Assembly (NCBI GenBank): GCA_045110695.1
Contig: JBGCGH010000034.1
Coordinates: 6,233-70,232, forward strand
Reading direction: 5' to 3'
DNA: 64,000 nt
Source of the DNA: Bdellovibrionales bacterium
GTDB lineage: Bacteria; Bdellovibrionota; Bdellovibrionia; Bdellovibrionales; UBA840
Both the position numbers and the translations under genes were made by a program. Under the pieces are notes generated by a model. The model did not search any database. It was not told where the DNA came from and saw only the letters and a list, made by a program, of their open reading frames with translations. Shown here piece after piece: positions 1-64,000 of this stretch. The stretch's first letter is position 1. Every line of letters starts with the position of its first letter.

Positions 1-840
1 CCACTTTCTAATAAAGTAACCTTGGGTTAAAACCATCACTACTCCAATATAAGCAAAACCAAAATAGGCAATTCTTAACGGCCATTGAAAGACCTCATCA
101 ATATACAAAAATACTGTGGCCTCCATTTGAGCCATTGCAAAAACCTGAAAAAGCGTGATTAGCAGTAGACCAGGCAAGACTGGTCTACCAAAAATATTTT
201 TAATAGCAGCCCATCTAGAGGTGCGGGGTTTAAGTTTCGCACGTACCTCTTTGGTTAAACTCTCTTTCAACACTTTTAAAGCTACGAAAAAATTTAAATA
301 ACAAATACCCGCAGCGATTAATGCCGCAAAGTTCATCCCAAAAGGTGGTTGATCCGATATTTTAACTCCCAAATCTCCGAACAATCCACCCAATACCGGC
401 CCCAATATAAAGCCCATACCAAAGGCAGCCCCTATTAATCCCATGCTCTTTGATCTTGCATCAGCCGGAGTAACATCAGCAATATATGCCATAGCCGTAG
501 ATATATTTGCTCCGAAAAAACCAGCAAGCCCCCTCGATAAAAAGAGGAGCCAGAGACTATCGGAATAGGCAAAAAGTAAGTAACTGGTACTACTACCAAA
601 TAAGCTAAGAAGTAATATTGGCCGTCTACCAAACTTATCACTTAGTTTTCCCCAGAAGGGAGAAAATACAAATTGCATCAAAGAATAGATCGACATCAAA
701 AGACCAATTTCCATGGCCGTTGCACCGAGATGCTTTCCTAGATACGTGGATAAGGGAATGATCATTCCAAAACCTACCAAATCCATAAATACGATTACAA
801 ATATTACGATCAAAGCAGACTTTGAATTTTTCTTTTCCAT
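1..840 (-). CDS. MFS transporter (Tet/TCR-like drug:H+ antiporter type), N-terminal 280 codons; C-terminus lies beyond window start
   Basis: Missing from the ORF track because it is open at the window edge. Reverse frame from ATG (840-838) reads MEKKNSKSALIVIFVIVFMDLVGFGMIIPL...FSPFWGKLSDKFGRRPILLLSL..., with MFS motif A (G-x-L-S-D-x-x-G-R-R) and repeated hydrophobic helices. No stop down to position 1. Confidence 0.85.
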   Translation of the reverse strand, partial: MEKKNSKSALIVIFVIVFMDLVGFGMIIPLSTYLGKHLGATAMEIGLLMSIYSLMQFVFSPFWGKLSDKFGRRPILLLSLFGSSTSYLLFAYSDSLWLLFLSRGLAGFFGANISTAMAYIADVTPADARSKSMGLIGAAFGMGFILGPVLGGLFGDLGVKISDQPPFGMNFAALIAAGICYLNFFVALKVLKESLTKEVRAKLKPRTSRWAAIKNIFGRPVLPGLLLITLFQVFAMAQMEATVFLYIDEVFQWPLRIAYFGFAYIGVVMVLTQGYFIRKW

Positions 841-1003
841 CTTAGAACCTTTTAAAAATTACACTTATCTCAATTAGTATCTGGAGGCAGGAGCACAAAA
901 CGGAATGCGAGAATAATAAGTAGAAATTTTACCAACTTTAGCCCAGTCCCGTTCTTGAAGTGTCCTTGTTTTTCCTGTGTGAAATTCATAACATAGACTC
1001 AGT

Positions 1004-2032
1004 ATGATGAAAACAACTCTATTATTTTGCATTCTATTTCTAGGCTCTTTTCAGCTACTAGCTGCTGAGCGCACTTGGCAGCTTAAAACAGGCTTTGACT
1101 ATTTCAATACCACTCAAAATTTTGATACTGAGGGTAATATCGACGACCTATTTACTGGTCAGTATTTTACTCACATGAGATTTAATGGTGATTTTATCTA
1201 CCGATATAATAGATATCTTAATTTCATAGGATCTCTGGAAGGGGCCTACGGAGAAAGTTTTAGAGGCACAGATACTAGAACAAATTTTAATATTACAAAT
1301 TTTGCAGGTGGAGCTGAGTACATTCTTAGCCTCGGTAAAAGCTCTGCGGTGGCTCTGGGATTTATTCAAAATATCACTCCCAACGCAGTGGATGTGAATA
1401 CAGATCAAGTCATCTTGTCTGATGGAGTAATGGATTCAAATCTATATTTTGATCTCTATACCAGTATCCAAAGATTTGGATTGAGAGTAAAAGGAGGATA
1501 TCACGCCAGAGACGATGGAACAGCCAACCTTGGCCGCTTTCTCGGTGAGATTCAATACAGATACCTACCTTTTATAGTTGGTTTAGGCTATGAGGGAATT
1601 ATCTCAGCCACTGATGATCAATTTGTGAACTCCCCTATTTCCAGAACAACTGTAACAGATAGAGTAAATGGTGGTTCCTTCAAGTTTTATAACGTGAACC
1701 CAAAACTAAGCGAAATCAACCTTTGGGGCCTATATAGTCAGTCCCCATCTCTTGCTTTCCAAGTTGGCTTAAAACATACGATCGAAGGTCGCAGTAGCGC
1801 AGCAGGTAGCACCATATATTTTAATCTTTTCTACTCTTCTAAAAATAACTCTTATCAGACAGAGTTCATTCGATTAGCATCCCATGGAAAGACCGAAGAG
1901 GGAGAGTTTAAAATTAACCCTACCCAATACGAAGAGGAACAGTATTTTGTTCCAGATCCCAACAAAAAGAAGAAACGTAAAAAGAAGCGCTTAAAGAAAC
2001 GTAAGAAAAAGCGAATATTAGACGAAGTCTAA
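1004..2032 (+). CDS. secreted, outer-membrane beta-barrel-like protein with polybasic C-terminal tail
   Basis: Signal peptide MMKTTLLFCILFLGSFQLLAA. Body is rich in aromatic/Gly alternating strands. C-terminus is KKKKRKKKRLKKRKKKRILDEV. No family recognised. Confidence 0.55.
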   Translation: MMKTTLLFCILFLGSFQLLAAERTWQLKTGFDYFNTTQNFDTEGNIDDLFTGQYFTHMRFNGDFIYRYNRYLNFIGSLEGAYGESFRGTDTRTNFNITNFAGGAEYILSLGKSSAVALGFIQNITPNAVDVNTDQVILSDGVMDSNLYFDLYTSIQRFGLRVKGGYHARDDGTANLGRFLGEIQYRYLPFIVGLGYEGIISATDDQFVNSPISRTTVTDRVNGGSFKFYNVNPKLSEINLWGLYSQSPSLAFQVGLKHTIEGRSSAAGSTIYFNLFYSSKNNSYQTEFIRLASHGKTEEGEFKINPTQYEEEQYFVPDPNKKKKRKKKRLKKRKKKRILDEV

Positions 2033-2039
2033 AAAACTA

Positions 2040-2732
2040 CTAATCATTTACTTTCTTTAGTTGAATCAGAGCTTCATTTCTTCGAAGAAACCAAAGAGTC
2101 CAAGGCGGGTCATATCCAGCAAACATTGGTGCTGAATCCATTTCATACTGATTATTAGAAGCTATCCACTTTGCCAAAGTCTCTGCTTTTTTCTTTCTCT
2201 TAGAGTCACTCCAAAAGCCTGAATACTCGTAGGAGGCCATAAAATGCCCCTCTACTTGTTTCAATTTTACTCGCGGATCTAAAGGCTCAGGAAGATCTTC
2301 CATTTTATATTTTGAAGGCATACTGAACGTCATGGTCCATTGCTTGTCTTCTTTTGGCTCTACAATCACTGGTGCAGTCATAGCTATTTTTTCGTTAGAC
2401 TCCATGATTACAGGAGCCGTCATTGCAATTTTCTCGTTTTTAGTTTCCTCAGATCGAGTCACGGGTGAGGTCATTGCAATTTTTGTTTTTGATTTGTTCT
2501 TTCCAAATATATAGCCCGCCAAAATACGGAAAGCATCCCCTTGAGCATCATCAAAACTACCATCAACTGTTGTTGTCGCAACTATATACGGAGAGTACTC
2601 GCGGATCTCTTTGTTTCCTTCTTTTAGGACCACCTTATACTTTGGCTGTTCTTCAGATCGAACACCAAAAACCGAACAAGCCGACTGAGACATGGCCGTG
2701 ACTAAAACAAGAATCGTTTTCAACTTTTTCAT
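2040..2732 (-). CDS. SOUL heme-binding family lipoprotein
   Basis: C-terminal FAGYDPPWTLWFLRRNEALI is typical of the SOUL/HBP family. KIAMT(A/S)PV motif occurs three times. Signal with Cys (LVTAMSQSAC). Start moved to ATG 2732, which follows AAGGAG; the track start at 2747 is TTG. Confidence 0.75.
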   Translation of the reverse strand: MKKLKTILVLVTAMSQSACSVFGVRSEEQPKYKVVLKEGNKEIREYSPYIVATTTVDGSFDDAQGDAFRILAGYIFGKNKSKTKIAMTSPVTRSEETKNEKIAMTAPVIMESNEKIAMTAPVIVEPKEDKQWTMTFSMPSKYKMEDLPEPLDPRVKLKQVEGHFMASYEYSGFWSDSKRKKKAETLAKWIASNNQYEMDSAPMFAGYDPPWTLWFLRRNEALIQLKKVND

Positions 2733-2743
2733 AAGTATCTCCT

Positions 2744-3052
2744 TCAATTACAAGATAACATTGCTGAATCAAGTAGTGGAATTTTATTTTTTAATTCATC
2801 CAGCTCAAAATCATAGATTCGTAAAGTTTTTCTTCTACTTTGCCCACCCTTTAGGATTTCCACCCTAGACTTGGAGCGGCTAAGATGACTAGCCACAAAC
2901 CGAACTAACTCTTCATTTGCCTTTCCGTCTATAGGTGTTGATTTTAGACGAATTTTCAACAGACCATCGTGTAGTCCTGCTACTTCAGACGTCTTTGCTC
3001 CCGGCTGAACATATATTTTAAAATCTAGACTCTTCAATGGGCTCCTAAGCAA
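2744..3052 (-). CDS. yggU: YggU / DUF167 (UPF0235) family protein
   Basis: YVQPGAKTSEVAGLHDGLLKIRLKSTPIDGKANEELVRFVASHL...RVEILKGGQSRRK matches the YggU pattern. Confidence 0.8.
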   Translation of the reverse strand: MLRSPLKSLDFKIYVQPGAKTSEVAGLHDGLLKIRLKSTPIDGKANEELVRFVASHLSRSKSRVEILKGGQSRRKTLRIYDFELDELKNKIPLLDSAMLSCN

Positions 3053-3141
3053 TTAAATTAGAACTAAAGCCGTATTCACTTTACTTGGTTAAATGAGCAG
3101 AATAGAATTTTATCATATCTCTAATAAACCATGGAGGAAAA

Positions 3142-3249
3142 ATGGCAAGAGGCGATAATAGAAAAACTTTGAAGATGAGACAAAAAAAGAACCAAGCTAA
3201 AAAGAAGGCTCGTTTAAAACGTCATCTTGAGCAAAATAAAAAGAAATAG
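3142..3249 (+). CDS. possible small (35 aa) Lys/Arg-rich protein
   Basis: ATG 4 nt after GGAGG (3133-3137). Reads MARGDNRKTLKMRQKKNQAKKKARLKRHLEQNKKK. Below the ORF-track size cut-off. No family assigned. Confidence 0.35.
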   Translation: MARGDNRKTLKMRQKKNQAKKKARLKRHLEQNKKK

Positions 3250-3270
3250 ATAAAAAACATAGGAGTAGGT

Positions 3271-3933
3271 ATGAATTTAAAGTGGATATCCGTTTTCTCA
3301 ATACTTTTACTAAGTCTTGGTCTGTCGGCTCAAAACATACGGCCAGCCGGTCTTAATGCTTACGCAGGATTTGGATTTGCTGAATATGATATAAGTTCTC
3401 CTGCTTCTAACTTTACCATGGATCGAGGAGTTTTTGCTTCTATCTCGGGGGAAAGAGGCTTTGAGTTTTTAAATTCTTATCTGACTTTTTCCATCAACCT
3501 ACTTCAAAGTAAAGGACAGGCGGACTACAACTACACACCTCTATCCGCACCGTCAGTAGTAGCACCTGGAGTTGATTTTGACTCTAATCTTTTCCAGTTT
3601 GGTTTAGGCTATAAAATAAAGATATTTGATGGCGGTTGGTTTAGGCCGTATGCGGAAATCGGATATCTTGGTGGGTACTATCAGATTGAATATTCTAACG
3701 TAAGCTCTAACATCACTTCTGGCAGTGCCTCAGACGCTAAGACTTCTGACAGCCTATTTGATTCTGGAGGCTATTTAGAAGCCGGTGTAGAAATTGATTT
3801 TAGCGCTGAGTTTGGGCTGAAAATAGCTGCAAGACAGGCTGACATGAAGACTGGCGAACTAGATACACTAGATCAATCAGCAATCGACTATAAAACTACC
3901 GTAGTTTTCTTAAGTGTATTGAAAGCCTTTTAA
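3271..3933 (+). CDS. outer-membrane beta-barrel protein (OmpA-like barrel / porin family type)
   Basis: Signal peptide MNLKWISVFSILLLSLGLSA. Gly/aromatic alternating strands. C-terminal residue is F. Confidence 0.6.
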   Translation: MNLKWISVFSILLLSLGLSAQNIRPAGLNAYAGFGFAEYDISSPASNFTMDRGVFASISGERGFEFLNSYLTFSINLLQSKGQADYNYTPLSAPSVVAPGVDFDSNLFQFGLGYKIKIFDGGWFRPYAEIGYLGGYYQIEYSNVSSNITSGSASDAKTSDSLFDSGGYLEAGVEIDFSAEFGLKIAARQADMKTGELDTLDQSAIDYKTTVVFLSVLKAF

Positions 3934-4223
3934 TCGAAGTTTTCCTGGGGGCGGCACAGCTCCCTTTGACATTCAAAACCAAATCCTACTATCTGATTAA
4001 TTCTCTGAGTAAAAGTTCTTAATTTTGGCAAAATAAAGTTTTTAATCAGCTCATCCCCTCCTGGTTTATAGCGCTAATTTCAGGCCATTAAATCAGCTTA
4101 TTGCCATTATTTACATCAAAACTAGTTTTCCAAGGGAACTAGACTTGCGATTCGGCTCGACCAAAGGTTATCCTAAAGGCTGTCTTGGGCATACTCAAGG
4201 CGAGATAAACTTGGGAGGCAGGG

Positions 4224-4766
4224 ATGAAAATAGCGCCGATAGATATAGCGCATAAATCGTTTAAAAAGAAAACTTTTGGATTTGATACTGAAGAGGTAAT
4301 GGATTTTTTAAGAGCCATTGCTGATGAGTATGAAGATGTAATTCGCGATAGAAATAATCTTAAAGAGCAAATGCGCGACAAAGAACTTTCTATTTTAGAG
4401 TACAAAGAAAGAGACAAAACTCTTCGTGACACAATCACTACGGCTCAGAGAATGTCTGTTAAGGTTCGTGAAGACGCGGAAAAAGAAGCTAAGCTAATAT
4501 TAAATGACGCGAATCAAAAAGCTGACTTAATAGTTAAGGACGCTAGAGATTCTTTAAAAGCTGTTTATCAAGAAATTACAGATATTAAAAGAGCAAAGAT
4601 CCAGTTTGAAAGCCATATGAAGGCTCTTATTCAAACTCATCTAAAAATTATGGAACAAGGCAACGACTTGACTCCCAACTTTGATTTGTCTTCGTCCAAG
4701 AAAACTACAAACACGAAAGATAACTCGGTGAAAGTTACTACACCGGTATCTCCTGTTTCTATGTAA
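4224..4766 (+). CDS. divIVA: DivIVA domain cell-division protein
   Basis: N-terminus MKIAPIDIAHKSFKKKTFGFDTEEVMDFLRAIADEYE is the canonical DivIVA motif, followed by coiled coil. Confidence 0.85.
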   Translation: MKIAPIDIAHKSFKKKTFGFDTEEVMDFLRAIADEYEDVIRDRNNLKEQMRDKELSILEYKERDKTLRDTITTAQRMSVKVREDAEKEAKLILNDANQKADLIVKDARDSLKAVYQEITDIKRAKIQFESHMKALIQTHLKIMEQGNDLTPNFDLSSSKKTTNTKDNSVKVTTPVSPVSM

Positions 4767-4790
4767 TTTAAATTTCATTATAACTTCATG

Positions 4791-4820
4791 GCCTAACTAT
4801 TTATAGTTAGGCTTTTTTTT
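4791..4820 (+). terminator. rho-independent terminator after divIVA
   Basis: GCCTAACTA / TAGTTAGGC 9-bp stem, 4-nt loop, then T8. Confidence 0.8.
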
Positions 4821-4822
4821 GT

Positions 4823-5569
4823 TTAGCGAAGCAACTCAACTTCTACTATCAAGCGCGGATCTTGATTTTCAGTGTGCAGCACTTGCTTGTATTTACCCAC
4901 TTTTATGAATCCATTTTGAGCAAGTACTTGAAAGAACGGGGTTCTTTGAATTGCATTCCTAATAAGAGAATCTCTTTTAAAAGAAGTAAGAGAGTTAAGA
5001 AGAACGGAAAAGTGATTCACATAAAGCTCTGTTAGCTTATCCTCTAATAGCAGACGACTCCTAGTATGGAGGCTCAAAACCTGTTCTAAACTTTCTCTAA
5101 GTTCTTTTGAAGATTCGATGGAGCGCATAAGGTTTGTTAAAAATAAAATCGTATTATCCATGGCAAGTTCTACAGATACTTTTTTTACATGACTAAATTG
5201 GGATAAAAAGCTGGTCGCCATTGCTGATGATAGACCTAAGCGTTGGTACTCAGGCATCATATGAGCCCATTCAATATGAATACTCTTTTGGGACCTGGTG
5301 GAATAGAATGCGTTTGCGAAACCCACTTGCCTTGGCTCTAATCTACCATTATTAGATATCTCATGAAGAAAAGCACGAGCCTCAAAAAACTTTTCCCCGC
5401 TTATCGGGTTTTCTACCTGTCTCAATTCAAAGTGGAAATTTTTATCGTTTTTCTCATACATGAGGCTGCATTGCTCAAGCGCAGCACTTAAATCTAAAGA
5501 AAAAATATAAAGTATGAGAAATAGAAAACGAGTCAAAAAAAGTAATTCTCCGAACAATTGTTTATCCAA
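4823..5569 (-). CDS. hypothetical protein, possible N-terminally anchored GNAT-like acetyltransferase
   Basis: Hydrophobic N-terminus. IHIEWAHMMPEYQRLGLSSAMATSFL resembles GNAT motif A (Q/R-x-x-G-x-G/A). Weak call. Confidence 0.4.
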   Translation of the reverse strand: MDKQLFGELLFLTRFLFLILYIFSLDLSAALEQCSLMYEKNDKNFHFELRQVENPISGEKFFEARAFLHEISNNGRLEPRQVGFANAFYSTRSQKSIHIEWAHMMPEYQRLGLSSAMATSFLSQFSHVKKVSVELAMDNTILFLTNLMRSIESSKELRESLEQVLSLHTRSRLLLEDKLTELYVNHFSVLLNSLTSFKRDSLIRNAIQRTPFFQVLAQNGFIKVGKYKQVLHTENQDPRLIVEVELLR

Positions 5570-5654
5570 AAGGGGATAACACGAATTATTAAGATGCCCT
5601 AGTGATTGGACTGTTCTAGCTCTTGAATTGGAAGACTTTCAAAGCTTAGGAAAT

Positions 5655-6515
5655 TTATTTCCCTCTGTATTGGTGATTAGATAGATTTTTATTTCTTTGT
5701 ACGGACTTCTCAAAGCTCATCGCTAAAGTTCCCTCTAGCTCGAGTTCTCTCATTTTTTCCAATCCAGCCTCAGTAACACCCTTTTTAGAAGTTACCTGAT
5801 TTCTAAGCTCATCCAAACTAATGTTTTCTTGTAATTCTGCCAAAAGAGCAGCCCCTCTGAAGGTCTTAATAGTCATTGCCCTGGCAGAGGCTGCATCAAA
5901 GCCCCTCTCCACTAACCACTCTTCCCAGTATGTCATGAGCTCAAAAACAAAGCCCGTTCCACTGGCGCAAGCCACCATTAATGCATCGAACTCGTCCCCC
6001 TCTTCAACTTTGACAACAAGTCCAAGAGGAGAAAGTAATTCTACAATGATATCTTCAATAAGCGAGTCAGATTCTAAACTACTAATACCTATAACGCCCT
6101 CACCTACTCGGGATGCGGTGTTTGGCATGACCCTAATAATACTTTTTGTAGTTGGAATTAGACTCTTTAGTTCGTCTAAAGAAATACCAGCAGCTAGGCT
6201 GATAACGATTTTATCTTCGTTAAATGCATGAACTATACTCTCTATTGCACTTGGTAGATCCTGAGGCTTCATCGCTAAAAATATGATGTCGCTCTCATCT
6301 ATAAGCTCTTCGTTGGTTGGATAAACTTGAAGACCTTCATAACTCGTTTTTAGTTTTGCCATTTTCCCTGGCGTGCGATTTGATAATCCAATTTGGTCAG
6401 GAGTTACCGTACCGTCTTCCATCAGGGCTTCAATAATAGCCTGAGCCAAGTTTCCAGCTCCAATGAAGCCTACTTTTTTTCTTTTCACTAGTCCACGTGC
6501 TATTGGGTTGGCCAT
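5655..6515 (-). CDS. proC: pyrroline-5-carboxylate reductase
   Basis: VGFIGAGNLAQAIIEAL Rossmann motif and ProC-like C-terminus (VTSKKGVTEAGL). Start set to ATG 6515 (MANPIARG). Confidence 0.9.
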   Translation of the reverse strand: MANPIARGLVKRKKVGFIGAGNLAQAIIEALMEDGTVTPDQIGLSNRTPGKMAKLKTSYEGLQVYPTNEELIDESDIIFLAMKPQDLPSAIESIVHAFNEDKIVISLAAGISLDELKSLIPTTKSIIRVMPNTASRVGEGVIGISSLESDSLIEDIIVELLSPLGLVVKVEEGDEFDALMVACASGTGFVFELMTYWEEWLVERGFDAASARAMTIKTFRGAALLAELQENISLDELRNQVTSKKGVTEAGLEKMRELELEGTLAMSFEKSVQRNKNLSNHQYRGK

Positions 6516-6571
6516 GGTACTCTCTTTCTTTTTACAGGAGTTACACAAGTAACAATTGCTAAGATTTAATT

Positions 6572-7813
6572 CTACTGTCTTTTTCCGAAAAGAGCACTAC
6601 CTATTCTTATAATAGTAGCACCTTCCTCCATCGCAACCTGAAAATCTCCACTCATTCCCATGGATAGCTCCAGCACTGGTGAAGACTTAAGCTCATTTTG
6701 TAGGCGAGTTTGTAGGCCCTTCAAAAGCTTAAAATAAGGCCTAGCTCCCTCGGGAGAATCTGTTTCCGGAGGGACAGTCATTAAACCGCAAAGATCTACA
6801 TTGCTCATCTCATCAGCAAGCCTTGCTAAACGAAAAAGTTCGGCCTGATCCGAGCCTGAGCGCCCTTCTTTCTGAGTAAAATCAACCTGTAGTAGAATTT
6901 TTTGAATCTTATCAATTTTTGAAGCCTCTTTCTGTATTTGTAGTAACAAAGACTCTCGATCTACACTCTGAATGAGTTCTACAAAGGCTATAATTTTTTT
7001 TACTTTGTTGGTTTGTAAGCCACCTATAAAATGCCATTTTAAATCCAGGTGCTTTAGAGCCTCGTACTTTTTCTCTAGCTCCTGTACATAGTTTTCACCA
7101 AAGATTTTTTGCCCCGACTTGAATGCAGCCTCTATCATTTCGACAGGCTTAGTCTTACTTACAGCTAGCATTTGTACTCTCTGCTCGGCAGTGGATATTT
7201 TCGACTCAAATTTTTGAATCCTTTGTGCCAAACCAAAGATACTTTTTCTTGTTAATAGCTCAGTAGTTTCCTCAATAGGTAAACCAATCACATTCTCTAG
7301 ACTTCCGTCGAGCTCTCTTACAAATTTACCCGCCTGAGACTGAATCCCGTAACTTCCCGCTTTATCCAACCAGTCCTCGGTATCCAGGTAATTTTCCAGC
7401 TCAAAATCACTAATTTCTCTGAAACGAACCACACTGGTAACTAGTCTAGTTTCAAAGTCACCAGTTTTAGAATTCATTAAGCATATCGATGACTTAACCT
7501 CGTGTGTATTCCCAGACAGCATTTTCATTACTTTCTTGGCTTCCGCGCGGTTGGCGGGCTTTCCTAATCTATGGTCTTGGTAAATGACCATTGTATCTGA
7601 GGCCAAAACAAAAACTTCTTTATTAAATAGCTCATATTGGTCCACTGAGGCACTAGCCTTTTGCCTAGCTAGATCCTCCAAAGCGGCATCCAAGCTAAGG
7701 TTTTTATCGAGTTTTTCCGATAACTTAGGTGGAAGTATCTCAAATTGATATCCTAAATTTTCGAGGATTTTTTTTCTTCGTGGGGATTGAGATGCCAAAA
7801 CAAACTGTGCCAT
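6572..7813 (-). CDS. fusion protein: Maf-like nucleotide pyrophosphatase (N) + YggS-family PLP-binding protein (C)
   Basis: N-terminal half: LASQSPRRKKIL...LASDTMV...DKAGSYGIQ (Maf). C-terminal half: LLAVSKTKP (PLP Lys)...FGENYVQE...WHFIGGLQTNKVK...ELSMGMSGDFQVAMEEGATIIRIGSALFG (YggS). Confidence 0.85.
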   Translation of the reverse strand: MAQFVLASQSPRRKKILENLGYQFEILPPKLSEKLDKNLSLDAALEDLARQKASASVDQYELFNKEVFVLASDTMVIYQDHRLGKPANRAEAKKVMKMLSGNTHEVKSSICLMNSKTGDFETRLVTSVVRFREISDFELENYLDTEDWLDKAGSYGIQSQAGKFVRELDGSLENVIGLPIEETTELLTRKSIFGLAQRIQKFESKISTAEQRVQMLAVSKTKPVEMIEAAFKSGQKIFGENYVQELEKKYEALKHLDLKWHFIGGLQTNKVKKIIAFVELIQSVDRESLLLQIQKEASKIDKIQKILLQVDFTQKEGRSGSDQAELFRLARLADEMSNVDLCGLMTVPPETDSPEGARPYFKLLKGLQTRLQNELKSSPVLELSMGMSGDFQVAMEEGATIIRIGSALFGKRQ

Positions 7814-7841
7814 AGCGCAGTTTTACAACCTTAGAGAAAAA

Positions 7842-8744
7842 ATGGGAAGTGCTGAATATTTATTAATTCTAGGATTGGTTCTTTTGGGAGCAGCTGTTTA
7901 CAATATCGTAACGGTAGTGCTTGGTAGTAGCCAAAGCGCAGATCTTGTTTGGGCCTCAGAAGAAGAGCCTGAGAAATCTAAAAACGGCTTCATTGAGTTC
8001 TCCCGCCCCCTTGCCCACTTCACCTCTATGGGATTAGCAAAAAAAGTGAAGTCTCTCACCTACCGTGAAAAAGTAAATAAGCAAATCAAAGTAGCAGGTT
8101 TATCTAGGGTCATTAACGTAGATGAGTTCATTGGGATTCAAGTATTCTGGGGTTTCTTCTTTCCACTGATCTCTTTGATAATCAATTTTACTTTCGAACT
8201 AGGTTTCTCGCCCCTTCTGATCTTGGGATTGAGTGCCTTTGGAATCTATGTCCCAAAAATGTATGCGGAACAAACAAAGGCAGCTCGTTATAAGAGTGTG
8301 ATTTTGGATCTTCCTTTCTTTATAGACCTTCTCGCTCTAGCGACTGAGGCTGGGCTAGAGTTTATAAATGCAATTCAACAAGTGGTTGATAAAGCAGGTA
8401 AAGATTCTGTATTAGCCAGTGAATTTGACTTAGTTTTACGTGATATAAAACTTGGACGCTCTAGACAGGAAGCAATGAGAGACATGGCGGCTCGCTTAGA
8501 CATCTCGGAAATAACAAGTTTTGTAGCAGTGATAATTGACTCAAGTGAAACCGGTGTGAGTATTGGTAAAGTACTTCAACAGCAAAGTGAGCAAATGAGA
8601 TTGGAGAGGTTCTCCAGAGCAGAAAAAGAAGGAGCCAAGGCTTCTCAGATGATGCTGATCCCTATGATGGTTTTTATAATGCCAGCCGTTTTTATAATGG
8701 TGTTTGGACCAGTGGTTCTACAGTTTTTAGGACAAGGTAATTGA
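7842..8744 (+). CDS. tadC: type II secretion system F-family / TadC-like Flp pilus platform protein
   Basis: 300 aa with N-terminal TM, central TM pair, T2SSF-like segment LPFFIDLLALATEAGLEFINAIQQV and C-terminal TM. Size and topology match TadB/TadC. Confidence 0.7.
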   Translation: MGSAEYLLILGLVLLGAAVYNIVTVVLGSSQSADLVWASEEEPEKSKNGFIEFSRPLAHFTSMGLAKKVKSLTYREKVNKQIKVAGLSRVINVDEFIGIQVFWGFFFPLISLIINFTFELGFSPLLILGLSAFGIYVPKMYAEQTKAARYKSVILDLPFFIDLLALATEAGLEFINAIQQVVDKAGKDSVLASEFDLVLRDIKLGRSRQEAMRDMAARLDISEITSFVAVIIDSSETGVSIGKVLQQQSEQMRLERFSRAEKEGAKASQMMLIPMMVFIMPAVFIMVFGPVVLQFLGQGN

Positions 8745-9094
8745 AAATGAGATTGATGAACAGAGACAAAAATTTAGCCCTTAGCGAGCATGTGCAATTG
8801 GCACAAAGCTTTTCTACGCGCTTGTTTGGTCTGATGGGTAAAAAAGATATGCGCTCGGTGGATGAGACTTACCTTTTTCAACCTTGTACAAGTATTCATA
8901 CTTGCTTCATGAATTTCCCCATTGATGTGATATTTTTAGACAAACAAAAAGTAGTTAAGAAAATATATTGGAATATGAAGCCGTGGCGATTTACAAAAAT
9001 TCATTGGAGCTGTGACGCAGCACTAGAGTTTAAATCCGGCTATTTAAACAAAACTATGATCGAGGAAGGAGATGCTTTGTATGTGGAGTCTTAA
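8741..9094 (+). CDS. DUF192 family protein
   Basis: RLFGLMGKK...FQPCTSIHTCFMNFPIDVIFLDKQKVV...ALEFKSGYL...GD matches the DUF192 pattern. 4-nt overlap with tadC-like gene. Confidence 0.7.
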   Translation: MKMRLMNRDKNLALSEHVQLAQSFSTRLFGLMGKKDMRSVDETYLFQPCTSIHTCFMNFPIDVIFLDKQKVVKKIYWNMKPWRFTKIHWSCDAALEFKSGYLNKTMIEEGDALYVES

Positions 9095-10697
9095 AGTATT
9101 ATCTGGTCCTCTTACTGGTCAGGAAATAAAGTTAAGAAGTGGTGAAAACAGTGTGGGTCGCCATCCGGAAAATAGTATACCTATTAAATCTGGAGGAGTG
9201 TCTAAGCATCATTGTAAATTTATGGTGAACGGAAATTCTGTTTCTGTGAGTGATCTTGGTTCTTCTAACGGAACCTTTGTAAATGGAATGCGGGTTCAAA
9301 ATTGTATATTACAACTTGGAGATAGAATTGGCATCCATGAGAACTTAGTAGAGTTGCAATATCAGATTGCACCTAATATGGGTATGGGTGGAAATGCAAA
9401 TATGGGATCCTCCGCTGAATGGAGTGGAAGCGCAGCACCTGATATGCATGCAAACCCAGGATTTGCAGCCGAAGAGATTCATGATCCCATTCAAATGAAC
9501 GCAGATGGACCACAGCTAGACTCCATTACCAAGCCACCAGAAAATATAAAAGAAACAATTGATCAATATGTTGAAAAAGTAATGCTTCCTGGTGTTTACA
9601 AACTGGCAGAGATTTTTGAATTTAGAATGGTAATTTTTGGAATGTTGATTACCTTAATATTAAGTATCACCCTACTTTCTGTGATACCTATGATCCAAAT
9701 TACTCAAGATACCATAATTAAAGAAAGTAGCCGACGAGCTGTCTCCATTGCCAGAAGTTTAGTTAAAGTAAACCAAAGCATTCTACAGAGAGGTATGAAA
9801 TCTCAGTTAACTACTAGTTTCGCTGAGAAGGAAGATGGAGTGCTTGCCGCCTTAATCATTAACGCCGAAGACGGTAGTGTAATAGCTCCGGCCAACCGAA
9901 TTGGAGCCTACAAAAACCTTCCATTCATACATAGTGCCAGAAAAAAAGGCGAAGAACATATTAAGAAGATAAGTGATGACCAGGTTGGCGCAAGTATCCC
10001 AATCAGAACCTATGATGCTAGTAGTGGGAGCTATGAAATTTCTAGTTATGCTGTTGTACTGTACTCTTTAGGAAACTTAGCCATGGACGATGGAAGAGCT
10101 ATAAGTCTCTTTATACAAACACTGGGAATGGCTCTTATAGTTGGTTTTATATTCTACTTTTTCATCTTTAAATTAGCAGAAAGACCATATCAGTATTTAA
10201 ATCGTCAAATTGATTTAGCAAACAAGGGTGAAATCATGAGTATTGAGCCTGAGTTTAATATGCCGGTAATGAAACCGCTCATTACAAACATAAACAATCT
10301 TGTAAATCAAGTCGCTAACTCCTCTGGAAATGATGATGGCCCCATGAGCTTCACTGACAGAAGTTTCGAAGTAGAGAATTTAGTAAAAGTGATCGGACAA
10401 GCCTGTATGGTAATAGACATAGACAAAAAAATCTTAGCCATGAACAGTGCTGCGGAGGAAATTACAAATGAATCTGCCTCCAGTCTAGTGGGTAGTAGTA
10501 CTGAAGCTATACTTGATGAAAGTCTGAAGCTGAACTTAGACGACCTCTTAGATAGAGTAGTGGCCGAATCCCATATGATTCAATCCAATACTTTAGAATT
10601 TAATGGACTAGAGATGGATGTCGATGCACAGGCCATTGGTGGCAGTGAAGGTATTGAGTATATTCTAGTCTGCATTAATGAAAAAGGAGGCTTCTGA
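9081..10697 (+). CDS. FHA-domain membrane protein (FHA, TM, extracytoplasmic region, TM, PAS-like C-terminus)
   Basis: FHA: VGRHPENSIPI...VSKHHCKF...VSDLGSSNGTFVNG. TM helices near aa 190 and aa 345. C-terminal MVIDIDKKILAMNSAAEEIT resembles a PAS N-cap. Start set to ATG 9081, 10 nt after GGAG. Confidence 0.8.
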   Translation: MWSLKVLSGPLTGQEIKLRSGENSVGRHPENSIPIKSGGVSKHHCKFMVNGNSVSVSDLGSSNGTFVNGMRVQNCILQLGDRIGIHENLVELQYQIAPNMGMGGNANMGSSAEWSGSAAPDMHANPGFAAEEIHDPIQMNADGPQLDSITKPPENIKETIDQYVEKVMLPGVYKLAEIFEFRMVIFGMLITLILSITLLSVIPMIQITQDTIIKESSRRAVSIARSLVKVNQSILQRGMKSQLTTSFAEKEDGVLAALIINAEDGSVIAPANRIGAYKNLPFIHSARKKGEEHIKKISDDQVGASIPIRTYDASSGSYEISSYAVVLYSLGNLAMDDGRAISLFIQTLGMALIVGFIFYFFIFKLAERPYQYLNRQIDLANKGEIMSIEPEFNMPVMKPLITNINNLVNQVANSSGNDDGPMSFTDRSFEVENLVKVIGQACMVIDIDKKILAMNSAAEEITNESASSLVGSSTEAILDESLKLNLDDLLDRVVAESHMIQSNTLEFNGLEMDVDAQAIGGSEGIEYILVCINEKGGF

Positions 10698-10708
10698 TTT
10701 CTAACGCG

Positions 10709-11638
10709 ATGAATGTTCAACCTACAGGTTACTTCAAGCTGAGTATAGCGACTGGCCCAGATCAGGGTGCAAGCTATGCTATTACACAGCCACGCGTAAA
10801 AATTGGCAGAAGCGCTCAGAACGATATAGTATTAACAGACCCAAAAGTATCAAGAGAACATGCTATCTTAAACCTGAAAAATAATGGGCTTTATATTCAG
10901 GGTTCCGGTGGAAAGAAAATAATCATAAATGGGCATGAACTAGACAATGGAATTTTAGCACCTGGATCTCAGGTTACTATCGGAGAAACCGTTTTTTCCG
11001 TGAGTCTTGAAGTACATCAGGCCCCTGTTGCATCGACCTACAAAAATTTAAATCAGCAGCAAGCTAGCCCTGATTTCTCAGCTGCTGAACCTGAAAAGTC
11101 TAAATTATTCTTTTATATTATACTTGGACTTGTAGTCGTTGTTGGTATCTTACTTTCACAGTCAGGATCTAAGGATGATGAGGAGTTTATCTTTAGAGAT
11201 GATGAAGCTATTCAAGAAGAAATTTTAAATTTAGAGCAAAGAAAAGATGAGCTGAAACGTGAATACTATAACAGTGGTAGAAATAGCCAGCAATACATTC
11301 AGGCACAAAGTAACTATAAGCAAGGTTTTAGAGAATATAGAGAGGCGAATTACAAAAGAAGTATTAATTATTTCACAGCAGCACTCTCACAGTTTCCAAA
11401 TCACAAGTTGGCAGAAAGATATTTAGTACAGGCACAAAGGAAGTTAGAAGAAGAAATCCAAACCAGCCTTGCTAGAGGCAATAGTTTAAAAGAACAAGGT
11501 AAATATCGCCAAGCGGTAGCTGAATATAGACATGTATTAATTCTTGTTTCTGACAAAACAAGTGTTGCCTTTAAAGAAGCCACTAGCCTGATGGAAGAAT
11601 GCATCTTAAAACTTAAAATCAAAGGAGGAAGCTTATGA
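10709..11638 (+). CDS. FHA-domain membrane protein with TPR-like C-terminus
   Basis: FHA: IGRSAQNDIVLTDPKVSREHA. One TM (FFYIILGLVVVVGILL). C-terminal TPR-like helices. Confidence 0.8.
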   Translation: MNVQPTGYFKLSIATGPDQGASYAITQPRVKIGRSAQNDIVLTDPKVSREHAILNLKNNGLYIQGSGGKKIIINGHELDNGILAPGSQVTIGETVFSVSLEVHQAPVASTYKNLNQQQASPDFSAAEPEKSKLFFYIILGLVVVVGILLSQSGSKDDEEFIFRDDEAIQEEILNLEQRKDELKREYYNSGRNSQQYIQAQSNYKQGFREYREANYKRSINYFTAALSQFPNHKLAERYLVQAQRKLEEEIQTSLARGNSLKEQGKYRQAVAEYRHVLILVSDKTSVAFKEATSLMEECILKLKIKGGSL

Positions 11639-13707
11639 TGAAACTCAAAATCTTCCTTCATGCTGATATGGTTCAAGACCTAACACTTCTAATCAACAAG
11701 CAATACGTTATAGGAAGAAACTCTGAATGTGATATTGTTTTAGATGATCCAAAGGTTTCTAGACAGCATGCAAAAATCTACTTCGATGGTAGTCAGTGGA
11801 ATATGGAGCTTATCTCTAGGTTCGGAAAACTTAAAAAAGAAGGCTTTGATGTTGAATCGACTAAAATAGCCGATGAAGATGAGTTCAGCATATCTACATT
11901 TAAACTGATTTTTATTAAATCTGAAGATAGCCAATATGGCTCTAGCAGCCAATCTCAAGTGAGTTATGGGGTATCTGATATTTCTGAATCACCTCAGTTT
12001 TCAATGAGCGTAGCAGATCACCAAATGCCTGAATCAGAAGATATTGATGATTCGAACAGTGATGTAGATGATTTTTCTGAATTTAGAGATGAAGCCTCAA
12101 GTGCGATTCAACTAGAAGATACGAATGCTGGCTTTGGCGATAGTACTGCCGTAAATGTATCTTTAGGAGAACCATTTTTAAGGATAATCTATAAAACTGG
12201 TAAAGAAGATATGTATCGTCTTGAAGGAAATCATTGGGTAATTGGAAGAAGTGAAAAAATCGATGTAAGAGTTAAAGATAGTAGATGTAGTAGAAAGCAC
12301 ATTGTAGTTACCAAAGAAGGAACCGAGTTTTTCTTGAAAGACTTAGGTAGTTCTAATGGAACCTCAGTAAACTCAAGTAAAATTGGAAGAGAACAAAAAA
12401 TAGGAATTCAATCTGGCGACGAAATATTAATCGGTGACAGTATTTTGCGATTTGAATTAAGAGATCCTAATTTTGAAGCAAAAATAAACCAGCTGCCAGT
12501 TGTCATCCATAACTCCCCTATCAAGTTTGGTAACCAAGACATCATACCTATAGGCTCACCAGGAGCAATGGTTCCCCAATCACCAGGTGGAGCCTTGGGA
12601 CAAATCATTCCACAAAGAGGAATGGGTAAAAACACTAAAAATAAAAAAGTAATATATATTGCCGTAGCCTTAATTGCCGTGGCCGGGGTGTTTGGTTTGT
12701 CTGATGGTAAACCAAAAAATGAAACTAAGAACAGCAAAGAGATGGCTAGTAAAAAATCGCCATGGGATGCCTTGAGTTTTGAGCAGCAGGAGTTTATTAA
12801 AGCTCGATACAATACTGCTTATAATTTTTATATTCAGGGAAGCTATGAATTAGCTCTTACGGAGGTAGAAAAAATACACTCTATTCTACCTTCTGGATAT
12901 GTAGACAAAGAACTCCCAGACAAAAACTCAAAGCAGTTAGAAAAATTTTCTAGAACAGGAATTGAGAGAGAAAGAGAATTAAATAGAATCGCTGTACAAA
13001 AAAAGCAGCAGAGACTTTTTCAAGAAAAACTAGATGAACAAATGCAGAGATGTATAAATTTAGGTGCTCAAGCATCTAGTGCTCAATTACAAGAGTGTTT
13101 CTCATTTATTTTAGAGAATCAACCCAATAACCCTACAGCACTACAGATGATTTCGGCTGCAAAAGAGAGAGAGCAAAATAGGCTTCTTATGGCACAACAA
13201 CGTGCTACGCAACAGAGGTTGGCAGGAAAAGGAAGCGCGCTATACAACCAAGCTGTAGCCATTGAACGATCTGGTGACTTTCTTGACGCGATTGAGGCTT
13301 ATCAGGTTCATATAAGATCTAATTTCCCTGACCCTAGGAATTTGAAATCGAAAAGTCGACAAGCCATTGCGCAGCTAAAAAGTGGAATTAAAACAAAAAC
13401 AAGTAGTCTATATAATGAGGCGATAACAGCCTATGAAAACGATAATCATAGAAAGGCCCTAGAGCTTCTACAAAAGCTTCTCGAGATTGATCCGAGCAAT
13501 ATTGAAGCCGAAGATAAATCTCGTGAAATTAGCTCAAAGCTATACATAAAATTAAAATCGATTTATGAAGATTCTATTCTATTTGAAAACCATGGTGAAA
13601 TCACAGAGGCAAAAAATGCTTGGCTAAAGATTAAGGACCAGGACATTAAAGGTGGACGATACTACAAGAAGGTTGTTATCAAGCTTAGAAAGTATGGAAT
13701 TGAATAG
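11635..13707 (+). CDS. double-FHA-domain membrane protein with long TPR-like C-terminal region
   Basis: FHA1: IGRNSECDIVLDDPKVSRQHAKI. Acidic linker. FHA2: IGRSEKIDVRVKDSRCSRKHI...DLGSSNGTSVN. TM VIYIAVALIAVAGVFGL, then TPR-like repeats. ATGATG overlap with the upstream gene, AGGAGG 6 nt upstream. Confidence 0.8.
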   Translation: MMKLKIFLHADMVQDLTLLINKQYVIGRNSECDIVLDDPKVSRQHAKIYFDGSQWNMELISRFGKLKKEGFDVESTKIADEDEFSISTFKLIFIKSEDSQYGSSSQSQVSYGVSDISESPQFSMSVADHQMPESEDIDDSNSDVDDFSEFRDEASSAIQLEDTNAGFGDSTAVNVSLGEPFLRIIYKTGKEDMYRLEGNHWVIGRSEKIDVRVKDSRCSRKHIVVTKEGTEFFLKDLGSSNGTSVNSSKIGREQKIGIQSGDEILIGDSILRFELRDPNFEAKINQLPVVIHNSPIKFGNQDIIPIGSPGAMVPQSPGGALGQIIPQRGMGKNTKNKKVIYIAVALIAVAGVFGLSDGKPKNETKNSKEMASKKSPWDALSFEQQEFIKARYNTAYNFYIQGSYELALTEVEKIHSILPSGYVDKELPDKNSKQLEKFSRTGIERERELNRIAVQKKQQRLFQEKLDEQMQRCINLGAQASSAQLQECFSFILENQPNNPTALQMISAAKEREQNRLLMAQQRATQQRLAGKGSALYNQAVAIERSGDFLDAIEAYQVHIRSNFPDPRNLKSKSRQAIAQLKSGIKTKTSSLYNEAITAYENDNHRKALELLQKLLEIDPSNIEAEDKSREISSKLYIKLKSIYEDSILFENHGEITEAKNAWLKIKDQDIKGGRYYKKVVIKLRKYGIE

Positions 13708-13708
13708 C

Positions 13709-14383
13709 ATGAAATTCACTCAGCATTCCTTTTATTCAAATGACTGCAACTTCCCTAAGGTAAACTCTAATTGGTCTGAAAAAGATGAGCTTTTGTTAAT
13801 AAATCTCGCCTGGGGTGATCGCTCTATTGTGGGCAATATCGAATCTCAGTTCTCGGACTACTATCTATCAACAAAAGATGATAATGAGGCCACCTCACCT
13901 TTTGAAAAAATTCTTCACTTACCTACGATGACAAACAACCTTATAATTGGGTTAAAATTGGTAAATGAAAGCGTATATAAAGAAACTAACAAAGAGCAGT
14001 TTGTGAACGGATTAGAGTCATTGGCCTTTCATCAGAACAAAGAGATGATGAGCTGGGTTTCTGTTGGTGAGTTTCAAGTATACGTGAAAAAAGCAAAAGC
14101 CAAATCACCTAGCCTATATTTCTCCAACTCTAACCTTGCATCGGAGTTTGATTCTGACCTACCACCGCTACCAAAAGATTTGGTAGGCACTCAAATGCAA
14201 GCGGATGTAAAGTATCAGCACCTATCTAAAACAAGTGGTGACACTGTAGTAATCGTTAAAAGTAATAAGAATCTATCTCATGCAATTGAGTCTGTAGATA
14301 AATTTGAAGATGCTTCTCAAATAGCAAAAAAAATAAATAAACTATATCCAGACACTAGCTTTTGGATAGGCCTTTTAGGCTAA
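13709..14383 (+). CDS. hypothetical protein, last gene of the Tad/FHA operon (possibly a degenerate PP2C/SpoIIE-like fold)
   Basis: Begins 2 nt after the preceding stop (alternative in-frame ATGs at 13694 and 13652). Spacing of conserved-looking blocks (LLLINLAWGD...GDTVVIVKSN...WIGLL) loosely recalls PP2C. Low-confidence fold guess. Confidence 0.5.
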   Translation: MKFTQHSFYSNDCNFPKVNSNWSEKDELLLINLAWGDRSIVGNIESQFSDYYLSTKDDNEATSPFEKILHLPTMTNNLIIGLKLVNESVYKETNKEQFVNGLESLAFHQNKEMMSWVSVGEFQVYVKKAKAKSPSLYFSNSNLASEFDSDLPPLPKDLVGTQMQADVKYQHLSKTSGDTVVIVKSNKNLSHAIESVDKFEDASQIAKKINKLYPDTSFWIGLLG

Positions 14384-14387
14384 ATAT

Positions 14388-16181
14388 CTATCTAAACCAG
14401 TTACTAGTAATAGATCGTTTTTTAACAATCTCTGCATATCTGGCATTACTTTCTGTTTGTAGAAAAAGATCCACCCAACTAGGTGATTGTAGATCGGTAC
14501 CTTGTCTCAGAGGCCATTTCAAATCTGCAACATAGTTCAATTTTTGTAACTCCAAACGATAGAGAAAACGATTGTACTCTTTAACAAATTTCTCTCTCCA
14601 ATACTCTTTTTGTTTTCCTTTTTTGGACTTCCAACGAACTAGATTTTCATAGAGAGCAAATCCACAACCAACATCAGGTTTAACACTTTCAGAAAAAAGT
14701 GCGACAAAACAAGGAGATAGATTTTTCGTAGAACCCAATGGAAGTCCCAAATTTTTATTTGCAACATAAACCCATTCCGGCCTATTTAACCGCAAACCTA
14801 GGCCTTTAAGTTTTTTCCAGCTCTGAGTTTGCAAAAAGTAACCAGCAAGTTGGCCACTTACTTCTTTTCCCGCACCATTTAGTGCTAAATACTGTAGCTC
14901 TCCTACAAAAATTGGATCGAAGCCATCAACTTGAATCTGTTTAATCACTTTTATTTTTTTGATTTCTTGATATTCGATATCAGCAAAGGCGGCAGTTCCA
15001 GTGGAATTAAAAATAGATGTTGCTAAATCTATCTCTACTGGAGATAGATTGCTTACCCCAGCCGGTATAGGTAACTGTTCTTTTTGATCAATCAGCGTGT
15101 TGTAGTAGATCACTGGATCGGAATTGAAAAATAGTTTTTTACCTATTAAGCTGGCATTTCTTATATTCGACAAGTTCTTCCACTTAGCCCACCCACTCTC
15201 CATTAAAATAGGTCGAGTATTATCCCAATTTACTTCCTCTTCTAGTAGAGTTGGTAATAGTGAAACTGCTTTCAATAATCCCTGGTCGTTCGGCTTTTGA
15301 CCTAGAATATCAAAAATCGTCATCCCCACATCGAGTAAGCTCACATTATGATCAATCTTCCAGGCTAAGCCTAAATCTCGTTTTTTTCTTGGAGGTTTAA
15401 TAAAAAGCCCCACCTGGGTGTTTTCTGAATGTAAATTTAAACTAGCAAACTCATTTCTTCTATCTACAGGGGTTCTACCGTTAACCCCAACAATAATTAC
15501 ATAGGAGTTATCCCAAGTTTTATTTCTTTTCATCTCTCGGAATAGCTTCGACCAGGAGCTTTTTAAATGGGACCACTGACTTTCTAAACTTCTTTCTCTT
15601 ACATTTCCAAGGTCGTCCGTTGTCGCTATAGTTGGAAAATCCATATCTACAAAATGTAAATGTGCAAAAAAAGAACGGCGCGATACTCGGCTCTTATGCC
15701 ATTTTACAAATCTATTTCTTAAAGTTCGAGCATCCGAGTATAGATTATTGTAGTTGGCAGGATGCTCAGAAAAAACCTCCATACCTTGATGAAGACCAGA
15801 ATGCCTCCAAACTGAGCCTCCCCCAGTGAAAAATGCGGTTCTATAACCTCTATCTAAAGCCAACTCGCCGATGGACCAAAATTCTTCTGCTAAAAAATGT
15901 TCAGCATTATTGGATATTCCCAGTTCAAAAGGGTTTTTTGCTGTATACATTGCGCTAAGTGCAACCTTAGATAAGGGCGAAGGCGTGTAAGCATGGGTAT
16001 ATCTGACAAACTCACTACATATTGTGTTTACGCTAAACTCATTATAGTCTTCTTCTAGACAAGTGATCAGAGAGGTTGGTAATTTTTCTGCACTAATAAT
16101 CATTATATTGGACTTAACCGGACCACCTGGATTACAAGCCAGCAATAGAATCAATAAAAGACCATACCTAAGTCGAAACAC
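14388..16181 (-). CDS. sulfatase-like / alkaline-phosphatase-superfamily lipoprotein
   Basis: Lipobox-like LLLACN. N-terminal IMIISAEKLP...HAYTPSPLSKVALSAMYT...FFTGGG...HFVDMDFP layout resembles sulfatase-like hydrolase/transferases, but no canonical C/S-x-P-x-R. Confidence 0.5.
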   Translation of the reverse strand: MFRLRYGLLLILLLACNPGGPVKSNIMIISAEKLPTSLITCLEEDYNEFSVNTICSEFVRYTHAYTPSPLSKVALSAMYTAKNPFELGISNNAEHFLAEEFWSIGELALDRGYRTAFFTGGGSVWRHSGLHQGMEVFSEHPANYNNLYSDARTLRNRFVKWHKSRVSRRSFFAHLHFVDMDFPTIATTDDLGNVRERSLESQWSHLKSSWSKLFREMKRNKTWDNSYVIIVGVNGRTPVDRRNEFASLNLHSENTQVGLFIKPPRKKRDLGLAWKIDHNVSLLDVGMTIFDILGQKPNDQGLLKAVSLLPTLLEEEVNWDNTRPILMESGWAKWKNLSNIRNASLIGKKLFFNSDPVIYYNTLIDQKEQLPIPAGVSNLSPVEIDLATSIFNSTGTAAFADIEYQEIKKIKVIKQIQVDGFDPIFVGELQYLALNGAGKEVSGQLAGYFLQTQSWKKLKGLGLRLNRPEWVYVANKNLGLPLGSTKNLSPCFVALFSESVKPDVGCGFALYENLVRWKSKKGKQKEYWREKFVKEYNRFLYRLELQKLNYVADLKWPLRQGTDLQSPSWVDLFLQTESNARYAEIVKKRSITSNWFR

Positions 16182-16377
16182 ACGTTCCCCTTTTTTATAA
16201 AATCAGAATAAAAAATATGTGTAGCTCTGGCAAGGAATGGCTTTAAGCAAAAGCACCTATTTAGTCTAGCTTTACAGCAGTTTAAAGTATTTTTCTAAAT
16301 CTGCAGTGCTTGCCCTTGGCCGCGAATAATAGGATAATAAAATGGTCTTAATTCTATTCCACAGCTAAGGAGAATTC

Positions 16378-17007
16378 ATGTTAACGGAAAAGATATTTAA
16401 TGCAGCTCAATCTGGTGCCGAGGGTGTACTTTGGTTTTTAATATTTTTAAGTATTATAAGTGTAGGAATCATGATTGAAAGATATCTAACACTAGGAAAG
16501 TACATTGGTAGAACTAAGAAAATCCAAAAACGACTTAATGATGTCCTTCAATCTAACTCATTTGATGAATTAGAAGATATCAGTAGAGACAGAGAGTCTT
16601 TAGAAGGCAGAGCACTTGCTTACGGCCTACGCCACGTTAAAGAATCTGGTAAAGATGGTTTAGACAATATTTTCAATTCTTTCGCCATTATGGAAAAACC
16701 TAAACTTGAAAAGTCATTGAACTTCTTAGCAACCGTTGGTTCAAATGCACCATTCTTGGGTTTGTTGGGAACAGTTCTTGGTATAATGAAGGCGTTCAAT
16801 GACCTTGCTACTTCCCAGGGAGATGCTTCCGCAGTTATGACCGGTATTGCTGAAGCACTTGTAGCAACGGCTGTGGGTTTATTTGTAGCGATGCCAGCTG
16901 TTGTTGCTTACAACTACTTTCAGAAAAAGGTGAAAGTTTCTCTTTCTGGAATAGAGGCAGTGAAAGAACTTTGCATCGCCTACGCATCTTCTAAAAAAGG
17001 ATCTTAG
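16378..17007 (+). CDS. exbB: MotA/TolQ/ExbB proton-channel family protein
   Basis: Three TM helices. LATVGSNAPFLGLLGTVLGIMKAF and TGIAEALVATAVGL motifs. Confidence 0.85.
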   Translation: MLTEKIFNAAQSGAEGVLWFLIFLSIISVGIMIERYLTLGKYIGRTKKIQKRLNDVLQSNSFDELEDISRDRESLEGRALAYGLRHVKESGKDGLDNIFNSFAIMEKPKLEKSLNFLATVGSNAPFLGLLGTVLGIMKAFNDLATSQGDASAVMTGIAEALVATAVGLFVAMPAVVAYNYFQKKVKVSLSGIEAVKELCIAYASSKKGS

Positions 17008-17010
17008 AAT

Positions 17011-17412
17011 ATGGGTGCATTTAACGATAAAGACGAAGATGCCATAGCTGATATAAATATCACTCCGTTTGTTGATATTATATTGGTGGTTCTAATTATT
17101 TTTATGGTTACTACTCCCATAATCATGAACCCAAGTATTAAAATTAAACTACCTAAAGCGGCAAGTGGGGAAGAAACCACTCAAACTAAACTAAATGTAA
17201 GCATCTCTCAGAAAGGAGAGGTACTTCTAAATGGTAAGCAAGTTAGTGACGAAGAGCTCACCACTCAGTCTAAAGCCTTAAAGGGGCAAAACCCCGAGGT
17301 CCAGGCGATCATTGCGGCCGATAAAGAAGTTGCCCACGGTGTGGTTATTCGAATCATTGATTTGATCAAACTTGCTGGAATACAAAAATTTGCAATAAGT
17401 ACGGAGAAATAA
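17011..17412 (+). CDS. exbD: ExbD/TolR biopolymer transport protein
   Basis: INITPFVDIILVVLIIFMV TM, then ADKEVAHGVVIRIIDLIKLAG periplasmic domain. Confidence 0.85.
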   Translation: MGAFNDKDEDAIADINITPFVDIILVVLIIFMVTTPIIMNPSIKIKLPKAASGEETTQTKLNVSISQKGEVLLNGKQVSDEELTTQSKALKGQNPEVQAIIAADKEVAHGVVIRIIDLIKLAGIQKFAISTEK

Positions 17413-17413
17413 A

Positions 17414-18802
17414 ATGCAAGTGATGTCTGTTGAGCATAAGGCTTTGACTATAAACCTTGATCCCCCTGTTTACGGAACCTTAGCTGAGATCGGAGCAGGG
17501 CAAGAAGTTGCTAGAAACTTATTTGTTGCCGGAGCAGCCTCTGGAACCATCGCCAAATCCATGTCTGCCTACGACATGCAAGTGAGTGATGCTATCTACG
17601 GTAAAGAAAACTCTAAAAGATATGTTTGTGAATCCCGGCTAATGAAAATGTTAGATCATGAATATCAGCTAATCATTGACCGCCTTACAGATAGGGCCAG
17701 TAGTTCTACATTTTTTGCTTTTGCTGATACGGTTGCCGCAAGTGCATATGGAAGTGGAAAACCAGGCCATGGTTGGATTGGTATTCGTTTTCAACGTCAA
17801 CCAGGTGGTACATTTAACGATATCGTGATCCACATTAAAATGCACGACCCAAACGCTCAACTCCAGGCTCAAGCCATTGGTAAGCTTGGGGTAAGTTTAA
17901 TTTACGGTGCCACTCAGCAGCTTAATGCAGAGGTTTTAGTCGATCAGTTACTAGATGAAGTTGGAAAGAAAAGGTTAGAAATTGATGTTATTAAATTCTC
18001 AGGACCTGATTACAAAGCCGTTGATAACAGATTAATCGCTCTTAAATTAGTAGAAGAGGGCTTTACTGATGCCTCCCTATTTATGCCTGATGGTGAGATT
18101 TTACAGATCGCTGATTTTATGTATAAGAAACCTGTAATGGTTCAGCGTGGGAGTTTTGAGCCTGTAACTAATATTCATTGGGACCTTCAAAGCTCTGGGC
18201 TTGAGCATTTTGAAAAGGAAATCCCTGAGAAAAAAGACGATATCTTGGTTCTTCTCGAGATGACAGTTCACAACCTTACTGGTGAAGAAAAGGTGGATCG
18301 AAAGAACTTTTTAGATCGCGTGGAAGCCATAGCACAGCTCAATCAACCCGTCTTAATCTCCAACTTTTTTCTATTTTACCAACTTAGAGAGTTCCTACAA
18401 AACTACACCAATCAACCAATTCGTATGGTTCTAGGAGCTAGTCTTTTAGGCAAGCTCTTTGAGAGGGAACACTACAATGATCTCACTGGTGGCATCCTCC
18501 AAGGCTTTGGCTGCCTAGTAAAGGGAGATACTAAATTGTATATCTACCCTCAGAAAAGAAATAATGAGCTAATGACATCTGAAAATTCATCCCCAGAGGG
18601 AGACCTAGCTCTACTATATGACTATATAAAAAAACGTGGGAAATTTGTAGATCTCACCGGTTGTAACTTAGACCAAGAAAGTCCAAAAAGTTCTGAGATC
18701 ATCGAGATGATTCAAAACAATAATCCTAGTTGGGAAAAATACGTTCCAGCAGAAGTCACTAAAGCCATCAAAGAGAAAAAACTTTTTGGCTTCAATGCAT
18801 AA
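17414..18802 (+). CDS. conserved-looking hypothetical cytoplasmic protein (462 aa)
   Basis: ATG 2 nt after the exbD stop. No TM or signal. N-terminal YGTLAEIGAGQEVARNLF. Family not recognised. Confidence 0.6.
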   Translation: MQVMSVEHKALTINLDPPVYGTLAEIGAGQEVARNLFVAGAASGTIAKSMSAYDMQVSDAIYGKENSKRYVCESRLMKMLDHEYQLIIDRLTDRASSSTFFAFADTVAASAYGSGKPGHGWIGIRFQRQPGGTFNDIVIHIKMHDPNAQLQAQAIGKLGVSLIYGATQQLNAEVLVDQLLDEVGKKRLEIDVIKFSGPDYKAVDNRLIALKLVEEGFTDASLFMPDGEILQIADFMYKKPVMVQRGSFEPVTNIHWDLQSSGLEHFEKEIPEKKDDILVLLEMTVHNLTGEEKVDRKNFLDRVEAIAQLNQPVLISNFFLFYQLREFLQNYTNQPIRMVLGASLLGKLFEREHYNDLTGGILQGFGCLVKGDTKLYIYPQKRNNELMTSENSSPEGDLALLYDYIKKRGKFVDLTGCNLDQESPKSSEIIEMIQNNNPSWEKYVPAEVTKAIKEKKLFGFNA

Positions 18803-19433
18803 CTCCTTTCGATGTCCTCTGTGTTCGGCAGAGGATCTAGAAAATATAACAGTGAAAATCGTTGAATGGACTTTTTTCAAATGTCTTCAGTGCGGTCTTC
18901 ACTTTAAATCTCTATCGGATCGCCCCAGTAGTTCTAAGGAAAAAATAAGGTATGAAGAACACAACAACGATCCTGAAGACCAACGTTATCTCAATTACTT
19001 AAGAAAGGCTGCTGATCCTTTAATTGAGATGTTAAACGAAGGAGACAAGGGATTAGACTTTGGCTGTGGCCCAGGGCCTGCTTCAAAAAAAATCTTCACT
19101 AATCAAAGTATGGATTACTATGACCCTTTTTTCTTCGAAGACCGGAGTTTACTTGAAAAAAAATATAACTTTTTATTTTGCACTGAGGCCGTGGAGCACT
19201 TCTACGAGCCTAAAAAAACTTGGGAGCAAATGTTTAACTTACTTCATGATGATGGGATTTTAATGGTAATGACTAACATCCTTTACGAGGATATCGATTT
19301 CTCAAGCTGGTGGTATATCAAAGACCCCACTCATGTGGTTTTGTATACGCCTGAGAGTTTAAATTTTATAGAAAGAACATACACTTGGAAAAAAGTTTTC
19401 GAGGGTAAAAACTTGATTGCTTTTAAAAAGTAG
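18795..19433 (+). CDS. class I SAM-dependent methyltransferase with N-terminal Zn-ribbon
   Basis: CPLC...CLQC zinc ribbon. Motif I LDFGCGPGP. ATG 18795 overlaps the upstream stop (TTCAATGCATAA). Confidence 0.7.
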   Translation: MHNSFRCPLCSAEDLENITVKIVEWTFFKCLQCGLHFKSLSDRPSSSKEKIRYEEHNNDPEDQRYLNYLRKAADPLIEMLNEGDKGLDFGCGPGPASKKIFTNQSMDYYDPFFFEDRSLLEKKYNFLFCTEAVEHFYEPKKTWEQMFNLLHDDGILMVMTNILYEDIDFSSWWYIKDPTHVVLYTPESLNFIERTYTWKKVFEGKNLIAFKK

Positions 19434-19724
19434 TTACTGCATGGCCTGAACAATTACAAAAGGCTGAATAATAAGAAACACGAACTTTCTTTCTTTTTTC
19501 CACTCAGAGGCCATTTCATCAGTAACTTTAATAATTTTCTGCGAGTTCATAAGACTCTTCACTTCATCCACTTTGTCCATAGCTAGATACAAGCCAATTT
19601 CTATAATATCTAAAGTTGGGTCGACCAAAATTATACCATCACGCTTTAGATGACTCTCGAGCGCTTCCCACTCCACTGTTTGAAGTTCGGATTTAAGTTT
19701 TTCTGAGATTTCTTCTTCGGTCAT
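19434..19724 (-). CDS. hypothetical protein (DUF2288-like)
   Basis: ATG 19724 sits 1 nt after the stop of the ybeD-like gene. Pattern W-E-x-L...ILVD..LD...E...W...FLIIQPFVIVQ recalls DUF2288, from memory. Confidence 0.5.
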   Translation of the reverse strand: MTEEEISEKLKSELQTVEWEALESHLKRDGIILVDPTLDIIEIGLYLAMDKVDEVKSLMNSQKIIKVTDEMASEWKKERKFVFLIIQPFVIVQAMQ

Positions 19725-19725
19725 C

Positions 19726-19992
19726 TTAAAGTCCAATGATATCAGGGATTTGAGATTTAACTCTCTCATATAAGTCTACAACAGAATCACTAGTGGGCAT
19801 AGTATCGGTGTAGCTAACGGAAGTGTACTTACCATTTCTAGACTTTTTGAAATCACACTTTTCCATTGGAACAATAGCCAGCAGCTCATCTAATTTTTCA
19901 GATTTTACAACAAACTTGAAAGTATAGGGACCTGGAAACTCGTGCTTGTCCTCTAATAATTGCTTAAAATTATCCATTCCTTTAATTAGCAT
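19726..19992 (-). CDS. ybeD: YbeD-like DUF493 (UPF0250) protein
   Basis: EFPGPYTFKFVV...GKYTSVSYT...LYERV resembles E. coli YbeD. It lies next to lipB, as in E. coli. Confidence 0.75.
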   Translation of the reverse strand: MLIKGMDNFKQLLEDKHEFPGPYTFKFVVKSEKLDELLAIVPMEKCDFKKSRNGKYTSVSYTDTMPTSDSVVDLYERVKSQIPDIIGL

Positions 19993-20105
19993 AGGACTAA
20001 ATTGCCGCCAAGAGCCTCCTCTGAAAGTTTATTTTTTAAGCAGAAACATCGAGTAGATCACTAGCTCCTCTGGTCTCCAGCACCATTGTCTGCTATGGAT
20101 ATAGA

Positions 20106-20720
20106 ATGATATTTGAAGACTGGGAGACGATCCCCTATCAAGAAGCATTGGATCGTCAATTGGCTTATGTAGCTGAAATCATTGATGGTAAACGTGAGGA
20201 AACAATTGTTTTTTGCACCCACCCGCCCGTTGTTACACTAGGTAGAGCAAGTGAAGAGTCAGATGTAAAAGGATGGAAAGGCGAAACTGTAAAAGTGAGT
20301 CGTGGAGGTAGAGCTACTTTCCATGGTCCAAAACAATTGGTGGCCTATCCGATATTAGACCTAAGCCATCGGGGCAAAGATCTTCATAAGTTTCTACGTT
20401 CACTTGAAAATATAATCATAGAAGCCTGCATACAACTAAATCCAAATCTCCAATTAGATGGAAATAGACCGGATGCCACCGGTGTCTGGAGTGGTGAAAG
20501 AAAACTTGCTGCCATTGGTATCGCAGTAAAGAGATGGGTAAGCTATCATGGACTTGCTATCAATCTAGAAAAAGACTTAGCAGCTTTTGAAGGTATAAGC
20601 CCCTGCGGATTTAAAATAGGCACGATGATAAGCTTAGAAGAACTGGGAGCAGTTAATTTTAATCGCCAAGATATCATCCAACAAATGAAAATTAGTTTTG
20701 GAAATCTACAGATAAAATAG
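20106..20720 (+). CDS. lipB: octanoyltransferase (lipoyl(octanoyl) transferase)
   Basis: CTHPPVVTLGR...RGGRATFHGPKQLVAYPILDL...AAIGIAVKRWVSYHGLAINL...PCG motifs. Confidence 0.9.
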   Translation: MIFEDWETIPYQEALDRQLAYVAEIIDGKREETIVFCTHPPVVTLGRASEESDVKGWKGETVKVSRGGRATFHGPKQLVAYPILDLSHRGKDLHKFLRSLENIIIEACIQLNPNLQLDGNRPDATGVWSGERKLAAIGIAVKRWVSYHGLAINLEKDLAAFEGISPCGFKIGTMISLEELGAVNFNRQDIIQQMKISFGNLQIK

Positions 20721-20744
20721 TTATTACCAATTCAGAGGAATCAA

Positions 20745-21482
20745 TTGAAAGCTAATCAACTTATAAAAGAAATCAAATCGCTAGAGAATAAAGAATATGC
20801 TAAACATAACCTTAGGTTTTTCAAAACTGCAATTGGAGAGTACGGTGAGGGGGATCAATTCCTGGGTCTTAGAATGCCTCAAATCAGGGAACTAGCCGAT
20901 CAATACGTATCCTTAGATCTTTTAGAGGTTCAAAGGCTTTTAGATTCTCCCATACATGAAATTAGAATGTGTGGCGGAATCATTCTCACCTATAAATATA
21001 AAAAAGCAAAAGATCTAAAATTAAAAACTGCAATTTTTAAGCTATACACCAAGAATTGGAATTCTTTTAACAACTGGGATCTTGTTGATGTAACTTGCCA
21101 TAAAGTAGTGGGGGCTTACTGCTTTGAGACGGATCCGAAGCTGATGCTAAAGTGGTCTAAGTCTAAACAACTATGGCAAAAACGGATCGCAATGGTTAGC
21201 TGCTATTACTTCATTAAAAAAGACGACTCAGAACTTACTATAGCTATTGCTAATAACCTTGTAAGTGATGAGCACGATCTCATACATAAAGCCGTGGGTT
21301 GGATGTTAAGAGAGCTTGCAAAGAAAAACCCTAAAGCTACTTATAGTTTTTTAGATCAACATTCTCATTATATGCCCAGAACTATGCTTCGCTACGCCCT
21401 TGAACGCTTACCTAAAACAAAAAAAACCTACTATATGAATGCGAAAAAGAAGTTCGAAAGCTCTAATCTGTTTACTCGATGA
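20745..21482 (+). CDS. DNA alkylation repair protein (AlkC/AlkD-like HEAT-repeat family)
   Basis: KEYAKHNLRFFKT...GDQFLGLRMPQIRELA...NNWDLVD...WQKRIAMVS...HKAVGWMLRE. TTG start 5 nt after GAGGA. Confidence 0.8.
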   Translation: MKANQLIKEIKSLENKEYAKHNLRFFKTAIGEYGEGDQFLGLRMPQIRELADQYVSLDLLEVQRLLDSPIHEIRMCGGIILTYKYKKAKDLKLKTAIFKLYTKNWNSFNNWDLVDVTCHKVVGAYCFETDPKLMLKWSKSKQLWQKRIAMVSCYYFIKKDDSELTIAIANNLVSDEHDLIHKAVGWMLRELAKKNPKATYSFLDQHSHYMPRTMLRYALERLPKTKKTYYMNAKKKFESSNLFTR

Positions 21483-21542
21483 GCCTTATTTCTGTAAAGA
21501 ACACTAAAAATAAACTCTTTATACCAAGTAGCTAAAACTAAT

Positions 21543-21574
21543 AAAAAAAGGAGCCAACGAAGGCTCCTTTTTTA
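21543..21574. terminator. bidirectional rho-independent terminator between convergent genes
   Basis: A7-GGAGCC-AACGAA-GGCTCC-T7. Confidence 0.8.
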
Positions 21575-21595
21575 TATTGTAACATTTGGCGATAG

Positions 21596-22999
21596 CTACA
21601 TTACATGAATACCATGTCCAAGAGCTACTTCAGCACTCTCCATCATAGTCTCCCCTAAAGTTGGGTGAGGATGGATAGTAAGAGCTAGATCTTCAAGTCT
21701 TGCTCCCATCTCTATAGCAAGGCAGGCCTCACTAATAAGGTTAGAGGCTTCAGGTCCGATAATATGAACACCTTTTACAATATGGGTTTCAGCATCGGCC
21801 ACGATCTTTACAAAGCCATCTGTCTCTTGCAGAGAAACCGCTTTACCATTGGCACCAAACGGAAACTTTCCTATTTTTGTTTTAATTCCCTGCTCTTTAC
21901 ACTCTTCCTCTGTTAAGCCAACAGCTGCTATTTCTGGGTCTACAAAAATAACGGCAGGAATTACCTTGGCGTCAAAAACACGGTTAATTCCAGAGATCAC
22001 CTCAGCAACTAAAACTCCCTCATGAGAAGCCTTATGAGCTAACATTGGCTGGCCAACGATATCGCCGATTGCATATATGTTTGGATGGGACGTACGCATT
22101 TGAGGATCTACTTTGATGAAACCCTTATCGTCAATATCCACACCTACGGATTTAAAATTCATCTGATCTGAGTTTGGCTTTCTACCCACAGTAACTAAAA
22201 CCTTATCCACTTTTAAAGTTTCTGATTTTCCTGAAGCTTCGTAAGTTAGACTCACTCCATCTTTTTCAATCTTTGCAGATTTCGCCATAGCTTTTGTTAC
22301 AGTTTTAACACCGTTCTTTTTTAGCTTACGAGTAAGAACCTTAACGCAGTCCTTATCCACAACGCCTTCAAGTAATCCACCCGCCGCTTCGACAACTGTA
22401 ACCTCTGTACCTACTTTAGCTAAGAAAGTACCAATTTCGAGGCCGATATAACCTCCACCGATTACAGCCAAGCTTTTAATGGACTTATCCATCTCTAGGG
22501 CACCGGTGGAACTCATAATATTTTTCTCATCAAACTTAAAGCCAGGAATTTCTATTGGTCTCGATCCTGTAGCTATAATTATATTTTTAGCCTTCAGGGT
22601 TTCACTACCGTCTTTTGATTTTACTGTTAAAGTCGTACCACCAGAGAACTCCGCCTCACCAAAAAATTGGCTTACCTTGTTTCCTTTTAGAAGTTGGTTT
22701 ACACCACCGGCCATTTTATCACAAACACCCTGCTTAAAGCTCTGCATCTGCTTCATGTCCACTTCTACTTTTCCGCTTACTTTAATTCCCATACTAGCTG
22801 ATTTATTTTGGATATTATCCAAAAAGCTTGCCGCTTTTATCATTGCCTTAGATGGTATGCAGCCCACGTTTAAACAAACTCCACCCCAAAACTCTCGCTC
22901 TACAATTGCAGTATTTAAACCCAACTGCGCAGAACGAATGGCAGCAACATATCCACCGGGACCGGCACCAACAACAACTACATCAAATTCTTTTGCCAT
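21596..22999 (-). CDS. lpdA: dihydrolipoyl dehydrogenase (E3)
   Basis: VVVGAGPGGYVAA FAD motif. Redox-active GGVCLNVGCIPSK. C-terminal HPHPTLGE. Confidence 0.95.
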   Translation of the reverse strand: MAKEFDVVVVGAGPGGYVAAIRSAQLGLNTAIVEREFWGGVCLNVGCIPSKAMIKAASFLDNIQNKSASMGIKVSGKVEVDMKQMQSFKQGVCDKMAGGVNQLLKGNKVSQFFGEAEFSGGTTLTVKSKDGSETLKAKNIIIATGSRPIEIPGFKFDEKNIMSSTGALEMDKSIKSLAVIGGGYIGLEIGTFLAKVGTEVTVVEAAGGLLEGVVDKDCVKVLTRKLKKNGVKTVTKAMAKSAKIEKDGVSLTYEASGKSETLKVDKVLVTVGRKPNSDQMNFKSVGVDIDDKGFIKVDPQMRTSHPNIYAIGDIVGQPMLAHKASHEGVLVAEVISGINRVFDAKVIPAVIFVDPEIAAVGLTEEECKEQGIKTKIGKFPFGANGKAVSLQETDGFVKIVADAETHIVKGVHIIGPEASNLISEACLAIEMGARLEDLALTIHPHPTLGETMMESAEVALGHGIHVM

Positions 23000-23011
23000 T
23001 TTTATCTCCGA

Positions 23012-24298
23012 TTAAACTAAGTCCAACATTAAACGAGCAGGATTCTCAAGACGCTTTAGCATAGAAGTCATAAACCTCGCAGCCACAGCTCCATCGATCA
23101 ATCTATGGTCCGCAGTGCAACTAAAGTTCATGGACTTAATAGCACGCCATTTTCCATCTCTTAATATTGGCTTGTCTGTCATCTTATACATTCCGATGAT
23201 CGCCACCTCAGGGTGGTTAATGATTGGAGTGGCGTATGTACCACCAACACTACCAATATTTGTTATTGTAATGCTCGCTCCAGACATATCATCCAAAGAT
23301 AATTTCCCAGCTCTCGCCTTTTCAGCGAGAGTCATGATTTCCTGACTGATTTCCCAAATAGATTTTTGATCTGCATTTTTAATTACAGGAACAACCAGCC
23401 CGTTTGGAGTGTCAGCGGCAAAACCAATATTAAAATATCGTTTATAAACGATTTCTTGTGCAGCATCGTCGATACTAGCATTCATCATCTCAAAACCATC
23501 TCTGCATGTAGCAATAATAGCTTTCATAACAAAAGGAAGGTAAGTAACATTGATGCCATATTCCTTCATCAATGGTTTTAAATCCGTTCTCATTTTATAC
23601 AAACGAGTAACATTCACCTCGTCCATCAAACTAAAGTGCGGGATAATTTGCTTATACAACTGCATATTTTCAGCAATTTTTCTACGGATTCCACGTAAAG
23701 CCACTCTATCTTCCACAGCACCTTGAGCACTCCTAAATGCAGGGCGAGGGATTTCTTTAGAAGGCTTAACCGCCTCTATCTTAGATGCTTGAGCTTGAGG
23801 AGCACTACCACCTCCATTAGACAAAACGTCGTCTCGTGTAACTCTCCCAGCTAAACCAGACCCAGAAACTTGATTGATATCAACACTCATCTCTCTTGCA
23901 AGCCTTCTTGTACTAGGGGTGGCAAGAACAGAACTCTCCGCCGGAGGTGGAGTGATACTAGATGCTGCCTTTGCTTGAGGAGCGGCCGTGCTACTCGTTG
24001 AAGTAGCAGCAGGCTTTGGCTCTTCTTTTTTTGCAGGTGCTGGAGCTGAGGAGCCAGCGGCCTCGTCCATTACTATGATGACCTGCTCAACAGGGATTAT
24101 ATCTCCCTCTTCCGCTTTCAACTCTTTGATGGTTCCCGATTTACTAGAAGGGATCTCTACCGTGGCCTTGTCTGTCATAACCTCAGCAAGTGGCTGATCT
24201 ATCTCAACAGAATCACCTACTGATACTAACCAACTAACTAACTCACCTTCTGTAACACCTTCACCAATTTCCGGTAATTTGATTTCCACAGTTGCCAT
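23012..24298 (-). CDS. dihydrolipoamide acyltransferase (E2) of a 2-oxoacid dehydrogenase complex
   Basis: Single lipoyl domain (EVMTDKATVEI). Ala/Pro linker. E3-binding segment (ATPSTRRLAREMSVD). Catalytic DHRLIDGA. Confidence 0.9.
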   Translation of the reverse strand: MATVEIKLPEIGEGVTEGELVSWLVSVGDSVEIDQPLAEVMTDKATVEIPSSKSGTIKELKAEEGDIIPVEQVIIVMDEAAGSSAPAPAKKEEPKPAATSTSSTAAPQAKAASSITPPPAESSVLATPSTRRLAREMSVDINQVSGSGLAGRVTRDDVLSNGGGSAPQAQASKIEAVKPSKEIPRPAFRSAQGAVEDRVALRGIRRKIAENMQLYKQIIPHFSLMDEVNVTRLYKMRTDLKPLMKEYGINVTYLPFVMKAIIATCRDGFEMMNASIDDAAQEIVYKRYFNIGFAADTPNGLVVPVIKNADQKSIWEISQEIMTLAEKARAGKLSLDDMSGASITITNIGSVGGTYATPIINHPEVAIIGMYKMTDKPILRDGKWRAIKSMNFSCTADHRLIDGAVAARFMTSMLKRLENPARLMLDLV

Positions 24299-24307
24299 TT
24301 ATTCTCC

Positions 24308-25297
24308 TTAAATATTTTGCGGAAGTGGAGAAGGACCTGTGCCCTCACCTCTTCTTTGTCGTTCAATCATGCCCTTCATAAAAAACTCACCCGCTCTATA
24401 GGAGCTTCTTACCATCGGACCACTAGCACAGTATAAAAAGCCTTTTGAATCGGCCATTTTTTTCCAATAATCAAATTTTTCTGGAGTTACATACTCCACT
24501 ACTTTTAGATGTCGCCTGGTAGGCTGTAGGTATTGCCCAAAAGTAATTACGTCACAACCTACATTCCTTAAATCATCCATACATTGGAGAACTTCTTCAT
24601 CCGTCTCACCGAGACCTAGCATTAGAGAGGTCTTAGTGTATCTTGTTGGATCTATCTCTTTTACTTTTCTCAGAACATCTAAAGTTTTTTGGTAACCCGC
24701 TCGCTTATCTCTTACGTGTCTCGTTAGTCTCTCAACAGTCTCTACATTTTGTGCAAACACATCTGGCTTTGCTTCTACCACTTTTCGAATCAATTCAGTT
24801 TTGTTATCAAAGTCAGGGGTTAAAACCTCAACCATTAGTTTTGAATTATTCTCTTTCATCACTCGAATAGTTTTAGCAAAATGCTCTGACCCGTGATCCT
24901 CTAAATCATCTCGATCAACGCTAGTAACAACGATATAATCAAGATCCATTTGAGCGGCAGCAAAGCCCACTTTATAAGGTTCGTCTTTATCTAAAGGTAA
25001 TTGAAACTTTGGGTTTGCTGTTTTCACATTACAGAACTTGCACCCACGGGTGCATGTATCACCCATAATCATGATAGTTGCAGTTCCACCCTGCCAACAC
25101 TCCCCTAAATTGGGGCATTTGGCCTCTTGGCAAACTGTAGCTAAATTTAACTTAGACATCATGGAACGAAGATTTGCTACCCGCTCTCCTTGAGGGAGTT
25201 TCATCTTCAGCCACTTAGGCTTAGAGTCTACAAACTCTCCCTCTACCATAGGAGGGTGCTCATAAATTTTACTAGGAGTAATTGGGTCTTTCGCCAC
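24308..25297 (-). CDS. lipA: lipoyl synthase
   Basis: CPNLGECW and radical-SAM CTRGCKFCNV clusters. KPKWLK N-terminal motif. Start uncertain: GTG 25297 after GGTAGG is preferred; ATG 25249 and the track start 25429 are alternatives. Confidence 0.9.
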   Translation of the reverse strand: MAKDPITPSKIYEHPPMVEGEFVDSKPKWLKMKLPQGERVANLRSMMSKLNLATVCQEAKCPNLGECWQGGTATIMIMGDTCTRGCKFCNVKTANPKFQLPLDKDEPYKVGFAAAQMDLDYIVVTSVDRDDLEDHGSEHFAKTIRVMKENNSKLMVEVLTPDFDNKTELIRKVVEAKPDVFAQNVETVERLTRHVRDKRAGYQKTLDVLRKVKEIDPTRYTKTSLMLGLGETDEEVLQCMDDLRNVGCDVITFGQYLQPTRRHLKVVEYVTPEKFDYWKKMADSKGFLYCASGPMVRSSYRAGEFFMKGMIERQRRGEGTGPSPLPQNI

Positions 25298-25618
25298 TTG
25301 TAACCTACCAAGATTATTTAAATAATTAGCTTTATATATGTAACAAGATTCCAAAGGTCTGCCAACCAAAACACCCTTTAGAAACAAATACTGAGCCTTG
25401 AAAGCTAGTAATTTTACTAGGGCTAGCAATTTCCATAAATAAGCTTAATTGGAGCACAGACAAGTGCTATCAAACTAGGCAGGTTCTTGAGGGTGGATAA
25501 TAAGATGTTTTATCTTTTTAATAAGTGAAAAGCTGAGAAGGATAAGTATTTACAAAAAGCACCAAGTAGACTCACTAAAAGAAGTGAGCCTAAAATTGCT
25601 AAATTTATTGAACCCCGC

Positions 25619-26104
25619 TTAACCGCAGGTCTCTACACCCGTATATACTTTAGTTTTATCGCCGGAGTCATCAACGATTACTTTTGTAGAACAACTAGGG
25701 GCATTACCCTTAAAACATTCTAAGTTTTTTATCTCGTGTAGCCTTGAATTCAAAGTTAACTTAGAATATTTATAACCCAGAGTTGAGCCAAATGGAATGA
25801 GCTGAGTAAGCCCAGATAATTCGAAATTAAAATGCGGCTGCTTAGTTCTTAGACCATAATCTGCCAAAGTTAGATATTCCTGGTATTCTGGAATATAGCT
25901 ATAACCAACCCCTTCATCTACATTATCCATATTATTTGGGATAAAAATTTCTATAGCATACTGATTTTCACGCTCGCCACGCTTTTCAAAAACCAAGGCT
26001 TCAGGCATAGCTTCACTACCGAACGCATAGCATTCATACAAGAGTTCCCTAGCGTTCACAGTAAAGGTCATTAACGGAATCAATAAATAGATAATTTTAA
26101 TCAT
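25619..26104 (-). CDS. hypothetical secreted protein
   Basis: Signal peptide MIKIIYLLIPLMTFTVNA. Several Cys. No family recognised. Confidence 0.5.
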   Translation of the reverse strand: MIKIIYLLIPLMTFTVNARELLYECYAFGSEAMPEALVFEKRGERENQYAIEIFIPNNMDNVDEGVGYSYIPEYQEYLTLADYGLRTKQPHFNFELSGLTQLIPFGSTLGYKYSKLTLNSRLHEIKNLECFKGNAPSCSTKVIVDDSGDKTKVYTGVETCG

Positions 26105-26368
26105 TGTTAGCTCCTTGATTCTAAATGGAATAGCAAAATCAAAGAGGATCCACAGCCTTTAATTTATCTATCACCTTTTTTCACCTAAGATCTCGCTAAA
26201 ACTTGTATAAATGTTCTGTTTTTTTGAGTTCTAGACCGGCAATCTTTTAAAATAGTTGGTCCAGACCAATGTCCAGAAGAAAACAACCTATGAGCCCCAG
26301 ATAAAATGACTATTCTGTATGTCTTGGAATTGTATTAGGATTTAGGCATTAGATTCCAAGGAGGAAGA

Positions 26369-27577
26369 ATGAATAAGCTTTTAATCGGACTACTTGCATT
26401 GGGTGTGACCAGCTCCATTCAAGCCGCTAAATCCCCTACCGCCTATGCGGTTAAGACAAAACACTTAAATAGTTTCAACCAAACTAATTCTAAAAATAAA
26501 ATTGAGACTATCACAGCAGATAAAGATTCAGGCTACAGTGTTGTCGTACTAAATGAGAAACAAGTTATGGATGTTACTACTCATGTCCATACGGTGGAAA
26601 AAAATTGTGGCGGTTTGGAAGATCTTAGCGTAGATGCTTCACATAATAACTTTAGCATCATGCAGAGCTTCAAACAGATGCTAAAAGAACCTACTTTTGA
26701 AAAGTTTGATTATAGTATAAAAAATGATCTCGCTGTTCGTGAAGTTCTAACTCACCTATCTAAAGCGAACTATGAGGGAGATCTAAGGATTTTCACAAGC
26801 TTTAAAAACAGATTCGCCAATAGCCAATTAGGAGTGGATGCCGCTCATTGGCTAAGAGACAAGGCCAGAACCTATGCAAGCTCATATGGAAGAAATGATG
26901 TTGAAGTAAGCTTGCTAGATACACCTAGATACAAGCAACCTTCAGTATTGGTTAAAATCCCAGGCTCAGTTTCTAGTCTTCCAGGAGTACTAATAGGCGG
27001 TCATATGGACTCCTATTCTGGGAATAAACCCGCAGTGGATGATGATGCATCTGGAACCATTGCCTCTTTAGAAGTTTTAAGAGGTTTACTTGCTTCTGAG
27101 CAAAGATTCAAAAGAGACATATATGTTGCTTTCTATGCTGCCGAAGAGTGGGGCCTACATGGATCAAAAAGAATGGCAAACCAGTTTAGACAAGATGGAA
27201 TAAAGTTAAAAGGAATCATGCAATTAGATATGATTGCCTACAGCCAAGAAACAGATAAGCATTTTACTTTTGTTAGAGACTTTACCAATGACAAACTGAC
27301 GGAATATACAATGGATCTAGCCAAGCATTACTTGGGAACAACAAGTGATAAAATCGGCAATACCAGATGTGGTTATGGTTGTAGTGATCATGCTTCATGG
27401 CACAGAAACTCATACCCTGCGGTTACACCATTTGAAGCACATATGGATGGAATGAACGGCGCACTTCATACACCAAGAGATACTATGGATCTCGCTGACA
27501 TTGAGCATGCGTTTAGGTTTGTTCAATTAGGAATGGCTTTTATCGCAGAAACTGCTGAGCCAACAACTATTCAATAA
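26369..27577 (+). CDS. M28-family secreted aminopeptidase (Vibrio leucyl aminopeptidase type)
   Basis: Signal peptide. GGHMDS, DDDASG, AAEEWGLHGS, LDMIA and CSDHASW zinc-ligand blocks. Confidence 0.85.
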   Translation: MNKLLIGLLALGVTSSIQAAKSPTAYAVKTKHLNSFNQTNSKNKIETITADKDSGYSVVVLNEKQVMDVTTHVHTVEKNCGGLEDLSVDASHNNFSIMQSFKQMLKEPTFEKFDYSIKNDLAVREVLTHLSKANYEGDLRIFTSFKNRFANSQLGVDAAHWLRDKARTYASSYGRNDVEVSLLDTPRYKQPSVLVKIPGSVSSLPGVLIGGHMDSYSGNKPAVDDDASGTIASLEVLRGLLASEQRFKRDIYVAFYAAEEWGLHGSKRMANQFRQDGIKLKGIMQLDMIAYSQETDKHFTFVRDFTNDKLTEYTMDLAKHYLGTTSDKIGNTRCGYGCSDHASWHRNSYPAVTPFEAHMDGMNGALHTPRDTMDLADIEHAFRFVQLGMAFIAETAEPTTIQ

Positions 27578-27623
27578 GTTAACTTAAAGATTGCTGGCTA
27601 GGACGCACCTGTCCTAGTTAGCC

Positions 27624-29048
27624 TTAAACTAATTGATACCTCATTTTTACATTCGTGTACTCCAAAATACCTAATTTCCCACCTTCACGACCAAAACCAG
27701 ATTCCTTAACGCCTCCGAAGGGTGCATAAGGATGAGATACTCTCCCAGAGTTAACACCAATCATTCCATAGTCCAATGCCTTGGTTACTCGCTCAATCCG
27801 TGAAGCATCTTTTGTATAAAAATAACTCGCCAGACCATACTCAGTCTCGTTTGCTAATTCTATTACATCCTCTTCGGAATCAAATTCATAGATAGCTGAA
27901 ATGGGTCCAAAGATTTCCTCTTTAAACAGCCTGTGATTCTTAGATTCACTAACAACTAACGTTGGTGGGTAAAAGAATCCTCTGTCTTCATTTATATCAG
28001 TCGTGTGTATTATAGTATTAGGCACTTTTCTTATTTCCTCAATCAACTGCTCCATTTTATCAGTAGCAAGTTTATTGATCATTGGACCTACTTTTACGTT
28101 TTCCACTAAACCATTACCTATTTTAAGTTGAAAAACTTTTTCCTTAAATCTCGATACAAACTCCTTGGCTATGCTTCTATGTACAAAGAATCTATTTGTA
28201 CAAACACAGGTTTGCCCAGAATTGCGATACTTACTTGCCATGGCACCCTCTACGGCTTTATCAAGGTCGGCATCATCAAATACAATAAATGCAGCGTTTC
28301 CACCCAGCTCTAGAGATAGCTTTTTAACTGTCGCGGCACTTTGTGAAATTAAAATTTTACCCACTCTAGTCGATCCGGTGAAACTTACTTTTTTTACAAC
28401 ACTTGAATCCATCATTTGCTTTGCAATCGGCTCTGGCTGGCCGGTGAGTATATTAACAACACCTTTTGGTAAACCAGCATCTTCACAAATTTTCCCTAGT
28501 AGTAGCGCAGAAAAAGGAGTTTGATGGTCTGGCTTAGCTACTACGGTACACCCTGCTGCAAGTGCTGCGGATAGCTTTCTGGCCAGCATAGCTTGGGGAA
28601 AGTTCCATGGAGTAATTAACCCCACTACTCCAATTGGCTCCCTCGTAAGCTCAATCTTGCTTGCCTTTGGGCTCGTCAGTATTTCACCATTTATTCGTTT
28701 GCATTCTTCAGAATATAACTCAAAATATCCGGCACCATAAATTATTTCTCCACGGGCCTCGCTTAAACTTTTACCATTTTCCAGAGTAAGAACCTTTGCA
28801 TAGTCATCCACTCTTTCTATAATTAGCTCATAAATTTTTCTTAAGAATTTTGAGCGATCAAAAGCATCTAAGCTCTTCCATAGACTTAATGCGTCCTTGG
28901 CAGCAGAGATTGCTATCTGAGCTTCTGAAGCACCTAAGTTTGGTACGCTACCTATAATCTCTTCCGTTGCTGGGTTTAAAACTTTGATGCTTTCCTCAGC
29001 CGTTTCAATCCATTCTCCGCCCACAAAAGCTTTTTCTATCAAATTCAT
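27624..29048 (-). CDS. NAD(P)+ aldehyde dehydrogenase (succinate-semialdehyde dehydrogenase-like)
   Basis: ELGGNAAFIVFDDAD, GQTCVCTNR (catalytic Cys), EEIFGPI. Start at ATG 29048, 6 nt after GGGAG. Confidence 0.85.
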   Translation of the reverse strand: MNLIEKAFVGGEWIETAEESIKVLNPATEEIIGSVPNLGASEAQIAISAAKDALSLWKSLDAFDRSKFLRKIYELIIERVDDYAKVLTLENGKSLSEARGEIIYGAGYFELYSEECKRINGEILTSPKASKIELTREPIGVVGLITPWNFPQAMLARKLSAALAAGCTVVAKPDHQTPFSALLLGKICEDAGLPKGVVNILTGQPEPIAKQMMDSSVVKKVSFTGSTRVGKILISQSAATVKKLSLELGGNAAFIVFDDADLDKAVEGAMASKYRNSGQTCVCTNRFFVHRSIAKEFVSRFKEKVFQLKIGNGLVENVKVGPMINKLATDKMEQLIEEIRKVPNTIIHTTDINEDRGFFYPPTLVVSESKNHRLFKEEIFGPISAIYEFDSEEDVIELANETEYGLASYFYTKDASRIERVTKALDYGMIGVNSGRVSHPYAPFGGVKESGFGREGGKLGILEYTNVKMRYQLV

Positions 29049-29130
29049 AGCATTCTCCCGTTGCATCCAATAAGTAGCTATGACTTAATGTAGCCCATAA
29101 GTATTTGAAGAATCTTAACGAGGATTTGGG

Positions 29131-29928
29131 ATGAAAGTAAATAGTAAAACCGTATTAATCACCGGCGCTAGTAGAGGAATCGGTTATTCTCTCGCTAAAG
29201 CCTTTGCAAAAAGAAATTGTTCGCTGCACTTAGTCCAACGCTCAGATATCGATACAGATAAAATTGCCGAACTAAAAAATTTAGGTGCGGCAGCTGTTAG
29301 CTCCATTCCCTGTGATCTTTCAAATGAAGAAGAGATTCGCAAACTCACTGCTTTTTTTGATCAATCAAAAATTGAAGTGGATATATTAATAAATAATGCT
29401 GGTATCCTAACGGGTGGACTTTTTGAACAGCAGGACTTCCAAAAAATCAAAAAAGCATTTCAGGTCAACATACTTTCCTACATTCAGTTGAGTCAGTATT
29501 TTGTAAGTAAAATGCTAGATAGAGACTCTGGCTACATTATTAACAACGCCAGTGTTTCTGGAAAAATGTTTTTACCCTGTGCTTCTACATACGCTGCCAC
29601 AAAAGCAGGAGTAGTGGCCTTCACAGAGAGCCTTGAGCAGGAGCTTCGCCCAACTGGTGTGAACGCAATGGTTATGATTACTCCTGGAGTAAAAACCGAA
29701 ATGTTTGATGAGATCCCAGACCTTTACGATAAGCATCTTGATGTTAAAACCTTGCCCTCTATAAGCTCTGATGAATGGGCTGAAGAGGTGATTTCTGCGG
29801 TGGAAAAAGACAGCATTAGCTTAAACCCTAAAGGTATGGAGAAGTGGAGTGTAAAAACCTACCGTTTTTTACCAGGCCTCTTCAAAAATCTGGCCCAAAA
29901 AAGCTTTAGTCGCCAACCTAAAGATTGA
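29131..29928 (+). CDS. short-chain dehydrogenase/reductase (SDR)
   Basis: TGASRGIG, NNAG, Y-x-x-x-K (YAATK). Confidence 0.85.
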   Translation: MKVNSKTVLITGASRGIGYSLAKAFAKRNCSLHLVQRSDIDTDKIAELKNLGAAAVSSIPCDLSNEEEIRKLTAFFDQSKIEVDILINNAGILTGGLFEQQDFQKIKKAFQVNILSYIQLSQYFVSKMLDRDSGYIINNASVSGKMFLPCASTYAATKAGVVAFTESLEQELRPTGVNAMVMITPGVKTEMFDEIPDLYDKHLDVKTLPSISSDEWAEEVISAVEKDSISLNPKGMEKWSVKTYRFLPGLFKNLAQKSFSRQPKD

Positions 29929-30049
29929 TTTTTTTTGAACCAATAATGATTTATTAGAAACAAATGAAACAAAAAATAGCAATACCCGATCTTCTTTGAC
30001 AGCTTGGGTAAATTAAACCAATCTTCAGTCTCTTAAAGGAGAACGAATA

Positions 30050-30604
30050 ATGAAAATTTTAATTAGCACTTTTTTACTTGTGTTTTCGTTGAGTGCATAC
30101 TCAGCAACAGTAGGTCAATACAACTACGGCCAAGGTGGATTCACTTTATATGATGCGGACGTAATTAACTATAGCGGACTCAATATTGAAGGCTCAGGTC
30201 TTCTAAAGGATAAAATCCTAGGTCAGATCGAATACTACAACCTAAGTGACAGTGGGTTTAGCATTAGCTTACTTAGAATTGGTGGAGCATATAGATTTGA
30301 AATTAATCCTAAGTTTGATTTCTTTGCTGGAGCTTTTCTATATAGTAATGGTGGCGACGGTGAATCTAATTCAGAAATCGCACTTGAGGCTATAGCTAAA
30401 TACAGATTCAACACGGAACTTGTTGGTGAAGGACGTATTATTTTAGTTGATGGCGATATAAGACTAGAGGCAATGGCAGACTACAGTATAAATAAAAATG
30501 TTTCTGTCGGTGGTGGCTTAGGTCTTTTTGATGAAGTTACTGCCATTGAGTTTTTTGCTCGTTATCATTACGATTCTTCGTTCTGGGATAACACTATTAA
30601 ATAA
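30050..30604 (+). CDS. small outer-membrane beta-barrel protein
   Basis: Signal peptide MKILISTFLLVFSLSAYSA. Gly/Tyr-rich alternating strands. Confidence 0.55.
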   Translation: MKILISTFLLVFSLSAYSATVGQYNYGQGGFTLYDADVINYSGLNIEGSGLLKDKILGQIEYYNLSDSGFSISLLRIGGAYRFEINPKFDFFAGAFLYSNGGDGESNSEIALEAIAKYRFNTELVGEGRIILVDGDIRLEAMADYSINKNVSVGGGLGLFDEVTAIEFFARYHYDSSFWDNTIK

Positions 30605-30614
30605 AAGACTAAAA

Positions 30615-30646
30615 AAGAGGGTTTAATATCTAACCCTCTTTATTTT
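30615..30646 (+). terminator. rho-independent terminator
   Basis: AAGAGGGTT / AACCCTCTT 9-bp stem, 8-nt loop, then T-rich tail. Confidence 0.7.
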
Positions 30647-30864
30647 CTTCTAGATTTTTTTCTCTGATTCAATTCTCTCGAAGTCCTTAGATAGGTCATT
30701 TTATTTCATCTGATATTAAGAAATAGTTTTTTTTAAAAGAAAATATTTTAAATTAGATAGCGGACACATCGACGAATAGAACATAGCTTTCAGAACACTG
30801 TAAATAAATTTAACTAATTTACTATAAACCTAGTAGACTATATTTTTTTCAATTTTATCTTGCG

Positions 30865-31629
30865 ATGAGGTACTTATGGTATGATCCCTCGATGCGCTGT
30901 CTATCCACCCTTTTCTTTATTTCGCTTATCTCCATCTATTCTATGGCGAGTTCTCCATCAGTTGCTTGTGGTCCTAAATATCCAGCCCCCTCTGTCCAGT
31001 CCAAAATAGATAACGAAGTGGTGGCAAGCTATCTCGCTGCTAATCTAAATTTCCCACAAATTTCTACAGGTACCAGCTTATCTATTTTTGCCAAGCTAAT
31101 TTTAAACCACAGAGACCCTGCAACGGCACAAATTAATTTAAACCCAACCTGGCAGAAGAGAATTTATCAATCTATGCTAGCTGCTCACAATAAAAATGGT
31201 GTTACAAAAAATGTGAGTTTTGAGGATGCCCTAAGAATTTTCCCTATTCACTTTACTGGGGCTCAGAGATTTCATATGGCACTTATAGATACTTTGGGTA
31301 ATGCAATACCCTCGAAAATTGCGCGTATGGAAGATAAACAAAATTTAAAGCTCGATGATATCTACGAAACCAAAGATATACACATTCTTCAAATCTTAGC
31401 TAATTCGATATGGACAGTCTTGCATTCTCCTGCCATAAAAACTGATTCGAAGGAATATATAAAAATGGTAATAGAAAACTCTGAGCTCAGGCGCCAGGGA
31501 AATTTCTCCAGCAATGCAGAACTTGTGTTTTCAAGACACCTTAAAAACGAAATCGTAAAGTCTTTAAAAAACAAGCTAGAACCTAGAGATATAGAAGTCA
31601 TAAATTCTGTTCTAGCCAGTAGTTTTTAA
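30865..31629 (+). CDS. hypothetical secreted protein
   Basis: Hydrophobic N-terminus (alternative start at MRCLSTLFFISL, 30892). No family recognised. Confidence 0.45.
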   Translation: MRYLWYDPSMRCLSTLFFISLISIYSMASSPSVACGPKYPAPSVQSKIDNEVVASYLAANLNFPQISTGTSLSIFAKLILNHRDPATAQINLNPTWQKRIYQSMLAAHNKNGVTKNVSFEDALRIFPIHFTGAQRFHMALIDTLGNAIPSKIARMEDKQNLKLDDIYETKDIHILQILANSIWTVLHSPAIKTDSKEYIKMVIENSELRRQGNFSSNAELVFSRHLKNEIVKSLKNKLEPRDIEVINSVLASSF

Positions 31630-32011
31630 ATCAAAAAATCAAACCTTCCCATACCCAACAACAAAAAGTAGCCCAAGAGTTGGAGAAACATGCTCCCCCT
31701 AAACTTCTAAAAAAACAACTACGATCGGTTCTACTTTAAATATTTTCCGAAATTATCATTTTTTGAGATCTATCTACCCCTTAGAATTAATCTTATGAAA
31801 ACACGAAATACTCACACAAGATTGGGACAAGTTTTTATTTTGATTAGCAATGTACCCTAAGTAATCCTTTTATTGAATCAATAGACAAGCTCAACTCCTA
31901 CTCCCTTTTGTTAAGTTTTCAAATTCTCAGTCCCCTACCATTCTTGATAGAACCGGCCAAGCATAAATCCCCTTCTGCCTTGCTGATTGATCTATTTTAG
32001 GATATCTCCTG

Positions 32012-32788
32012 ATGATGCGAATTCGATTGGATATATCCTATGACGGAACCGATTATATTGGCTGGCAAATTCAACCCCTGCCGCAGCCCACAGTACAAAT
32101 CGTACTGCAAGACGCTCTAAAAAAGCTTTTCCCCTACGATATTAAGACCTGCGGCTCTGGAAGAACGGATACCGGCGTACACGCAAAACACCAAGTGGTA
32201 CAATTTGATCTCCCTGATGACCTTGATTTAAAAAGGTATAAAGTGGCCACTGCACTAAACAGCATTTTACCTAGCTCCATCTGCGTACAAAAAGCAAGCA
32301 TTGCTCCAAAAGGCTGGCATGTGCTTCATGGCACTAAAGAGAAAACTTATATCTATCGCCTTTATACAAGCGCCCAACCCAATGCTTTACTAGATCGCTT
32401 TACTACCAGATACACTTACGATTTTAATATGGAATTGATTCAGCAGTACTCAAAGTATATTTTAGGGGAACATGATTTTAAAAGCTTCCAAAGTGCCGGT
32501 ACCGTTTTAGCAACAACAGTGCGAAAAGTTTTGGTCTCCGAGTGGAGAACAATAGAAGACGGAATCTATGAATATAAAATCACCGGCACAGGCTTTCTAA
32601 AACAAATGGTAAGAAATTTAGTGGGCACCATGTTAGAGCTACAACGCCAAAACACTCCGCCTGAGGAAATGAAAAATATTCTCCTCAAGCTAGATAGAAC
32701 TGCCGCAGGCCCAACAGCTCCTGCCCGTGGTCTACGAATGGAGAAAGTAAGCTACTCTGATGAGTTCGGCTTTACCCCCCTCAAATAA
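32012..32788 (+). CDS. truA: tRNA pseudouridine(38-40) synthase
   Basis: YDGTDYIGWQIQP and catalytic GRTDTGVHA. Confidence 0.9.
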   Translation: MMRIRLDISYDGTDYIGWQIQPLPQPTVQIVLQDALKKLFPYDIKTCGSGRTDTGVHAKHQVVQFDLPDDLDLKRYKVATALNSILPSSICVQKASIAPKGWHVLHGTKEKTYIYRLYTSAQPNALLDRFTTRYTYDFNMELIQQYSKYILGEHDFKSFQSAGTVLATTVRKVLVSEWRTIEDGIYEYKITGTGFLKQMVRNLVGTMLELQRQNTPPEEMKNILLKLDRTAAGPTAPARGLRMEKVSYSDEFGFTPLK

Positions 32789-33047
32789 GATTTAAAAGCT
32801 TACCGGACTCCCCACAATCTAAAACCTGGGAAAATAGGCAAAACCATGCAACTCTATAAGTACCTGAATATACTAACTTTTATCACCTCCAGCCTCCAAA
32901 TTAGTTATTTGCTTTTTGATCTTTTGGCCCTCTATAAGTTGTTGCTTTTGTGATCAAAGCATTGTAGTTTCACCGTTCTGAATTGGCAGAAAGACCCCGT
33001 TATAATCTTTTTAACCATTCAAGCTATTGAAATATTTGAGGTATTTA

Positions 33048-33476
33048 ATGAAAACTTATGTTGCAAAACCAGGTGAGATAGAAAGAAAGTGGTATGTAGT
33101 TGATGCTACGGACAAATCTATTGGTCGCCTAGCTACGCAAGTAGCAACTGTTCTTCGCGGGAAACACAAACCGCAATACACTTCTCACGTTGATACTGGT
33201 GACTTTGTTGTTGTTATCAATGCAGAAAAAGTGAAAATGTCTGGTAAAAAGTGGACTGACAAAATGTATTACAGTCACACGGGTTACTTTGGCGGACTTA
33301 AAGAAATCACGGCAGAAAAGCAAAGAGATAAGGACGCGTCTGAAATCGTTCGCTTAGCTGTTCAAGGTATGCTTCCAAAGTCTAAGTTAGGTAAACAACA
33401 ATTAAAGAAACTAAAAGCTTATAACGGAACGGAGCACCCTCATGATGCTCAACAAGTTCAAGCCTTGAGCGTTTAA
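33048..33476 (+). CDS. rplM: 50S ribosomal protein L13
   Basis: [20 protein letters not shown]...[17 protein letters not shown]. Start moved to ATG 33048. Confidence 0.95.
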
Positions 33477-33487
33477 GGAGTTAACGA

Positions 33488-33877
33488 ATGGCAAATACTT
33501 ACTATGCAACTGGACGAAGAAAAACAAGTGCTGCTCGCGTATTCCTAACCGAGGGTACTGGTAAAATCACAATCAATGGTAAAACTATTGAAGAATACCT
33601 AACTATCCCATCTAGCCAAACTGTTGCAAGACAGGCTTTGGAGCTAACTGAAATGGCAGGCAAAATTGATGCTAAGATTACAGTAGCTGGTGGTGGAGTT
33701 GGATCTCAAGCAGGAGCTATCCGACACGGACTATCTCGTGCATTAACTTTATTAAATGAGAATTTCCATGGCGATCTTAAGAAAGCCGGCTTCCTTACTC
33801 GTGACCCTAGAATGGTGGAGAGAAAGAAGTATGGTCGTGCAAAAGCAAGAAAGAGCTTCCAGTTCTCAAAACGTTAA
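33488..33877 (+). CDS. rpsI: 30S ribosomal protein S9
   Basis: YATGRRKTSAARVFL...GGGVGSQAGAIRHGLSRAL...RKKYGRAKARKSFQFSKR. Confidence 0.95.
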   Translation: MANTYYATGRRKTSAARVFLTEGTGKITINGKTIEEYLTIPSSQTVARQALELTEMAGKIDAKITVAGGGVGSQAGAIRHGLSRALTLLNENFHGDLKKAGFLTRDPRMVERKKYGRAKARKSFQFSKR

Positions 33878-33901
33878 TTTTTACGTTTTATTCAAAACTT
33901 C

Positions 33902-33931
33902 AAAAAGCCAGGTTCTTACCTGGCTTTTTTT
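33902..33931. terminator. rho-independent terminator after rpsI (A-tract upstream, possibly bidirectional)
   Basis: A5-GCCAGG-TTCTTA-CCTGGC-T7. Confidence 0.8.
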
Positions 33932-33954
33932 GTTTCTAGCAAAATTGGCTAATA

Positions 33955-34842
33955 TTAATGCTGGCTGTACTCTCTTTCGGCAGAAAAGACACCACTTACC
34001 GGGCGCTGCTCTAAAATGTAGTCCACTACTCTTTGTATCTCAAAAGAGTTTTTAAACTCCACATGTAGGTGGTTATCATGACCAGAGACCCTTCTAAAAA
34101 CCACAGGGTTATTTGCCTGGTCTCTCGCTTCTATCGCCGCCAGAATATCAGAATCACTGAGTAGCTCTGGGTCGTTAAAGAAAATGACATTTAGCTCTGG
34201 AACGTCAATCAGTGTCAAAATAAGGGTCTTATTCATCTCCCGGTCATAGTCTTTCGGGCGCCAAGTCACTGGCTTGAAGCCCGGAAACGGGCGAACATCA
34301 ATAATGGTTCCCGATCTGTGTCTACAATGAAGATCATGGTCGTCATCCAGATGTTTTGTGATTCCCGTTAAAGTTATAGGCCTGCCAATCTCTACGAGTA
34401 ATATTTGGTTTAGCCTTTCTAGGATTTCAAACAATGGATCTACTCCAAATACCTCATAGCGCTTTGGGTTACTTGGAGATACGTTGTCTGGAAAACGATA
34501 GTATAAATAATTTCCTCCGAAAGGAAACATCGCGAAACTGTCATTTATGTATTTCCAGGCAATTCTTGCGGCACCCATCTCGGCGTAACTAAAGTTGTTT
34601 CTACAGCTTTTACCGTTTGGAATCCCTTGCATGCCGTCAAACTCAGCCCAAAAATTATCGTCCTCTAAAAAAGGATAGCGACTAATAAGATCATCTGGAG
34701 TTTCTACAGGTACTGGCTCGGGTAATACAGGGGTTGGAGCCTCAAGCTCTACGTTGTCGGAGTCTTGTATGACCTCAAAGGGGTTTTCCACACAACTTGT
34801 GGATAAACCAAAAAATAAAAGCAAAACGGGCCAATTGCGCAT
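33955..34842 (-). CDS. LAS-family Zn peptidase lipoprotein, penicillin-insensitive murein endopeptidase (MepA/M74)-like
   Basis: Lipobox LSTSC. H-x6-D (HRSGTIID) and C-terminal GHDNHLHVEF (H-x-H), as in LAS metallopeptidases. Confidence 0.6.
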   Translation of the reverse strand: MRNWPVLLLFFGLSTSCVENPFEVIQDSDNVELEAPTPVLPEPVPVETPDDLISRYPFLEDDNFWAEFDGMQGIPNGKSCRNNFSYAEMGAARIAWKYINDSFAMFPFGGNYLYYRFPDNVSPSNPKRYEVFGVDPLFEILERLNQILLVEIGRPITLTGITKHLDDDHDLHCRHRSGTIIDVRPFPGFKPVTWRPKDYDREMNKTLILTLIDVPELNVIFFNDPELLSDSDILAAIEARDQANNPVVFRRVSGHDNHLHVEFKNSFEIQRVVDYILEQRPVSGVFSAEREYSQH

Positions 34843-34957
34843 GCCCTATGATACTAAATCGAGGATTATGCAAAAAGTCCAATTCAGTGGCATCACGAGA
34901 CCTGTGCCCAGAGATCTGCAAAATTGCGATCAAAGGCTAAGCCTAATAGAATAGATT

Positions 34958-35959
34958 TTACTGGTTTAAGATATAGTTGGATGGGTCAACAGGTACACTG
35001 TTGATCCTAACTTCGTAGTGAAGGTGAGGTCCAGTAGAGCGTCCAGTGTTTCCCACCGCACCAATCACATCGCCTCTTTTTACTTTTTGCCCGACAGTTG
35101 CATATATTTTAGAAACATGTCCGTAGCGAGTTAACATTCCGTAACCATGATCTATAGATATTAGTTTTCCATATCCAGCGTCGTATCCTGCGTAGGAAAC
35201 TACACCATCAGCGGGAGCAAAAATAGGTGTTCCCGGAGGGGCCGCTATATCAAGACCGTTATGCATTACTGGTCGACCTGTAAATGGCGACTTTCTATAA
35301 CCAAATTTAGATGTGTACCAACCGTTGGTTGGTTTCATCTGTGGAGTTGCTTTTAGAAGGCTTTGTCTTGAAGACAAAGATTCCCAAAGTCTTAATATAT
35401 TTTGTTCTTTTAATTTAGACTCTTTAGATAGTTTATCGATTCTAACACTAAGAGTAGCAAAGTTCTCTGCTTTGTCGGAAAAGAGCTCGCGCTTTTTAGT
35501 GTCTAGTGGAGGGTTCTGGAAAAATAGTTTGTCCTTACTTACCACAACAGAAGCTGGGCTTCTCTCATGAACATGCTCATGCATTTCTCGAACAGCCTGA
35601 CCAGGTCTAGGAAGTGGCCCCATCGCTAATCTGATTTCATTATCTTTGTTTTTAATGTTTGTAATCATACCTAGCTTGTTGGCGTAGGAATTGATTCTTT
35701 CCAACTGCTTTTCTAGGGTCACAACTTTATTCTCGACAACAGTGAATTCTTTTTTCAGAAGTGTGTTTTCAGCACTTAACCTTTTGTTCTCAATGGACTG
35801 AAACAAAAGCCCCGTATAGTCCACAACACCTGCCGCTCCAATAACCATCAGAACGATAGCTAAACTACCGAGCGCTTTTAACCAAGCAGCAGAAATAACT
35901 AGATTTCTAGTCTTTCCCTTGGCATCTGAAGTAAGGATAAAGGTGTATGTTTTTCTCAT
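34958..35959 (-). CDS. M23 (LytM-type) peptidoglycan endopeptidase with N-terminal TM and coiled coil
   Basis: HNGLDIAAPPGTPIFAPADG...GHVS...GNTGRSTGPHLHYEV. Confidence 0.85.
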   Translation of the reverse strand: MRKTYTFILTSDAKGKTRNLVISAAWLKALGSLAIVLMVIGAAGVVDYTGLLFQSIENKRLSAENTLLKKEFTVVENKVVTLEKQLERINSYANKLGMITNIKNKDNEIRLAMGPLPRPGQAVREMHEHVHERSPASVVVSKDKLFFQNPPLDTKKRELFSDKAENFATLSVRIDKLSKESKLKEQNILRLWESLSSRQSLLKATPQMKPTNGWYTSKFGYRKSPFTGRPVMHNGLDIAAPPGTPIFAPADGVVSYAGYDAGYGKLISIDHGYGMLTRYGHVSKIYATVGQKVKRGDVIGAVGNTGRSTGPHLHYEVRINSVPVDPSNYILNQ

Positions 35960-36146
35960 AATTTTAGCTCTTATATTTCAATCTATGGAATTCATCGGTT
36001 TGCGTCAAAACATTTTTAAGACCAGAAATGGAATGTTCTAAAATACAGGTCTAGAGTGGAGTACAGATGATTAGAATTTACAGGACTTTTGTAACACAAG
36101 GCGTTGCCTTTTTTGATTCTGCAAATTTTTCCAGTACTAAAGGCCA

Positions 36147-36881
36147 TCAGGACTCGGAAACAGTTAAGCCTACGATGGAGATATTATCATCCCCTCCAGC
36201 TTGGTTACTTTCATAGATCATGCGATCTGGCCATTCTTTAGTATCGAGAAGAAGACAAATTTCATTAATACGATCATTATCTACCATTCCATAAAGGCCG
36301 TCTGAGCAAAGTAAAAATTTAGCCCCTGGCTTTAACTTTCTTTCGAAGACGTCCACGGTAACTTCCGGTTCGTATCCAACACTTCGAGTGATAATATTTT
36401 TACCCTCTACCCTATCGATATCCTCAGGTTTAATTATTCCAGCGCGCATTTGCTCATAAACCAAAGAGTGGTCCTCTGTAATTTGCCAGAGATGAACTCC
36501 CTCCATAGTGTAGCACCGTGAATCACCTACATTACCTATGTAAATGTAGTCATCCACTCTGAGAGCGAGAACCATAGTAGTTCCCATTCCTTTTAGCTTC
36601 TTATTTTCATTACTCTTATCAAAGATCCTTTTGCAGCTCTCATGGAAAACTCGTTCGATCAGCTCCCTAGGAGTTTCTTTCTGCTTCGGTTTTTGACGCC
36701 ACTTTTCTACAAGTTCGCTAACGGTGTCCACGGCAATTTTTGAAGCTACTTCTCCGCCCTTGTGTCCACCCATTCCGTCGGCGACGACAAACAAACCCAA
36801 GGCCTCTGATAGATATATCGAGTCTTGGTTGGCAGCACGCTTGATGCCCTTATCCGTCTTTCCCCAGGCTTGAACTTTCAT
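36147..36881 (-). CDS. PP2C-family Ser/Thr protein phosphatase
   Basis: NQDS...VADGMGGHKGGEVAS...GTT...SDGL...GGDDNIS motifs. Confidence 0.85.
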   Translation of the reverse strand: MKVQAWGKTDKGIKRAANQDSIYLSEALGLFVVADGMGGHKGGEVASKIAVDTVSELVEKWRQKPKQKETPRELIERVFHESCKRIFDKSNENKKLKGMGTTMVLALRVDDYIYIGNVGDSRCYTMEGVHLWQITEDHSLVYEQMRAGIIKPEDIDRVEGKNIITRSVGYEPEVTVDVFERKLKPGAKFLLCSDGLYGMVDNDRINEICLLLDTKEWPDRMIYESNQAGGDDNISIVGLTVSES

Positions 36882-37027
36882 AACTTTAGAATAATGGAGC
36901 GCTGCTTAAATGTCTATTTCTCATATGAAATCTAGATACTTCTCTAAAGTCTAGGAACCTTAGTCTTAAACTAGGCAAGGATTTCCGCTTTTACTCAGTG
37001 TGAGCCGACTTCCGCCGATAAGAATCT

Positions 37028-37849
37028 ATGAATAAATTTTTAACAATCGTTAATATATCAGTTTTCTTATCCTTTATGTTTCATTTGGGTGTATTTAAAC
37101 TTGTTATGTGGACGGGACAGGAAGAGCCTAAGCTTGTTAAAGACAATATGATTGAGTTCACTACAATCCCCTCAAAAACAAAAGAAGAGCAACAAATCGT
37201 TGAACAGGATGAGAAAGCTAGAAACGATGAAGTACCAGAAGAGGAATACTTTTTAAGTAAAAATAATCAGACCATTAAAGACCAAACCAAAGCAAAATTA
37301 ACTGGGAAATTTAATAATAAACAGCAACTCGCTGGGATAGATAAAAACAAAAAGCAAAAGAATAAAACTAAGCTTCAAAAAATAAAGAACCTACTCCCAG
37401 GCTACAAAATGAGCCCAGAGAATGAAACCAATGGTTCCGCTCAAATGGCCGAGCTAGCGAAATCTTCTGATCATTTAAAAGATATCAATGAAGGTGCACA
37501 AACGATGTTAAATACTCGGGAGTTTGTTTACTATACCTATTACTCCCGAATAAAAAAACAGCTTCAGCAGTTTTGGGAACCGGCAATAAAAGATAGAATG
37601 CATAAAATCATGAGATCTGGTCGCCAACCCGCATCTATTAAAACTAGAGTAACAAAGTTGTTAATTATTCTTGATGACGGCGGGACTCTTGTGGGAGTTC
37701 AGGTCGTTGGCGCCAGTGGCGTTTTTGACCTAGATGAAACAGCTATTGAAGCTTTCAAACAAGCGGCCCCTTTTCCAAATCCTCCAAAAGGGATAGTGGA
37801 AAATGATGGTACTGTCAAAATACGATGGGATTTCGTCTTAGAAGCCTAA
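37028..37849 (+). CDS. TonB-family C-terminal-domain protein
   Basis: N-terminal TM, Lys/Gln-rich linker, C-terminal block LDDGGTLVGVQVVGASGVFDLDETAIEAFKQAAPFPNPP typical of TonB_C. Confidence 0.7.
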   Translation: MNKFLTIVNISVFLSFMFHLGVFKLVMWTGQEEPKLVKDNMIEFTTIPSKTKEEQQIVEQDEKARNDEVPEEEYFLSKNNQTIKDQTKAKLTGKFNNKQQLAGIDKNKKQKNKTKLQKIKNLLPGYKMSPENETNGSAQMAELAKSSDHLKDINEGAQTMLNTREFVYYTYYSRIKKQLQQFWEPAIKDRMHKIMRSGRQPASIKTRVTKLLIILDDGGTLVGVQVVGASGVFDLDETAIEAFKQAAPFPNPPKGIVENDGTVKIRWDFVLEA

Positions 37850-38088
37850 ACAGATCGATTAAAACTTGTAGATTTACTTTGGCTGGAGGCAAGTCTAAAT
37901 TGTGGTGGACGCACTCCAGTTACAACTAATCTAACCAAGTGCCCTTCTTTAAAATTAGAATTGGTCCGATCCACGACACGGATCAACATACCATCTACCG
38001 AGATGATGTACTCACCCGCTCTAAGCTGCTCTTTAACCCTGCCTTGCAATATTTGATGCATTTTTAAGTTAGAAAACAATCGAGACAT
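37846..38088 (-). CDS. hypothetical protein (80 aa)
   Basis: ORF starts 3 nt after the stop of the upstream 436-aa gene. No family recognised. Confidence 0.4.
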   Translation of the reverse strand: MSRLFSNLKMHQILQGRVKEQLRAGEYIISVDGMLIRVVDRTNSNFKEGHLVRLVVTGVRPPQFRLASSQSKSTSFNRSV

Positions 38089-38091
38089 AAA

Positions 38092-39402
38092 CTAACCTAA
38101 GTTGTCACTCATATCGATTTTAATTTCTGGAAAATCAAGCTGGGTAACAGAAGCATTTTCGGCTCTTTTAATTTTACTGTTTGCAGGACTGAGCTTAGCT
38201 CGCTGCTTGAGCTTACCCACTAAATCACGAGTGATTCGGTTTTGAGGCGGAGTTGATTTTTTTGGAGGAATAATTTCCTTCACAAAAACATCTTGTCCTT
38301 CTCTCATAGTTAAATCTGTAACCGGAATATATTTTTCTAAATGATTGGGTTCGTCCCCAGATAAAACTAATTTATCTATATCCATCTCACTGATGGTTGG
38401 ATCACTAGGAGAGCTAACTGATAATACCTTATCATTAGATAGATTCAATTCAGAATCCTCGGTGAAATCTAAATCTACTAAATCACTCTCAGCAAATTTT
38501 TGTTCCACCCGGTCCATCAGTCGATCTAAAGAGTCTATGGAAGAGTCTTCTTGTTTTAAATCCTTAGAGTTATCAAAATCGAAGCTTTCCCAAGAACTAT
38601 CATCCGTATTTTTCACTTGTTGAATCTCTTCCTTGATTGCATTTCGAACATCTTCGAGGGGCTGAATAAAGGAGCTTACTGCTTGGTTTAACTTTTCTTT
38701 CACTGGAGCAGGTACAATCTCCTTGTATTCATTTTCTTTATCAACGTCACTACATGCCTCTCTAAACTTATCACCCAACTCCTGAAGTCGATCCGTGCTA
38801 ACCTTAGTTTCAGAAAAAATTTCCGTTAGATCCATCTCTGGTAAACCTCTTGTAGAGCCCGGTGAACTCTCTGTCTCCGCTCTATTACTGGAAGCCCATT
38901 TCGGTAATTGGTCCTCTGCAAACATTAGGTTGTCTTTGTTCATTTTTACAATGAAATCTAACTCCGCTGGATCTAGATCAATTTTTTTTGCTATTTCTGA
39001 AGAACTTAACCCATTATTTGCGAGTCTGGCTGCATCAATATACTTCTTAGAGTTCTGTCGCTCCATAATTTCTTCGTGAGGAATTTTATCCTCAAAAATA
39101 CTGGCAACTTCAAGACTCTTTTCCATAGAGTTTTCTACTTTGTTCACATGATCTTGTGCCGTTAAGATGGTTTCCTGGATCTCTTTTTTCTTTCTATCCA
39201 TCAACTTACAGATCTGCTTTACCTGATCGTCTGTTTTGTCTGATAAATCTTCTAAGATAGCGATCTTGGCTTGAAGTAGCTGAAGGCCTTTGGAAAAGCG
39301 AGGGTCCTCTTTAGCCGGGCGTCTAAGACGCATCCATAGAGTTAAAAGTCCTACAAACATAAAAACATTAACAGTGATCTGAACCAACGTAGCAGTGGTC
39401 AT
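38092..39402 (-). CDS. hypothetical membrane-anchored acidic coiled-coil protein (DUF2802-like segment)
   Basis: N-terminal TM. Segment ARLANNGLSSSEIAKKIDLDPAELDFIVKMNK resembles the HTH-like motif of DUF2802 proteins found in flagellar/chemotaxis loci, from memory. Confidence 0.45.
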   Translation of the reverse strand: MTTATLVQITVNVFMFVGLLTLWMRLRRPAKEDPRFSKGLQLLQAKIAILEDLSDKTDDQVKQICKLMDRKKKEIQETILTAQDHVNKVENSMEKSLEVASIFEDKIPHEEIMERQNSKKYIDAARLANNGLSSSEIAKKIDLDPAELDFIVKMNKDNLMFAEDQLPKWASSNRAETESSPGSTRGLPEMDLTEIFSETKVSTDRLQELGDKFREACSDVDKENEYKEIVPAPVKEKLNQAVSSFIQPLEDVRNAIKEEIQQVKNTDDSSWESFDFDNSKDLKQEDSSIDSLDRLMDRVEQKFAESDLVDLDFTEDSELNLSNDKVLSVSSPSDPTISEMDIDKLVLSGDEPNHLEKYIPVTDLTMREGQDVFVKEIIPPKKSTPPQNRITRDLVGKLKQRAKLSPANSKIKRAENASVTQLDFPEIKIDMSDNLG

Positions 39403-39535
39403 TCGGCCTCCTTGCCCAACTATACTCCCTGATAGGATAAGCTAAATAACTGAAAATAGGTAAATATTGCCTAGCATTCAGGACTATACTAGGACTAAAG
39501 GATGGGGCTAAGAGACCTTAAAGCCCCCATCTAAA

Positions 39536-39964
39536 TCATAGTCTACAATTAATGGAATTCACTTTTTTCATATCAATCCGCCCCATGAAAAGACCCTCGG
39601 GATCAATTACCACAGATTTATTCCAAAGTGGCACAGGGTTAAATAAAGTATCGATTTCAGCTGCTACATGCTTATCGGCACCATATAATACACATATTCC
39701 ATCGAGATTAGATGTCGAACTAAAATTCTCCCAGGTGTGGCCACCATCGTAGGATATTTGAGGATCAACCAATCTAAACACTGAATCTGGTAACAAAGCT
39801 AAATCCGATTGACGTACGGATGTACTGAAAAGCGATTGTAATGCCGCAACAACTTCTGCTTTGGATATCTGATCTAATTCTATGCCTTCAGTTCGATCTG
39901 TAGAATAGGATATAGCATGAACCGAGATAGACAGAATTAATAAGGACAGAAATAAATTTATCAA
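39536..39964 (-). CDS. hypothetical secreted protein
   Basis: Signal peptide MINLFLSLLILSISVHA. No family recognised. Confidence 0.45.
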   Translation of the reverse strand: MINLFLSLLILSISVHAISYSTDRTEGIELDQISKAEVVAALQSLFSTSVRQSDLALLPDSVFRLVDPQISYDGGHTWENFSSTSNLDGICVLYGADKHVAAEIDTLFNPVPLWNKSVVIDPEGLFMGRIDMKKVNSINCRL

Positions 39965-39977
39965 TTGAACCTCCCGC

Positions 39978-40628
39978 TCAGTCTAATTCTAATTCTATGC
40001 TGTTAGGTTCCCATTCTACATCGCCGGCGCCTATAAATATGATTTTGCCGTTATCTTCTAAACTGATATAGTTCAAACGAAGACTATTTCGCTCCTGTTG
40101 GTTTATATAGATCAGTAAACTTGATCCTTCTGGTAAAACAAAAGATCCTGTAATTTCTCTAGCTACCTCATTACAAATATCATCTTTGCTGGTACCTTCT
40201 TTAAGATCTGTAAACTTAGATTCAATTTTACAGCCCTCGAATTGTGGCCTATTAGCTGCCGCTAGATCGAAGTTGGAACGATATTTGTTCCTAACACACA
40301 TGGAAACAAACTCTTCTTTTTGTTTGTCGTTAGCGGCAAAGTTTTCTTTCTCAGCCCAAGCATTACAGCTTTTAGTGAAATCAGAATTTGTACAAGCTAT
40401 CCAGCTATTCCATTGATCCAACTCGGAGTTACAAGCTTTGTTAGCGTCACTCGAATTCACTTCCAAGCAAATATTCCTCCATCCCTGGCCGCCTTTAGAA
40501 AAGACAAACTGGTTGATGACGGATTCTTGGTCAACAAATTTTGATAAGGGCTGTTTACACTGCTGGGCCAGATTTGCATTTAAACTAACAAGACCCAAAA
40601 AAACTAAATTAAAAACTAATAATTTCAT
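39978..40628 (-). CDS. hypothetical secreted Cys-rich protein
   Basis: Signal peptide MKLLVFNLVFLGLVSLNA. About 10 Cys in the mature part. Confidence 0.45.
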   Translation of the reverse strand: MKLLVFNLVFLGLVSLNANLAQQCKQPLSKFVDQESVINQFVFSKGGQGWRNICLEVNSSDANKACNSELDQWNSWIACTNSDFTKSCNAWAEKENFAANDKQKEEFVSMCVRNKYRSNFDLAAANRPQFEGCKIESKFTDLKEGTSKDDICNEVAREITGSFVLPEGSSLLIYINQQERNSLRLNYISLEDNGKIIFIGAGDVEWEPNSIELELD

Positions 40629-40689
40629 TTTCTATCCTTTTTTATCTTATAAAAAATAAAAATGATTAAATTAAACAAACGAACCTGAG

Positions 40690-41250
40690 CTAATTCCAAG
40701 GATCTTTTGTAATCTCTATTTTATTGTACTCTTCTTCAGCCAGCTTAAGGATCTCGTCTATTGCATCATCGGATTGAGCTAAAAATTGATCAAAAAGAGT
40801 GGCTATTTTAATATTGAAATCATCTAAAGCTTTATCTAATTCAGCTTGAGGCCTGGGATATGGGATCGATCTATTTTTCACTTCCCAATTCTTTTCAGCT
40901 TCGATCAGCTGGTCACATAAGTCTTCATAAAGAAAAGGGTAGCTCGTATCCTTAGGTAACTCTTCTCGGTGGAAGTAAGTTATTCTTGGGATACCATTTC
41001 CGCCGCAGGTTCGGATATAAGTAAAAGTTCGAGCTTTTTTTAAAGAGCCTCTGGTCTGTAGCTCACCTCTGAGATCAGAAATTTCTTTGGCAGCTTGAAG
41101 AAAATAGGTCGCTTGAAGAGTGGATCTCCTGACTTTGGCTAAGGCTTCTAAATTTTTCTCGATTCGGTTCTTGGTACTGGATGTGACAACATCGGCACTG
41201 TGAAGTTGGGGGAACACCAAAAAAGCTAGTAATACTAATGGACCTCTCAT
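40690..41250 (-). CDS. hypothetical secreted protein
   Basis: Signal peptide MRGPLVLLAFLVFPQLHSA. No family recognised. Confidence 0.45.
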   Translation of the reverse strand: MRGPLVLLAFLVFPQLHSADVVTSSTKNRIEKNLEALAKVRRSTLQATYFLQAAKEISDLRGELQTRGSLKKARTFTYIRTCGGNGIPRITYFHREELPKDTSYPFLYEDLCDQLIEAEKNWEVKNRSIPYPRPQAELDKALDDFNIKIATLFDQFLAQSDDAIDEILKLAEEEYNKIEITKDPWN

Positions 41251-41401
41251 AGAAGCCTCCGTTTTTTAGGATTGTAGTACTATTCAGTAGTTTGAGAGAT
41301 AATAACCATAGTTTTGAGTGATTGTGTGCAAAATCATGATAGTTTGTAAAAAGTCCCCTAGATATCGATTTAGAAAAATAGAATTATAAATAATAGCTAG
41401 A

Positions 41402-41812
41402 TTAAATTTCAAAAAACTCTATCTCGCCCTTGTAGGGCTTCTTTTTGATGGAATTAAGGCGAGAACGCCAATCACCATCATGCAATTCTAGTTGATTCCC
41501 GGAAGGATCAAGAAAATATATAGAAAGACCTTCGGAGGAACCTTTCGTCCATTCTTTGAGCTCACCTCTATCGACCATGGATCGAAATTTAAGAATTTCT
41601 TCTTCGCTTGCTGAAAATGCAATGTGGGATTTTACGTCCTGGGGAATAAATTCTATATCCAGGGCTAGGCAAAACCAGGTATCTCCAGCTAGAAAGTAAG
41701 CCCCTCTTTCTCATTTTAAAATAGGCGTGAACCCCAATACATCTCGGTAAAAGAAGAAGGAATCGTCTAGATCAATACAACTTAAAGTGATGTGATTCAG
41801 TCCCGTAACCAT
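41402..41812 (-). pseudogene. fosA: FosA-family (VOC superfamily) fosfomycin-resistance glutathione-transferase homologue, interrupted by in-frame TGA at codon 34
   Basis: Not in the ORF track. Reverse frame reads MVTGLNHITLSCIDLDDSFFFYRDVLGFTPILK*ERGAYFLAGDTWFCLALD...KSHIAFSASEEE...SEGLSIYFLDPSGNQLELHDGDWRSRLNSIKKKPYKGEIEF. It is colinear with FosA (MLTGLNHLTL...ARW..GAYL..G.LW.CLS...H.AF...SEG.SFYFLDPDGH.LE.H.G....RL......PYAGM.F), including metal ligands His7, His and Glu. The TGA (41713-41711) falls exactly where FosA has Trp. Confidence 0.8.
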
Positions 41813-41818
41813 TGAGGA

Positions 41819-43012
41819 CTACTTCAAACTTGCCACTAGCTCAGCCAACCTATTCATTCCTATTTCAAATCGGTCTTCAGCCAACGCGTAAGAGAAACGT
41901 AAGTAGCCATCCATTCCAAAAGCATTTCCCGGAACACTTGCTACCAAAAAATCCTCTAAAAATATCTCACTAAACCTTTGAGAGTTAACAATTTTCTCAG
42001 CTTTATAGCTTTTGTTAAAAAGAGATTTAATATCAATCCACAAATAGAATGCACCATCTGGATCGGCAAACTCAACTCCATCAATTTTAGAGATCAATGC
42101 TTTTGCCTTTTCCAATCGTGAGCTAAGAATATCAAGAGAGTTTGCGATTTCTTCCTCTGAGTTTTTTAAAGCATGTAGGCTTGCAATCTGTGCAAAACTG
42201 GGGGCGCAACTAACGGATTGGCTTTGAAGCTTGCTCATAGCCGCCATAATATCTTTTGGCCCAAGTGCCCATCCTACTCTCCAACCGGTCATTGAGTAGG
42301 CTTTTGAAGCACCGTTGATACAAATTGTGCGATCCACAAGTTCAGGGGCAACTTCTAATATATGTGGTGCTACCCTGTCTTTAAAATAAAGTAAGTTATA
42401 GATATCATCAGAAATAACTAATAGCTTCGGGTGGTTTTTTAACACTCCTGCTATAACTTGTAGTTCTTCTTTACTATAGGCAAGCCCTGTCGGGTTACTT
42501 GGTGAGTTTAAAAGAACGGCCTTGGTTCTTGAGTTGATAGAAGACTCAAGACCTTCAGCCGTGATTTTAAATCCATCAGATTCTTTGGTTTCTAAAACAA
42601 CGGGTATTCCCTCAGCCAACTTAATCATCTCTGGATAGGAGACCCAATAAGGGGCAGCGAAAACCACTTCGTCACCTGGATCAATTGTGGCCATTAATGC
42701 AGAGTAAATAATAAATTTTGCTCCAGCACTTACTGTTGTGTTGGCCATCTCATATGTCATCCCAAAATTGGCGTTGTAATCATCTGCAATCGCTTTTCTT
42801 AGATCTGGAAGGCCAGAGGCGGGAGCGTATTTCGTTTGGCCAGCCTGGATGGCCTCCACACCGGCTTTCACAGTTCCAGGAAAGGTATTCCAGTCCGGCT
42901 CTCCTACGGTAAGAGATACAACATCCTTACCCTCCGCCTTCATAGCCTTTGCCTTGGCCGCTAAACTTAAAGTAGGTGATGGTTGTATGGATTGGGCTCT
43001 TTTGCTTATCAT
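41819..43012 (-). CDS. class I pyridoxal-phosphate aminotransferase (aspartate aminotransferase-like)
   Basis: GEPDWNTF, NSPSNPTG, SDDIY, GASKAYSMTGWRVGW (PLP Lys), R near the C-terminus. Confidence 0.9.
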   Translation of the reverse strand: MISKRAQSIQPSPTLSLAAKAKAMKAEGKDVVSLTVGEPDWNTFPGTVKAGVEAIQAGQTKYAPASGLPDLRKAIADDYNANFGMTYEMANTTVSAGAKFIIYSALMATIDPGDEVVFAAPYWVSYPEMIKLAEGIPVVLETKESDGFKITAEGLESSINSRTKAVLLNSPSNPTGLAYSKEELQVIAGVLKNHPKLLVISDDIYNLLYFKDRVAPHILEVAPELVDRTICINGASKAYSMTGWRVGWALGPKDIMAAMSKLQSQSVSCAPSFAQIASLHALKNSEEEIANSLDILSSRLEKAKALISKIDGVEFADPDGAFYLWIDIKSLFNKSYKAEKIVNSQRFSEIFLEDFLVASVPGNAFGMDGYLRFSYALAEDRFEIGMNRLAELVASLK

Positions 43013-43026
43013 TGTCGCTCCTGGGA

Positions 43027-43509
43027 CTATACTTTAATTTTTTTAACTAATTCTCGTATTACGTTTTCTGTTACAAACTGAGAGACATCTCCCCCAAGAG
43101 CGAACACCTCTTTTATCAAGCTAGAACTCACAAGATTTAACTCTGGCTTGCTGTAGAGTAGGAGAGTCTCGATTTCTTTATTTAGTCGGTAGTTCATATT
43201 TGCCATATTTTGTTCGTACTCAAAATCCCCTGCTGACCTAACTCCTCGTAAGATAAAGTTTGCGTTCACACCTTTAGCAAACTCTACAGTAAGTCCTTCA
43301 AAGGCTACAACTTCAATATTTTGAAGATGGGTTACGGCCTCTCTGACCATGGTCTGACGTTCTTCAAGGTTAAAAAGATAGCTTTTCTTAGGACTAAAAC
43401 CGACACCTATATAGATCTTGGTAAAAACTCTTGAGAATCTTTCTAGAATATCAATGTGACCTTTTGTTATTGGGTCAAAACTTCCTGGGTAAATAGCGAT
43501 CTCAGACAT
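43027..43509 (-). CDS. coaD: phosphopantetheine adenylyltransferase
   Basis: IYPGSFDPITKGHIDI...RGVRSAGDFEYE...SSSLIKEV. Confidence 0.9.
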   Translation of the reverse strand: MSEIAIYPGSFDPITKGHIDILERFSRVFTKIYIGVGFSPKKSYLFNLEERQTMVREAVTHLQNIEVVAFEGLTVEFAKGVNANFILRGVRSAGDFEYEQNMANMNYRLNKEIETLLLYSKPELNLVSSSLIKEVFALGGDVSQFVTENVIRELVKKIKV

Positions 43510-44062
43510 CCTCGCCCTCCAATTCGAAATAGGAAACTATTTTATCCCCGTATTCCTTTTGCTTATATCTTATTACTGGAGGATATACTTCATCAATCCT
43601 CTCTTTACTACTGGACTCGATCATAACCAAAGTAGAGCTATCCATGACCTGGCTTTTTGAAATAGCCTGCATACTTGCATGAGCAAGTTTTTTTGTAAAT
43701 GGAGGGTCAATAAAGATGATGTCATAAGCATCGCCCGAATATTTTTCCAAATATTGGATTACATCGGATTTTATAACTCTATGTTCCTCTGAATTCAAAG
43801 AAACTAGCTCTGTGTTTTTTCTGATGATTTCTATGGATTTTGGGTTTAGCTCGACGGCCGTTACACTATTAGCACCTCTGGAGAGCGCTTCAATTCCCAA
43901 GTTGCCAGTTCCGGCGTAAAGATCTAGTACTCTTGCCCCATCAAAATAAGGGCTCAAAACGTTGAAAACGCTTTCCTTTACTCTATCCGTTGTTGGACGG
44001 ATATGATCAGCTTTAAAAGACACCAATTGGCGTCCACGAAATTTACCCGCTATGATTCTCAT
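43502..44062 (-). CDS. rsmD: 16S rRNA (guanine966-N2)-methyltransferase
   Basis: MRIIAGKFRGRQL...RPTTDRVKESVFN...DLYAGTGNLGIEALSRGA...DPPF. Confidence 0.85.
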   Translation of the reverse strand: MRIIAGKFRGRQLVSFKADHIRPTTDRVKESVFNVLSPYFDGARVLDLYAGTGNLGIEALSRGANSVTAVELNPKSIEIIRKNTELVSLNSEEHRVIKSDVIQYLEKYSGDAYDIIFIDPPFTKKLAHASMQAISKSQVMDSSTLVMIESSSKERIDEVYPPVIRYKQKEYGDKIVSYFELEGEDV

Positions 44063-44118
44063 TGCGGGCACATTACCTAGGCTGTTTCGGCTTGTAAAGC
44101 TAGACTTCTAAATTAGAA

Positions 44119-44565
44119 CTAAACTGAGCCGTTTATATAGCTAGTTTCTACTTTTCTAATGTAATTCCCCCAGGACTGGAGAGAAGCGCGAAACTCATCA
44201 TCAATAATATCAGCTAACCCGATAAAATCTTCATGGCCAAATGCTTTTAACATGGCATTCAAGGAAAGCTTAAAGCTCATTTCCGTTTCATCCCAAAGAC
44301 CCGATTGAGATCTAGAGGCATTTTTCAATCGTAAATCCTTCTCAGCAACCATTTGCAAAGTATATAAAGCCGCCATCAAACTTTGAGTTACCGACAATTG
44401 CTCGTCAAAAACTTCGCTCGCAGATTTTTTTTCGTTCATTTGATAGGCTTCGACCGTGGCATCTAAATCAGAAATAAGATTTTTACAGAGTTCTTTACCA
44501 GAAGCAAAAGTTTCGATTATTTCCTTTTTTACATCGCTCTGCTCATTTACTAAGTTCTGTTCCAT
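44119..44565 (-). CDS. hypothetical helical protein, last gene of the sigma-54 TPR/GT9 operon
   Basis: Overlaps the upstream GT9 gene by 23 nt. No family recognised. Confidence 0.45.
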   Translation of the reverse strand: MEQNLVNEQSDVKKEIIETFASGKELCKNLISDLDATVEAYQMNEKKSASEVFDEQLSVTQSLMAALYTLQMVAEKDLRLKNASRSQSGLWDETEMSFKLSLNAMLKAFGHEDFIGLADIIDDEFRASLQSWGNYIRKVETSYINGSV

Positions 44566-46042
44566 CTCTTACTTCCTTTTCCGTTTCAATATCTAAGTCT
44601 TCACCTAGATATATGGAGTTAATTTTTGCTAGGTTTTCATGTATCTGAGTATAGGCTTCTACAATCTGCTCTTTGTTACCGGGCCCCACTCTCAACTTTT
44701 CTGTTTGATACCAGGAAACCAAAGGTTGTAGTTCAGGAACCATATCCACTAAGTTATCAACTAAATCATCCACTCGATCTAAAATCATACGATTGGATTC
44801 ACTATCTTCCACCTTTAAGATTTGCAATAACTGCTGAACAGCAATCACGTTCAATTCTTGAAGCTGGTTTAAACCCTCTACGAACCTAATGTCGTTTGGA
44901 ACAGGAAAATCCGTACCTAGATATATGGCTCTCACCAAGTTCCAACCAAAATCATCTGAGCTCTCTTGGGCAGTAATATATAGCTCCGTGGGTTGATCCA
45001 ACACAGCCACTCGGTCCGTGGGTACATCATTACTTAAGTGCCCAAGGATTTCCTCAACAATAGTATCTGATCCAATATCATCAAAACTCTTCCCAAAAAG
45101 TATACGGGAATTTTCTGCCTTTGGTCCCGTTTCAAAAAAGTTAACGTAGGAGTTACTTAAGTTGAAGCTTCTCACGTTCTCCATACTAGCGATATGGAGA
45201 GGGCCAGAATCACAGCCAATATAGAGCTCAGCATTACGAATCAAAGGAAATAGATCTAGCAGATCCGTTTTACCCACTAGATTTATGATAGAATCAGACA
45301 TGGATTGAAGGTAAATATAGTCTGCAATCTCTTTTTCTTCCGGAGAACCAACTAAAGCCACTCTTCCTTTGTAAGAGTTTTTTAACCTATTAACTACAGA
45401 TACCCATTTCTCTTTTGATAAAGCTTTACCTGAATCACTCGCACCTACATGAATAACCAAGTAAGGGTCTGAGCTTAAATAGCTTTGAATCATTTCTGGA
45501 AGGTCATGTTCAAACTCCAAGCGATAGTCACTAGATTGCAGGGCAACACCTGCAACCTCAGAAAATAAATCCATTAGATGAAAACGATTCTGTCTAGAGA
45601 TGCCCACCTGTGCGTAAAAATAGGCTGAAGCATCGTCAGGAATCTTAAGAAACCCATCATCAAATCTTGTATAGCCAGAAACAATCGTTTGTTCGTTTGA
45701 AATACAGCTAACTAAGAAGGAACTTGCCGGTGAGAAGCTCAAATTTATGACCTTATCATAAGTGCCATTTAGTTGATCCAATACATCAGATAATGCACTT
45801 TCTGCCTGCTCTAAAGATTCATCTATACTGTTGTCTTCGTTCAAAAGTGGCTCGAAATACTTTTTAGAATCCCATTCCATTACATTTACCAAGTTTTCAA
45901 TAGGCTTACAGGCGGCTCTAAATCTCGGGCGAACCATGAGGTCGATTTCAGCCTCAGGATTTTCACGCCTTAAAGCTTGAATACTAGGGTAAGTTGTAAT
46001 TATATCCCCTAATCTAGCGAGTTGGACGATTAAAATTCTCAT
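44543..46042 (-). CDS. GT9-family (heptosyltransferase-type, GT-B) glycosyltransferase with ~170-aa C-terminal helical extension
   Basis: N-terminus MRILIVQLARLGDIITTYPSIQALRR. C-domain motif LYIGCDSGPLHIASM (GT9 D-S-G-x-x-H). Extension beyond about aa 330. Confidence 0.7.
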   Translation of the reverse strand: MRILIVQLARLGDIITTYPSIQALRRENPEAEIDLMVRPRFRAACKPIENLVNVMEWDSKKYFEPLLNEDNSIDESLEQAESALSDVLDQLNGTYDKVINLSFSPASSFLVSCISNEQTIVSGYTRFDDGFLKIPDDASAYFYAQVGISRQNRFHLMDLFSEVAGVALQSSDYRLEFEHDLPEMIQSYLSSDPYLVIHVGASDSGKALSKEKWVSVVNRLKNSYKGRVALVGSPEEKEIADYIYLQSMSDSIINLVGKTDLLDLFPLIRNAELYIGCDSGPLHIASMENVRSFNLSNSYVNFFETGPKAENSRILFGKSFDDIGSDTIVEEILGHLSNDVPTDRVAVLDQPTELYITAQESSDDFGWNLVRAIYLGTDFPVPNDIRFVEGLNQLQELNVIAVQQLLQILKVEDSESNRMILDRVDDLVDNLVDMVPELQPLVSWYQTEKLRVGPGNKEQIVEAYTQIHENLAKINSIYLGEDLDIETEKEVRDGTELSK

Positions 46043-46187
46043 TTGGCATCTGCTCCTTAATTAATTCTTTTAATAGTAAAAGTCTTTTGGCTCTTTGGTT
46101 CACACCACTGGCTATAATTTCTCTTTTGGTTGTGTCATTCACCTGATCAAACAATCTATTCAACCTGTGCTTTGCTTCAGAATTCAT
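46014..46187 (-). CDS. possible small ORF (57 aa) translationally coupled between the two GT9-like genes
   Basis: ATG shares an ATGA overlap with the stop of the 532-aa gene (46184-46187). Reads MNSEAKHRLNRLFDQVNDTTKREIIASGVNQRAKRLLLLKELIKEQ... and overlaps the next gene start by 29 nt. Below the ORF-track size cut-off. Confidence 0.3.
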   Translation of the reverse strand: MNSEAKHRLNRLFDQVNDTTKREIIASGVNQRAKRLLLLKELIKEQMPNENFNRPTR

Positions 46188-47782
46188 AGGCCCTCCATAT
46201 AATCCACTCTTACAGACTCTGATAATTTTCTTTTTACTCTAAATAAGTTATTCATTTGAAACAGGATCTCTTTAGCCATATGATTGGCCTCTTCCCCTTT
46301 ATTTTTATTTAAAAGGCTCTGAAAACGACCTGCATAGGACTCTACCTGAAGATCTTCTGGTAAACCGCTTACCCAGGAATCAATGCTACCCAAAATTTCA
46401 TTTGAATCTTGTTGAACGATTTTAGATCTACTTATCTTGTTACTAAATTCTTGGGCTTCAATTTCACCGCCCAAAAGGTAAGATTCTAGTTTTTCTAAGC
46501 AGGCCTTCACGTCGAGCCCAAGTATATCTATGTTTTTTCTGAATAACTCTCGAAGTCCAAGACATTCCTCATCGAAGGCTTGCCATTCATCGTCAAGATC
46601 AGAATTTAAAACGATATTCCAAGCGGACTGTTCGATTAAATCTGCCAAAGACTCTTGGATATAATTTCTCCCCAGTCGGATACTTGTCCAGATCCCATCC
46701 TCACGAACCTCTGTTTTTGCAAAATGTATTGATTCATACTCTTCTGCTAGATGTAGTACGGAATTAAAATCTCTAATTTCCATATGATGCATAGATGCTG
46801 CAACTACCTCTGAAGGTATTTCTTCCTGGCATATAAAACTTTTCTGAGTACAAGCCAAGCTATGAGAACATGGACCGCAGATCGTAAGCGGCTGAAGAAC
46901 AAGGTTTCGAGGACCATAGGCACCCGTCCATCTAAAATTACTACTACCCAAACTCACTTCCACTACGGGAGTGTTGGTCCCTATGGCTAAATATTTAATA
47001 CTAGTATCAACAGTTAAAAATAGTTTAGACCTAGAAATCAAATCTCGCGCTTCAAGAAGAGAGCAGGCCACCACAGAGATATTAACGCCACGTTTTCTTA
47101 AGGGCTCTACTATTAAATCAGTACTTACCAATTCATTGGGAGCACATAAAACCTTCACCTCCGTATTATTTGCCATCAATGAATACATTGAAAAGATAGA
47201 ACGCCACTGCTCATTAGAAAAAGTCTTTTTCTCCTCAGCGGTGTTGATCTGGGCACAGACAAAGTTTTCAGATTCTACAGTAGATATCTCTGTATTGTAG
47301 TCATCTAGTCCAATACTTTTAGCAAATATATCAATAAGATGGAAACTGGAGCTCGTTGGCATTTCGGCTCTATCATCCAGGTAAGTTAACCATGGGCTAT
47401 TAAAATTATTTGCGCCAAGACTTGAAGCACCCACCGTAACACACTCATTTGTATCAAAACATTCGAGGAGCAGGCTGGAAAGTTTGTTGTGTGTGAGATT
47501 ACAGATATTGGTATAATTACTTTCGTCAATATTCCTAACTAGTTCCTGAACCATATCAAAAGAACGAAGAATATGAGTATCTATACTCTGCATATTTTCC
47601 TGAATAGCAGATCTATCTAAATAGTGGAAATTGTCTACCTCAGTTAGGTAGCTCTCAACAAAAGCAAACTCTTTATTAATTAAAAGATCGACCTTTGCTC
47701 CTCTTTGTTTCAAGTTCTTAATAACCGGATGCAATAGAAGAATATCGCCCAATCTCATAAGGGAAACTAACAAATAATTCAC
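46184..47782 (-). CDS. GT9-like protein with degenerate donor-site motif, four-Cys cluster and ~190-aa C-terminal extension
   Basis: N-terminus LLVSLMRLGDILLLHPVIKNLKQ. The D-S-G-x-x-H position reads VDTSIKYLA. Cys cluster CGPCSHSLACTQKSFIC. Confidence 0.6.
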   Translation of the reverse strand: MNYLLVSLMRLGDILLLHPVIKNLKQRGAKVDLLINKEFAFVESYLTEVDNFHYLDRSAIQENMQSIDTHILRSFDMVQELVRNIDESNYTNICNLTHNKLSSLLLECFDTNECVTVGASSLGANNFNSPWLTYLDDRAEMPTSSSFHLIDIFAKSIGLDDYNTEISTVESENFVCAQINTAEEKKTFSNEQWRSIFSMYSLMANNTEVKVLCAPNELVSTDLIVEPLRKRGVNISVVACSLLEARDLISRSKLFLTVDTSIKYLAIGTNTPVVEVSLGSSNFRWTGAYGPRNLVLQPLTICGPCSHSLACTQKSFICQEEIPSEVVAASMHHMEIRDFNSVLHLAEEYESIHFAKTEVREDGIWTSIRLGRNYIQESLADLIEQSAWNIVLNSDLDDEWQAFDEECLGLRELFRKNIDILGLDVKACLEKLESYLLGGEIEAQEFSNKISRSKIVQQDSNEILGSIDSWVSGLPEDLQVESYAGRFQSLLNKNKGEEANHMAKEILFQMNNLFRVKRKLSESVRVDYMEGL

Positions 47783-48399
47783 TTCACAACCTCACTTATC
47801 AGGTGAAAAATAGTTTTCATTTTTTCATTTTTCTTAATGGCAATATTTTTTAAGCCCCGCTCAACGATATAACTCTCATTCGCTCCCACAGACATGAGAG
47901 CTGATCCTAAATCTACGTCGGAAAGATCTTCGTTAAATCGATTTTTCATTAAAGACTTAAAAGCCGCTGGAGTTCTAGCTGTTAGACTGGCAATCGCTTT
48001 ATTATAGAATTTGCTGTTTTCAGAAACACTAATGTTATGCTCAATGATTTGCACATTATTCAAATCATAAAATCTCTCCACAAGATCTGACCTAAGAATA
48101 TTTTCGATACTTGTGTAAACTCTAATCGGCTTATTTTTCAATTTTATTTTGGATGCTATTTGAAATTCTGCTTCAATAACTACAATCTCTGTTTTTGGAT
48201 ATCTAAGACAAAGCTCATCAATATGATATCCTCCCGCTAAACCTAGCACGACAATCAATTTTGTATCTGAATGAATAACTTGTCTGCCCACCCAAGTTTT
48301 AGCTTCTTTAATGGGATTTCTAACTGAGCAAAGTCTACGATTCCCCTTTTTAGGAACTAAACCAAATTCACTAGTTTCAAAGCTAATAGTACTATTCAT
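47779..48399 (-). CDS. hypothetical protein resembling the N-terminal domain of Maf (motility accessory factor) flagellin glycosyltransferases
   Basis: RLCSVRNPIKEAKTWV...KLIVVLGLAGGYHIDELCLRYPKTEIVVIE resembles the (S-x-Y-D-P-x-x-E-A ... G-x-G-x-G-Y-H) N-terminal pattern I recall from Maf/DUF115 proteins. No DUF115 catalytic part. ATGA overlap with the downstream gene. Confidence 0.4.
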   Translation of the reverse strand: MNSTISFETSEFGLVPKKGNRRLCSVRNPIKEAKTWVGRQVIHSDTKLIVVLGLAGGYHIDELCLRYPKTEIVVIEAEFQIASKIKLKNKPIRVYTSIENILRSDLVERFYDLNNVQIIEHNISVSENSKFYNKAIASLTARTPAAFKSLMKNRFNEDLSDVDLGSALMSVGANESYIVERGLKNIAIKKNEKMKTIFHLISEVVK

Positions 48400-49315
48400 A
48401 GTCTTCCATTACTCCAAGAAGTTTGATAGCGTCTGCGTTCTGAGGATTAAAAGCCAAGATCTTATTTGTTTCAAATTTACTTTCATCTCTAAAACCGGCT
48501 TGATAATAAAGACCAGCTAGTAGCACGTTTATATCTTCATTGTACTCCGACTGTTCATTAAAATTTTCAATAGCCTCAATTGCATATGAGTAACTAAAGT
48601 CTTTTAACGCCCAGTTGGCCAGCATCTTTATTGCGTTCTCTTGCATTGGATTTATGTCGAGAGCCTTCTTTATATTTGCTATAGCCATATCACCATCTCC
48701 ACTTTGTCGATTTACCATAGCTAGTCCGATATAGGCTTTTTCCGTTTCTGCATTGAGATCAATGGCTTGCTGAAAACTCTTCTTTGCCTCTGAAAACTTG
48801 GATTGCAAAAAGTAGAGAGATCCATAATTTGTAGCAAGCATTGCGGACTTAGAATAGATTCTATGAGCCTTATTATAGAAATCTTCAGCCTGCTCAAAGT
48901 CTCCTTCATGACAGGCAATATTTCCTAAATTTTTAAACAGATCGAAAAGTAAAACGTAATCTTCTTTTTGATCACAAATAGCCTTCGTATAAAACCGCTT
49001 TGCCTCTATATAGTTTCTAATTTCGTAGTAGAAGTTTCCAGATTCAACATAGTTTTCAAAGCCTGGGAATTTCTTACATAATTGAGAATATGCAACTGAG
49101 GCATTTGCACGCTCACCCACTTGGCTAAGACATCTGGCTAAGTTCTTAAGAGAACTTTCTGACTGAGCGTTTTCTCCGTGTAAACGAATGGCAAGACTGG
49201 TAGCTAGTCTCCACTCTTGATTTGCCATCAAAAGATTTAACGAGCTTTGATAAATATCCTCTTCCTGAGACTGGACTAGTTCTCCGTCCAGCGGAGTTAT
49301 TTCATGTAATTCCAT
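48392..49315 (-). CDS. TPR-repeat protein, first gene of the sigma-54 operon
   Basis: Seven or eight 34-residue A/Y/F-patterned repeats (e.g. AEDFYNKAHRIYSKSAMLATNYGSLYFLQSKFSEAKKSFQQAIDLN). GAGGAG 5 nt upstream of the ATG. Confidence 0.75.
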   Translation of the reverse strand: MELHEITPLDGELVQSQEEDIYQSSLNLLMANQEWRLATSLAIRLHGENAQSESSLKNLARCLSQVGERANASVAYSQLCKKFPGFENYVESGNFYYEIRNYIEAKRFYTKAICDQKEDYVLLFDLFKNLGNIACHEGDFEQAEDFYNKAHRIYSKSAMLATNYGSLYFLQSKFSEAKKSFQQAIDLNAETEKAYIGLAMVNRQSGDGDMAIANIKKALDINPMQENAIKMLANWALKDFSYSYAIEAIENFNEQSEYNEDINVLLAGLYYQAGFRDESKFETNKILAFNPQNADAIKLLGVMEDYE

Positions 49316-49339
49316 TTACACTCCTCTATCTACAGATGT

Positions 49340-49355
49340 AGCAAACTCGGTGCCA
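49340..49355 (-). promoter_or_regulatory. sigma-54 (RpoN) -24/-12 promoter
   Basis: Minus strand reads TGGCAC-CGAGT-TTGCT, a perfect match to TGGCAC-N5-TTGCW. The -12 element lies about 25 nt upstream of the TPR gene ATG. Confidence 0.7.
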
Positions 49356-49458
49356 TTTTCTAATCCAAGGAGTTTATCATCTCAGTATTTTTGGCAAAGC
49401 CTTGACCGTTTTTATATTGATAGCGCCAAAATTATGACGCCAATTAATTCAAGTCTTA

Positions 49459-49878
49459 TTAAGCTTCCTGCTGGAAAGAAACTTTTCTTTTACCAGACTT
49501 GTAAGCACCTACTGCTTTCTTATTCTTTTTCGAAGACATAAGTTCTTGCATGACACTATTTTTCTCTGTTTCGATGAGACTTAAAATCTCTAGATCCTGA
49601 TCAAGTATTTTTTCGATAACTTCGTCTTTATAAGTAAGTATCTCAGCAACCTGATTTTCAAGTGCCTGTATAGCGGCAACTTCAGTTTGTTTGATTTCTA
49701 TATCTATTCTTTCATCCAAAGCATGTATAACCTCTAGAATAGCAGACCTTGTTTCATAAAAAGCATCGATTGAATCGAAATTGTTTTCAGCAAACAACTC
49801 AATCTCTCTAGCATTTAACTTAAAGTAGCGGTCTAAATAGTTATTTCTTTCGTTCATAAATTCTACTAGTCGTTCCAT
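49459..49878 (-). CDS. hypothetical helical protein downstream of fliS (FlgN/FliT-like chaperone candidate)
   Basis: 139-aa all-helical acidic protein, 19 nt after the fliS stop. Assignment rests on position and composition only. Confidence 0.35.
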   Translation of the reverse strand: MERLVEFMNERNNYLDRYFKLNAREIELFAENNFDSIDAFYETRSAILEVIHALDERIDIEIKQTEVAAIQALENQVAEILTYKDEVIEKILDQDLEILSLIETEKNSVMQELMSSKKNKKAVGAYKSGKRKVSFQQEA

Positions 49879-49897
49879 ATTCTCTCCAATAGGGGTG

Positions 49898-50329
49898 TTA
49901 GCCTACGCTTTGTTTCTCGTCTGTTGCTTTGCCTTGTTTCTCTTTTTTCAATTGTTCTACGGCCTGAATCCAGCCATCGTTCAAAGTTTGAAGAATTTTT
50001 AAAGCATTATCTAAATTCGCTCTATCTCCAGAGATATTGGCCTGTGTAAATTGATCAGTAATGTACATATAGAGTTGCTCTAATTGTTCCGATAGCTCTC
50101 CACCCACATTGTGATCCAAAGTATTATTGAGTTCTAAGACAATATCGTACGCTCGACCAATATTGGTTCCCCGCTCGGCGATATCACCTTTTTCCACAGC
50201 AAGTATAGCCCGCTTAGTGAACTTGATAGCTCCTTCATAAAGTAGCAGTAGGATCTTTTCCCTACTCGCACTTTGTATGGACGTATCTTTATACTTTTTA
50301 GACCCATACTTGTTGTAACTCATAACCAC
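49898..50329 (-). CDS. fliS: flagellar export chaperone FliS
   Basis: IQSASREKILLLLYEGAIKFTKRA...IGRAYDIVLELNNTLD...L..LY.Y pattern. Confidence 0.9.
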   Translation of the reverse strand: MVMSYNKYGSKKYKDTSIQSASREKILLLLYEGAIKFTKRAILAVEKGDIAERGTNIGRAYDIVLELNNTLDHNVGGELSEQLEQLYMYITDQFTQANISGDRANLDNALKILQTLNDGWIQAVEQLKKEKQGKATDEKQSVG

Positions 50330-50374
50330 TCCTTCGTTTCTCTTATTTTCTTTTCAATATTTACTCGTCAGGAA

Positions 50375-51727
50375 TTATCCCCCACCACCTAAAGCACCCA
50401 TCATTGCTCCCTGTGATTGAATTCCAGACATTTTCTCTTCTAAATTTGCAAACTTACGTCGAAGTCCCTGCTCTTTTTGCGCAAGACGACGCTCTAGGCT
50501 TTCCACCCTTCTATCCATTTGATCGATTTGATTTTGTAAACCTCTTCTTCGGTTACCAATCGGACCAAAGGTATTGTCCATCATAGTGCGTATCGTGTTC
50601 TTTAATTTTGGTATAAACCCTGTGTTAAAGCCATCTCCGGCTAAAAATGTCTGGAGCTGTTCAGGGTTTTGCTTTAGCTTTGTGTTAAATTTGTCCTCGT
50701 TAAACTCCAAGGTACCTTGTCTAGTAAAAGTAATTCCAACTTCATTCAGTAGACTAATACTACTTCCAGTTCCATATACAGGAGCCTGTAATAGTTGACG
50801 AAACCTTTGCTCCACGGTTCTAAGAAGCACATCCCCTCCTAGATTTGCCGTGGTATCTGATTCTGAGTTCAAAGTATTTTGCTTTTGAATGAAGCCTAAA
50901 ACATCGTTTACACTTCCAACAAATTCTTTAATCTTACCGCTTACAGACTCAACATCTTCTTTAACGTTAATATTAATTTGTTTTCCAGGAGAGGCTTGCT
51001 TCAATTCTATTGTCACACCTGGAATGAGTTCTTCTAAAATATTTCCGGGAACATTCACCTCGAAGCCATCTATTTTAACAATACCGTTTTTAGCCTCTCG
51101 CTGTTGATCAAAATAAATGTCCTGGTCTCCATCTAGGAAATATAAGGTTGGATAATCCATCCCGTTTTTATCACCGACTTTTTTACTAGATAGCATCAAT
51201 CGAAATGGTGCATCAGGATCGGTCTGATCTGTAATTATAGTAGCCTGTAGACCGACGCCGGCCCTATTGATGGACTCAGCAGCTCCTTGAAGAGTGGAAT
51301 TAGCTCCACCAATATAAACTTCTTTTTGGCCATCTGGAGTATCAAACCGAAAATATCCAATACCAATCTCTGTTTCATCTTTGTCAGGAAAACCATTGGT
51401 AATCGCTGCCGCTTTCTCAGCTAATTGAACCACTTCTAAATTCCAGTTACCTCGCACCACTGAATTTGGATCCACCGTACCGGAAACAATTGCGGGATCT
51501 GCTGATTCTAGGCGAATATCTTTAAAACCCCTAGTGCTGGCTAGTTGGCCAATGTTATCCTTCACTTTATTAATTTTTGAATCTAGGTCATTAACGTACT
51601 TAAGCTTACTCTCAACTTTGGTTTTTTTCTGCTGAAGAGTTTGTATAGGTATGCGCTCAGCTTCGATCAGCTGCTCGACTATATTCGGTGGCAATCCGGA
51701 TGCCATTCCACCAAAGGTAATACCCAC
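50375..51727 (-). CDS. fliD: flagellar filament cap protein FliD (HAP2)
   Basis: N-terminus GITFGGMASGLPPNIVEQLIEAERIPIQTLQQKK. C-terminal coiled coil LEKRLAQKEQGLRRKFANLE. GTG start 6 nt after AGGAGG. Confidence 0.9.
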   Translation of the reverse strand: MGITFGGMASGLPPNIVEQLIEAERIPIQTLQQKKTKVESKLKYVNDLDSKINKVKDNIGQLASTRGFKDIRLESADPAIVSGTVDPNSVVRGNWNLEVVQLAEKAAAITNGFPDKDETEIGIGYFRFDTPDGQKEVYIGGANSTLQGAAESINRAGVGLQATIITDQTDPDAPFRLMLSSKKVGDKNGMDYPTLYFLDGDQDIYFDQQREAKNGIVKIDGFEVNVPGNILEELIPGVTIELKQASPGKQININVKEDVESVSGKIKEFVGSVNDVLGFIQKQNTLNSESDTTANLGGDVLLRTVEQRFRQLLQAPVYGTGSSISLLNEVGITFTRQGTLEFNEDKFNTKLKQNPEQLQTFLAGDGFNTGFIPKLKNTIRTMMDNTFGPIGNRRRGLQNQIDQMDRRVESLERRLAQKEQGLRRKFANLEEKMSGIQSQGAMMGALGGGG

Positions 51728-51970
51728 TTCGTCCTCCTGACGACAAATGCACTTCCTGTGCGCATATTTATTATCTCAAAAAAACCTAGAAACAGTGAGT
51801 CAATAATTCGTCAAAATCAATTAACCTGCTTTGGTACAATCTAGGAAGGATTTTCCGTTTTCAATAGGAGCACCTAGAGGGTCTAAAATTTGTTCCCTCA
51901 CGGGAGCCTATTTTATAGATTCTATTTAATAACTCGACCTTCCTCTGTTTCATGGATAAGATCAAAGTCT

Positions 51971-53689
51971 ATGAAAACTATATTTCAACGTCTTTGGCCC
52001 TTAATTAAGCCATACAAATCTACCTTAATATTATTATTGTTTTTAGGTGCGACAGTAAGTGCATTGCGAGGATCTGTACCCGAATTAACAAGAAGACTGT
52101 TCGACTTTTGGCAAGCCGGTGATGCGGACTACAATATTGCACTGCCCGTTGGTATAGCTGTGATCTGGTTGATCAGTAGTATTGTTAAGTTTTATCATAT
52201 GTACATCACTAAGTTTATGTCGGAGAAGATTGGAGTCGTTCTTCGTAAAAATCTGATGGATAAATACTTAGAGCTAGATGTCAATTTTGTATCTTCTGGT
52301 GAAAAGGGCTCTGGCGGCCTAATTGCAAGAGCGACCAACGAAGTGCTCTATATTCAATTTGGAGTTCAAAAACTTAGCGATATCTTAAGGGAACCATTTG
52401 CTAGTAGTTTTATGCTGATCTACCTATTTTTTATTGATTGGAAGCTCACTATTTTTATTTTCGTGACTATACCGATAGTGGGAATCGTATTAAAAAACCT
52501 TGGTGAATCTATTCGGAAGTACTCCACTCGAAGTCTCACGGATCTGGAAGATATTAGTAAGACCATTAAAGAGGGTTTAGATGGCTCAAAAATTGTTAAG
52601 TCCTTCAATCTCCAAGACTTCTTAACGGCTCGCTTTAGTAAAACGGCTGACGAGTTCCTAAGAAACCGAAAAATTGTAGTCCATAGAGAAGAAATTGCTG
52701 GTCCCGTAATCGAAAGCTTAAGTGCTGTAAGCTTATCTATAATTTTGATCTATATCGGATCTCAAATTATGGGTGGAAGCTTGTCGGTGTCTGACTTTAT
52801 GGGCTTTTTCTTTGCTATCGGAATTTTACAAGATTCGGTTAAAAGAATGCAGCAGTCTTACGTGGCCTTGCAACAGGCTTCAGCTGCTATAAAAAGGTAT
52901 GATGATCTATTAAATAGTGAAGTTAAAATACAAGATCCTACACAACCTGTGGATTTTCCAAGCAACTGGGATGAGGTTCATTTTAATAATATCAATTTTA
53001 GTTATAGCGATGAGCGAAAGATCCTAGAGAATTTTGATTTGAAAATTAAAAAAGGACAAACCATCGCTCTTGTTGGAAGCTCCGGAAGTGGTAAGTCCAC
53101 ACTTACAAACTTACTACAGCGTTTTTACGATCCAGACTCAGGCTCCATCGAAATTGGCGGACAAGATATACGCAATTTTAAAATTAAAGATCTAAGACAA
53201 AATATTGGTCTTGTTTCTCAAGATCCTTTTCTTTTTAACGACACAGTAGAGCTAAATATCCAGACCGGCAATTTTGACGCAAGCTCTGAAGACATCCAAC
53301 AAGCGGCAAAGCTTGCTAACGCCCATGATTTTATTATGAGTAAGCCCGATCACTACCAAGCAAGAATGGGAGACGTTGGAACCACTTTCTCTGGCGGAGA
53401 AAAACAAAGAGTCAGCATAGCCAGGGCCATTTTGAAAAACGCTCCCATTTTAATTCTAGATGAAGCCACTAGTGCCCTAGATTCCCAATCAGAAATCGAA
53501 GTGCAAACCGCCCTCGGGAAACTAATGGAAGGGAAAACCGCACTTGTCATCGCACACAGATTATCAACAATTACAGGTGCGGATAGAATACTAGTTATGA
53601 AAGAGGGTAAAATAATAGAAGAAGGTACTCATCAAGAATTACTAGATCTAAACTCCCACTACGCAGATCTCTACAAAAAACAAATATAA
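51971..53689 (+). CDS. ABC transporter, fused permease/ATPase (MsbA-like lipid exporter type)
   Basis: Six-TM exporter domain. Walker A GSSGSGKST, signature FSGGEKQR, Walker B ILILDEATSALD. Start moved to MKTIFQRLWPL. Confidence 0.85.
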   Translation: MKTIFQRLWPLIKPYKSTLILLLFLGATVSALRGSVPELTRRLFDFWQAGDADYNIALPVGIAVIWLISSIVKFYHMYITKFMSEKIGVVLRKNLMDKYLELDVNFVSSGEKGSGGLIARATNEVLYIQFGVQKLSDILREPFASSFMLIYLFFIDWKLTIFIFVTIPIVGIVLKNLGESIRKYSTRSLTDLEDISKTIKEGLDGSKIVKSFNLQDFLTARFSKTADEFLRNRKIVVHREEIAGPVIESLSAVSLSIILIYIGSQIMGGSLSVSDFMGFFFAIGILQDSVKRMQQSYVALQQASAAIKRYDDLLNSEVKIQDPTQPVDFPSNWDEVHFNNINFSYSDERKILENFDLKIKKGQTIALVGSSGSGKSTLTNLLQRFYDPDSGSIEIGGQDIRNFKIKDLRQNIGLVSQDPFLFNDTVELNIQTGNFDASSEDIQQAAKLANAHDFIMSKPDHYQARMGDVGTTFSGGEKQRVSIARAILKNAPILILDEATSALDSQSEIEVQTALGKLMEGKTALVIAHRLSTITGADRILVMKEGKIIEEGTHQELLDLNSHYADLYKKQI

Positions 53690-53698
53690 GGTAAACAT

Positions 53699-54268
53699 AT
53701 GAAAGATTGCTTAATCTACCTTCATGGCTTCAATAGCTCAAACCATTCACCTAAAGCTCAAATAGCAAAAAGTCTATGTGATGATCGAAAAATTAAGGCA
53801 GTAATTCCTCAACTAGCTTACTACCCGCAAAAGGCAATGGATCAAGTGGAAGCAATCATCGATTCTAACAAAGATTTGAACTATCACTTTATTGGATCAT
53901 CTCTTGGTGGTTATATGGCAACTTATCTTGCCAATAAATACCAGCGCCGAGCGGCTTTAATTAATCCTGCGATTGATCCAGCAGCCCATTTTTCAGAATA
54001 TCTTGGAGAACACACCCATGATTATACAAAAGAAAAATTCATTCTAGAGAAGAACCATCTCCAGGAGCTTGAGAACCTAAAAACACCCAGTTTACAAAGT
54101 CCTGAAAATTTTTGGGTTCTCCTAAAATCAGGCGACGAAGTATTGGACTATAGACTTGCGGTAGAAAAATTCAACAACAGCTTTATGACACTTGATATTG
54201 GTGGAGACCACAGCTTTTCCAACTTTGAAGAACATTGCCCTGATATGATAGATTGGCTTTTTCGCTAG
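53699..54268 (+). CDS. yqiA: YqiA-like alpha/beta hydrolase (UPF0227 esterase)
   Basis: LIYLHGFNSSNHSPKA and nucleophile elbow GSSLGG. About 190 aa. Confidence 0.75.
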   Translation: MKDCLIYLHGFNSSNHSPKAQIAKSLCDDRKIKAVIPQLAYYPQKAMDQVEAIIDSNKDLNYHFIGSSLGGYMATYLANKYQRRAALINPAIDPAAHFSEYLGEHTHDYTKEKFILEKNHLQELENLKTPSLQSPENFWVLLKSGDEVLDYRLAVEKFNNSFMTLDIGGDHSFSNFEEHCPDMIDWLFR

Positions 54269-54336
54269 AGAAATAGCTTATCCAAAAGTTTTTCACCAAT
54301 CCTTTTGCAAGTATAATTTGGCTTCACTTTTTAGAT

Positions 54337-54717
54337 TTAGGCAGATTTATTGATCAAAGACCCTCTGCGGTCCTCAGTGTCAGCAACATTGGCTCGCATA
54401 GACCTTACTGCCTCAGCTACGGGAATTTTTCTTACTACTTTTCTTTGCAGATCTCTTATTACGAAGAAATAAACAGTATTAAATTTCTCATAGGCCACTG
54501 TCAGATGATTGGTTTTTACACCGGGATGATTTTTTAGAAACTCTAGTATCTTGGGTACATCTTCCTCATGGAACTCTTGCTCGTTGGGGTTTTGTCCCTG
54601 ATATTGATTTTGTGATGAATCACGGTCCGCACTAGTTTCTAGTGTCTTTTTCTGATCGGTTTTTTGAACACTTACATCAGTTACTAAAATAGGATTACTG
54701 ATTGATTTAACATTCAT
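54337..54717 (-). CDS. flaG: FlaG-like flagellar protein
   Basis: 126 aa. C-terminal LTVAYEKFNTVYFFVIRDLQRKVVRKIPVAEAV fits the FlaG family pattern (...v.D..t.evIR.IP.ee..). Lies downstream of a flagellin gene. Confidence 0.6.
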   Translation of the reverse strand: MNVKSISNPILVTDVSVQKTDQKKTLETSADRDSSQNQYQGQNPNEQEFHEEDVPKILEFLKNHPGVKTNHLTVAYEKFNTVYFFVIRDLQRKVVRKIPVAEAVRSMRANVADTEDRRGSLINKSA

Positions 54718-54726
54718 AACAACTTC

Positions 54727-54754
54727 TTATCGACCTATAAGCCCGTCTACTTTA
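54727..54754 (-). promoter_or_regulatory. sigma-28 (FliA)-type promoter in front of the flaG-like gene
   Basis: Minus strand reads TAAAGTAG-N12-GTCGATAA (consensus TAAAGTTT-N11-GCCGATAA). The -10 element ends 9 nt before the ATG. Confidence 0.6.
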
Positions 54755-54790
54755 CAAGACTAAGGTTCTGATCTTGGTTCAAATTTAAAA

Positions 54791-54822
54791 CAAAAAGCCC
54801 CGAGAGCGACTAAGCTCTCGGG
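54791..54822 (-). terminator. rho-independent terminator of flagellin gene 1
   Basis: CCCGAGAGC / GCTCTCGGG 9-bp stem, 6-nt loop, T5 on the minus strand. Confidence 0.75.
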
Positions 54823-54880
54823 AGGGACGGCGTAGGAAAAGTGGACCTTCTCCAACGAAACCGTATATTCCTATAATTTA

Positions 54881-55714
54881 TTATCCTAATAATCTTAATG
54901 CACCTTGAGGAGCAGCGTTTGCCTGAGCCAATACGGACTGAGAAGCTGCTAACAAGATGTTATTTGAGGTCAATTGAGCCGTAGCTGCCGCAATATCTGT
55001 ATCTCTAATTCGAGAGTTTGCCGCTGAAACGTTTTCCATTGCAGTACCTAAGTTACTTTGAGTAGATATAAGTCGGTTTTGAATCGCACCTAATGTTGCT
55101 CTATGTCCGTTTACGGTATACTGAGCATCATCAATGATTTCTAGCGCTTCTCTAGCTCCATCTTTTGATGAATAATCTAATCCATCCATACTCAAGTCAG
55201 CTAGTCTCACGGATTGAGCGCCTGCATCGAAACTAATTCTATCCTGAAACTCATCATTGTTAATATCAATTTGGAAACTAAACTCACCAGCCTCGCCATC
55301 GAGAAGATTAGTTGTTCCAAATTTAGTTGTTTGTGAAATACGATCAACCTCTAATTTTAACTGTTGAACCTCTTTGTCTAGGAAGGTTCTTTCTCTATCA
55401 CCTACTGTGTCAGATGCCGCTTGAACACCTAGCTCTCTTAATCGTACTAATATATTTGATACTTCGTTTAAGCCACCCTCAGCAACCTGAACCATACTTT
55501 GTCCATCCATTGCGTTACGTTGTGCAACTCCATATCCTTTTACCTGAGCTTTTAAACTTTCACTCAATGCTAAACCGGCTGCATCATCAGCGGCTTTTGT
55601 GATTCTGTCACCTGAAGATAACTGAGCAAAACTCTTGTCGATCTTTCTTTGTGATTTACCTAGTGCATTCTGAGCGTTAATACTTGCTACATTTGTTGAA
55701 ATTCTCATTCCCAT
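54881..55714 (-). CDS. fliC: flagellin (277 aa)
   Basis: MGMRISTNVASINAQNAL...AADDAAGLALSE...C-terminal TAQLTSNNILLAASQSVLAQANAAPQGALRLLG. Confidence 0.95.
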   Translation of the reverse strand: MGMRISTNVASINAQNALGKSQRKIDKSFAQLSSGDRITKAADDAAGLALSESLKAQVKGYGVAQRNAMDGQSMVQVAEGGLNEVSNILVRLRELGVQAASDTVGDRERTFLDKEVQQLKLEVDRISQTTKFGTTNLLDGEAGEFSFQIDINNDEFQDRISFDAGAQSVRLADLSMDGLDYSSKDGAREALEIIDDAQYTVNGHRATLGAIQNRLISTQSNLGTAMENVSAANSRIRDTDIAAATAQLTSNNILLAASQSVLAQANAAPQGALRLLG

Positions 55715-56261
55715 TTTTAGTCCCCTTTTTCTTTGTTACCTGCTAGCAATCCTTAGCTTTCTAAGCCCGACGGTCCCACTCGACGCAACCTAGATAACCA
55801 GCGATGGTAATCAGTTGTTAAACTTTTTTCTAAACACGTTGGCGCTCTCAATTACATGCATCTCTTTTTTTAAAATCCCGGCAGTCACACCAGATTTTTT
55901 AATTTGCATTTCATTTTAAACACAACAAACCTTTCGGCTAGGGCTGGGGATACCTAAGTCGAGTCGAGCGTTTCTAGACCAAAGCCCCGCTCTTGCTAGA
56001 CTATGATCTAGCTTAAACTACTAAAGTCCTGAACAATTCAAGGCCAAGGTCTAGCTAGTATAAAAGTCCTGCCCGACCTTATTCTGGCGACCTTGATCTG
56101 TATTAATAGTAAGTCCAAGTGATTGTTTCTTTTTAACGAGCTTTTCCCAGTCACTCACCCATTAATTCTTTGGCTTAGTACTAAAGGGTATTATTTTAGT
56201 TGAATAATAAAATCCATTTCAAAGATTCTTGTTTTTAATTACTATATATATAGAGGTACTT

Positions 56262-56960
56262 TTGAAAAATAATCGCGGCGAAAATATATTTACCAGAATC
56301 AATACCAAAAAGCTGCGAACCCGAGCCTTTAATCTAGCCGTAGAAAGTAAAGTTTGGGCCATGCTAAAAATTGGTGGTGAGCTCAGAAAGTGCAAGTGCC
56401 TAGACCGCACTGGAGCTGAGATCTATGTCAGACCCACCCAAAATCTTACTGTGAAAAATGGAACCAAATGCGTTCTAATGTTTAATGTGGGCGTTGAGAA
56501 GTACTTTTTAAACTCAGAGATAAGATCCTGTGCGGATGGCGACTTTGCCCTATCCTTGGATGTTCCCCTTTTTAAACTACAAAGACGTTCTAATTTTAGA
56601 GTAGAGCCACCTGATAGCTGGAATTGTTCGGTCACTCTATTAAAGCGCAACAATGAGAGCCTAGATGAGACCTTCAGAGTAAATGACATAAGCGCTGGTG
56701 GATTAAGTTTTATGACAGATATGAATCATCCCCTTAAAGCGATTCAAAACGACCAAGTGGAAGGCTTCTTTAATTTTGAAGGCAAGCTAAAGGCACATTT
56801 TGAAGGAAAAATTAAGAACAGTCTAAGTATGGGCTCCAGGGGAAGTGGAGTATTTAGAATTGGTATTGAATTTGATAGTCTAGACGATAAAATAATTATC
56901 CAGCTCACAGAAATCCTAATGGAGATTCAAAGAATTCTCCTCGCTGAGTCCAGCAGCTAA
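56262..56960 (+). CDS. PilZ-domain (c-di-GMP-binding) protein, YcgR-like architecture
   Basis: PilZ motifs QRRSNFRVE (RxxxR) and NDISAGGLSF (D/NxSxxG), with about 100 aa N-terminal to them. Start uncertain (TTG 56262 after AGAGG; ATG 56361; track start 56229). Confidence 0.75.
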   Translation: MKNNRGENIFTRINTKKLRTRAFNLAVESKVWAMLKIGGELRKCKCLDRTGAEIYVRPTQNLTVKNGTKCVLMFNVGVEKYFLNSEIRSCADGDFALSLDVPLFKLQRRSNFRVEPPDSWNCSVTLLKRNNESLDETFRVNDISAGGLSFMTDMNHPLKAIQNDQVEGFFNFEGKLKAHFEGKIKNSLSMGSRGSGVFRIGIEFDSLDDKIIIQLTEILMEIQRILLAESSS

Positions 56961-57204
56961 CAACTAAAGCTTAATTCACCTTCAAAAAACTAAAATTATT
57001 TTACATTAGCCCACCTTATGCCTTCAAAAACCAATTTTTTTGGAAGTCCAATTTCTTGTATAATTTCAATAGGATATACCTTGAAAGCTTTTCAAGCCCT
57101 TCCAATAAAGTCGCTCATTCCATCTTTTTCTTATAGTATTTGGCTTCAGGTAGATATGGAATAATGTAGCAATAATAAATCCTAAAACAAATAATGAGGA
57201 AAAT

Positions 57205-57564
57205 ATGAATTTGTTAAAAACACTATTAATCGTCACTTTTGCCAGCCAAGGCTTATTTGCTTCCGCACAAAACAGAATTGTATATAAGAGTGTAGATGGT
57301 ATCGAATACCGCGCACTACTAGACCAAGATAGAGTTGAAACTGAGGATGGTGAGAACTGTGCTCCTTGCGTAGTAAGTGAAGCCCCGGTTTTTATAGCTT
57401 CTGAGTATTCGAATCATACAGAGTCCCCTTATACCATAAAAAATGCTATCGCCGTTGTAGCCTACATGGGTAACTTATTATTTTTAAACGACAGTACTGA
57501 TTCCGTCTTGGTGAATCTCGATTCTGGAGACAGATCCATGGTATATAAATCGGTAATGGATTAA
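57205..57564 (+). CDS. hypothetical small secreted protein
   Basis: Signal peptide MNLLKTLLIVTFASQGLFASA. Confidence 0.45.
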   Translation: MNLLKTLLIVTFASQGLFASAQNRIVYKSVDGIEYRALLDQDRVETEDGENCAPCVVSEAPVFIASEYSNHTESPYTIKNAIAVVAYMGNLLFLNDSTDSVLVNLDSGDRSMVYKSVMD

Positions 57565-57597
57565 AAACTAAAATCGCTTTTTTAATACCAGTAGACA

Positions 57598-57622
57598 ATG
57601 GAGCCAATGGGCTCCATTTTTT
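57598..57622 (+). terminator. rho-independent terminator
   Basis: ATGGAGCC-AATG-GGCTCCAT followed by T6. Confidence 0.8.
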
Positions 57623-57816
57623 GTATCTACATAATTTAATCCACTAATAATAATTTGAGAGATAAGGTATTGCTAAATGGCATCTAAAGTATGTAGCTGT
57701 AGCTATCGAGCCTAGAAATTACTGGATCTAAACTAAAACTAGAGAGTAATTATTCCCAATTTTATGAGTTATTTTAAGTACTTCCATAGCTTTTAAATGT
57801 TTTAGTAGTTCAAATC

Positions 57817-57843
57817 TAAAGTTTTAACGCATACCGTCGATAA
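57817..57843 (+). promoter_or_regulatory. sigma-28 (FliA) promoter of flagellin gene 2
   Basis: TAAAGTTT-TAACGCATACC-GTCGATAA: 8/8 at -35, exact 11-nt spacer, 7/8 at -10. Confidence 0.8.
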
Positions 57844-57987
57844 GATGGAAGACTGTGAGAGACTTAGCCCGGCTGACTACCGGGCTTAGCATCGAGGGTA
57901 CTATTTATTTAGTCCCTCAAGCATGAGCGGGACAACCTCCCTAATTTCTATCTGGTGGGACAGATGGAAGATTTTGGGGGGACCATT

Positions 57988-58821
57988 ATGAGTTTAAGAA
58001 TTTCATCCAATGTGGCATCCATTGCCGCAAGGAACAGCCTAGAGCGCTCTCAAGCGCAAAAAAACAAATCTTTAAAGGCATTAGCCTCTGGTAACAGAAT
58101 CGTCCAAGCCGGCGATGACGCAGCCGGAGCGGCCATTTCTGAAGTACTTCGTGGGCAAGTAAAAGGGCTTCAGCAGGTTAAGAGAAATACCAACAGCGCC
58201 ATCGCTCTCGTGCAGGTTGCTGAGGGGGGGCTTAACGAACAAAATAATATACTTATAAGAATGCGAGAGTTGGCAGTTCAGGCTGCCTCCGACACTGTTT
58301 CAGATACAGAGAGAGGCTTTCTCCAAAGAGAATTTTCAGAGTTAACGGCGGAAGTAGATAGAATCGCGCTTTCTACAAGGTATGGCTCAAAGCAACTCAT
58401 TTCAGGAACAGGAGAGGAATTTGAGTTTCAAGTAGGTCCCAACTCTGGAGAAGAAAACATCATTAGATACTCACTAGATGCTGACGCCACAGCTAGCGCT
58501 TTAGGAATTTCAGGAACCTCTGTTGACGATAAAGATGATGCACTAGACTCTTTGGAGGATATTGATGAAGGCCTTATAAAAATGGCAGAGATGAGATCGA
58601 GTTTTGGGGCGATGCAGTCTCGGCTAGGCTCAACCTCAAACCATTTAGACAATCAAATTGAAAACGTATCCGCTGCAAAAAGCATAATATCAGATACAGA
58701 TATTGCAGAAGAAACAGCAAAATTTGTGAAGGCAGATATACTGTCTAATATTGGGACATCTGTTTTGGCTCACGCCAATGAACTCCCAAGAAACGCTGAA
58801 AGACTCATAGCTATGATTTAA
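57988..58821 (+). CDS. fliC: flagellin (277 aa)
   Basis: MSLRISSNVASIAARNSL...GDDAAGAAISE...C-terminal FVKADILSNIGTSVLAHANELPRNAERLI. Start moved to the canonical MSLRI. Confidence 0.95.
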   Translation: MSLRISSNVASIAARNSLERSQAQKNKSLKALASGNRIVQAGDDAAGAAISEVLRGQVKGLQQVKRNTNSAIALVQVAEGGLNEQNNILIRMRELAVQAASDTVSDTERGFLQREFSELTAEVDRIALSTRYGSKQLISGTGEEFEFQVGPNSGEENIIRYSLDADATASALGISGTSVDDKDDALDSLEDIDEGLIKMAEMRSSFGAMQSRLGSTSNHLDNQIENVSAAKSIISDTDIAEETAKFVKADILSNIGTSVLAHANELPRNAERLIAMI

Positions 58822-58881
58822 TGGTTTCCGAGGAGATTCCCCAAAAGCGAATCGGAAAGCAAATAGTAAGTTGATTTACCT

Positions 58882-58920
58882 AAAGCCCTTCCCTCTTTCA
58901 AGAGATAGGGCTTTTTCTTT
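58882..58920 (+). terminator. rho-independent terminator of flagellin gene 2
   Basis: AAAGCCCT...AGGGCTTT stem with inner pairs, then T-rich tail. Confidence 0.65.
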
Positions 58921-59140
58921 TGCTCAACAAGTATGAGGGCTTTGGTCGCCTGTTCTCCACTAGATTTGATTTGACCAACCATCAGGCACTGAACAGTAAG
59001 TTGTCCGTGCAGAGGCTTTACAGCCCTAGTAGCCTGTAAATAGATTATACATATTTTAAGCTTATGAACAGCTAGCTCCAAGTAAGTCACCCTAGACTAG
59101 GCACGCACTGTGCAATTGTAAAGGGTGTACGGAGGGGATT

Positions 59141-59638
59141 ATGAAGAGGATTTTAAGTATTTTAGCCTTAACAGGATCAATGGTGTTTTTTCAGAACTGT
59201 GATCTAGTTGAGTTAGAGAAACTAGCAAATACATCATTTGAGCGAAATATCCAGTGTGAGAAGGACTTGCTCCAAACTGATCTGGCAGAAAACATCAATA
59301 GTAACCTTATTGTTTCACTATTATCAGATGTAAGTTATACGGAGTTTTTACTCATAACTGACACTCTGGGATTGGAGCACAGTATTACAGGCACTATGTT
59401 TGCCAATCAAATGAGTAAAAGTAACAATCATTTTGTATTGAACCCAAGGCAGAACGAGTCTATTCAAAGTCTATGTATACTAGAGGGACTGGACCAATAC
59501 GTTGCCTACGCAGAGATTGATGGGATTATTTACTCCTTACCAGCTCCAATTACACCTGACTGGCCCCAGCCTCTTGAGCCTATTGAGCCCGTAAGGCCAA
59601 TGCCTCACCCAGTTGAACCAATCGGAGCAAATAAATAA
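59141..59638 (+). CDS. hypothetical secreted protein or lipoprotein with Pro-rich C-terminal repeat
   Basis: Signal peptide with Cys (MVFFQNC). C-terminus PQPLEPIEPVRPMPHPVEPI. Confidence 0.5.
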   Translation: MKRILSILALTGSMVFFQNCDLVELEKLANTSFERNIQCEKDLLQTDLAENINSNLIVSLLSDVSYTEFLLITDTLGLEHSITGTMFANQMSKSNNHFVLNPRQNESIQSLCILEGLDQYVAYAEIDGIIYSLPAPITPDWPQPLEPIEPVRPMPHPVEPIGANK

Positions 59639-59643
59639 TTTCT

Positions 59644-59671
59644 AGGCCTCTAACAAGAGGCCTTTTTTTTT
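59644..59671 (+). terminator. rho-independent terminator
   Basis: AGGCCTCT-AACA-AGAGGCCT followed by T9. Confidence 0.85.
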
Positions 59672-59973
59672 GCTTAGTATATTCAAATTAGAGCAATCCT
59701 TCGATTCTGAAGTTTTTAACCCCTTTCTAAAAAAAAAGGTAAAATTGATCAGCTCCCATCTTAAACCAATTTATTTTTGTGAAAATCGCTTAAAACTTTG
59801 TAGTTAACCTACTCTCTTACTAAGAGTTATTTCGAGTTTTAAAACTCAACAAAGCCAAATGACTCGTCGCGCACACGCCTGAGCCAGACTAAAGTCGAAA
59901 AAAAATTTTTTAAAATTCCTTCATGATTTCACATACAAGATGCAGCGCGCAAAATAAACCTAGACGAAGGGCC

Positions 59974-60000
59974 TAAAGTTTCCTAGACCAATGTCGATGA
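59974..60000 (+). promoter_or_regulatory. sigma-28 (FliA) promoter of flagellin gene 3
   Basis: TAAAGTTT-CCTAGACCAAT-GTCGATGA: 8/8 at -35, 11-nt spacer, 6/8 at -10. Implies a leader of about 300 nt. Confidence 0.8.
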
Positions 60001-60311
60001 GCCTCTTGAACACGTTGGAGCTATCGATGCAAGTCTCTCACAGTCACAGGACTTCCATTGAGTTAACCAAGTTAGAAAGTGTCAGTCACCATTTTCTAGT
60101 GAGGAAAAGTTCCAAACTTTTTATTAACGGCGAATGCCGGTTCTAGTGGGAAACCACAAAGGGCAAAAAGAGTTCAGAGCATTGGAGAACGAGTCCCCGC
60201 TCTGCCAAAAATGTTTAGATAGAGTTTTCCCAAACTCTATCTTTACTGAACTCTTTTCATTTCCTTTGTTGTTTTAGAGAACCAAGCACTCGTAAACAAT
60301 GGAGGCTTTTA

Positions 60312-61139
60312 ATGGGCTTAAGAATTAACACGAACGTTGCATCAATCAGTGCGCAAAACAAACTAGCAAAGCAACAAAAACGAATGGAACATTCCCTAGC
60401 GGCTTTATCCAGTGGTAGTAGAATAGTTACTGCCTCTGACGATGCAGCTGGTTTGGCAATTTCTGAAAACCTACGTGGACAGATTGCTGGTGTGAATGTA
60501 GCAAAACGAAATGCGTCTAACGCCATTTCACTTATTCAAGTATCTGAAGGTGGTCTCAATGAGATCAACAATGTACTCATCCGATTAAGGGAGTTAGGAG
60601 TACAGGCAGCTTCAGATAACGTTTCCGAAGTAGAAAGACAGTTTCTAGATCAAGAAGCTCAACAGCTTATCTCGGAAGCCGATCGTATTGCCAAGACGAC
60701 AAAATTTGGTAACCAGGATTTATTAAATGGTGCCGGTGATGAACTTGAGTTTCATGTTGGTCCATTTTCTGGAGAAGAGAATATTATATCCTACAATGTA
60801 TCTGCTGATGCAACTGGTGATAATATTGGTTACGCAGGAATATCAGTCGGAGATAAAGGTTCTGCTAGGGACGCTCTAGAGCAAGTCGATGATTCTTTAA
60901 TTAAAATCGGTGAACTAAGAGCAGATTTTGGTGCGGTTCAATCAAGAATGAATATGACAGTTTCAAACTTGAACAACCAGTACGAAAACCTAAGTGCAGC
61001 CAACTCTAGATTAAGAGATACGGATGTAGCACATGAGACAGCTGAACTAGCCTCTGCGCAGATTTTGCAACAGGCAGCAGTTGGAGTTCTCGCACAAGCA
61101 AATGGTGTGAATAACTCAGCTCTAAGATTATTAGGTTAA
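60312..61139 (+). CDS. fliC: flagellin (275 aa)
   Basis: MGLRINTNVASISAQNKL...SDDAAGLAISE...C-terminal ELASAQILQQAAVGVLAQANGVNNSALRLLG. GGAGG 6 nt upstream. Confidence 0.95.
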   Translation: MGLRINTNVASISAQNKLAKQQKRMEHSLAALSSGSRIVTASDDAAGLAISENLRGQIAGVNVAKRNASNAISLIQVSEGGLNEINNVLIRLRELGVQAASDNVSEVERQFLDQEAQQLISEADRIAKTTKFGNQDLLNGAGDELEFHVGPFSGEENIISYNVSADATGDNIGYAGISVGDKGSARDALEQVDDSLIKIGELRADFGAVQSRMNMTVSNLNNQYENLSAANSRLRDTDVAHETAELASAQILQQAAVGVLAQANGVNNSALRLLG

Positions 61140-61271
61140 TAATTAGAAATTAATGGAGTGGTTTCGTAGCAACTAGCGGAACTCGGGCGAGCCCCTCATC
61201 TTTGAGAAGCCACTCTAAAAAATTGTGAAGGAGGTTGTCCCGCATATGACATCTCTCTTAAACTTAAGCCC

Positions 61272-61309
61272 CCCCTGAGGTTCCCACAGCTTCAGGGGTT
61301 TTTCTTTTT
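61272..61309 (+). terminator. rho-independent terminator of flagellin gene 3 (after a ~130-nt 3' UTR)
   Basis: CCCCTGAGG / CTTCAGGGG 9-bp stem (one G-U), 9-nt loop, then T5CT5. Confidence 0.75.
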
Positions 61310-61345
61310 AAGCACTTCATTACAAATTAAAAACTGTGGAATTAT

Positions 61346-61657
61346 CTAGGCTGTTCGGTAGAAGCGTCCTTTAAAAATAAAATCATCCTCAAACTTTTTT
61401 ATGGAAGAATAGGCACGTAGTACCCTTGCCCTTGATAGGCCTTTATTTTTTGCCTGAGTGAGCCTGTTTCTTCCCACCAGATCTATAATCTTACCCAATC
61501 TCTCATCCCGATCAGCGGATCGATTGTGATCTTCCGCCGCATCTGATTTGTCTAAAGTTTCCAAATGAAACCATGGCTTAAGAGGCTCGCTCTTTAGCTC
61601 GGGGGCATCATCTGCAACTTCGGCAATCGTTTGATTACCTATGGATTGAATCTTCAT
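61346..61657 (-). CDS. hypothetical protein (103 aa)
   Basis: ORF only. Charged, no TM. No family recognised. Confidence 0.4.
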   Translation of the reverse strand: MKIQSIGNQTIAEVADDAPELKSEPLKPWFHLETLDKSDAAEDHNRSADRDERLGKIIDLVGRNRLTQAKNKGLSRARVLRAYSSIKKFEDDFIFKGRFYRTA

Positions 61658-61946
61658 CCTTTTATTTTACTACAGCCACTGTCGCTATGCGTTAAATTTA
61701 GGTTTAACGCCCTAGTTTGAGACAGGAACACCTAAAAACCATAGCAATATTAAACACTTGAGAGCGACTATTTTTGTTAAGGGTCCTTAGTTTGCTAACA
61801 CCAGCTAAGTAATTGAAATAACTTAATATTTTCAGAATTTGAATGTTGAACAAAGATTACTTCACCTCCCCTCTTTATGCCCTAAAGCCACTTCTAATTG
61901 AGTATATAAAAAGCCAATAGTTTTAGATACTTAGCCAACTACCCCC

Positions 61947-61962
61947 TGGCACTTAGTTTGCT
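61947..61962 (+). promoter_or_regulatory. sigma-54 (RpoN) -24/-12 promoter
   Basis: TGGCAC-TTAGT-TTGCT, a perfect consensus match. The -12 element is about 47 nt upstream of the ATG at 62009. Confidence 0.65.
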
Positions 61963-62008
61963 CCTATAAGGTGTGTAGACCGGAGGTCTATTATTTTAGG
62001 AGAACGAG

Positions 62009-63097
62009 ATGAAAAAAATGGCCATTCTAACTATTTCAGCGATTTTAGGTATATTTTTACTGGTTGGAAATAATGAGGGAAACAGCCCGGGATTAAATAA
62101 AGGCAACAAATCAAAAGTCTCAGCCTTTGACCCGAGCTACAAAGCCTATCCTACCGGTGGGATTTTTTCAGCGTCCGACCTTTACGTCCCAAGAGACAAA
62201 AGCCAAGACCCTCGTTCCAACAAAGTTTCGGAAGTAGCTTCCGAAACTTCTACAGTTTCTAAAAAGAAAAAAACAAAACTTAAGAAAAATAAAGCACTAG
62301 CCAAAAAGAAAAAGAACCCTAAAAAGAAGAAGAAAAAGAAAAAAGTAGAAGACGATAAAACAGAAGACGAAGAAACTACAGCAGTGGCCGATAAAAAGGA
62401 AAAATCTGAGCAAAAAGACAATTTTACTTCAGCCCCTCCTGTTCTCTCTAAAGTAGCCAATCAAAATGATATTACCAACAGCAAAAGAGATTGGTATAGC
62501 TACCTTTCACAAAACTTAAGCGAAGACTCCATCAATGAGTTTTTAGCCGCTTTATCAAGTGGAGAAATAGAAGAGTCCGAATTCTATTTAGTGATTGATA
62601 AACTAATTGCGACAAATGAAGATCGAAAAATATTTACAGCTATCTTCTTATTGGAGAAACGCCCTGGAGCCTCCAGTATTTCACGTTTGCTAAATATTAC
62701 TAACGATACAGAGTTAAACTCCGAGCTACAAGTAGAAGCCCGATTCGCAATGGAAGACTACAAATCTTTTAGTCTACTTAAGTTTTTGGTAAGCGCTCTA
62801 GGACAAGGATCATCTGAAACACAAACCTATGCATCTGAGCTTATTAAAGATTTCACGATCAGCAATTTAAATATTCAGAGATCTAGAGGTGGCAATAGCA
62901 GTTCTAATTTAAATGAAAGTCAGCAGCAGTTTTTTAGTGATATTGGAATTAGCTTAGCAAAATACAGCTATAGAGGTAGAGGTGGAAATGGTGCAACTGA
63001 ATTACAATCCAATGTGATGGCAACGATCGGCGCAATCAATTCAGTAATCCCTGCATTAATTGATTCTAGAAACAATATCGCTAGAAATGGAAACTAA
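62009..63097 (+). CDS. hypothetical exported protein with poly-Lys low-complexity region
   Basis: N-terminal hydrophobic segment. SKKKKTKLKKNKALAKKKKNPKKKKKKKKVEDDK. Helical C-terminal domain. No family recognised. Confidence 0.55.
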   Translation: MKKMAILTISAILGIFLLVGNNEGNSPGLNKGNKSKVSAFDPSYKAYPTGGIFSASDLYVPRDKSQDPRSNKVSEVASETSTVSKKKKTKLKKNKALAKKKKNPKKKKKKKKVEDDKTEDEETTAVADKKEKSEQKDNFTSAPPVLSKVANQNDITNSKRDWYSYLSQNLSEDSINEFLAALSSGEIEESEFYLVIDKLIATNEDRKIFTAIFLLEKRPGASSISRLLNITNDTELNSELQVEARFAMEDYKSFSLLKFLVSALGQGSSETQTYASELIKDFTISNLNIQRSRGGNSSSNLNESQQQFFSDIGISLAKYSYRGRGGNGATELQSNVMATIGAINSVIPALIDSRNNIARNGN

Positions 63098-63837
63098 AAA
63101 CGAAGACCTATGGAGCCAGTATAAGTGCTAACAGACGTCTTTTTAAGTTCTAAGCCGGTGTAATAAGAACCAAACTCCCATACTCCGCCAAAACTAGTTT
63201 CAAACTCGGCAAGCTCTTCTCGCTCCTCGAAATCTGAAGCAGTTACTCCTGAAGAGCTACTCGACACAGCCCCAATCCCGCCAACAAACTTTGCTTTGGA
63301 ACTCAGACTACCAGCACTAAAATAAACCGAACTAGATTCGAAGCTTAAACCAATACTAGCTCTAATTCCTGAGCTTTCACCGATGACCGTGCTATCATAA
63401 TTTACGTTGACGGAGTGAGCTGTAATGCTTGCTGAAATAGGTAGATCCTCAGATTCAAAAAAAGCCCAACGGATACTTCCTCCATAGAGACTTGTTCCTT
63501 TACTACTACTGAATGGGCTCATAGCTAAAAATATATCTACATTGTTATACAAACCTTTTCCAACCGTAATGACATTTAAATTAATATCATTATTGTCTCC
63601 AGTAGCGTCGCCTAAATCTCCTAAGCCTTTGGTATTCAGATTTTCAATTTGCATCCCTAACTGGAGTCCCGTGTAGCCGCCTAGTGGGTAGGGATTGGAT
63701 ACTGACTTCATAGAGGCACCAGAGACTAAACTTTTTATTATTTCTTTGAAATCGTCACCGCTCAAATTGCCAGAGAACTGAAACGCAAAAGTATTGGTAT
63801 AAAATAGGAATATAAAAGAGCTAAGTACTAGTTTCAT
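63094..63837 (-). CDS. outer-membrane beta-barrel protein
   Basis: Signal peptide MKLVLSSFIFLFYTNTFA (start moved to ATG 63837). Gly/Ser-rich alternating strands. C-terminal ...GSIGLRF. Confidence 0.55.
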   Translation of the reverse strand: MKLVLSSFIFLFYTNTFAFQFSGNLSGDDFKEIIKSLVSGASMKSVSNPYPLGGYTGLQLGMQIENLNTKGLGDLGDATGDNNDINLNVITVGKGLYNNVDIFLAMSPFSSSKGTSLYGGSIRWAFFESEDLPISASITAHSVNVNYDSTVIGESSGIRASIGLSFESSSVYFSAGSLSSKAKFVGGIGAVSSSSSGVTASDFEEREELAEFETSFGGVWEFGSYYTGLELKKTSVSTYTGSIGLRF

Positions 63838-64000
63838 TTTCAGCAATCTTCTCGACAATATTAGTCGTTGATCTTCCGTTTACAAACTGAAGAGACCTTA
63901 CATCTCCGCCACGAGCCAAAACAAAATCTGAACCCACTATTTGATCTTTAGACCAATCACCACCCTTGACCAAAACATCTGGCAGTATAGTCTTTATCAG
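63821..64000 (-). CDS. C-terminal 59 codons of D-beta-D-heptose 1-phosphate adenylyltransferase (HldE/RfaE domain II); N-terminus beyond window end
   Basis: Not in the ORF track (open at the edge). Reverse frame reads LIKTILPDVLVKGGDWSKDQIVGSDFVLARGGDVRSLQFVNGRSTTNIVEKI, matching the cytidylyltransferase-fold C-terminus of RfaE/HldE. Confidence 0.75.
   Translation of the reverse strand: MIKTILPDVLVKGGDWSKDQIVGSDFVLARGGDVRSLQFVNGRSTTNIVEKIAENETST

What the first reader, a model, noticed from the sequence alone, without database searches (positions are those of the whole stretch)
60001..60311. About 300-nt highly structured leader in front of flagellin gene 3, with nested perfect inverted repeats and a possible 39-codon uORF
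Between the sigma-28 promoter and the start codon there are three structural elements: (i) a perfect 11-bp hairpin AGATAGAGTTT-TCCC-AAACTCTATCT (60217-60242); (ii) a perfect 11-bp long-range inverted repeat, AAAGAGTTCAG (60167-60177) and CTGAACTCTTT (60246-60256), nested around it; (iii) a GTGG-GAAA-CCAC tetraloop hairpin (60146-60157). An ORF, ATG 60027 to TAG 60146, starts 6 nt after GGAG. Leaders this long and this structured in flagellin mRNAs usually mean post-transcriptional control (CsrA/FliW-type, sRNA, thermosensor or attenuator).
Basis: seen in the sequence. Interest (0 to 1): 0.55.

Follow-up and report, generated by a model that had tools for sequence, protein, structure and literature searches.

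The report
Flagellin mRNA leaders that pair together
The long leader in front of flagellin gene 3 is a conserved folded RNA, absent from the RNA family library, whose exposed parts are exact complements of the leaders of the two other flagellin genes in the same genome, which suggests that flagellin messages control one another by base pairing.

Summary
All three inverted repeats, the ORF and a sigma-28-type promoter are at the stated coordinates, and the leader folds far better than shuffles (z -4.5). The leader recurs in front of orthologous flagellin genes in about 35 Bdellovibrionota genomes and metagenome contigs. No Rfam family matches.

It is a three-way junction (60007-60115): helix P1 encloses two hairpins whose loops read CAGUCAC, and their stems covary strongly. 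The uORF is not conserved.

The main result is unexpected. In every genome tested, the first 11-19 nt of the flagellin-2-type mRNA are perfectly complementary to hairpin SL1 of this leader. The sequences differ between genomes (96% of cells paired against 72% when partners are swapped). The first 10-16 nt of this leader are complementary to an internal site in the flagellin-1-type leader, with compensatory changes in two lineages. The loops are also complementary (CAGUCAC x GUGACUG).

Best reading: a directional relay of leader-to-leader pairing. The pairing itself and its effect in cells are inferred. CsrA-like GGA motifs may add further control.

The parts
59974..60000 (+). sigma-28-type promoter of flagellin gene 3 (TAAAGTTTCCTAGACCAATGTCGATGA). 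Transcript start inferred at about 60007-60009.
   Evidence: Exact pattern match. Conserved in 7 of 7 distinct orthologous loci retrieved by protein alone. The start site is inferred from promoter geometry, not mapped.
60007..60021 (+). 5' end of the leader, UGAACACGUUGGAGC: a single-stranded tail plus the 5' strand of P1. It is complementary to the flagellin-1 leader (55830-55842, minus strand).
   Evidence: Nearly invariant in 32 leaders. The 10-mer AACACGTT[GA]G occurs 48 times in 351 kb, always in a flagellin leader, sense or antisense, or in antisense orientation with no flagellin start found within 500 nt (L028 at a contig end, L038). Same-genome complement of 9-16 nt. Compensatory variants in L049 and L021.
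60015..60022 (+). P1 helix, 5' strand (UUGGAGCU). It pairs with 60108-60115.
   Evidence: MFE. P1 is 90% paired across 30 distinct leaders.
60024..60061 (+). Hairpin SL1, loop 60037-60048 containing CAGUCAC. Bases 60031-60045 (AAGUCUCUCACAGUC) are the exact complement of the first 15 nt of the flagellin-2 mRNA (57851-57865).
   Evidence: MFE. 10 of 10 stem pairs covary. The repeat finder I5: 15 nt, 100% complementary. Intermolecular covariation in 12 genomes.
60071..60100 (+). Hairpin SL2, 11 bp, loop UCAGUCAC at 60082-60089. The loop is complementary to the loop GUGACUG of the flagellin-1 leader hairpin.
   Evidence: Present in 27 of 27 leaders carrying the motif. Only about 8 of 27 form such a hairpin after the flanks are shuffled. 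83.6% paired against 56% +/- 4.6. 12 of 12 pairs covary.
60108..60115 (+). P1 helix, 3' strand (AGUUCCAA; CUCCAA in most relatives, an anti-Shine-Dalgarno-like sequence).
60116..60128 (+). A/U-rich linker (ACUUUUUAUUAAC); family consensus AAACAnnUUUUAUUAACC.
   Evidence: k-mer enrichment: ATTAACC in 7 of 28 leaders against 0.2 expected.
60146..60157 (+).
   Evidence: TGTGGG in 18 of 28 leaders against 0.9 in shuffles. GUGGG boxes also occur in the flagellin-2 and flagellin-1 leaders. Partner unknown.
60151..60162 (+). AAACCACAAAGG, an alternative partner of the anti-SD segment 60263-74.
   Evidence: the repeat finder I4, 92% complementary. Paired this way in the full-length MFE.
60166..60257 (+). 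Clade-specific 3' arm.
   Evidence: The same topology comes from independent MFE in 6 lineages with different stem sequences. Outer helix: GTTTAGC/GCTAAAC, CGCAGAC/GTCTGCG, CTTAGA/TCTAAG, GGCGA/TCGCC. Hairpin B: GAAGTGT/ACACTTC, AAGTAT/ATACTT. Absent from most other leaders of the family. Single copy.
60263..60274 (+). CCUUUGUUGUUU, a candidate anti-SD segment.
   Evidence: Forms a 12-bp helix with 60294-60305 in the MFE of the 3' part. Pairs with 60151-62 in the full-length MFE.
60294..60314 (+). Shine-Dalgarno region AAACAAUGGAGG (GGAGG at 60301-60305) and start codon 60312-60314.
60312..61139 (+). Flagellin gene 3 (275 aa), called class B here.
   Evidence: Pfam Flagellin_N and Flagellin_C. 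100% identical to NCBI MFK8138296.1, MAG Bdellovibrionales bacterium.
60027..60146 (+).
57817..57843 (+). sigma-28-type promoter of flagellin gene 2 (class A).
57851..57865 (+). First bases of the flagellin-2 mRNA (GACUGUGAGAGACUU), complementary to SL1 of the flagellin-3 leader.
57866..57886 (+). Flagellin-2 leader hairpin AGCCCGG-CUGACUA-CCGGGCU. Its loop UGACU is complementary to AGUCA.
   Evidence: In relatives the equivalent loop matches the SL2 loop over 8-9 nt (L002, L028).
55830..55842 (-). CCAACGUGUUUAG in the leader of flagellin gene 1 (class C, gene 54881-55714 on the minus strand), complementary to the 5' end of the flagellin-3 leader.
55877..55894 (-). Flagellin-1 leader hairpin UCUGGU-GUGACU-GCCGGG. 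GUGACUG (55888-55882) is complementary to the CAGUCAC loops.
   Evidence: An apical hairpin with this loop occurs in 9 of 9 genomes, each with a different stem.

Best explanation
The 300-nt leader of flagellin gene 3 is a conserved, folded regulatory RNA made from a sigma-28 promoter. Its core is a three-way junction: helix P1 (UUGGAG/CUCCAA) encloses two hairpins that display CAGUCAC loops, and a 7-8-nt free 5' tail precedes it.

These exposed elements are docking sites for the leaders of the other two flagellin mRNAs of the same cell.
- The extreme 5' end of the flagellin-2-type mRNA pairs with the loop and 5' arm of SL1 (15 nt in the window).
- The extreme 5' end of this leader (tail plus P1 5' strand) pairs with an internal site about 60-130 nt upstream of the start codon (128 nt in the window) of the flagellin-1-type mRNA.
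- The CAGUCAC loops can kiss the GUGACUG loop of that same leader.

The result is a directional relay, flagellin 2 to flagellin 3 to flagellin 1.

Invasion of SL1, or capture of the 5' end, opens P1 and remodels the leader. That would change translation or stability of the flagellin messages and so couple or order the synthesis of the paralogous flagellins. GGA motifs probably add CsrA-type control.

Shown: the structure, its conservation, the complementarity and its covariation. Inferred: the transcript starts, that the RNAs meet in the cell, and the sign and mechanism of the effect.
For: Structure:
- 32 leaders, each folded on its own, give the same junction.
- On the anchored alignment 81.6% of cells pair against 56.7% in shuffles. 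The covariation score is 0.486 against 0.147 (0 of 500 shuffles reach it) and 0.09-0.15 in the slid controls. SL1 covaries at 10 of 10 pairs and SL2 at 12 of 12.
- Procedure control with shuffled flanks.

Flagellin 2 (A) with flagellin 3 (B):
- In 12 of 12 genomes the longest complementary stretch is 11-19 nt. Shuffles give a mean of 7.5 and a maximum of 10-13.
- It always joins the first bases after the sigma-28 -10 box of A to SL1 of B, and the sequences differ between genomes.
- 96.4% of cells pair against 72.5% when A arms are dealt among genomes (0/500). 11 of 16 pairs changed on both sides.
- In the window: 57851-65 with 60031-45, 15 nt perfect.

Flagellin 3 (B) with flagellin 1 (C):
- The longest complement always starts at B position 0-3.
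- Three co-varying versions exist: GAACACGUUGG/CCAACGUGUUC in most genomes, GAACACAUUGG/CCAAUGUGUUC in the held-out genome L049, and GAACAAAACG/CGUUUUGUUC in L021.
- Loops: CAGUCAC with GUGACUG in 6 of 9 genomes. L025 carries the compensating variant CAAUCAC with GUGAUUG.
- The class C loop is apical in 9 of 9 genomes.

Directionality: in an all-against-all test only A5' to B and B5' to C appear, plus one further 5' end onto C in L013.

Energetics: cofolding A5' with the B core gives -57.0 kcal/mol against -43.4 for the two apart, and P1 is lost in the dimer.

Context: B. bacteriovorus lays its flagellins down in ordered blocks, and a fliC5 knockout raises the mRNA of other fliC genes (PMC2791853).
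Against: - No transcript data. The starts are inferred from promoter geometry, so the '5' end' claim could be off by a few bases.
- In the window itself the B with C match is only 10 nt perfect (13 with wobbles), and the loop matches are 5-7 nt.
- Complementary motifs on the sense strands are also the same DNA word in two orientations. A DNA-level reading is therefore not formally excluded.
- The register for the covariation counts was chosen from the best match or from each sequence's own fold, which inflates pairing. The slid and swapped controls argue that this is not the source.
- The P1 3' strand as an anti-SD is not backed by covariation. In L028, P1 covaries while the SD does not.
- The UGUGGG box is unexplained by this model.
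- All genomes are uncultured Bdellovibrionota. Presence in B. bacteriovorus was not tested.
Confidence: 0.55

Rival explanations
1. This is a CsrA/FliW-type leader only. The structure serves to present GGA motifs (5' UUGGAG, GGAUG, GUGGGA, SD) to a CsrA dimer that blocks the ribosome until FliW is freed by flagellin export, as for B. subtilis hag. The complementarity between leaders is a by-product.
For: - GGATG is enriched (12 of 28 leaders against 3.4 expected), and many (C)A(N)GGAUG(Y) sites resemble the SELEX consensus.
- Class C leaders carry CAAGGAUG and GUAGGU hairpin loops.
- Class A leaders carry a GUGGGA loop hairpin just upstream of the SD, with covarying stems.
- B. bacteriovorus CsrA represses hag (PMC13443453), and FliW Bd0543 is listed in PMC12546842.
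Against: - CsrA does not explain the CAGUCAC loops, the invariant 5' tail, or 11-19 nt of genome-specific complementarity between leaders.
- The base after GUGGG is A in only about a third of class B leaders.
- No csrA or fliW was found in the window or in the loci.
- This explanation can coexist with the main one.
Confidence: 0.2
2. The shared words (TGAACACGTTGG, CAGTCAC) are DNA sites of a transcription factor, or a recombination or other DNA-level signal, that works in either orientation in the flagellin promoter and leader regions.
For: - The motifs occur in both orientations near sigma-28 promoters.
- Another DNA word, GGTC(C/T)AG / CTAGACC, is indeed repeated in both orientations upstream of these promoters.
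Against: - The words sit in hairpin loops whose stems covary, which is an RNA signature.
- The A-B complement extends into sequence that differs entirely between genomes. A fixed protein site would not do this.
- In class C the word lies about 140 nt downstream of the promoter.
- Inside the duplexes, mismatches are mostly G-U rather than A-C on the sense strands (small numbers).
- No invertase gene is nearby, and inversion between the repeats would silence both genes.
Confidence: 0.07
3. The leader acts purely in cis. Its 5' three-way junction stabilises an abundant mRNA against 5'-end-dependent decay, or it binds an unknown protein through the CAGUCAC loops.
For: - The 5' domain is stable (-29 kcal/mol).
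- Two identical loops would suit a dimeric protein.
- UGUGGG boxes are shared by all three leader classes, which suggests a common factor.
Against: A protein that reads CAGUCAC would not read the complementary GUGACUG or UGACUG displayed by the other leaders. This model also does not explain the covarying intermolecular complements.
Confidence: 0.1
4. One reading: a transcription attenuator, an RNA thermometer, or uORF-dependent control.
For: - The SD can be sequestered by 60263-74 in one predicted conformation.
- An ORF exists.
Against: - No terminator-like U tract follows any + strand hairpin.
- The uORF is not conserved.
- The anti-SD pair is seen only in the window's clade and in varying form.
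- No Rfam riboswitch, leader or thermometer family matches, even at E-values up to 10.
Confidence: 0.04

Closest known systems
mRNA-mRNA pairing between the hly 5' UTR and prsA2 mRNA in Listeria monocytogenes (PMC8722363)
   Same: A leader of one protein-coding mRNA base-pairs in trans with another mRNA to couple the expression of functionally linked proteins. No dedicated small RNA gene is involved.
   Different: Here the partners are paralogous genes. There are three of them, arranged in a directional chain. The pairing uses the extreme 5' ends together with hairpin loops. It is documented only by covariation, not by experiment.
CsrA-FliW control of flagellin leaders (B. subtilis hag; also Campylobacter flaA and Borrelia flaB, the latter two from my own knowledge)
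   Same: A sigma-28/sigma-D-driven flagellin mRNA carries a structured leader with GGA motifs, one of them at the Shine-Dalgarno sequence. csrA and fliW are reported for the phylum's model species.
   Different: The hag leader is short, with two GGA sites. This leader is about 300 nt. Its best conserved elements (CAGUCAC loops, UGAACACG tail) are not GGA sites, and no CsrA binding was tested.
Kissing-loop antisense control (ColE1 RNA I/RNA II, R1 CopA/CopT; from my own knowledge)
   Same: Hairpin loops of 7-8 nt that are complementary to each other, followed by extension into a longer duplex that starts from a free end. This is the geometry seen for CAGUCAC with GUGACUG and for the 5' end with SL1.
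   Different: Those RNAs are transcribed from opposite strands of one locus and are fully complementary. Here the partners are separate genes with short complements maintained by selection.
Trans-acting small RNAs with 5'-terminal seeds, and small RNAs derived from 5' UTRs (from my own knowledge)
   Same: The first 10-19 nt of a primary transcript form the pairing module. An A/U-rich stretch follows the structured 5' domain.
   Different: There is no evidence that the 5' domain is released as a separate RNA. The regulator would be a full-length flagellin mRNA.

Membership tests
Any Rfam 15 family | A match to a curated covariance model | tested here: not met
   No match at gathering score in the window or in 12 related loci. 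At E-values up to 10 there are only chance-level hits, none on the 5' core.
CsrA-repressed flagellin leader (hag type) | Two or more GGA motifs, at least one in a hairpin loop and one overlapping the Shine-Dalgarno sequence | tested here: inconclusive
   The SD AUGGAGG contains GGA. GGGAAA sits at the top of the 60146-57 hairpin. GGAUG is enriched across the family. However, the GUGGG box is followed by A in only about a third of leaders.
CsrA-repressed flagellin leader (hag type) | csrA and fliW present in the genome | not testable with these tools
   Neither was found in the 64-kb window or the loci, and the rest of the genome is not available. For B. bacteriovorus both are reported in the literature (PMC13443453, PMC12546842).
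CsrA-repressed flagellin leader (hag type) | CsrA binds the leader and blocks ribosome binding | not testable with these tools
   Needs gel shift, toeprint or reporter assays.
Trans base-pairing RNA regulator (mRNA-mRNA or sRNA-like) | Complementarity between the partners that is conserved and maintained by compensatory change | tested here: met
   A with B: 12 genomes, 96.4% paired against 72.5% with swapped partners, 11 of 16 pairs changed on both sides. B with C: three co-varying versions, one of them in a held-out genome.
Trans base-pairing RNA regulator (mRNA-mRNA or sRNA-like) | The pairing elements are accessible (a free end or a loop) | tested here: met
   The loops are apical in per-sequence folds. 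The class C loop has an unpaired probability of 0.76-0.96 in 4 of the 7 genomes that gave a value and 0.3-0.4 in the other 2. The complements start at transcript position 0-3.
Trans base-pairing RNA regulator (mRNA-mRNA or sRNA-like) | The partners are co-expressed, and pairing changes expression | not testable with these tools
   Leader classes A and B carry matches to the sigma-28 consensus; class C carries a weaker promoter-like element with a GCCGAA -10 box, so co-expression is only inferred.
Intrinsic-terminator attenuator or riboswitch | A G+C-rich hairpin followed by a U tract, alternative to an antiterminator | tested here: not met
   No + strand terminator-like site lies between 60000 and 60311. 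The perfect hairpin scores only on the minus strand.
Leader peptide / uORF control | The ORF is conserved in position and coding capacity | tested here: not met
Repeated mobile element (MITE/REP) inserted in the leader | Further copies elsewhere | tested here: not met
   The 3' arm 60158-60292 has no other copy in the window or in 50 loci.

The most novel reading that the evidence does not exclude
Paralogous flagellin mRNAs of Bdellovibrionota regulate one another directly. Each message uses its first 10-19 nucleotides as a seed against a structured docking domain in the leader of the next flagellin message (2 to 3 to 1), helped by kissing loops. This RNA relay would set the order or the ratio in which the different flagellins are made and laid down along the filament. 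It would be an mRNA-only regulatory circuit with no dedicated small RNA.
Probability: 0.45. Interest if true: 0.9.

Novelty: new variant of a known kind. Interest (0 to 1): 0.8.

Why it matters
Many bacteria build one filament from several flagellins. In Bdellovibrio bacteriovorus these are laid down in ordered blocks, and losing one changes the mRNA level of others (PMC2791853). How that order and compensation arise is not known.

A set of leaders that carry mutually complementary, co-evolving elements offers a concrete and testable mechanism: messages that sense one another by base pairing.

It would also add a rare natural case of mRNA-mRNA regulation, one with an unusually clear covariation signature. 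It defines at least one new structured RNA motif, the class B three-way junction, and probably two more (the class A and class C leaders) that are absent from Rfam.

The exact complementary stretches are given here, so compensatory-mutation experiments can be designed directly.

Tried and rejected
- Rfam at gathering and permissive thresholds found nothing.
- RNAalifold on the plain MAFFT alignment of the 5' domains predicted no structure, because loop and stem lengths vary. I replaced it with an anchored, N-padded alignment and a shuffled-flank control.
- Covariance model R1, built from the MAFFT alignment, recovered one copy per locus and no second copy in the window. Its own alignment is poorly registered, at 72% paired. 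Its one 'new' hit, L025 6207-6326 on the minus strand, turned out to be the antisense of a class C flagellin leader. That hit led to the complementarity result.
- uORF: rejected.
- Mobile-element origin of the 3' arm: rejected.
- Partner search for the UGUGGG box and for the AUUAACC linker, within the leader and in the other leaders, gave no consistent complement. Both remain unexplained.
- The P1 3' strand as an anti-SD that closes the ribosome site once P1 opens is attractive. It is not supported by covariation (L028) and is kept only as an inferred step.
- Neighbouring small proteins as candidate RNA binders: orf103 (61346-61657) is conserved nearby in three loci (L003, L035, L006) but has no Pfam match. 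Not pursued.
- Assignment to the named fliC1-6 genes of B. bacteriovorus was not possible. The closest complete-genome relative found (P0199, contig 3.92 Mb) is an unnamed Bdellovibrionales assembly.
- The exact-sequence look-up of flagellin 3 failed because I included the stop codon.
Full report
**1. The observation**

- The perfect hairpin is at 60217-60242.
- The long-range inverted repeat is 12 nt rather than 11: 60166-60177 with 60246-60257.
- GTGG-GAAA-CCAC is at 60146-60157.
- An ORF runs from ATG 60027 to TAG 60146, in frame with an earlier ATG at 59991.

The sigma-28 pattern TAAAGTTT-N11-GNCGATRA matches exactly twice in the 64-kb window, at 57817-57843 and 59974-60000. Each match lies in front of a flagellin gene, and 0.36 matches are expected by chance.

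The leader 60008-60330 folds to -96.8 kcal/mol. Dinucleotide shuffles give -73.7 +/- 5.2, so z = -4.46. No Rfam family matches, either at gathering score or at E-values up to 10.

**2. Relatives**

The flagellin is 100% identical to a protein of a Bdellovibrionales MAG. I collected related loci by three routes.
- Protein search of genomes.
- Exact look-ups of homologues.
- One metagenome scan with a promoter-plus-TGAA..GG pattern. Of its 28 hits, 24 are followed 194-439 nt later by a flagellin start MGLRIxTN by the automatic test. L027 and L038 also carry a flagellin start, MGLRITTN, seen. L040 ends before any start. L033 is a false hit.

All seven distinct loci retrieved by protein alone keep the promoter and a 220-330-nt leader. 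This gave 32 non-identical leaders.

**3. Anatomy of the leader**

*The three-way junction.* Folding each leader on its own gives the same 5' domain in most of them. In order from the 5' end it contains:
- a free tail UGAACACG;
- helix P1 (GUUGGAG/CUCCAAC);
- hairpin SL1, with a loop containing CAGUCA(C);
- hairpin SL2, with loop (A/U)(C)CAGUCAC;
- an A/U-rich linker (AAACAnnUUUUAUUAACC).

In the window these are P1 60015-22/60108-15, SL1 60024-61 and SL2 60071-100.

*Covariation.* A plain MAFFT alignment was too poorly registered for RNAalifold. I therefore aligned each hairpin outward from its loop, using each sequence's own fold to set the register. On that alignment:
- 81.6% of cells pair, against 56.7% in shuffles;
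- 232 cells show changes on both sides, against 85;
- the covariation score is 0.486, against 0.147 in shuffles (0 of 500 reach it) and 0.09-0.15 in the slid controls;
- all 10 SL1 pairs and all 12 SL2 pairs have compensatory changes;
- P1 is 90% paired but nearly invariant.

*Control for the procedure.* Because the register was fitted, I repeated the procedure on shuffled flanks. Only about 8 of 27-29 sequences then form an apical hairpin around the motif, against 27 of 27 (SL2) and 25 of 29 (SL1) observed. SL2 pairing falls from 83.6% to 56 +/- 4.6%.

*Downstream motifs.* The enriched words are TGTGGG (18 of 28 leaders against 0.9 expected), ATTAACC and GGATG.

**4.

Most leaders go from the UGUGGG box to the ribosome site within 10-60 nt. 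The window's clade (window, L041, L043/44, L045, L001/L003/L046/L047, L005) has about 130-150 extra nucleotides there.

Independent folds of the six lineages give the same Y shape: an outer helix around hairpin A (loop with GUCCC(C)) and hairpin B (loop (U)CCCA). The stems differ in sequence.
- Outer helix: AAAAGAGTTCAG/CTGAACTCTTTT in the window, then GTTTAGC/GCTAAAC, CGCAGAC/GTCTGCG, CTTAGA/TCTAAG, GGCGA/TCGCC and TTATAATTATC/GATAATTATGA.
- Hairpin B: AGATAGAGTTT/AAACTCTATCT in the window, then GAAGTGT/ACACTTC, AAGTAT/ATACTT and GAAC/GTTT.

The arm is single copy, so it is not a mobile element.

In the window, CCUUUGUUGUUU (60263-74) can pair with the SD segment AAACAAUGGAGG (60294-305). It can pair instead with AAACCACAAAGG (60151-62). 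That makes a possible on/off pair of conformations.

The uORF is not conserved. No + strand terminator is present.

**5. The unexpected part**

*Three leader classes.* I listed the upstream regions of every flagellin gene in the window and the loci. Three classes of leader, each behind a sigma-28-type promoter element, emerged, and their conserved words are complements of one another.
- Class B is the finding (window gene 3).
- Class A (window gene 2) begins, 6-7 nt after its -10 box, with UGACUG...
- Class C (window gene 1, minus strand) contains CUCCAACGUGUUCAA and an apical hairpin loop (A)GUGACUG.

*Class A with class B.* In 12 of 12 genomes that carry both, the longest complementary stretch between the two leaders is 11-19 nt. 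Shuffles give a mean of 7.5 and a maximum of 10-13. The stretch always joins the first bases of A to the 5' arm plus loop of SL1 in B, and its sequence differs from genome to genome. Examples:
- window: AAGTCTCTCACAGTC / GACTGTGAGAGACTT;
- L032: GATCTCGTCTAACAGTCAA / TTGACTGTTAGACGAGATC;
- L007: GGTCGTTTATAGTCA / TGACTATAAACGACC;
- L006: AAAAATTGCAGTCA / TGACTGCAATTTTT.

Treated as a 16-pair intermolecular helix, 96.4% of cells pair. When A arms are dealt among genomes the figure is 72.5% (0 of 500 shuffles reach the observed value), and with slid partners it is 28-42%. Eleven of the 16 pairs changed on both sides.

In the window the two arms are 57851-57865 and 60031-60045. They form the longest perfect inverted repeat in the 4.6 kb that hold the three genes.

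*Class B with class C.*
- The 10-mer AACACGTT[GA]G occurs 48 times in the 351 kb held. 36 occurrences are at the 5' end of class B leaders. All 12 others are antisense: nine lie 59-128 nt upstream of another flagellin start, one (L028) is at a contig end, and for two no flagellin start was found within 500 nt on that strand (L038, and L040, whose contig ends before the start).
- In each of 9 genomes the longest B-C complement starts at B position 1-3 and is 9-16 nt long.
- Where the nearly invariant B word does vary, C varies with it. The held-out genome L049, found only after the pattern was defined, has GAACACATTGG with CCAATGTGTTC. L021 (the genome of L007) has GAACAAAACG with CGTTTTGTTC.

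*Loops.*
- CAGUCAC is matched by GUGACUG in 6 of 9 genomes.
- L025, whose SL2 loop is CAAUCAC, carries GUGAUUG in class C.
- The class C loop is apical in 9 of 9 genomes, each with a different stem.
- In L002 and L028 an internal class A hairpin loop matches the SL2 loop over 8-9 nt.

*Directionality.* I compared the first 28 nt of every flagellin leader with every other leader of the same genome, scoring exact complements of 9 nt or more. This returned only A5' to B (6 of 6 genomes in which the test called both) and B5' to C (9 of 9). One further 5' end matched C in L013. There was never a C5' match to A or B, and never an A5' match to C.

**6. Interpretation**

*RNA rather than DNA.* These words sit in loops of covarying hairpins. 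The A-B complement also runs into sequence that is free to differ between genomes yet stays complementary. The signal is therefore at the RNA level and reflects selection for pairing between the sense transcripts. A fixed DNA site for a protein would not behave this way, and a protein that reads CAGUCAC would not read its complement.

*Geometry.* A free 5' end or a loop is followed by a longer duplex. This is the geometry of seed or kissing-loop antisense pairing.

*Effect on the fold.* Cofolding the first 40 nt of the window's class A mRNA with the class B core gains about 13.6 kcal/mol over the separate folds and abolishes P1. The B 5' end against the class C leader gives -32.2 kcal/mol, against -19.7 +/- 2.8 for shuffles.

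*Conclusion.* I conclude that the leader is a docking and signalling domain in a relay of leader-leader pairing, A to B to C.

*What is not shown.* Whether pairing represses or activates, and whether it acts on translation or on decay, is not shown. The idea that opening P1 frees CUCCAA to close the ribosome site is inference only, and covariation does not support it.

*CsrA.* GGA-type hairpins are clear in class C (CAAGGAUG and GUAGGU loops) and plausible in class A (a GUGGGA loop near the SD). They fit additional CsrA control. Papers report a hag-repressing CsrA and list a FliW for B. bacteriovorus (PMC13443453, PMC12546842).

*Unexplained.* The UGUGGG box occurs in all three classes and has no explanation here.

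**7. Comparison with what is known**

The leader is not a member of any Rfam family. It shares the setting of CsrA-regulated flagellin leaders, but its defining conserved elements are not GGA sites, so membership is inconclusive.

Mechanistically, the closest precedent is the Listeria hly-prsA2 mRNA-mRNA interaction (PMC8722363), together with classical kissing-loop antisense systems.

Literature searches on Bdellovibrio flagellin leaders, on small RNAs, and on mRNA-mRNA interaction with flagellin found nothing that describes this.

Iida et al. showed ordered flagellin blocks and cross-effects on fliC mRNA levels in B. bacteriovorus, without a mechanism (PMC2791853).

**8. Verdict**

The uORF and the attenuator are not supported.
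- The real interest lies in the conserved 5' junction and its co-evolving complementarity to the other two flagellin leaders.
- All evidence is computational, and the genomes are uncultured relatives. In-cell pairing and its outcome remain to be shown.

Noticed in passing
window 59958-59990 (+); window about 55975-56010 (minus strand, upstream of the flagellin-1 promoter); L015, L025, L028, L039 upstream of class C promoters: A short DNA word, GGTC(C/T)AG(T/A)T or its complement CTAGACC, is repeated two or three times, in both orientations, just upstream of and inside the sigma-28 promoters of the flagellin genes. An example is AACCTAGACGAAGGGCCTAAAGTTTCCTAGACC. It looks like a binding site for a transcription factor.
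   Followed up: no
window 57844-57987 (flagellin-2 leader) and 55715-55928 minus strand (flagellin-1 leader): The other two flagellin leaders are themselves long, conserved and structured, and neither matches Rfam. Class A has a 5' UGACUG, GUGGG(CUACGUCUC), a UGACU-loop hairpin and a GUGGGA-loop hairpin near the SD. Class C has a GUGACUG-loop hairpin, CUCCAACGUGUUCAACCC, then hairpins with CAAGGAUG and GUAGGU loops.
   Followed up: partly
window 60146-60150, 57955-57960, and about 55793-55788 (minus strand): A UGUGGG / GUGGGA box occurs in all three flagellin leaders of the window and in most relatives, often in a hairpin loop or single-stranded. No complementary partner was found. It may be the site of a shared protein.
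   Followed up: partly
window 61346-61657 (-): A 103-aa ORF with a basic C-terminal part and no Pfam match lies just downstream of flagellin gene 3. It is conserved near the orthologous flagellin in L003/L035 (41% identity) and L006 (34%). 103-aa genes are also called in L046 and L047.
   Followed up: partly
window 56229-56960 (+): A PilZ-domain protein (c-di-GMP-binding family) is encoded between the flagellin genes. Homologues sit next to flagellin genes in several related loci (L003, L005, L007, L035, L037).
   Followed up: no
window 61140-61300 (+): Flagellin gene 3 has a 3' untranslated region of about 150 nt ahead of a strong terminator (61272-61298). The region contains GGAGTGG...CCACTC-type complementary stretches. 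It was not analysed.
   Followed up: no
L013:6542 and L025:7741 (+): A fourth kind of flagellin leader begins UUGGGUGUCAGCCACGUUGGACCCAGACGGUCC. In L013 its CACGUUGGA is complementary over 9 nt to the same class C site that the class B 5' end targets. The network may therefore have more than three members.
   Followed up: no
window 62009-63097 (+): An ORF of 362 aa has a long lysine run (KKKKTKLKKNKALAKKKKNPKKKKKKKKVEDDK) and no Pfam match.
   Followed up: no
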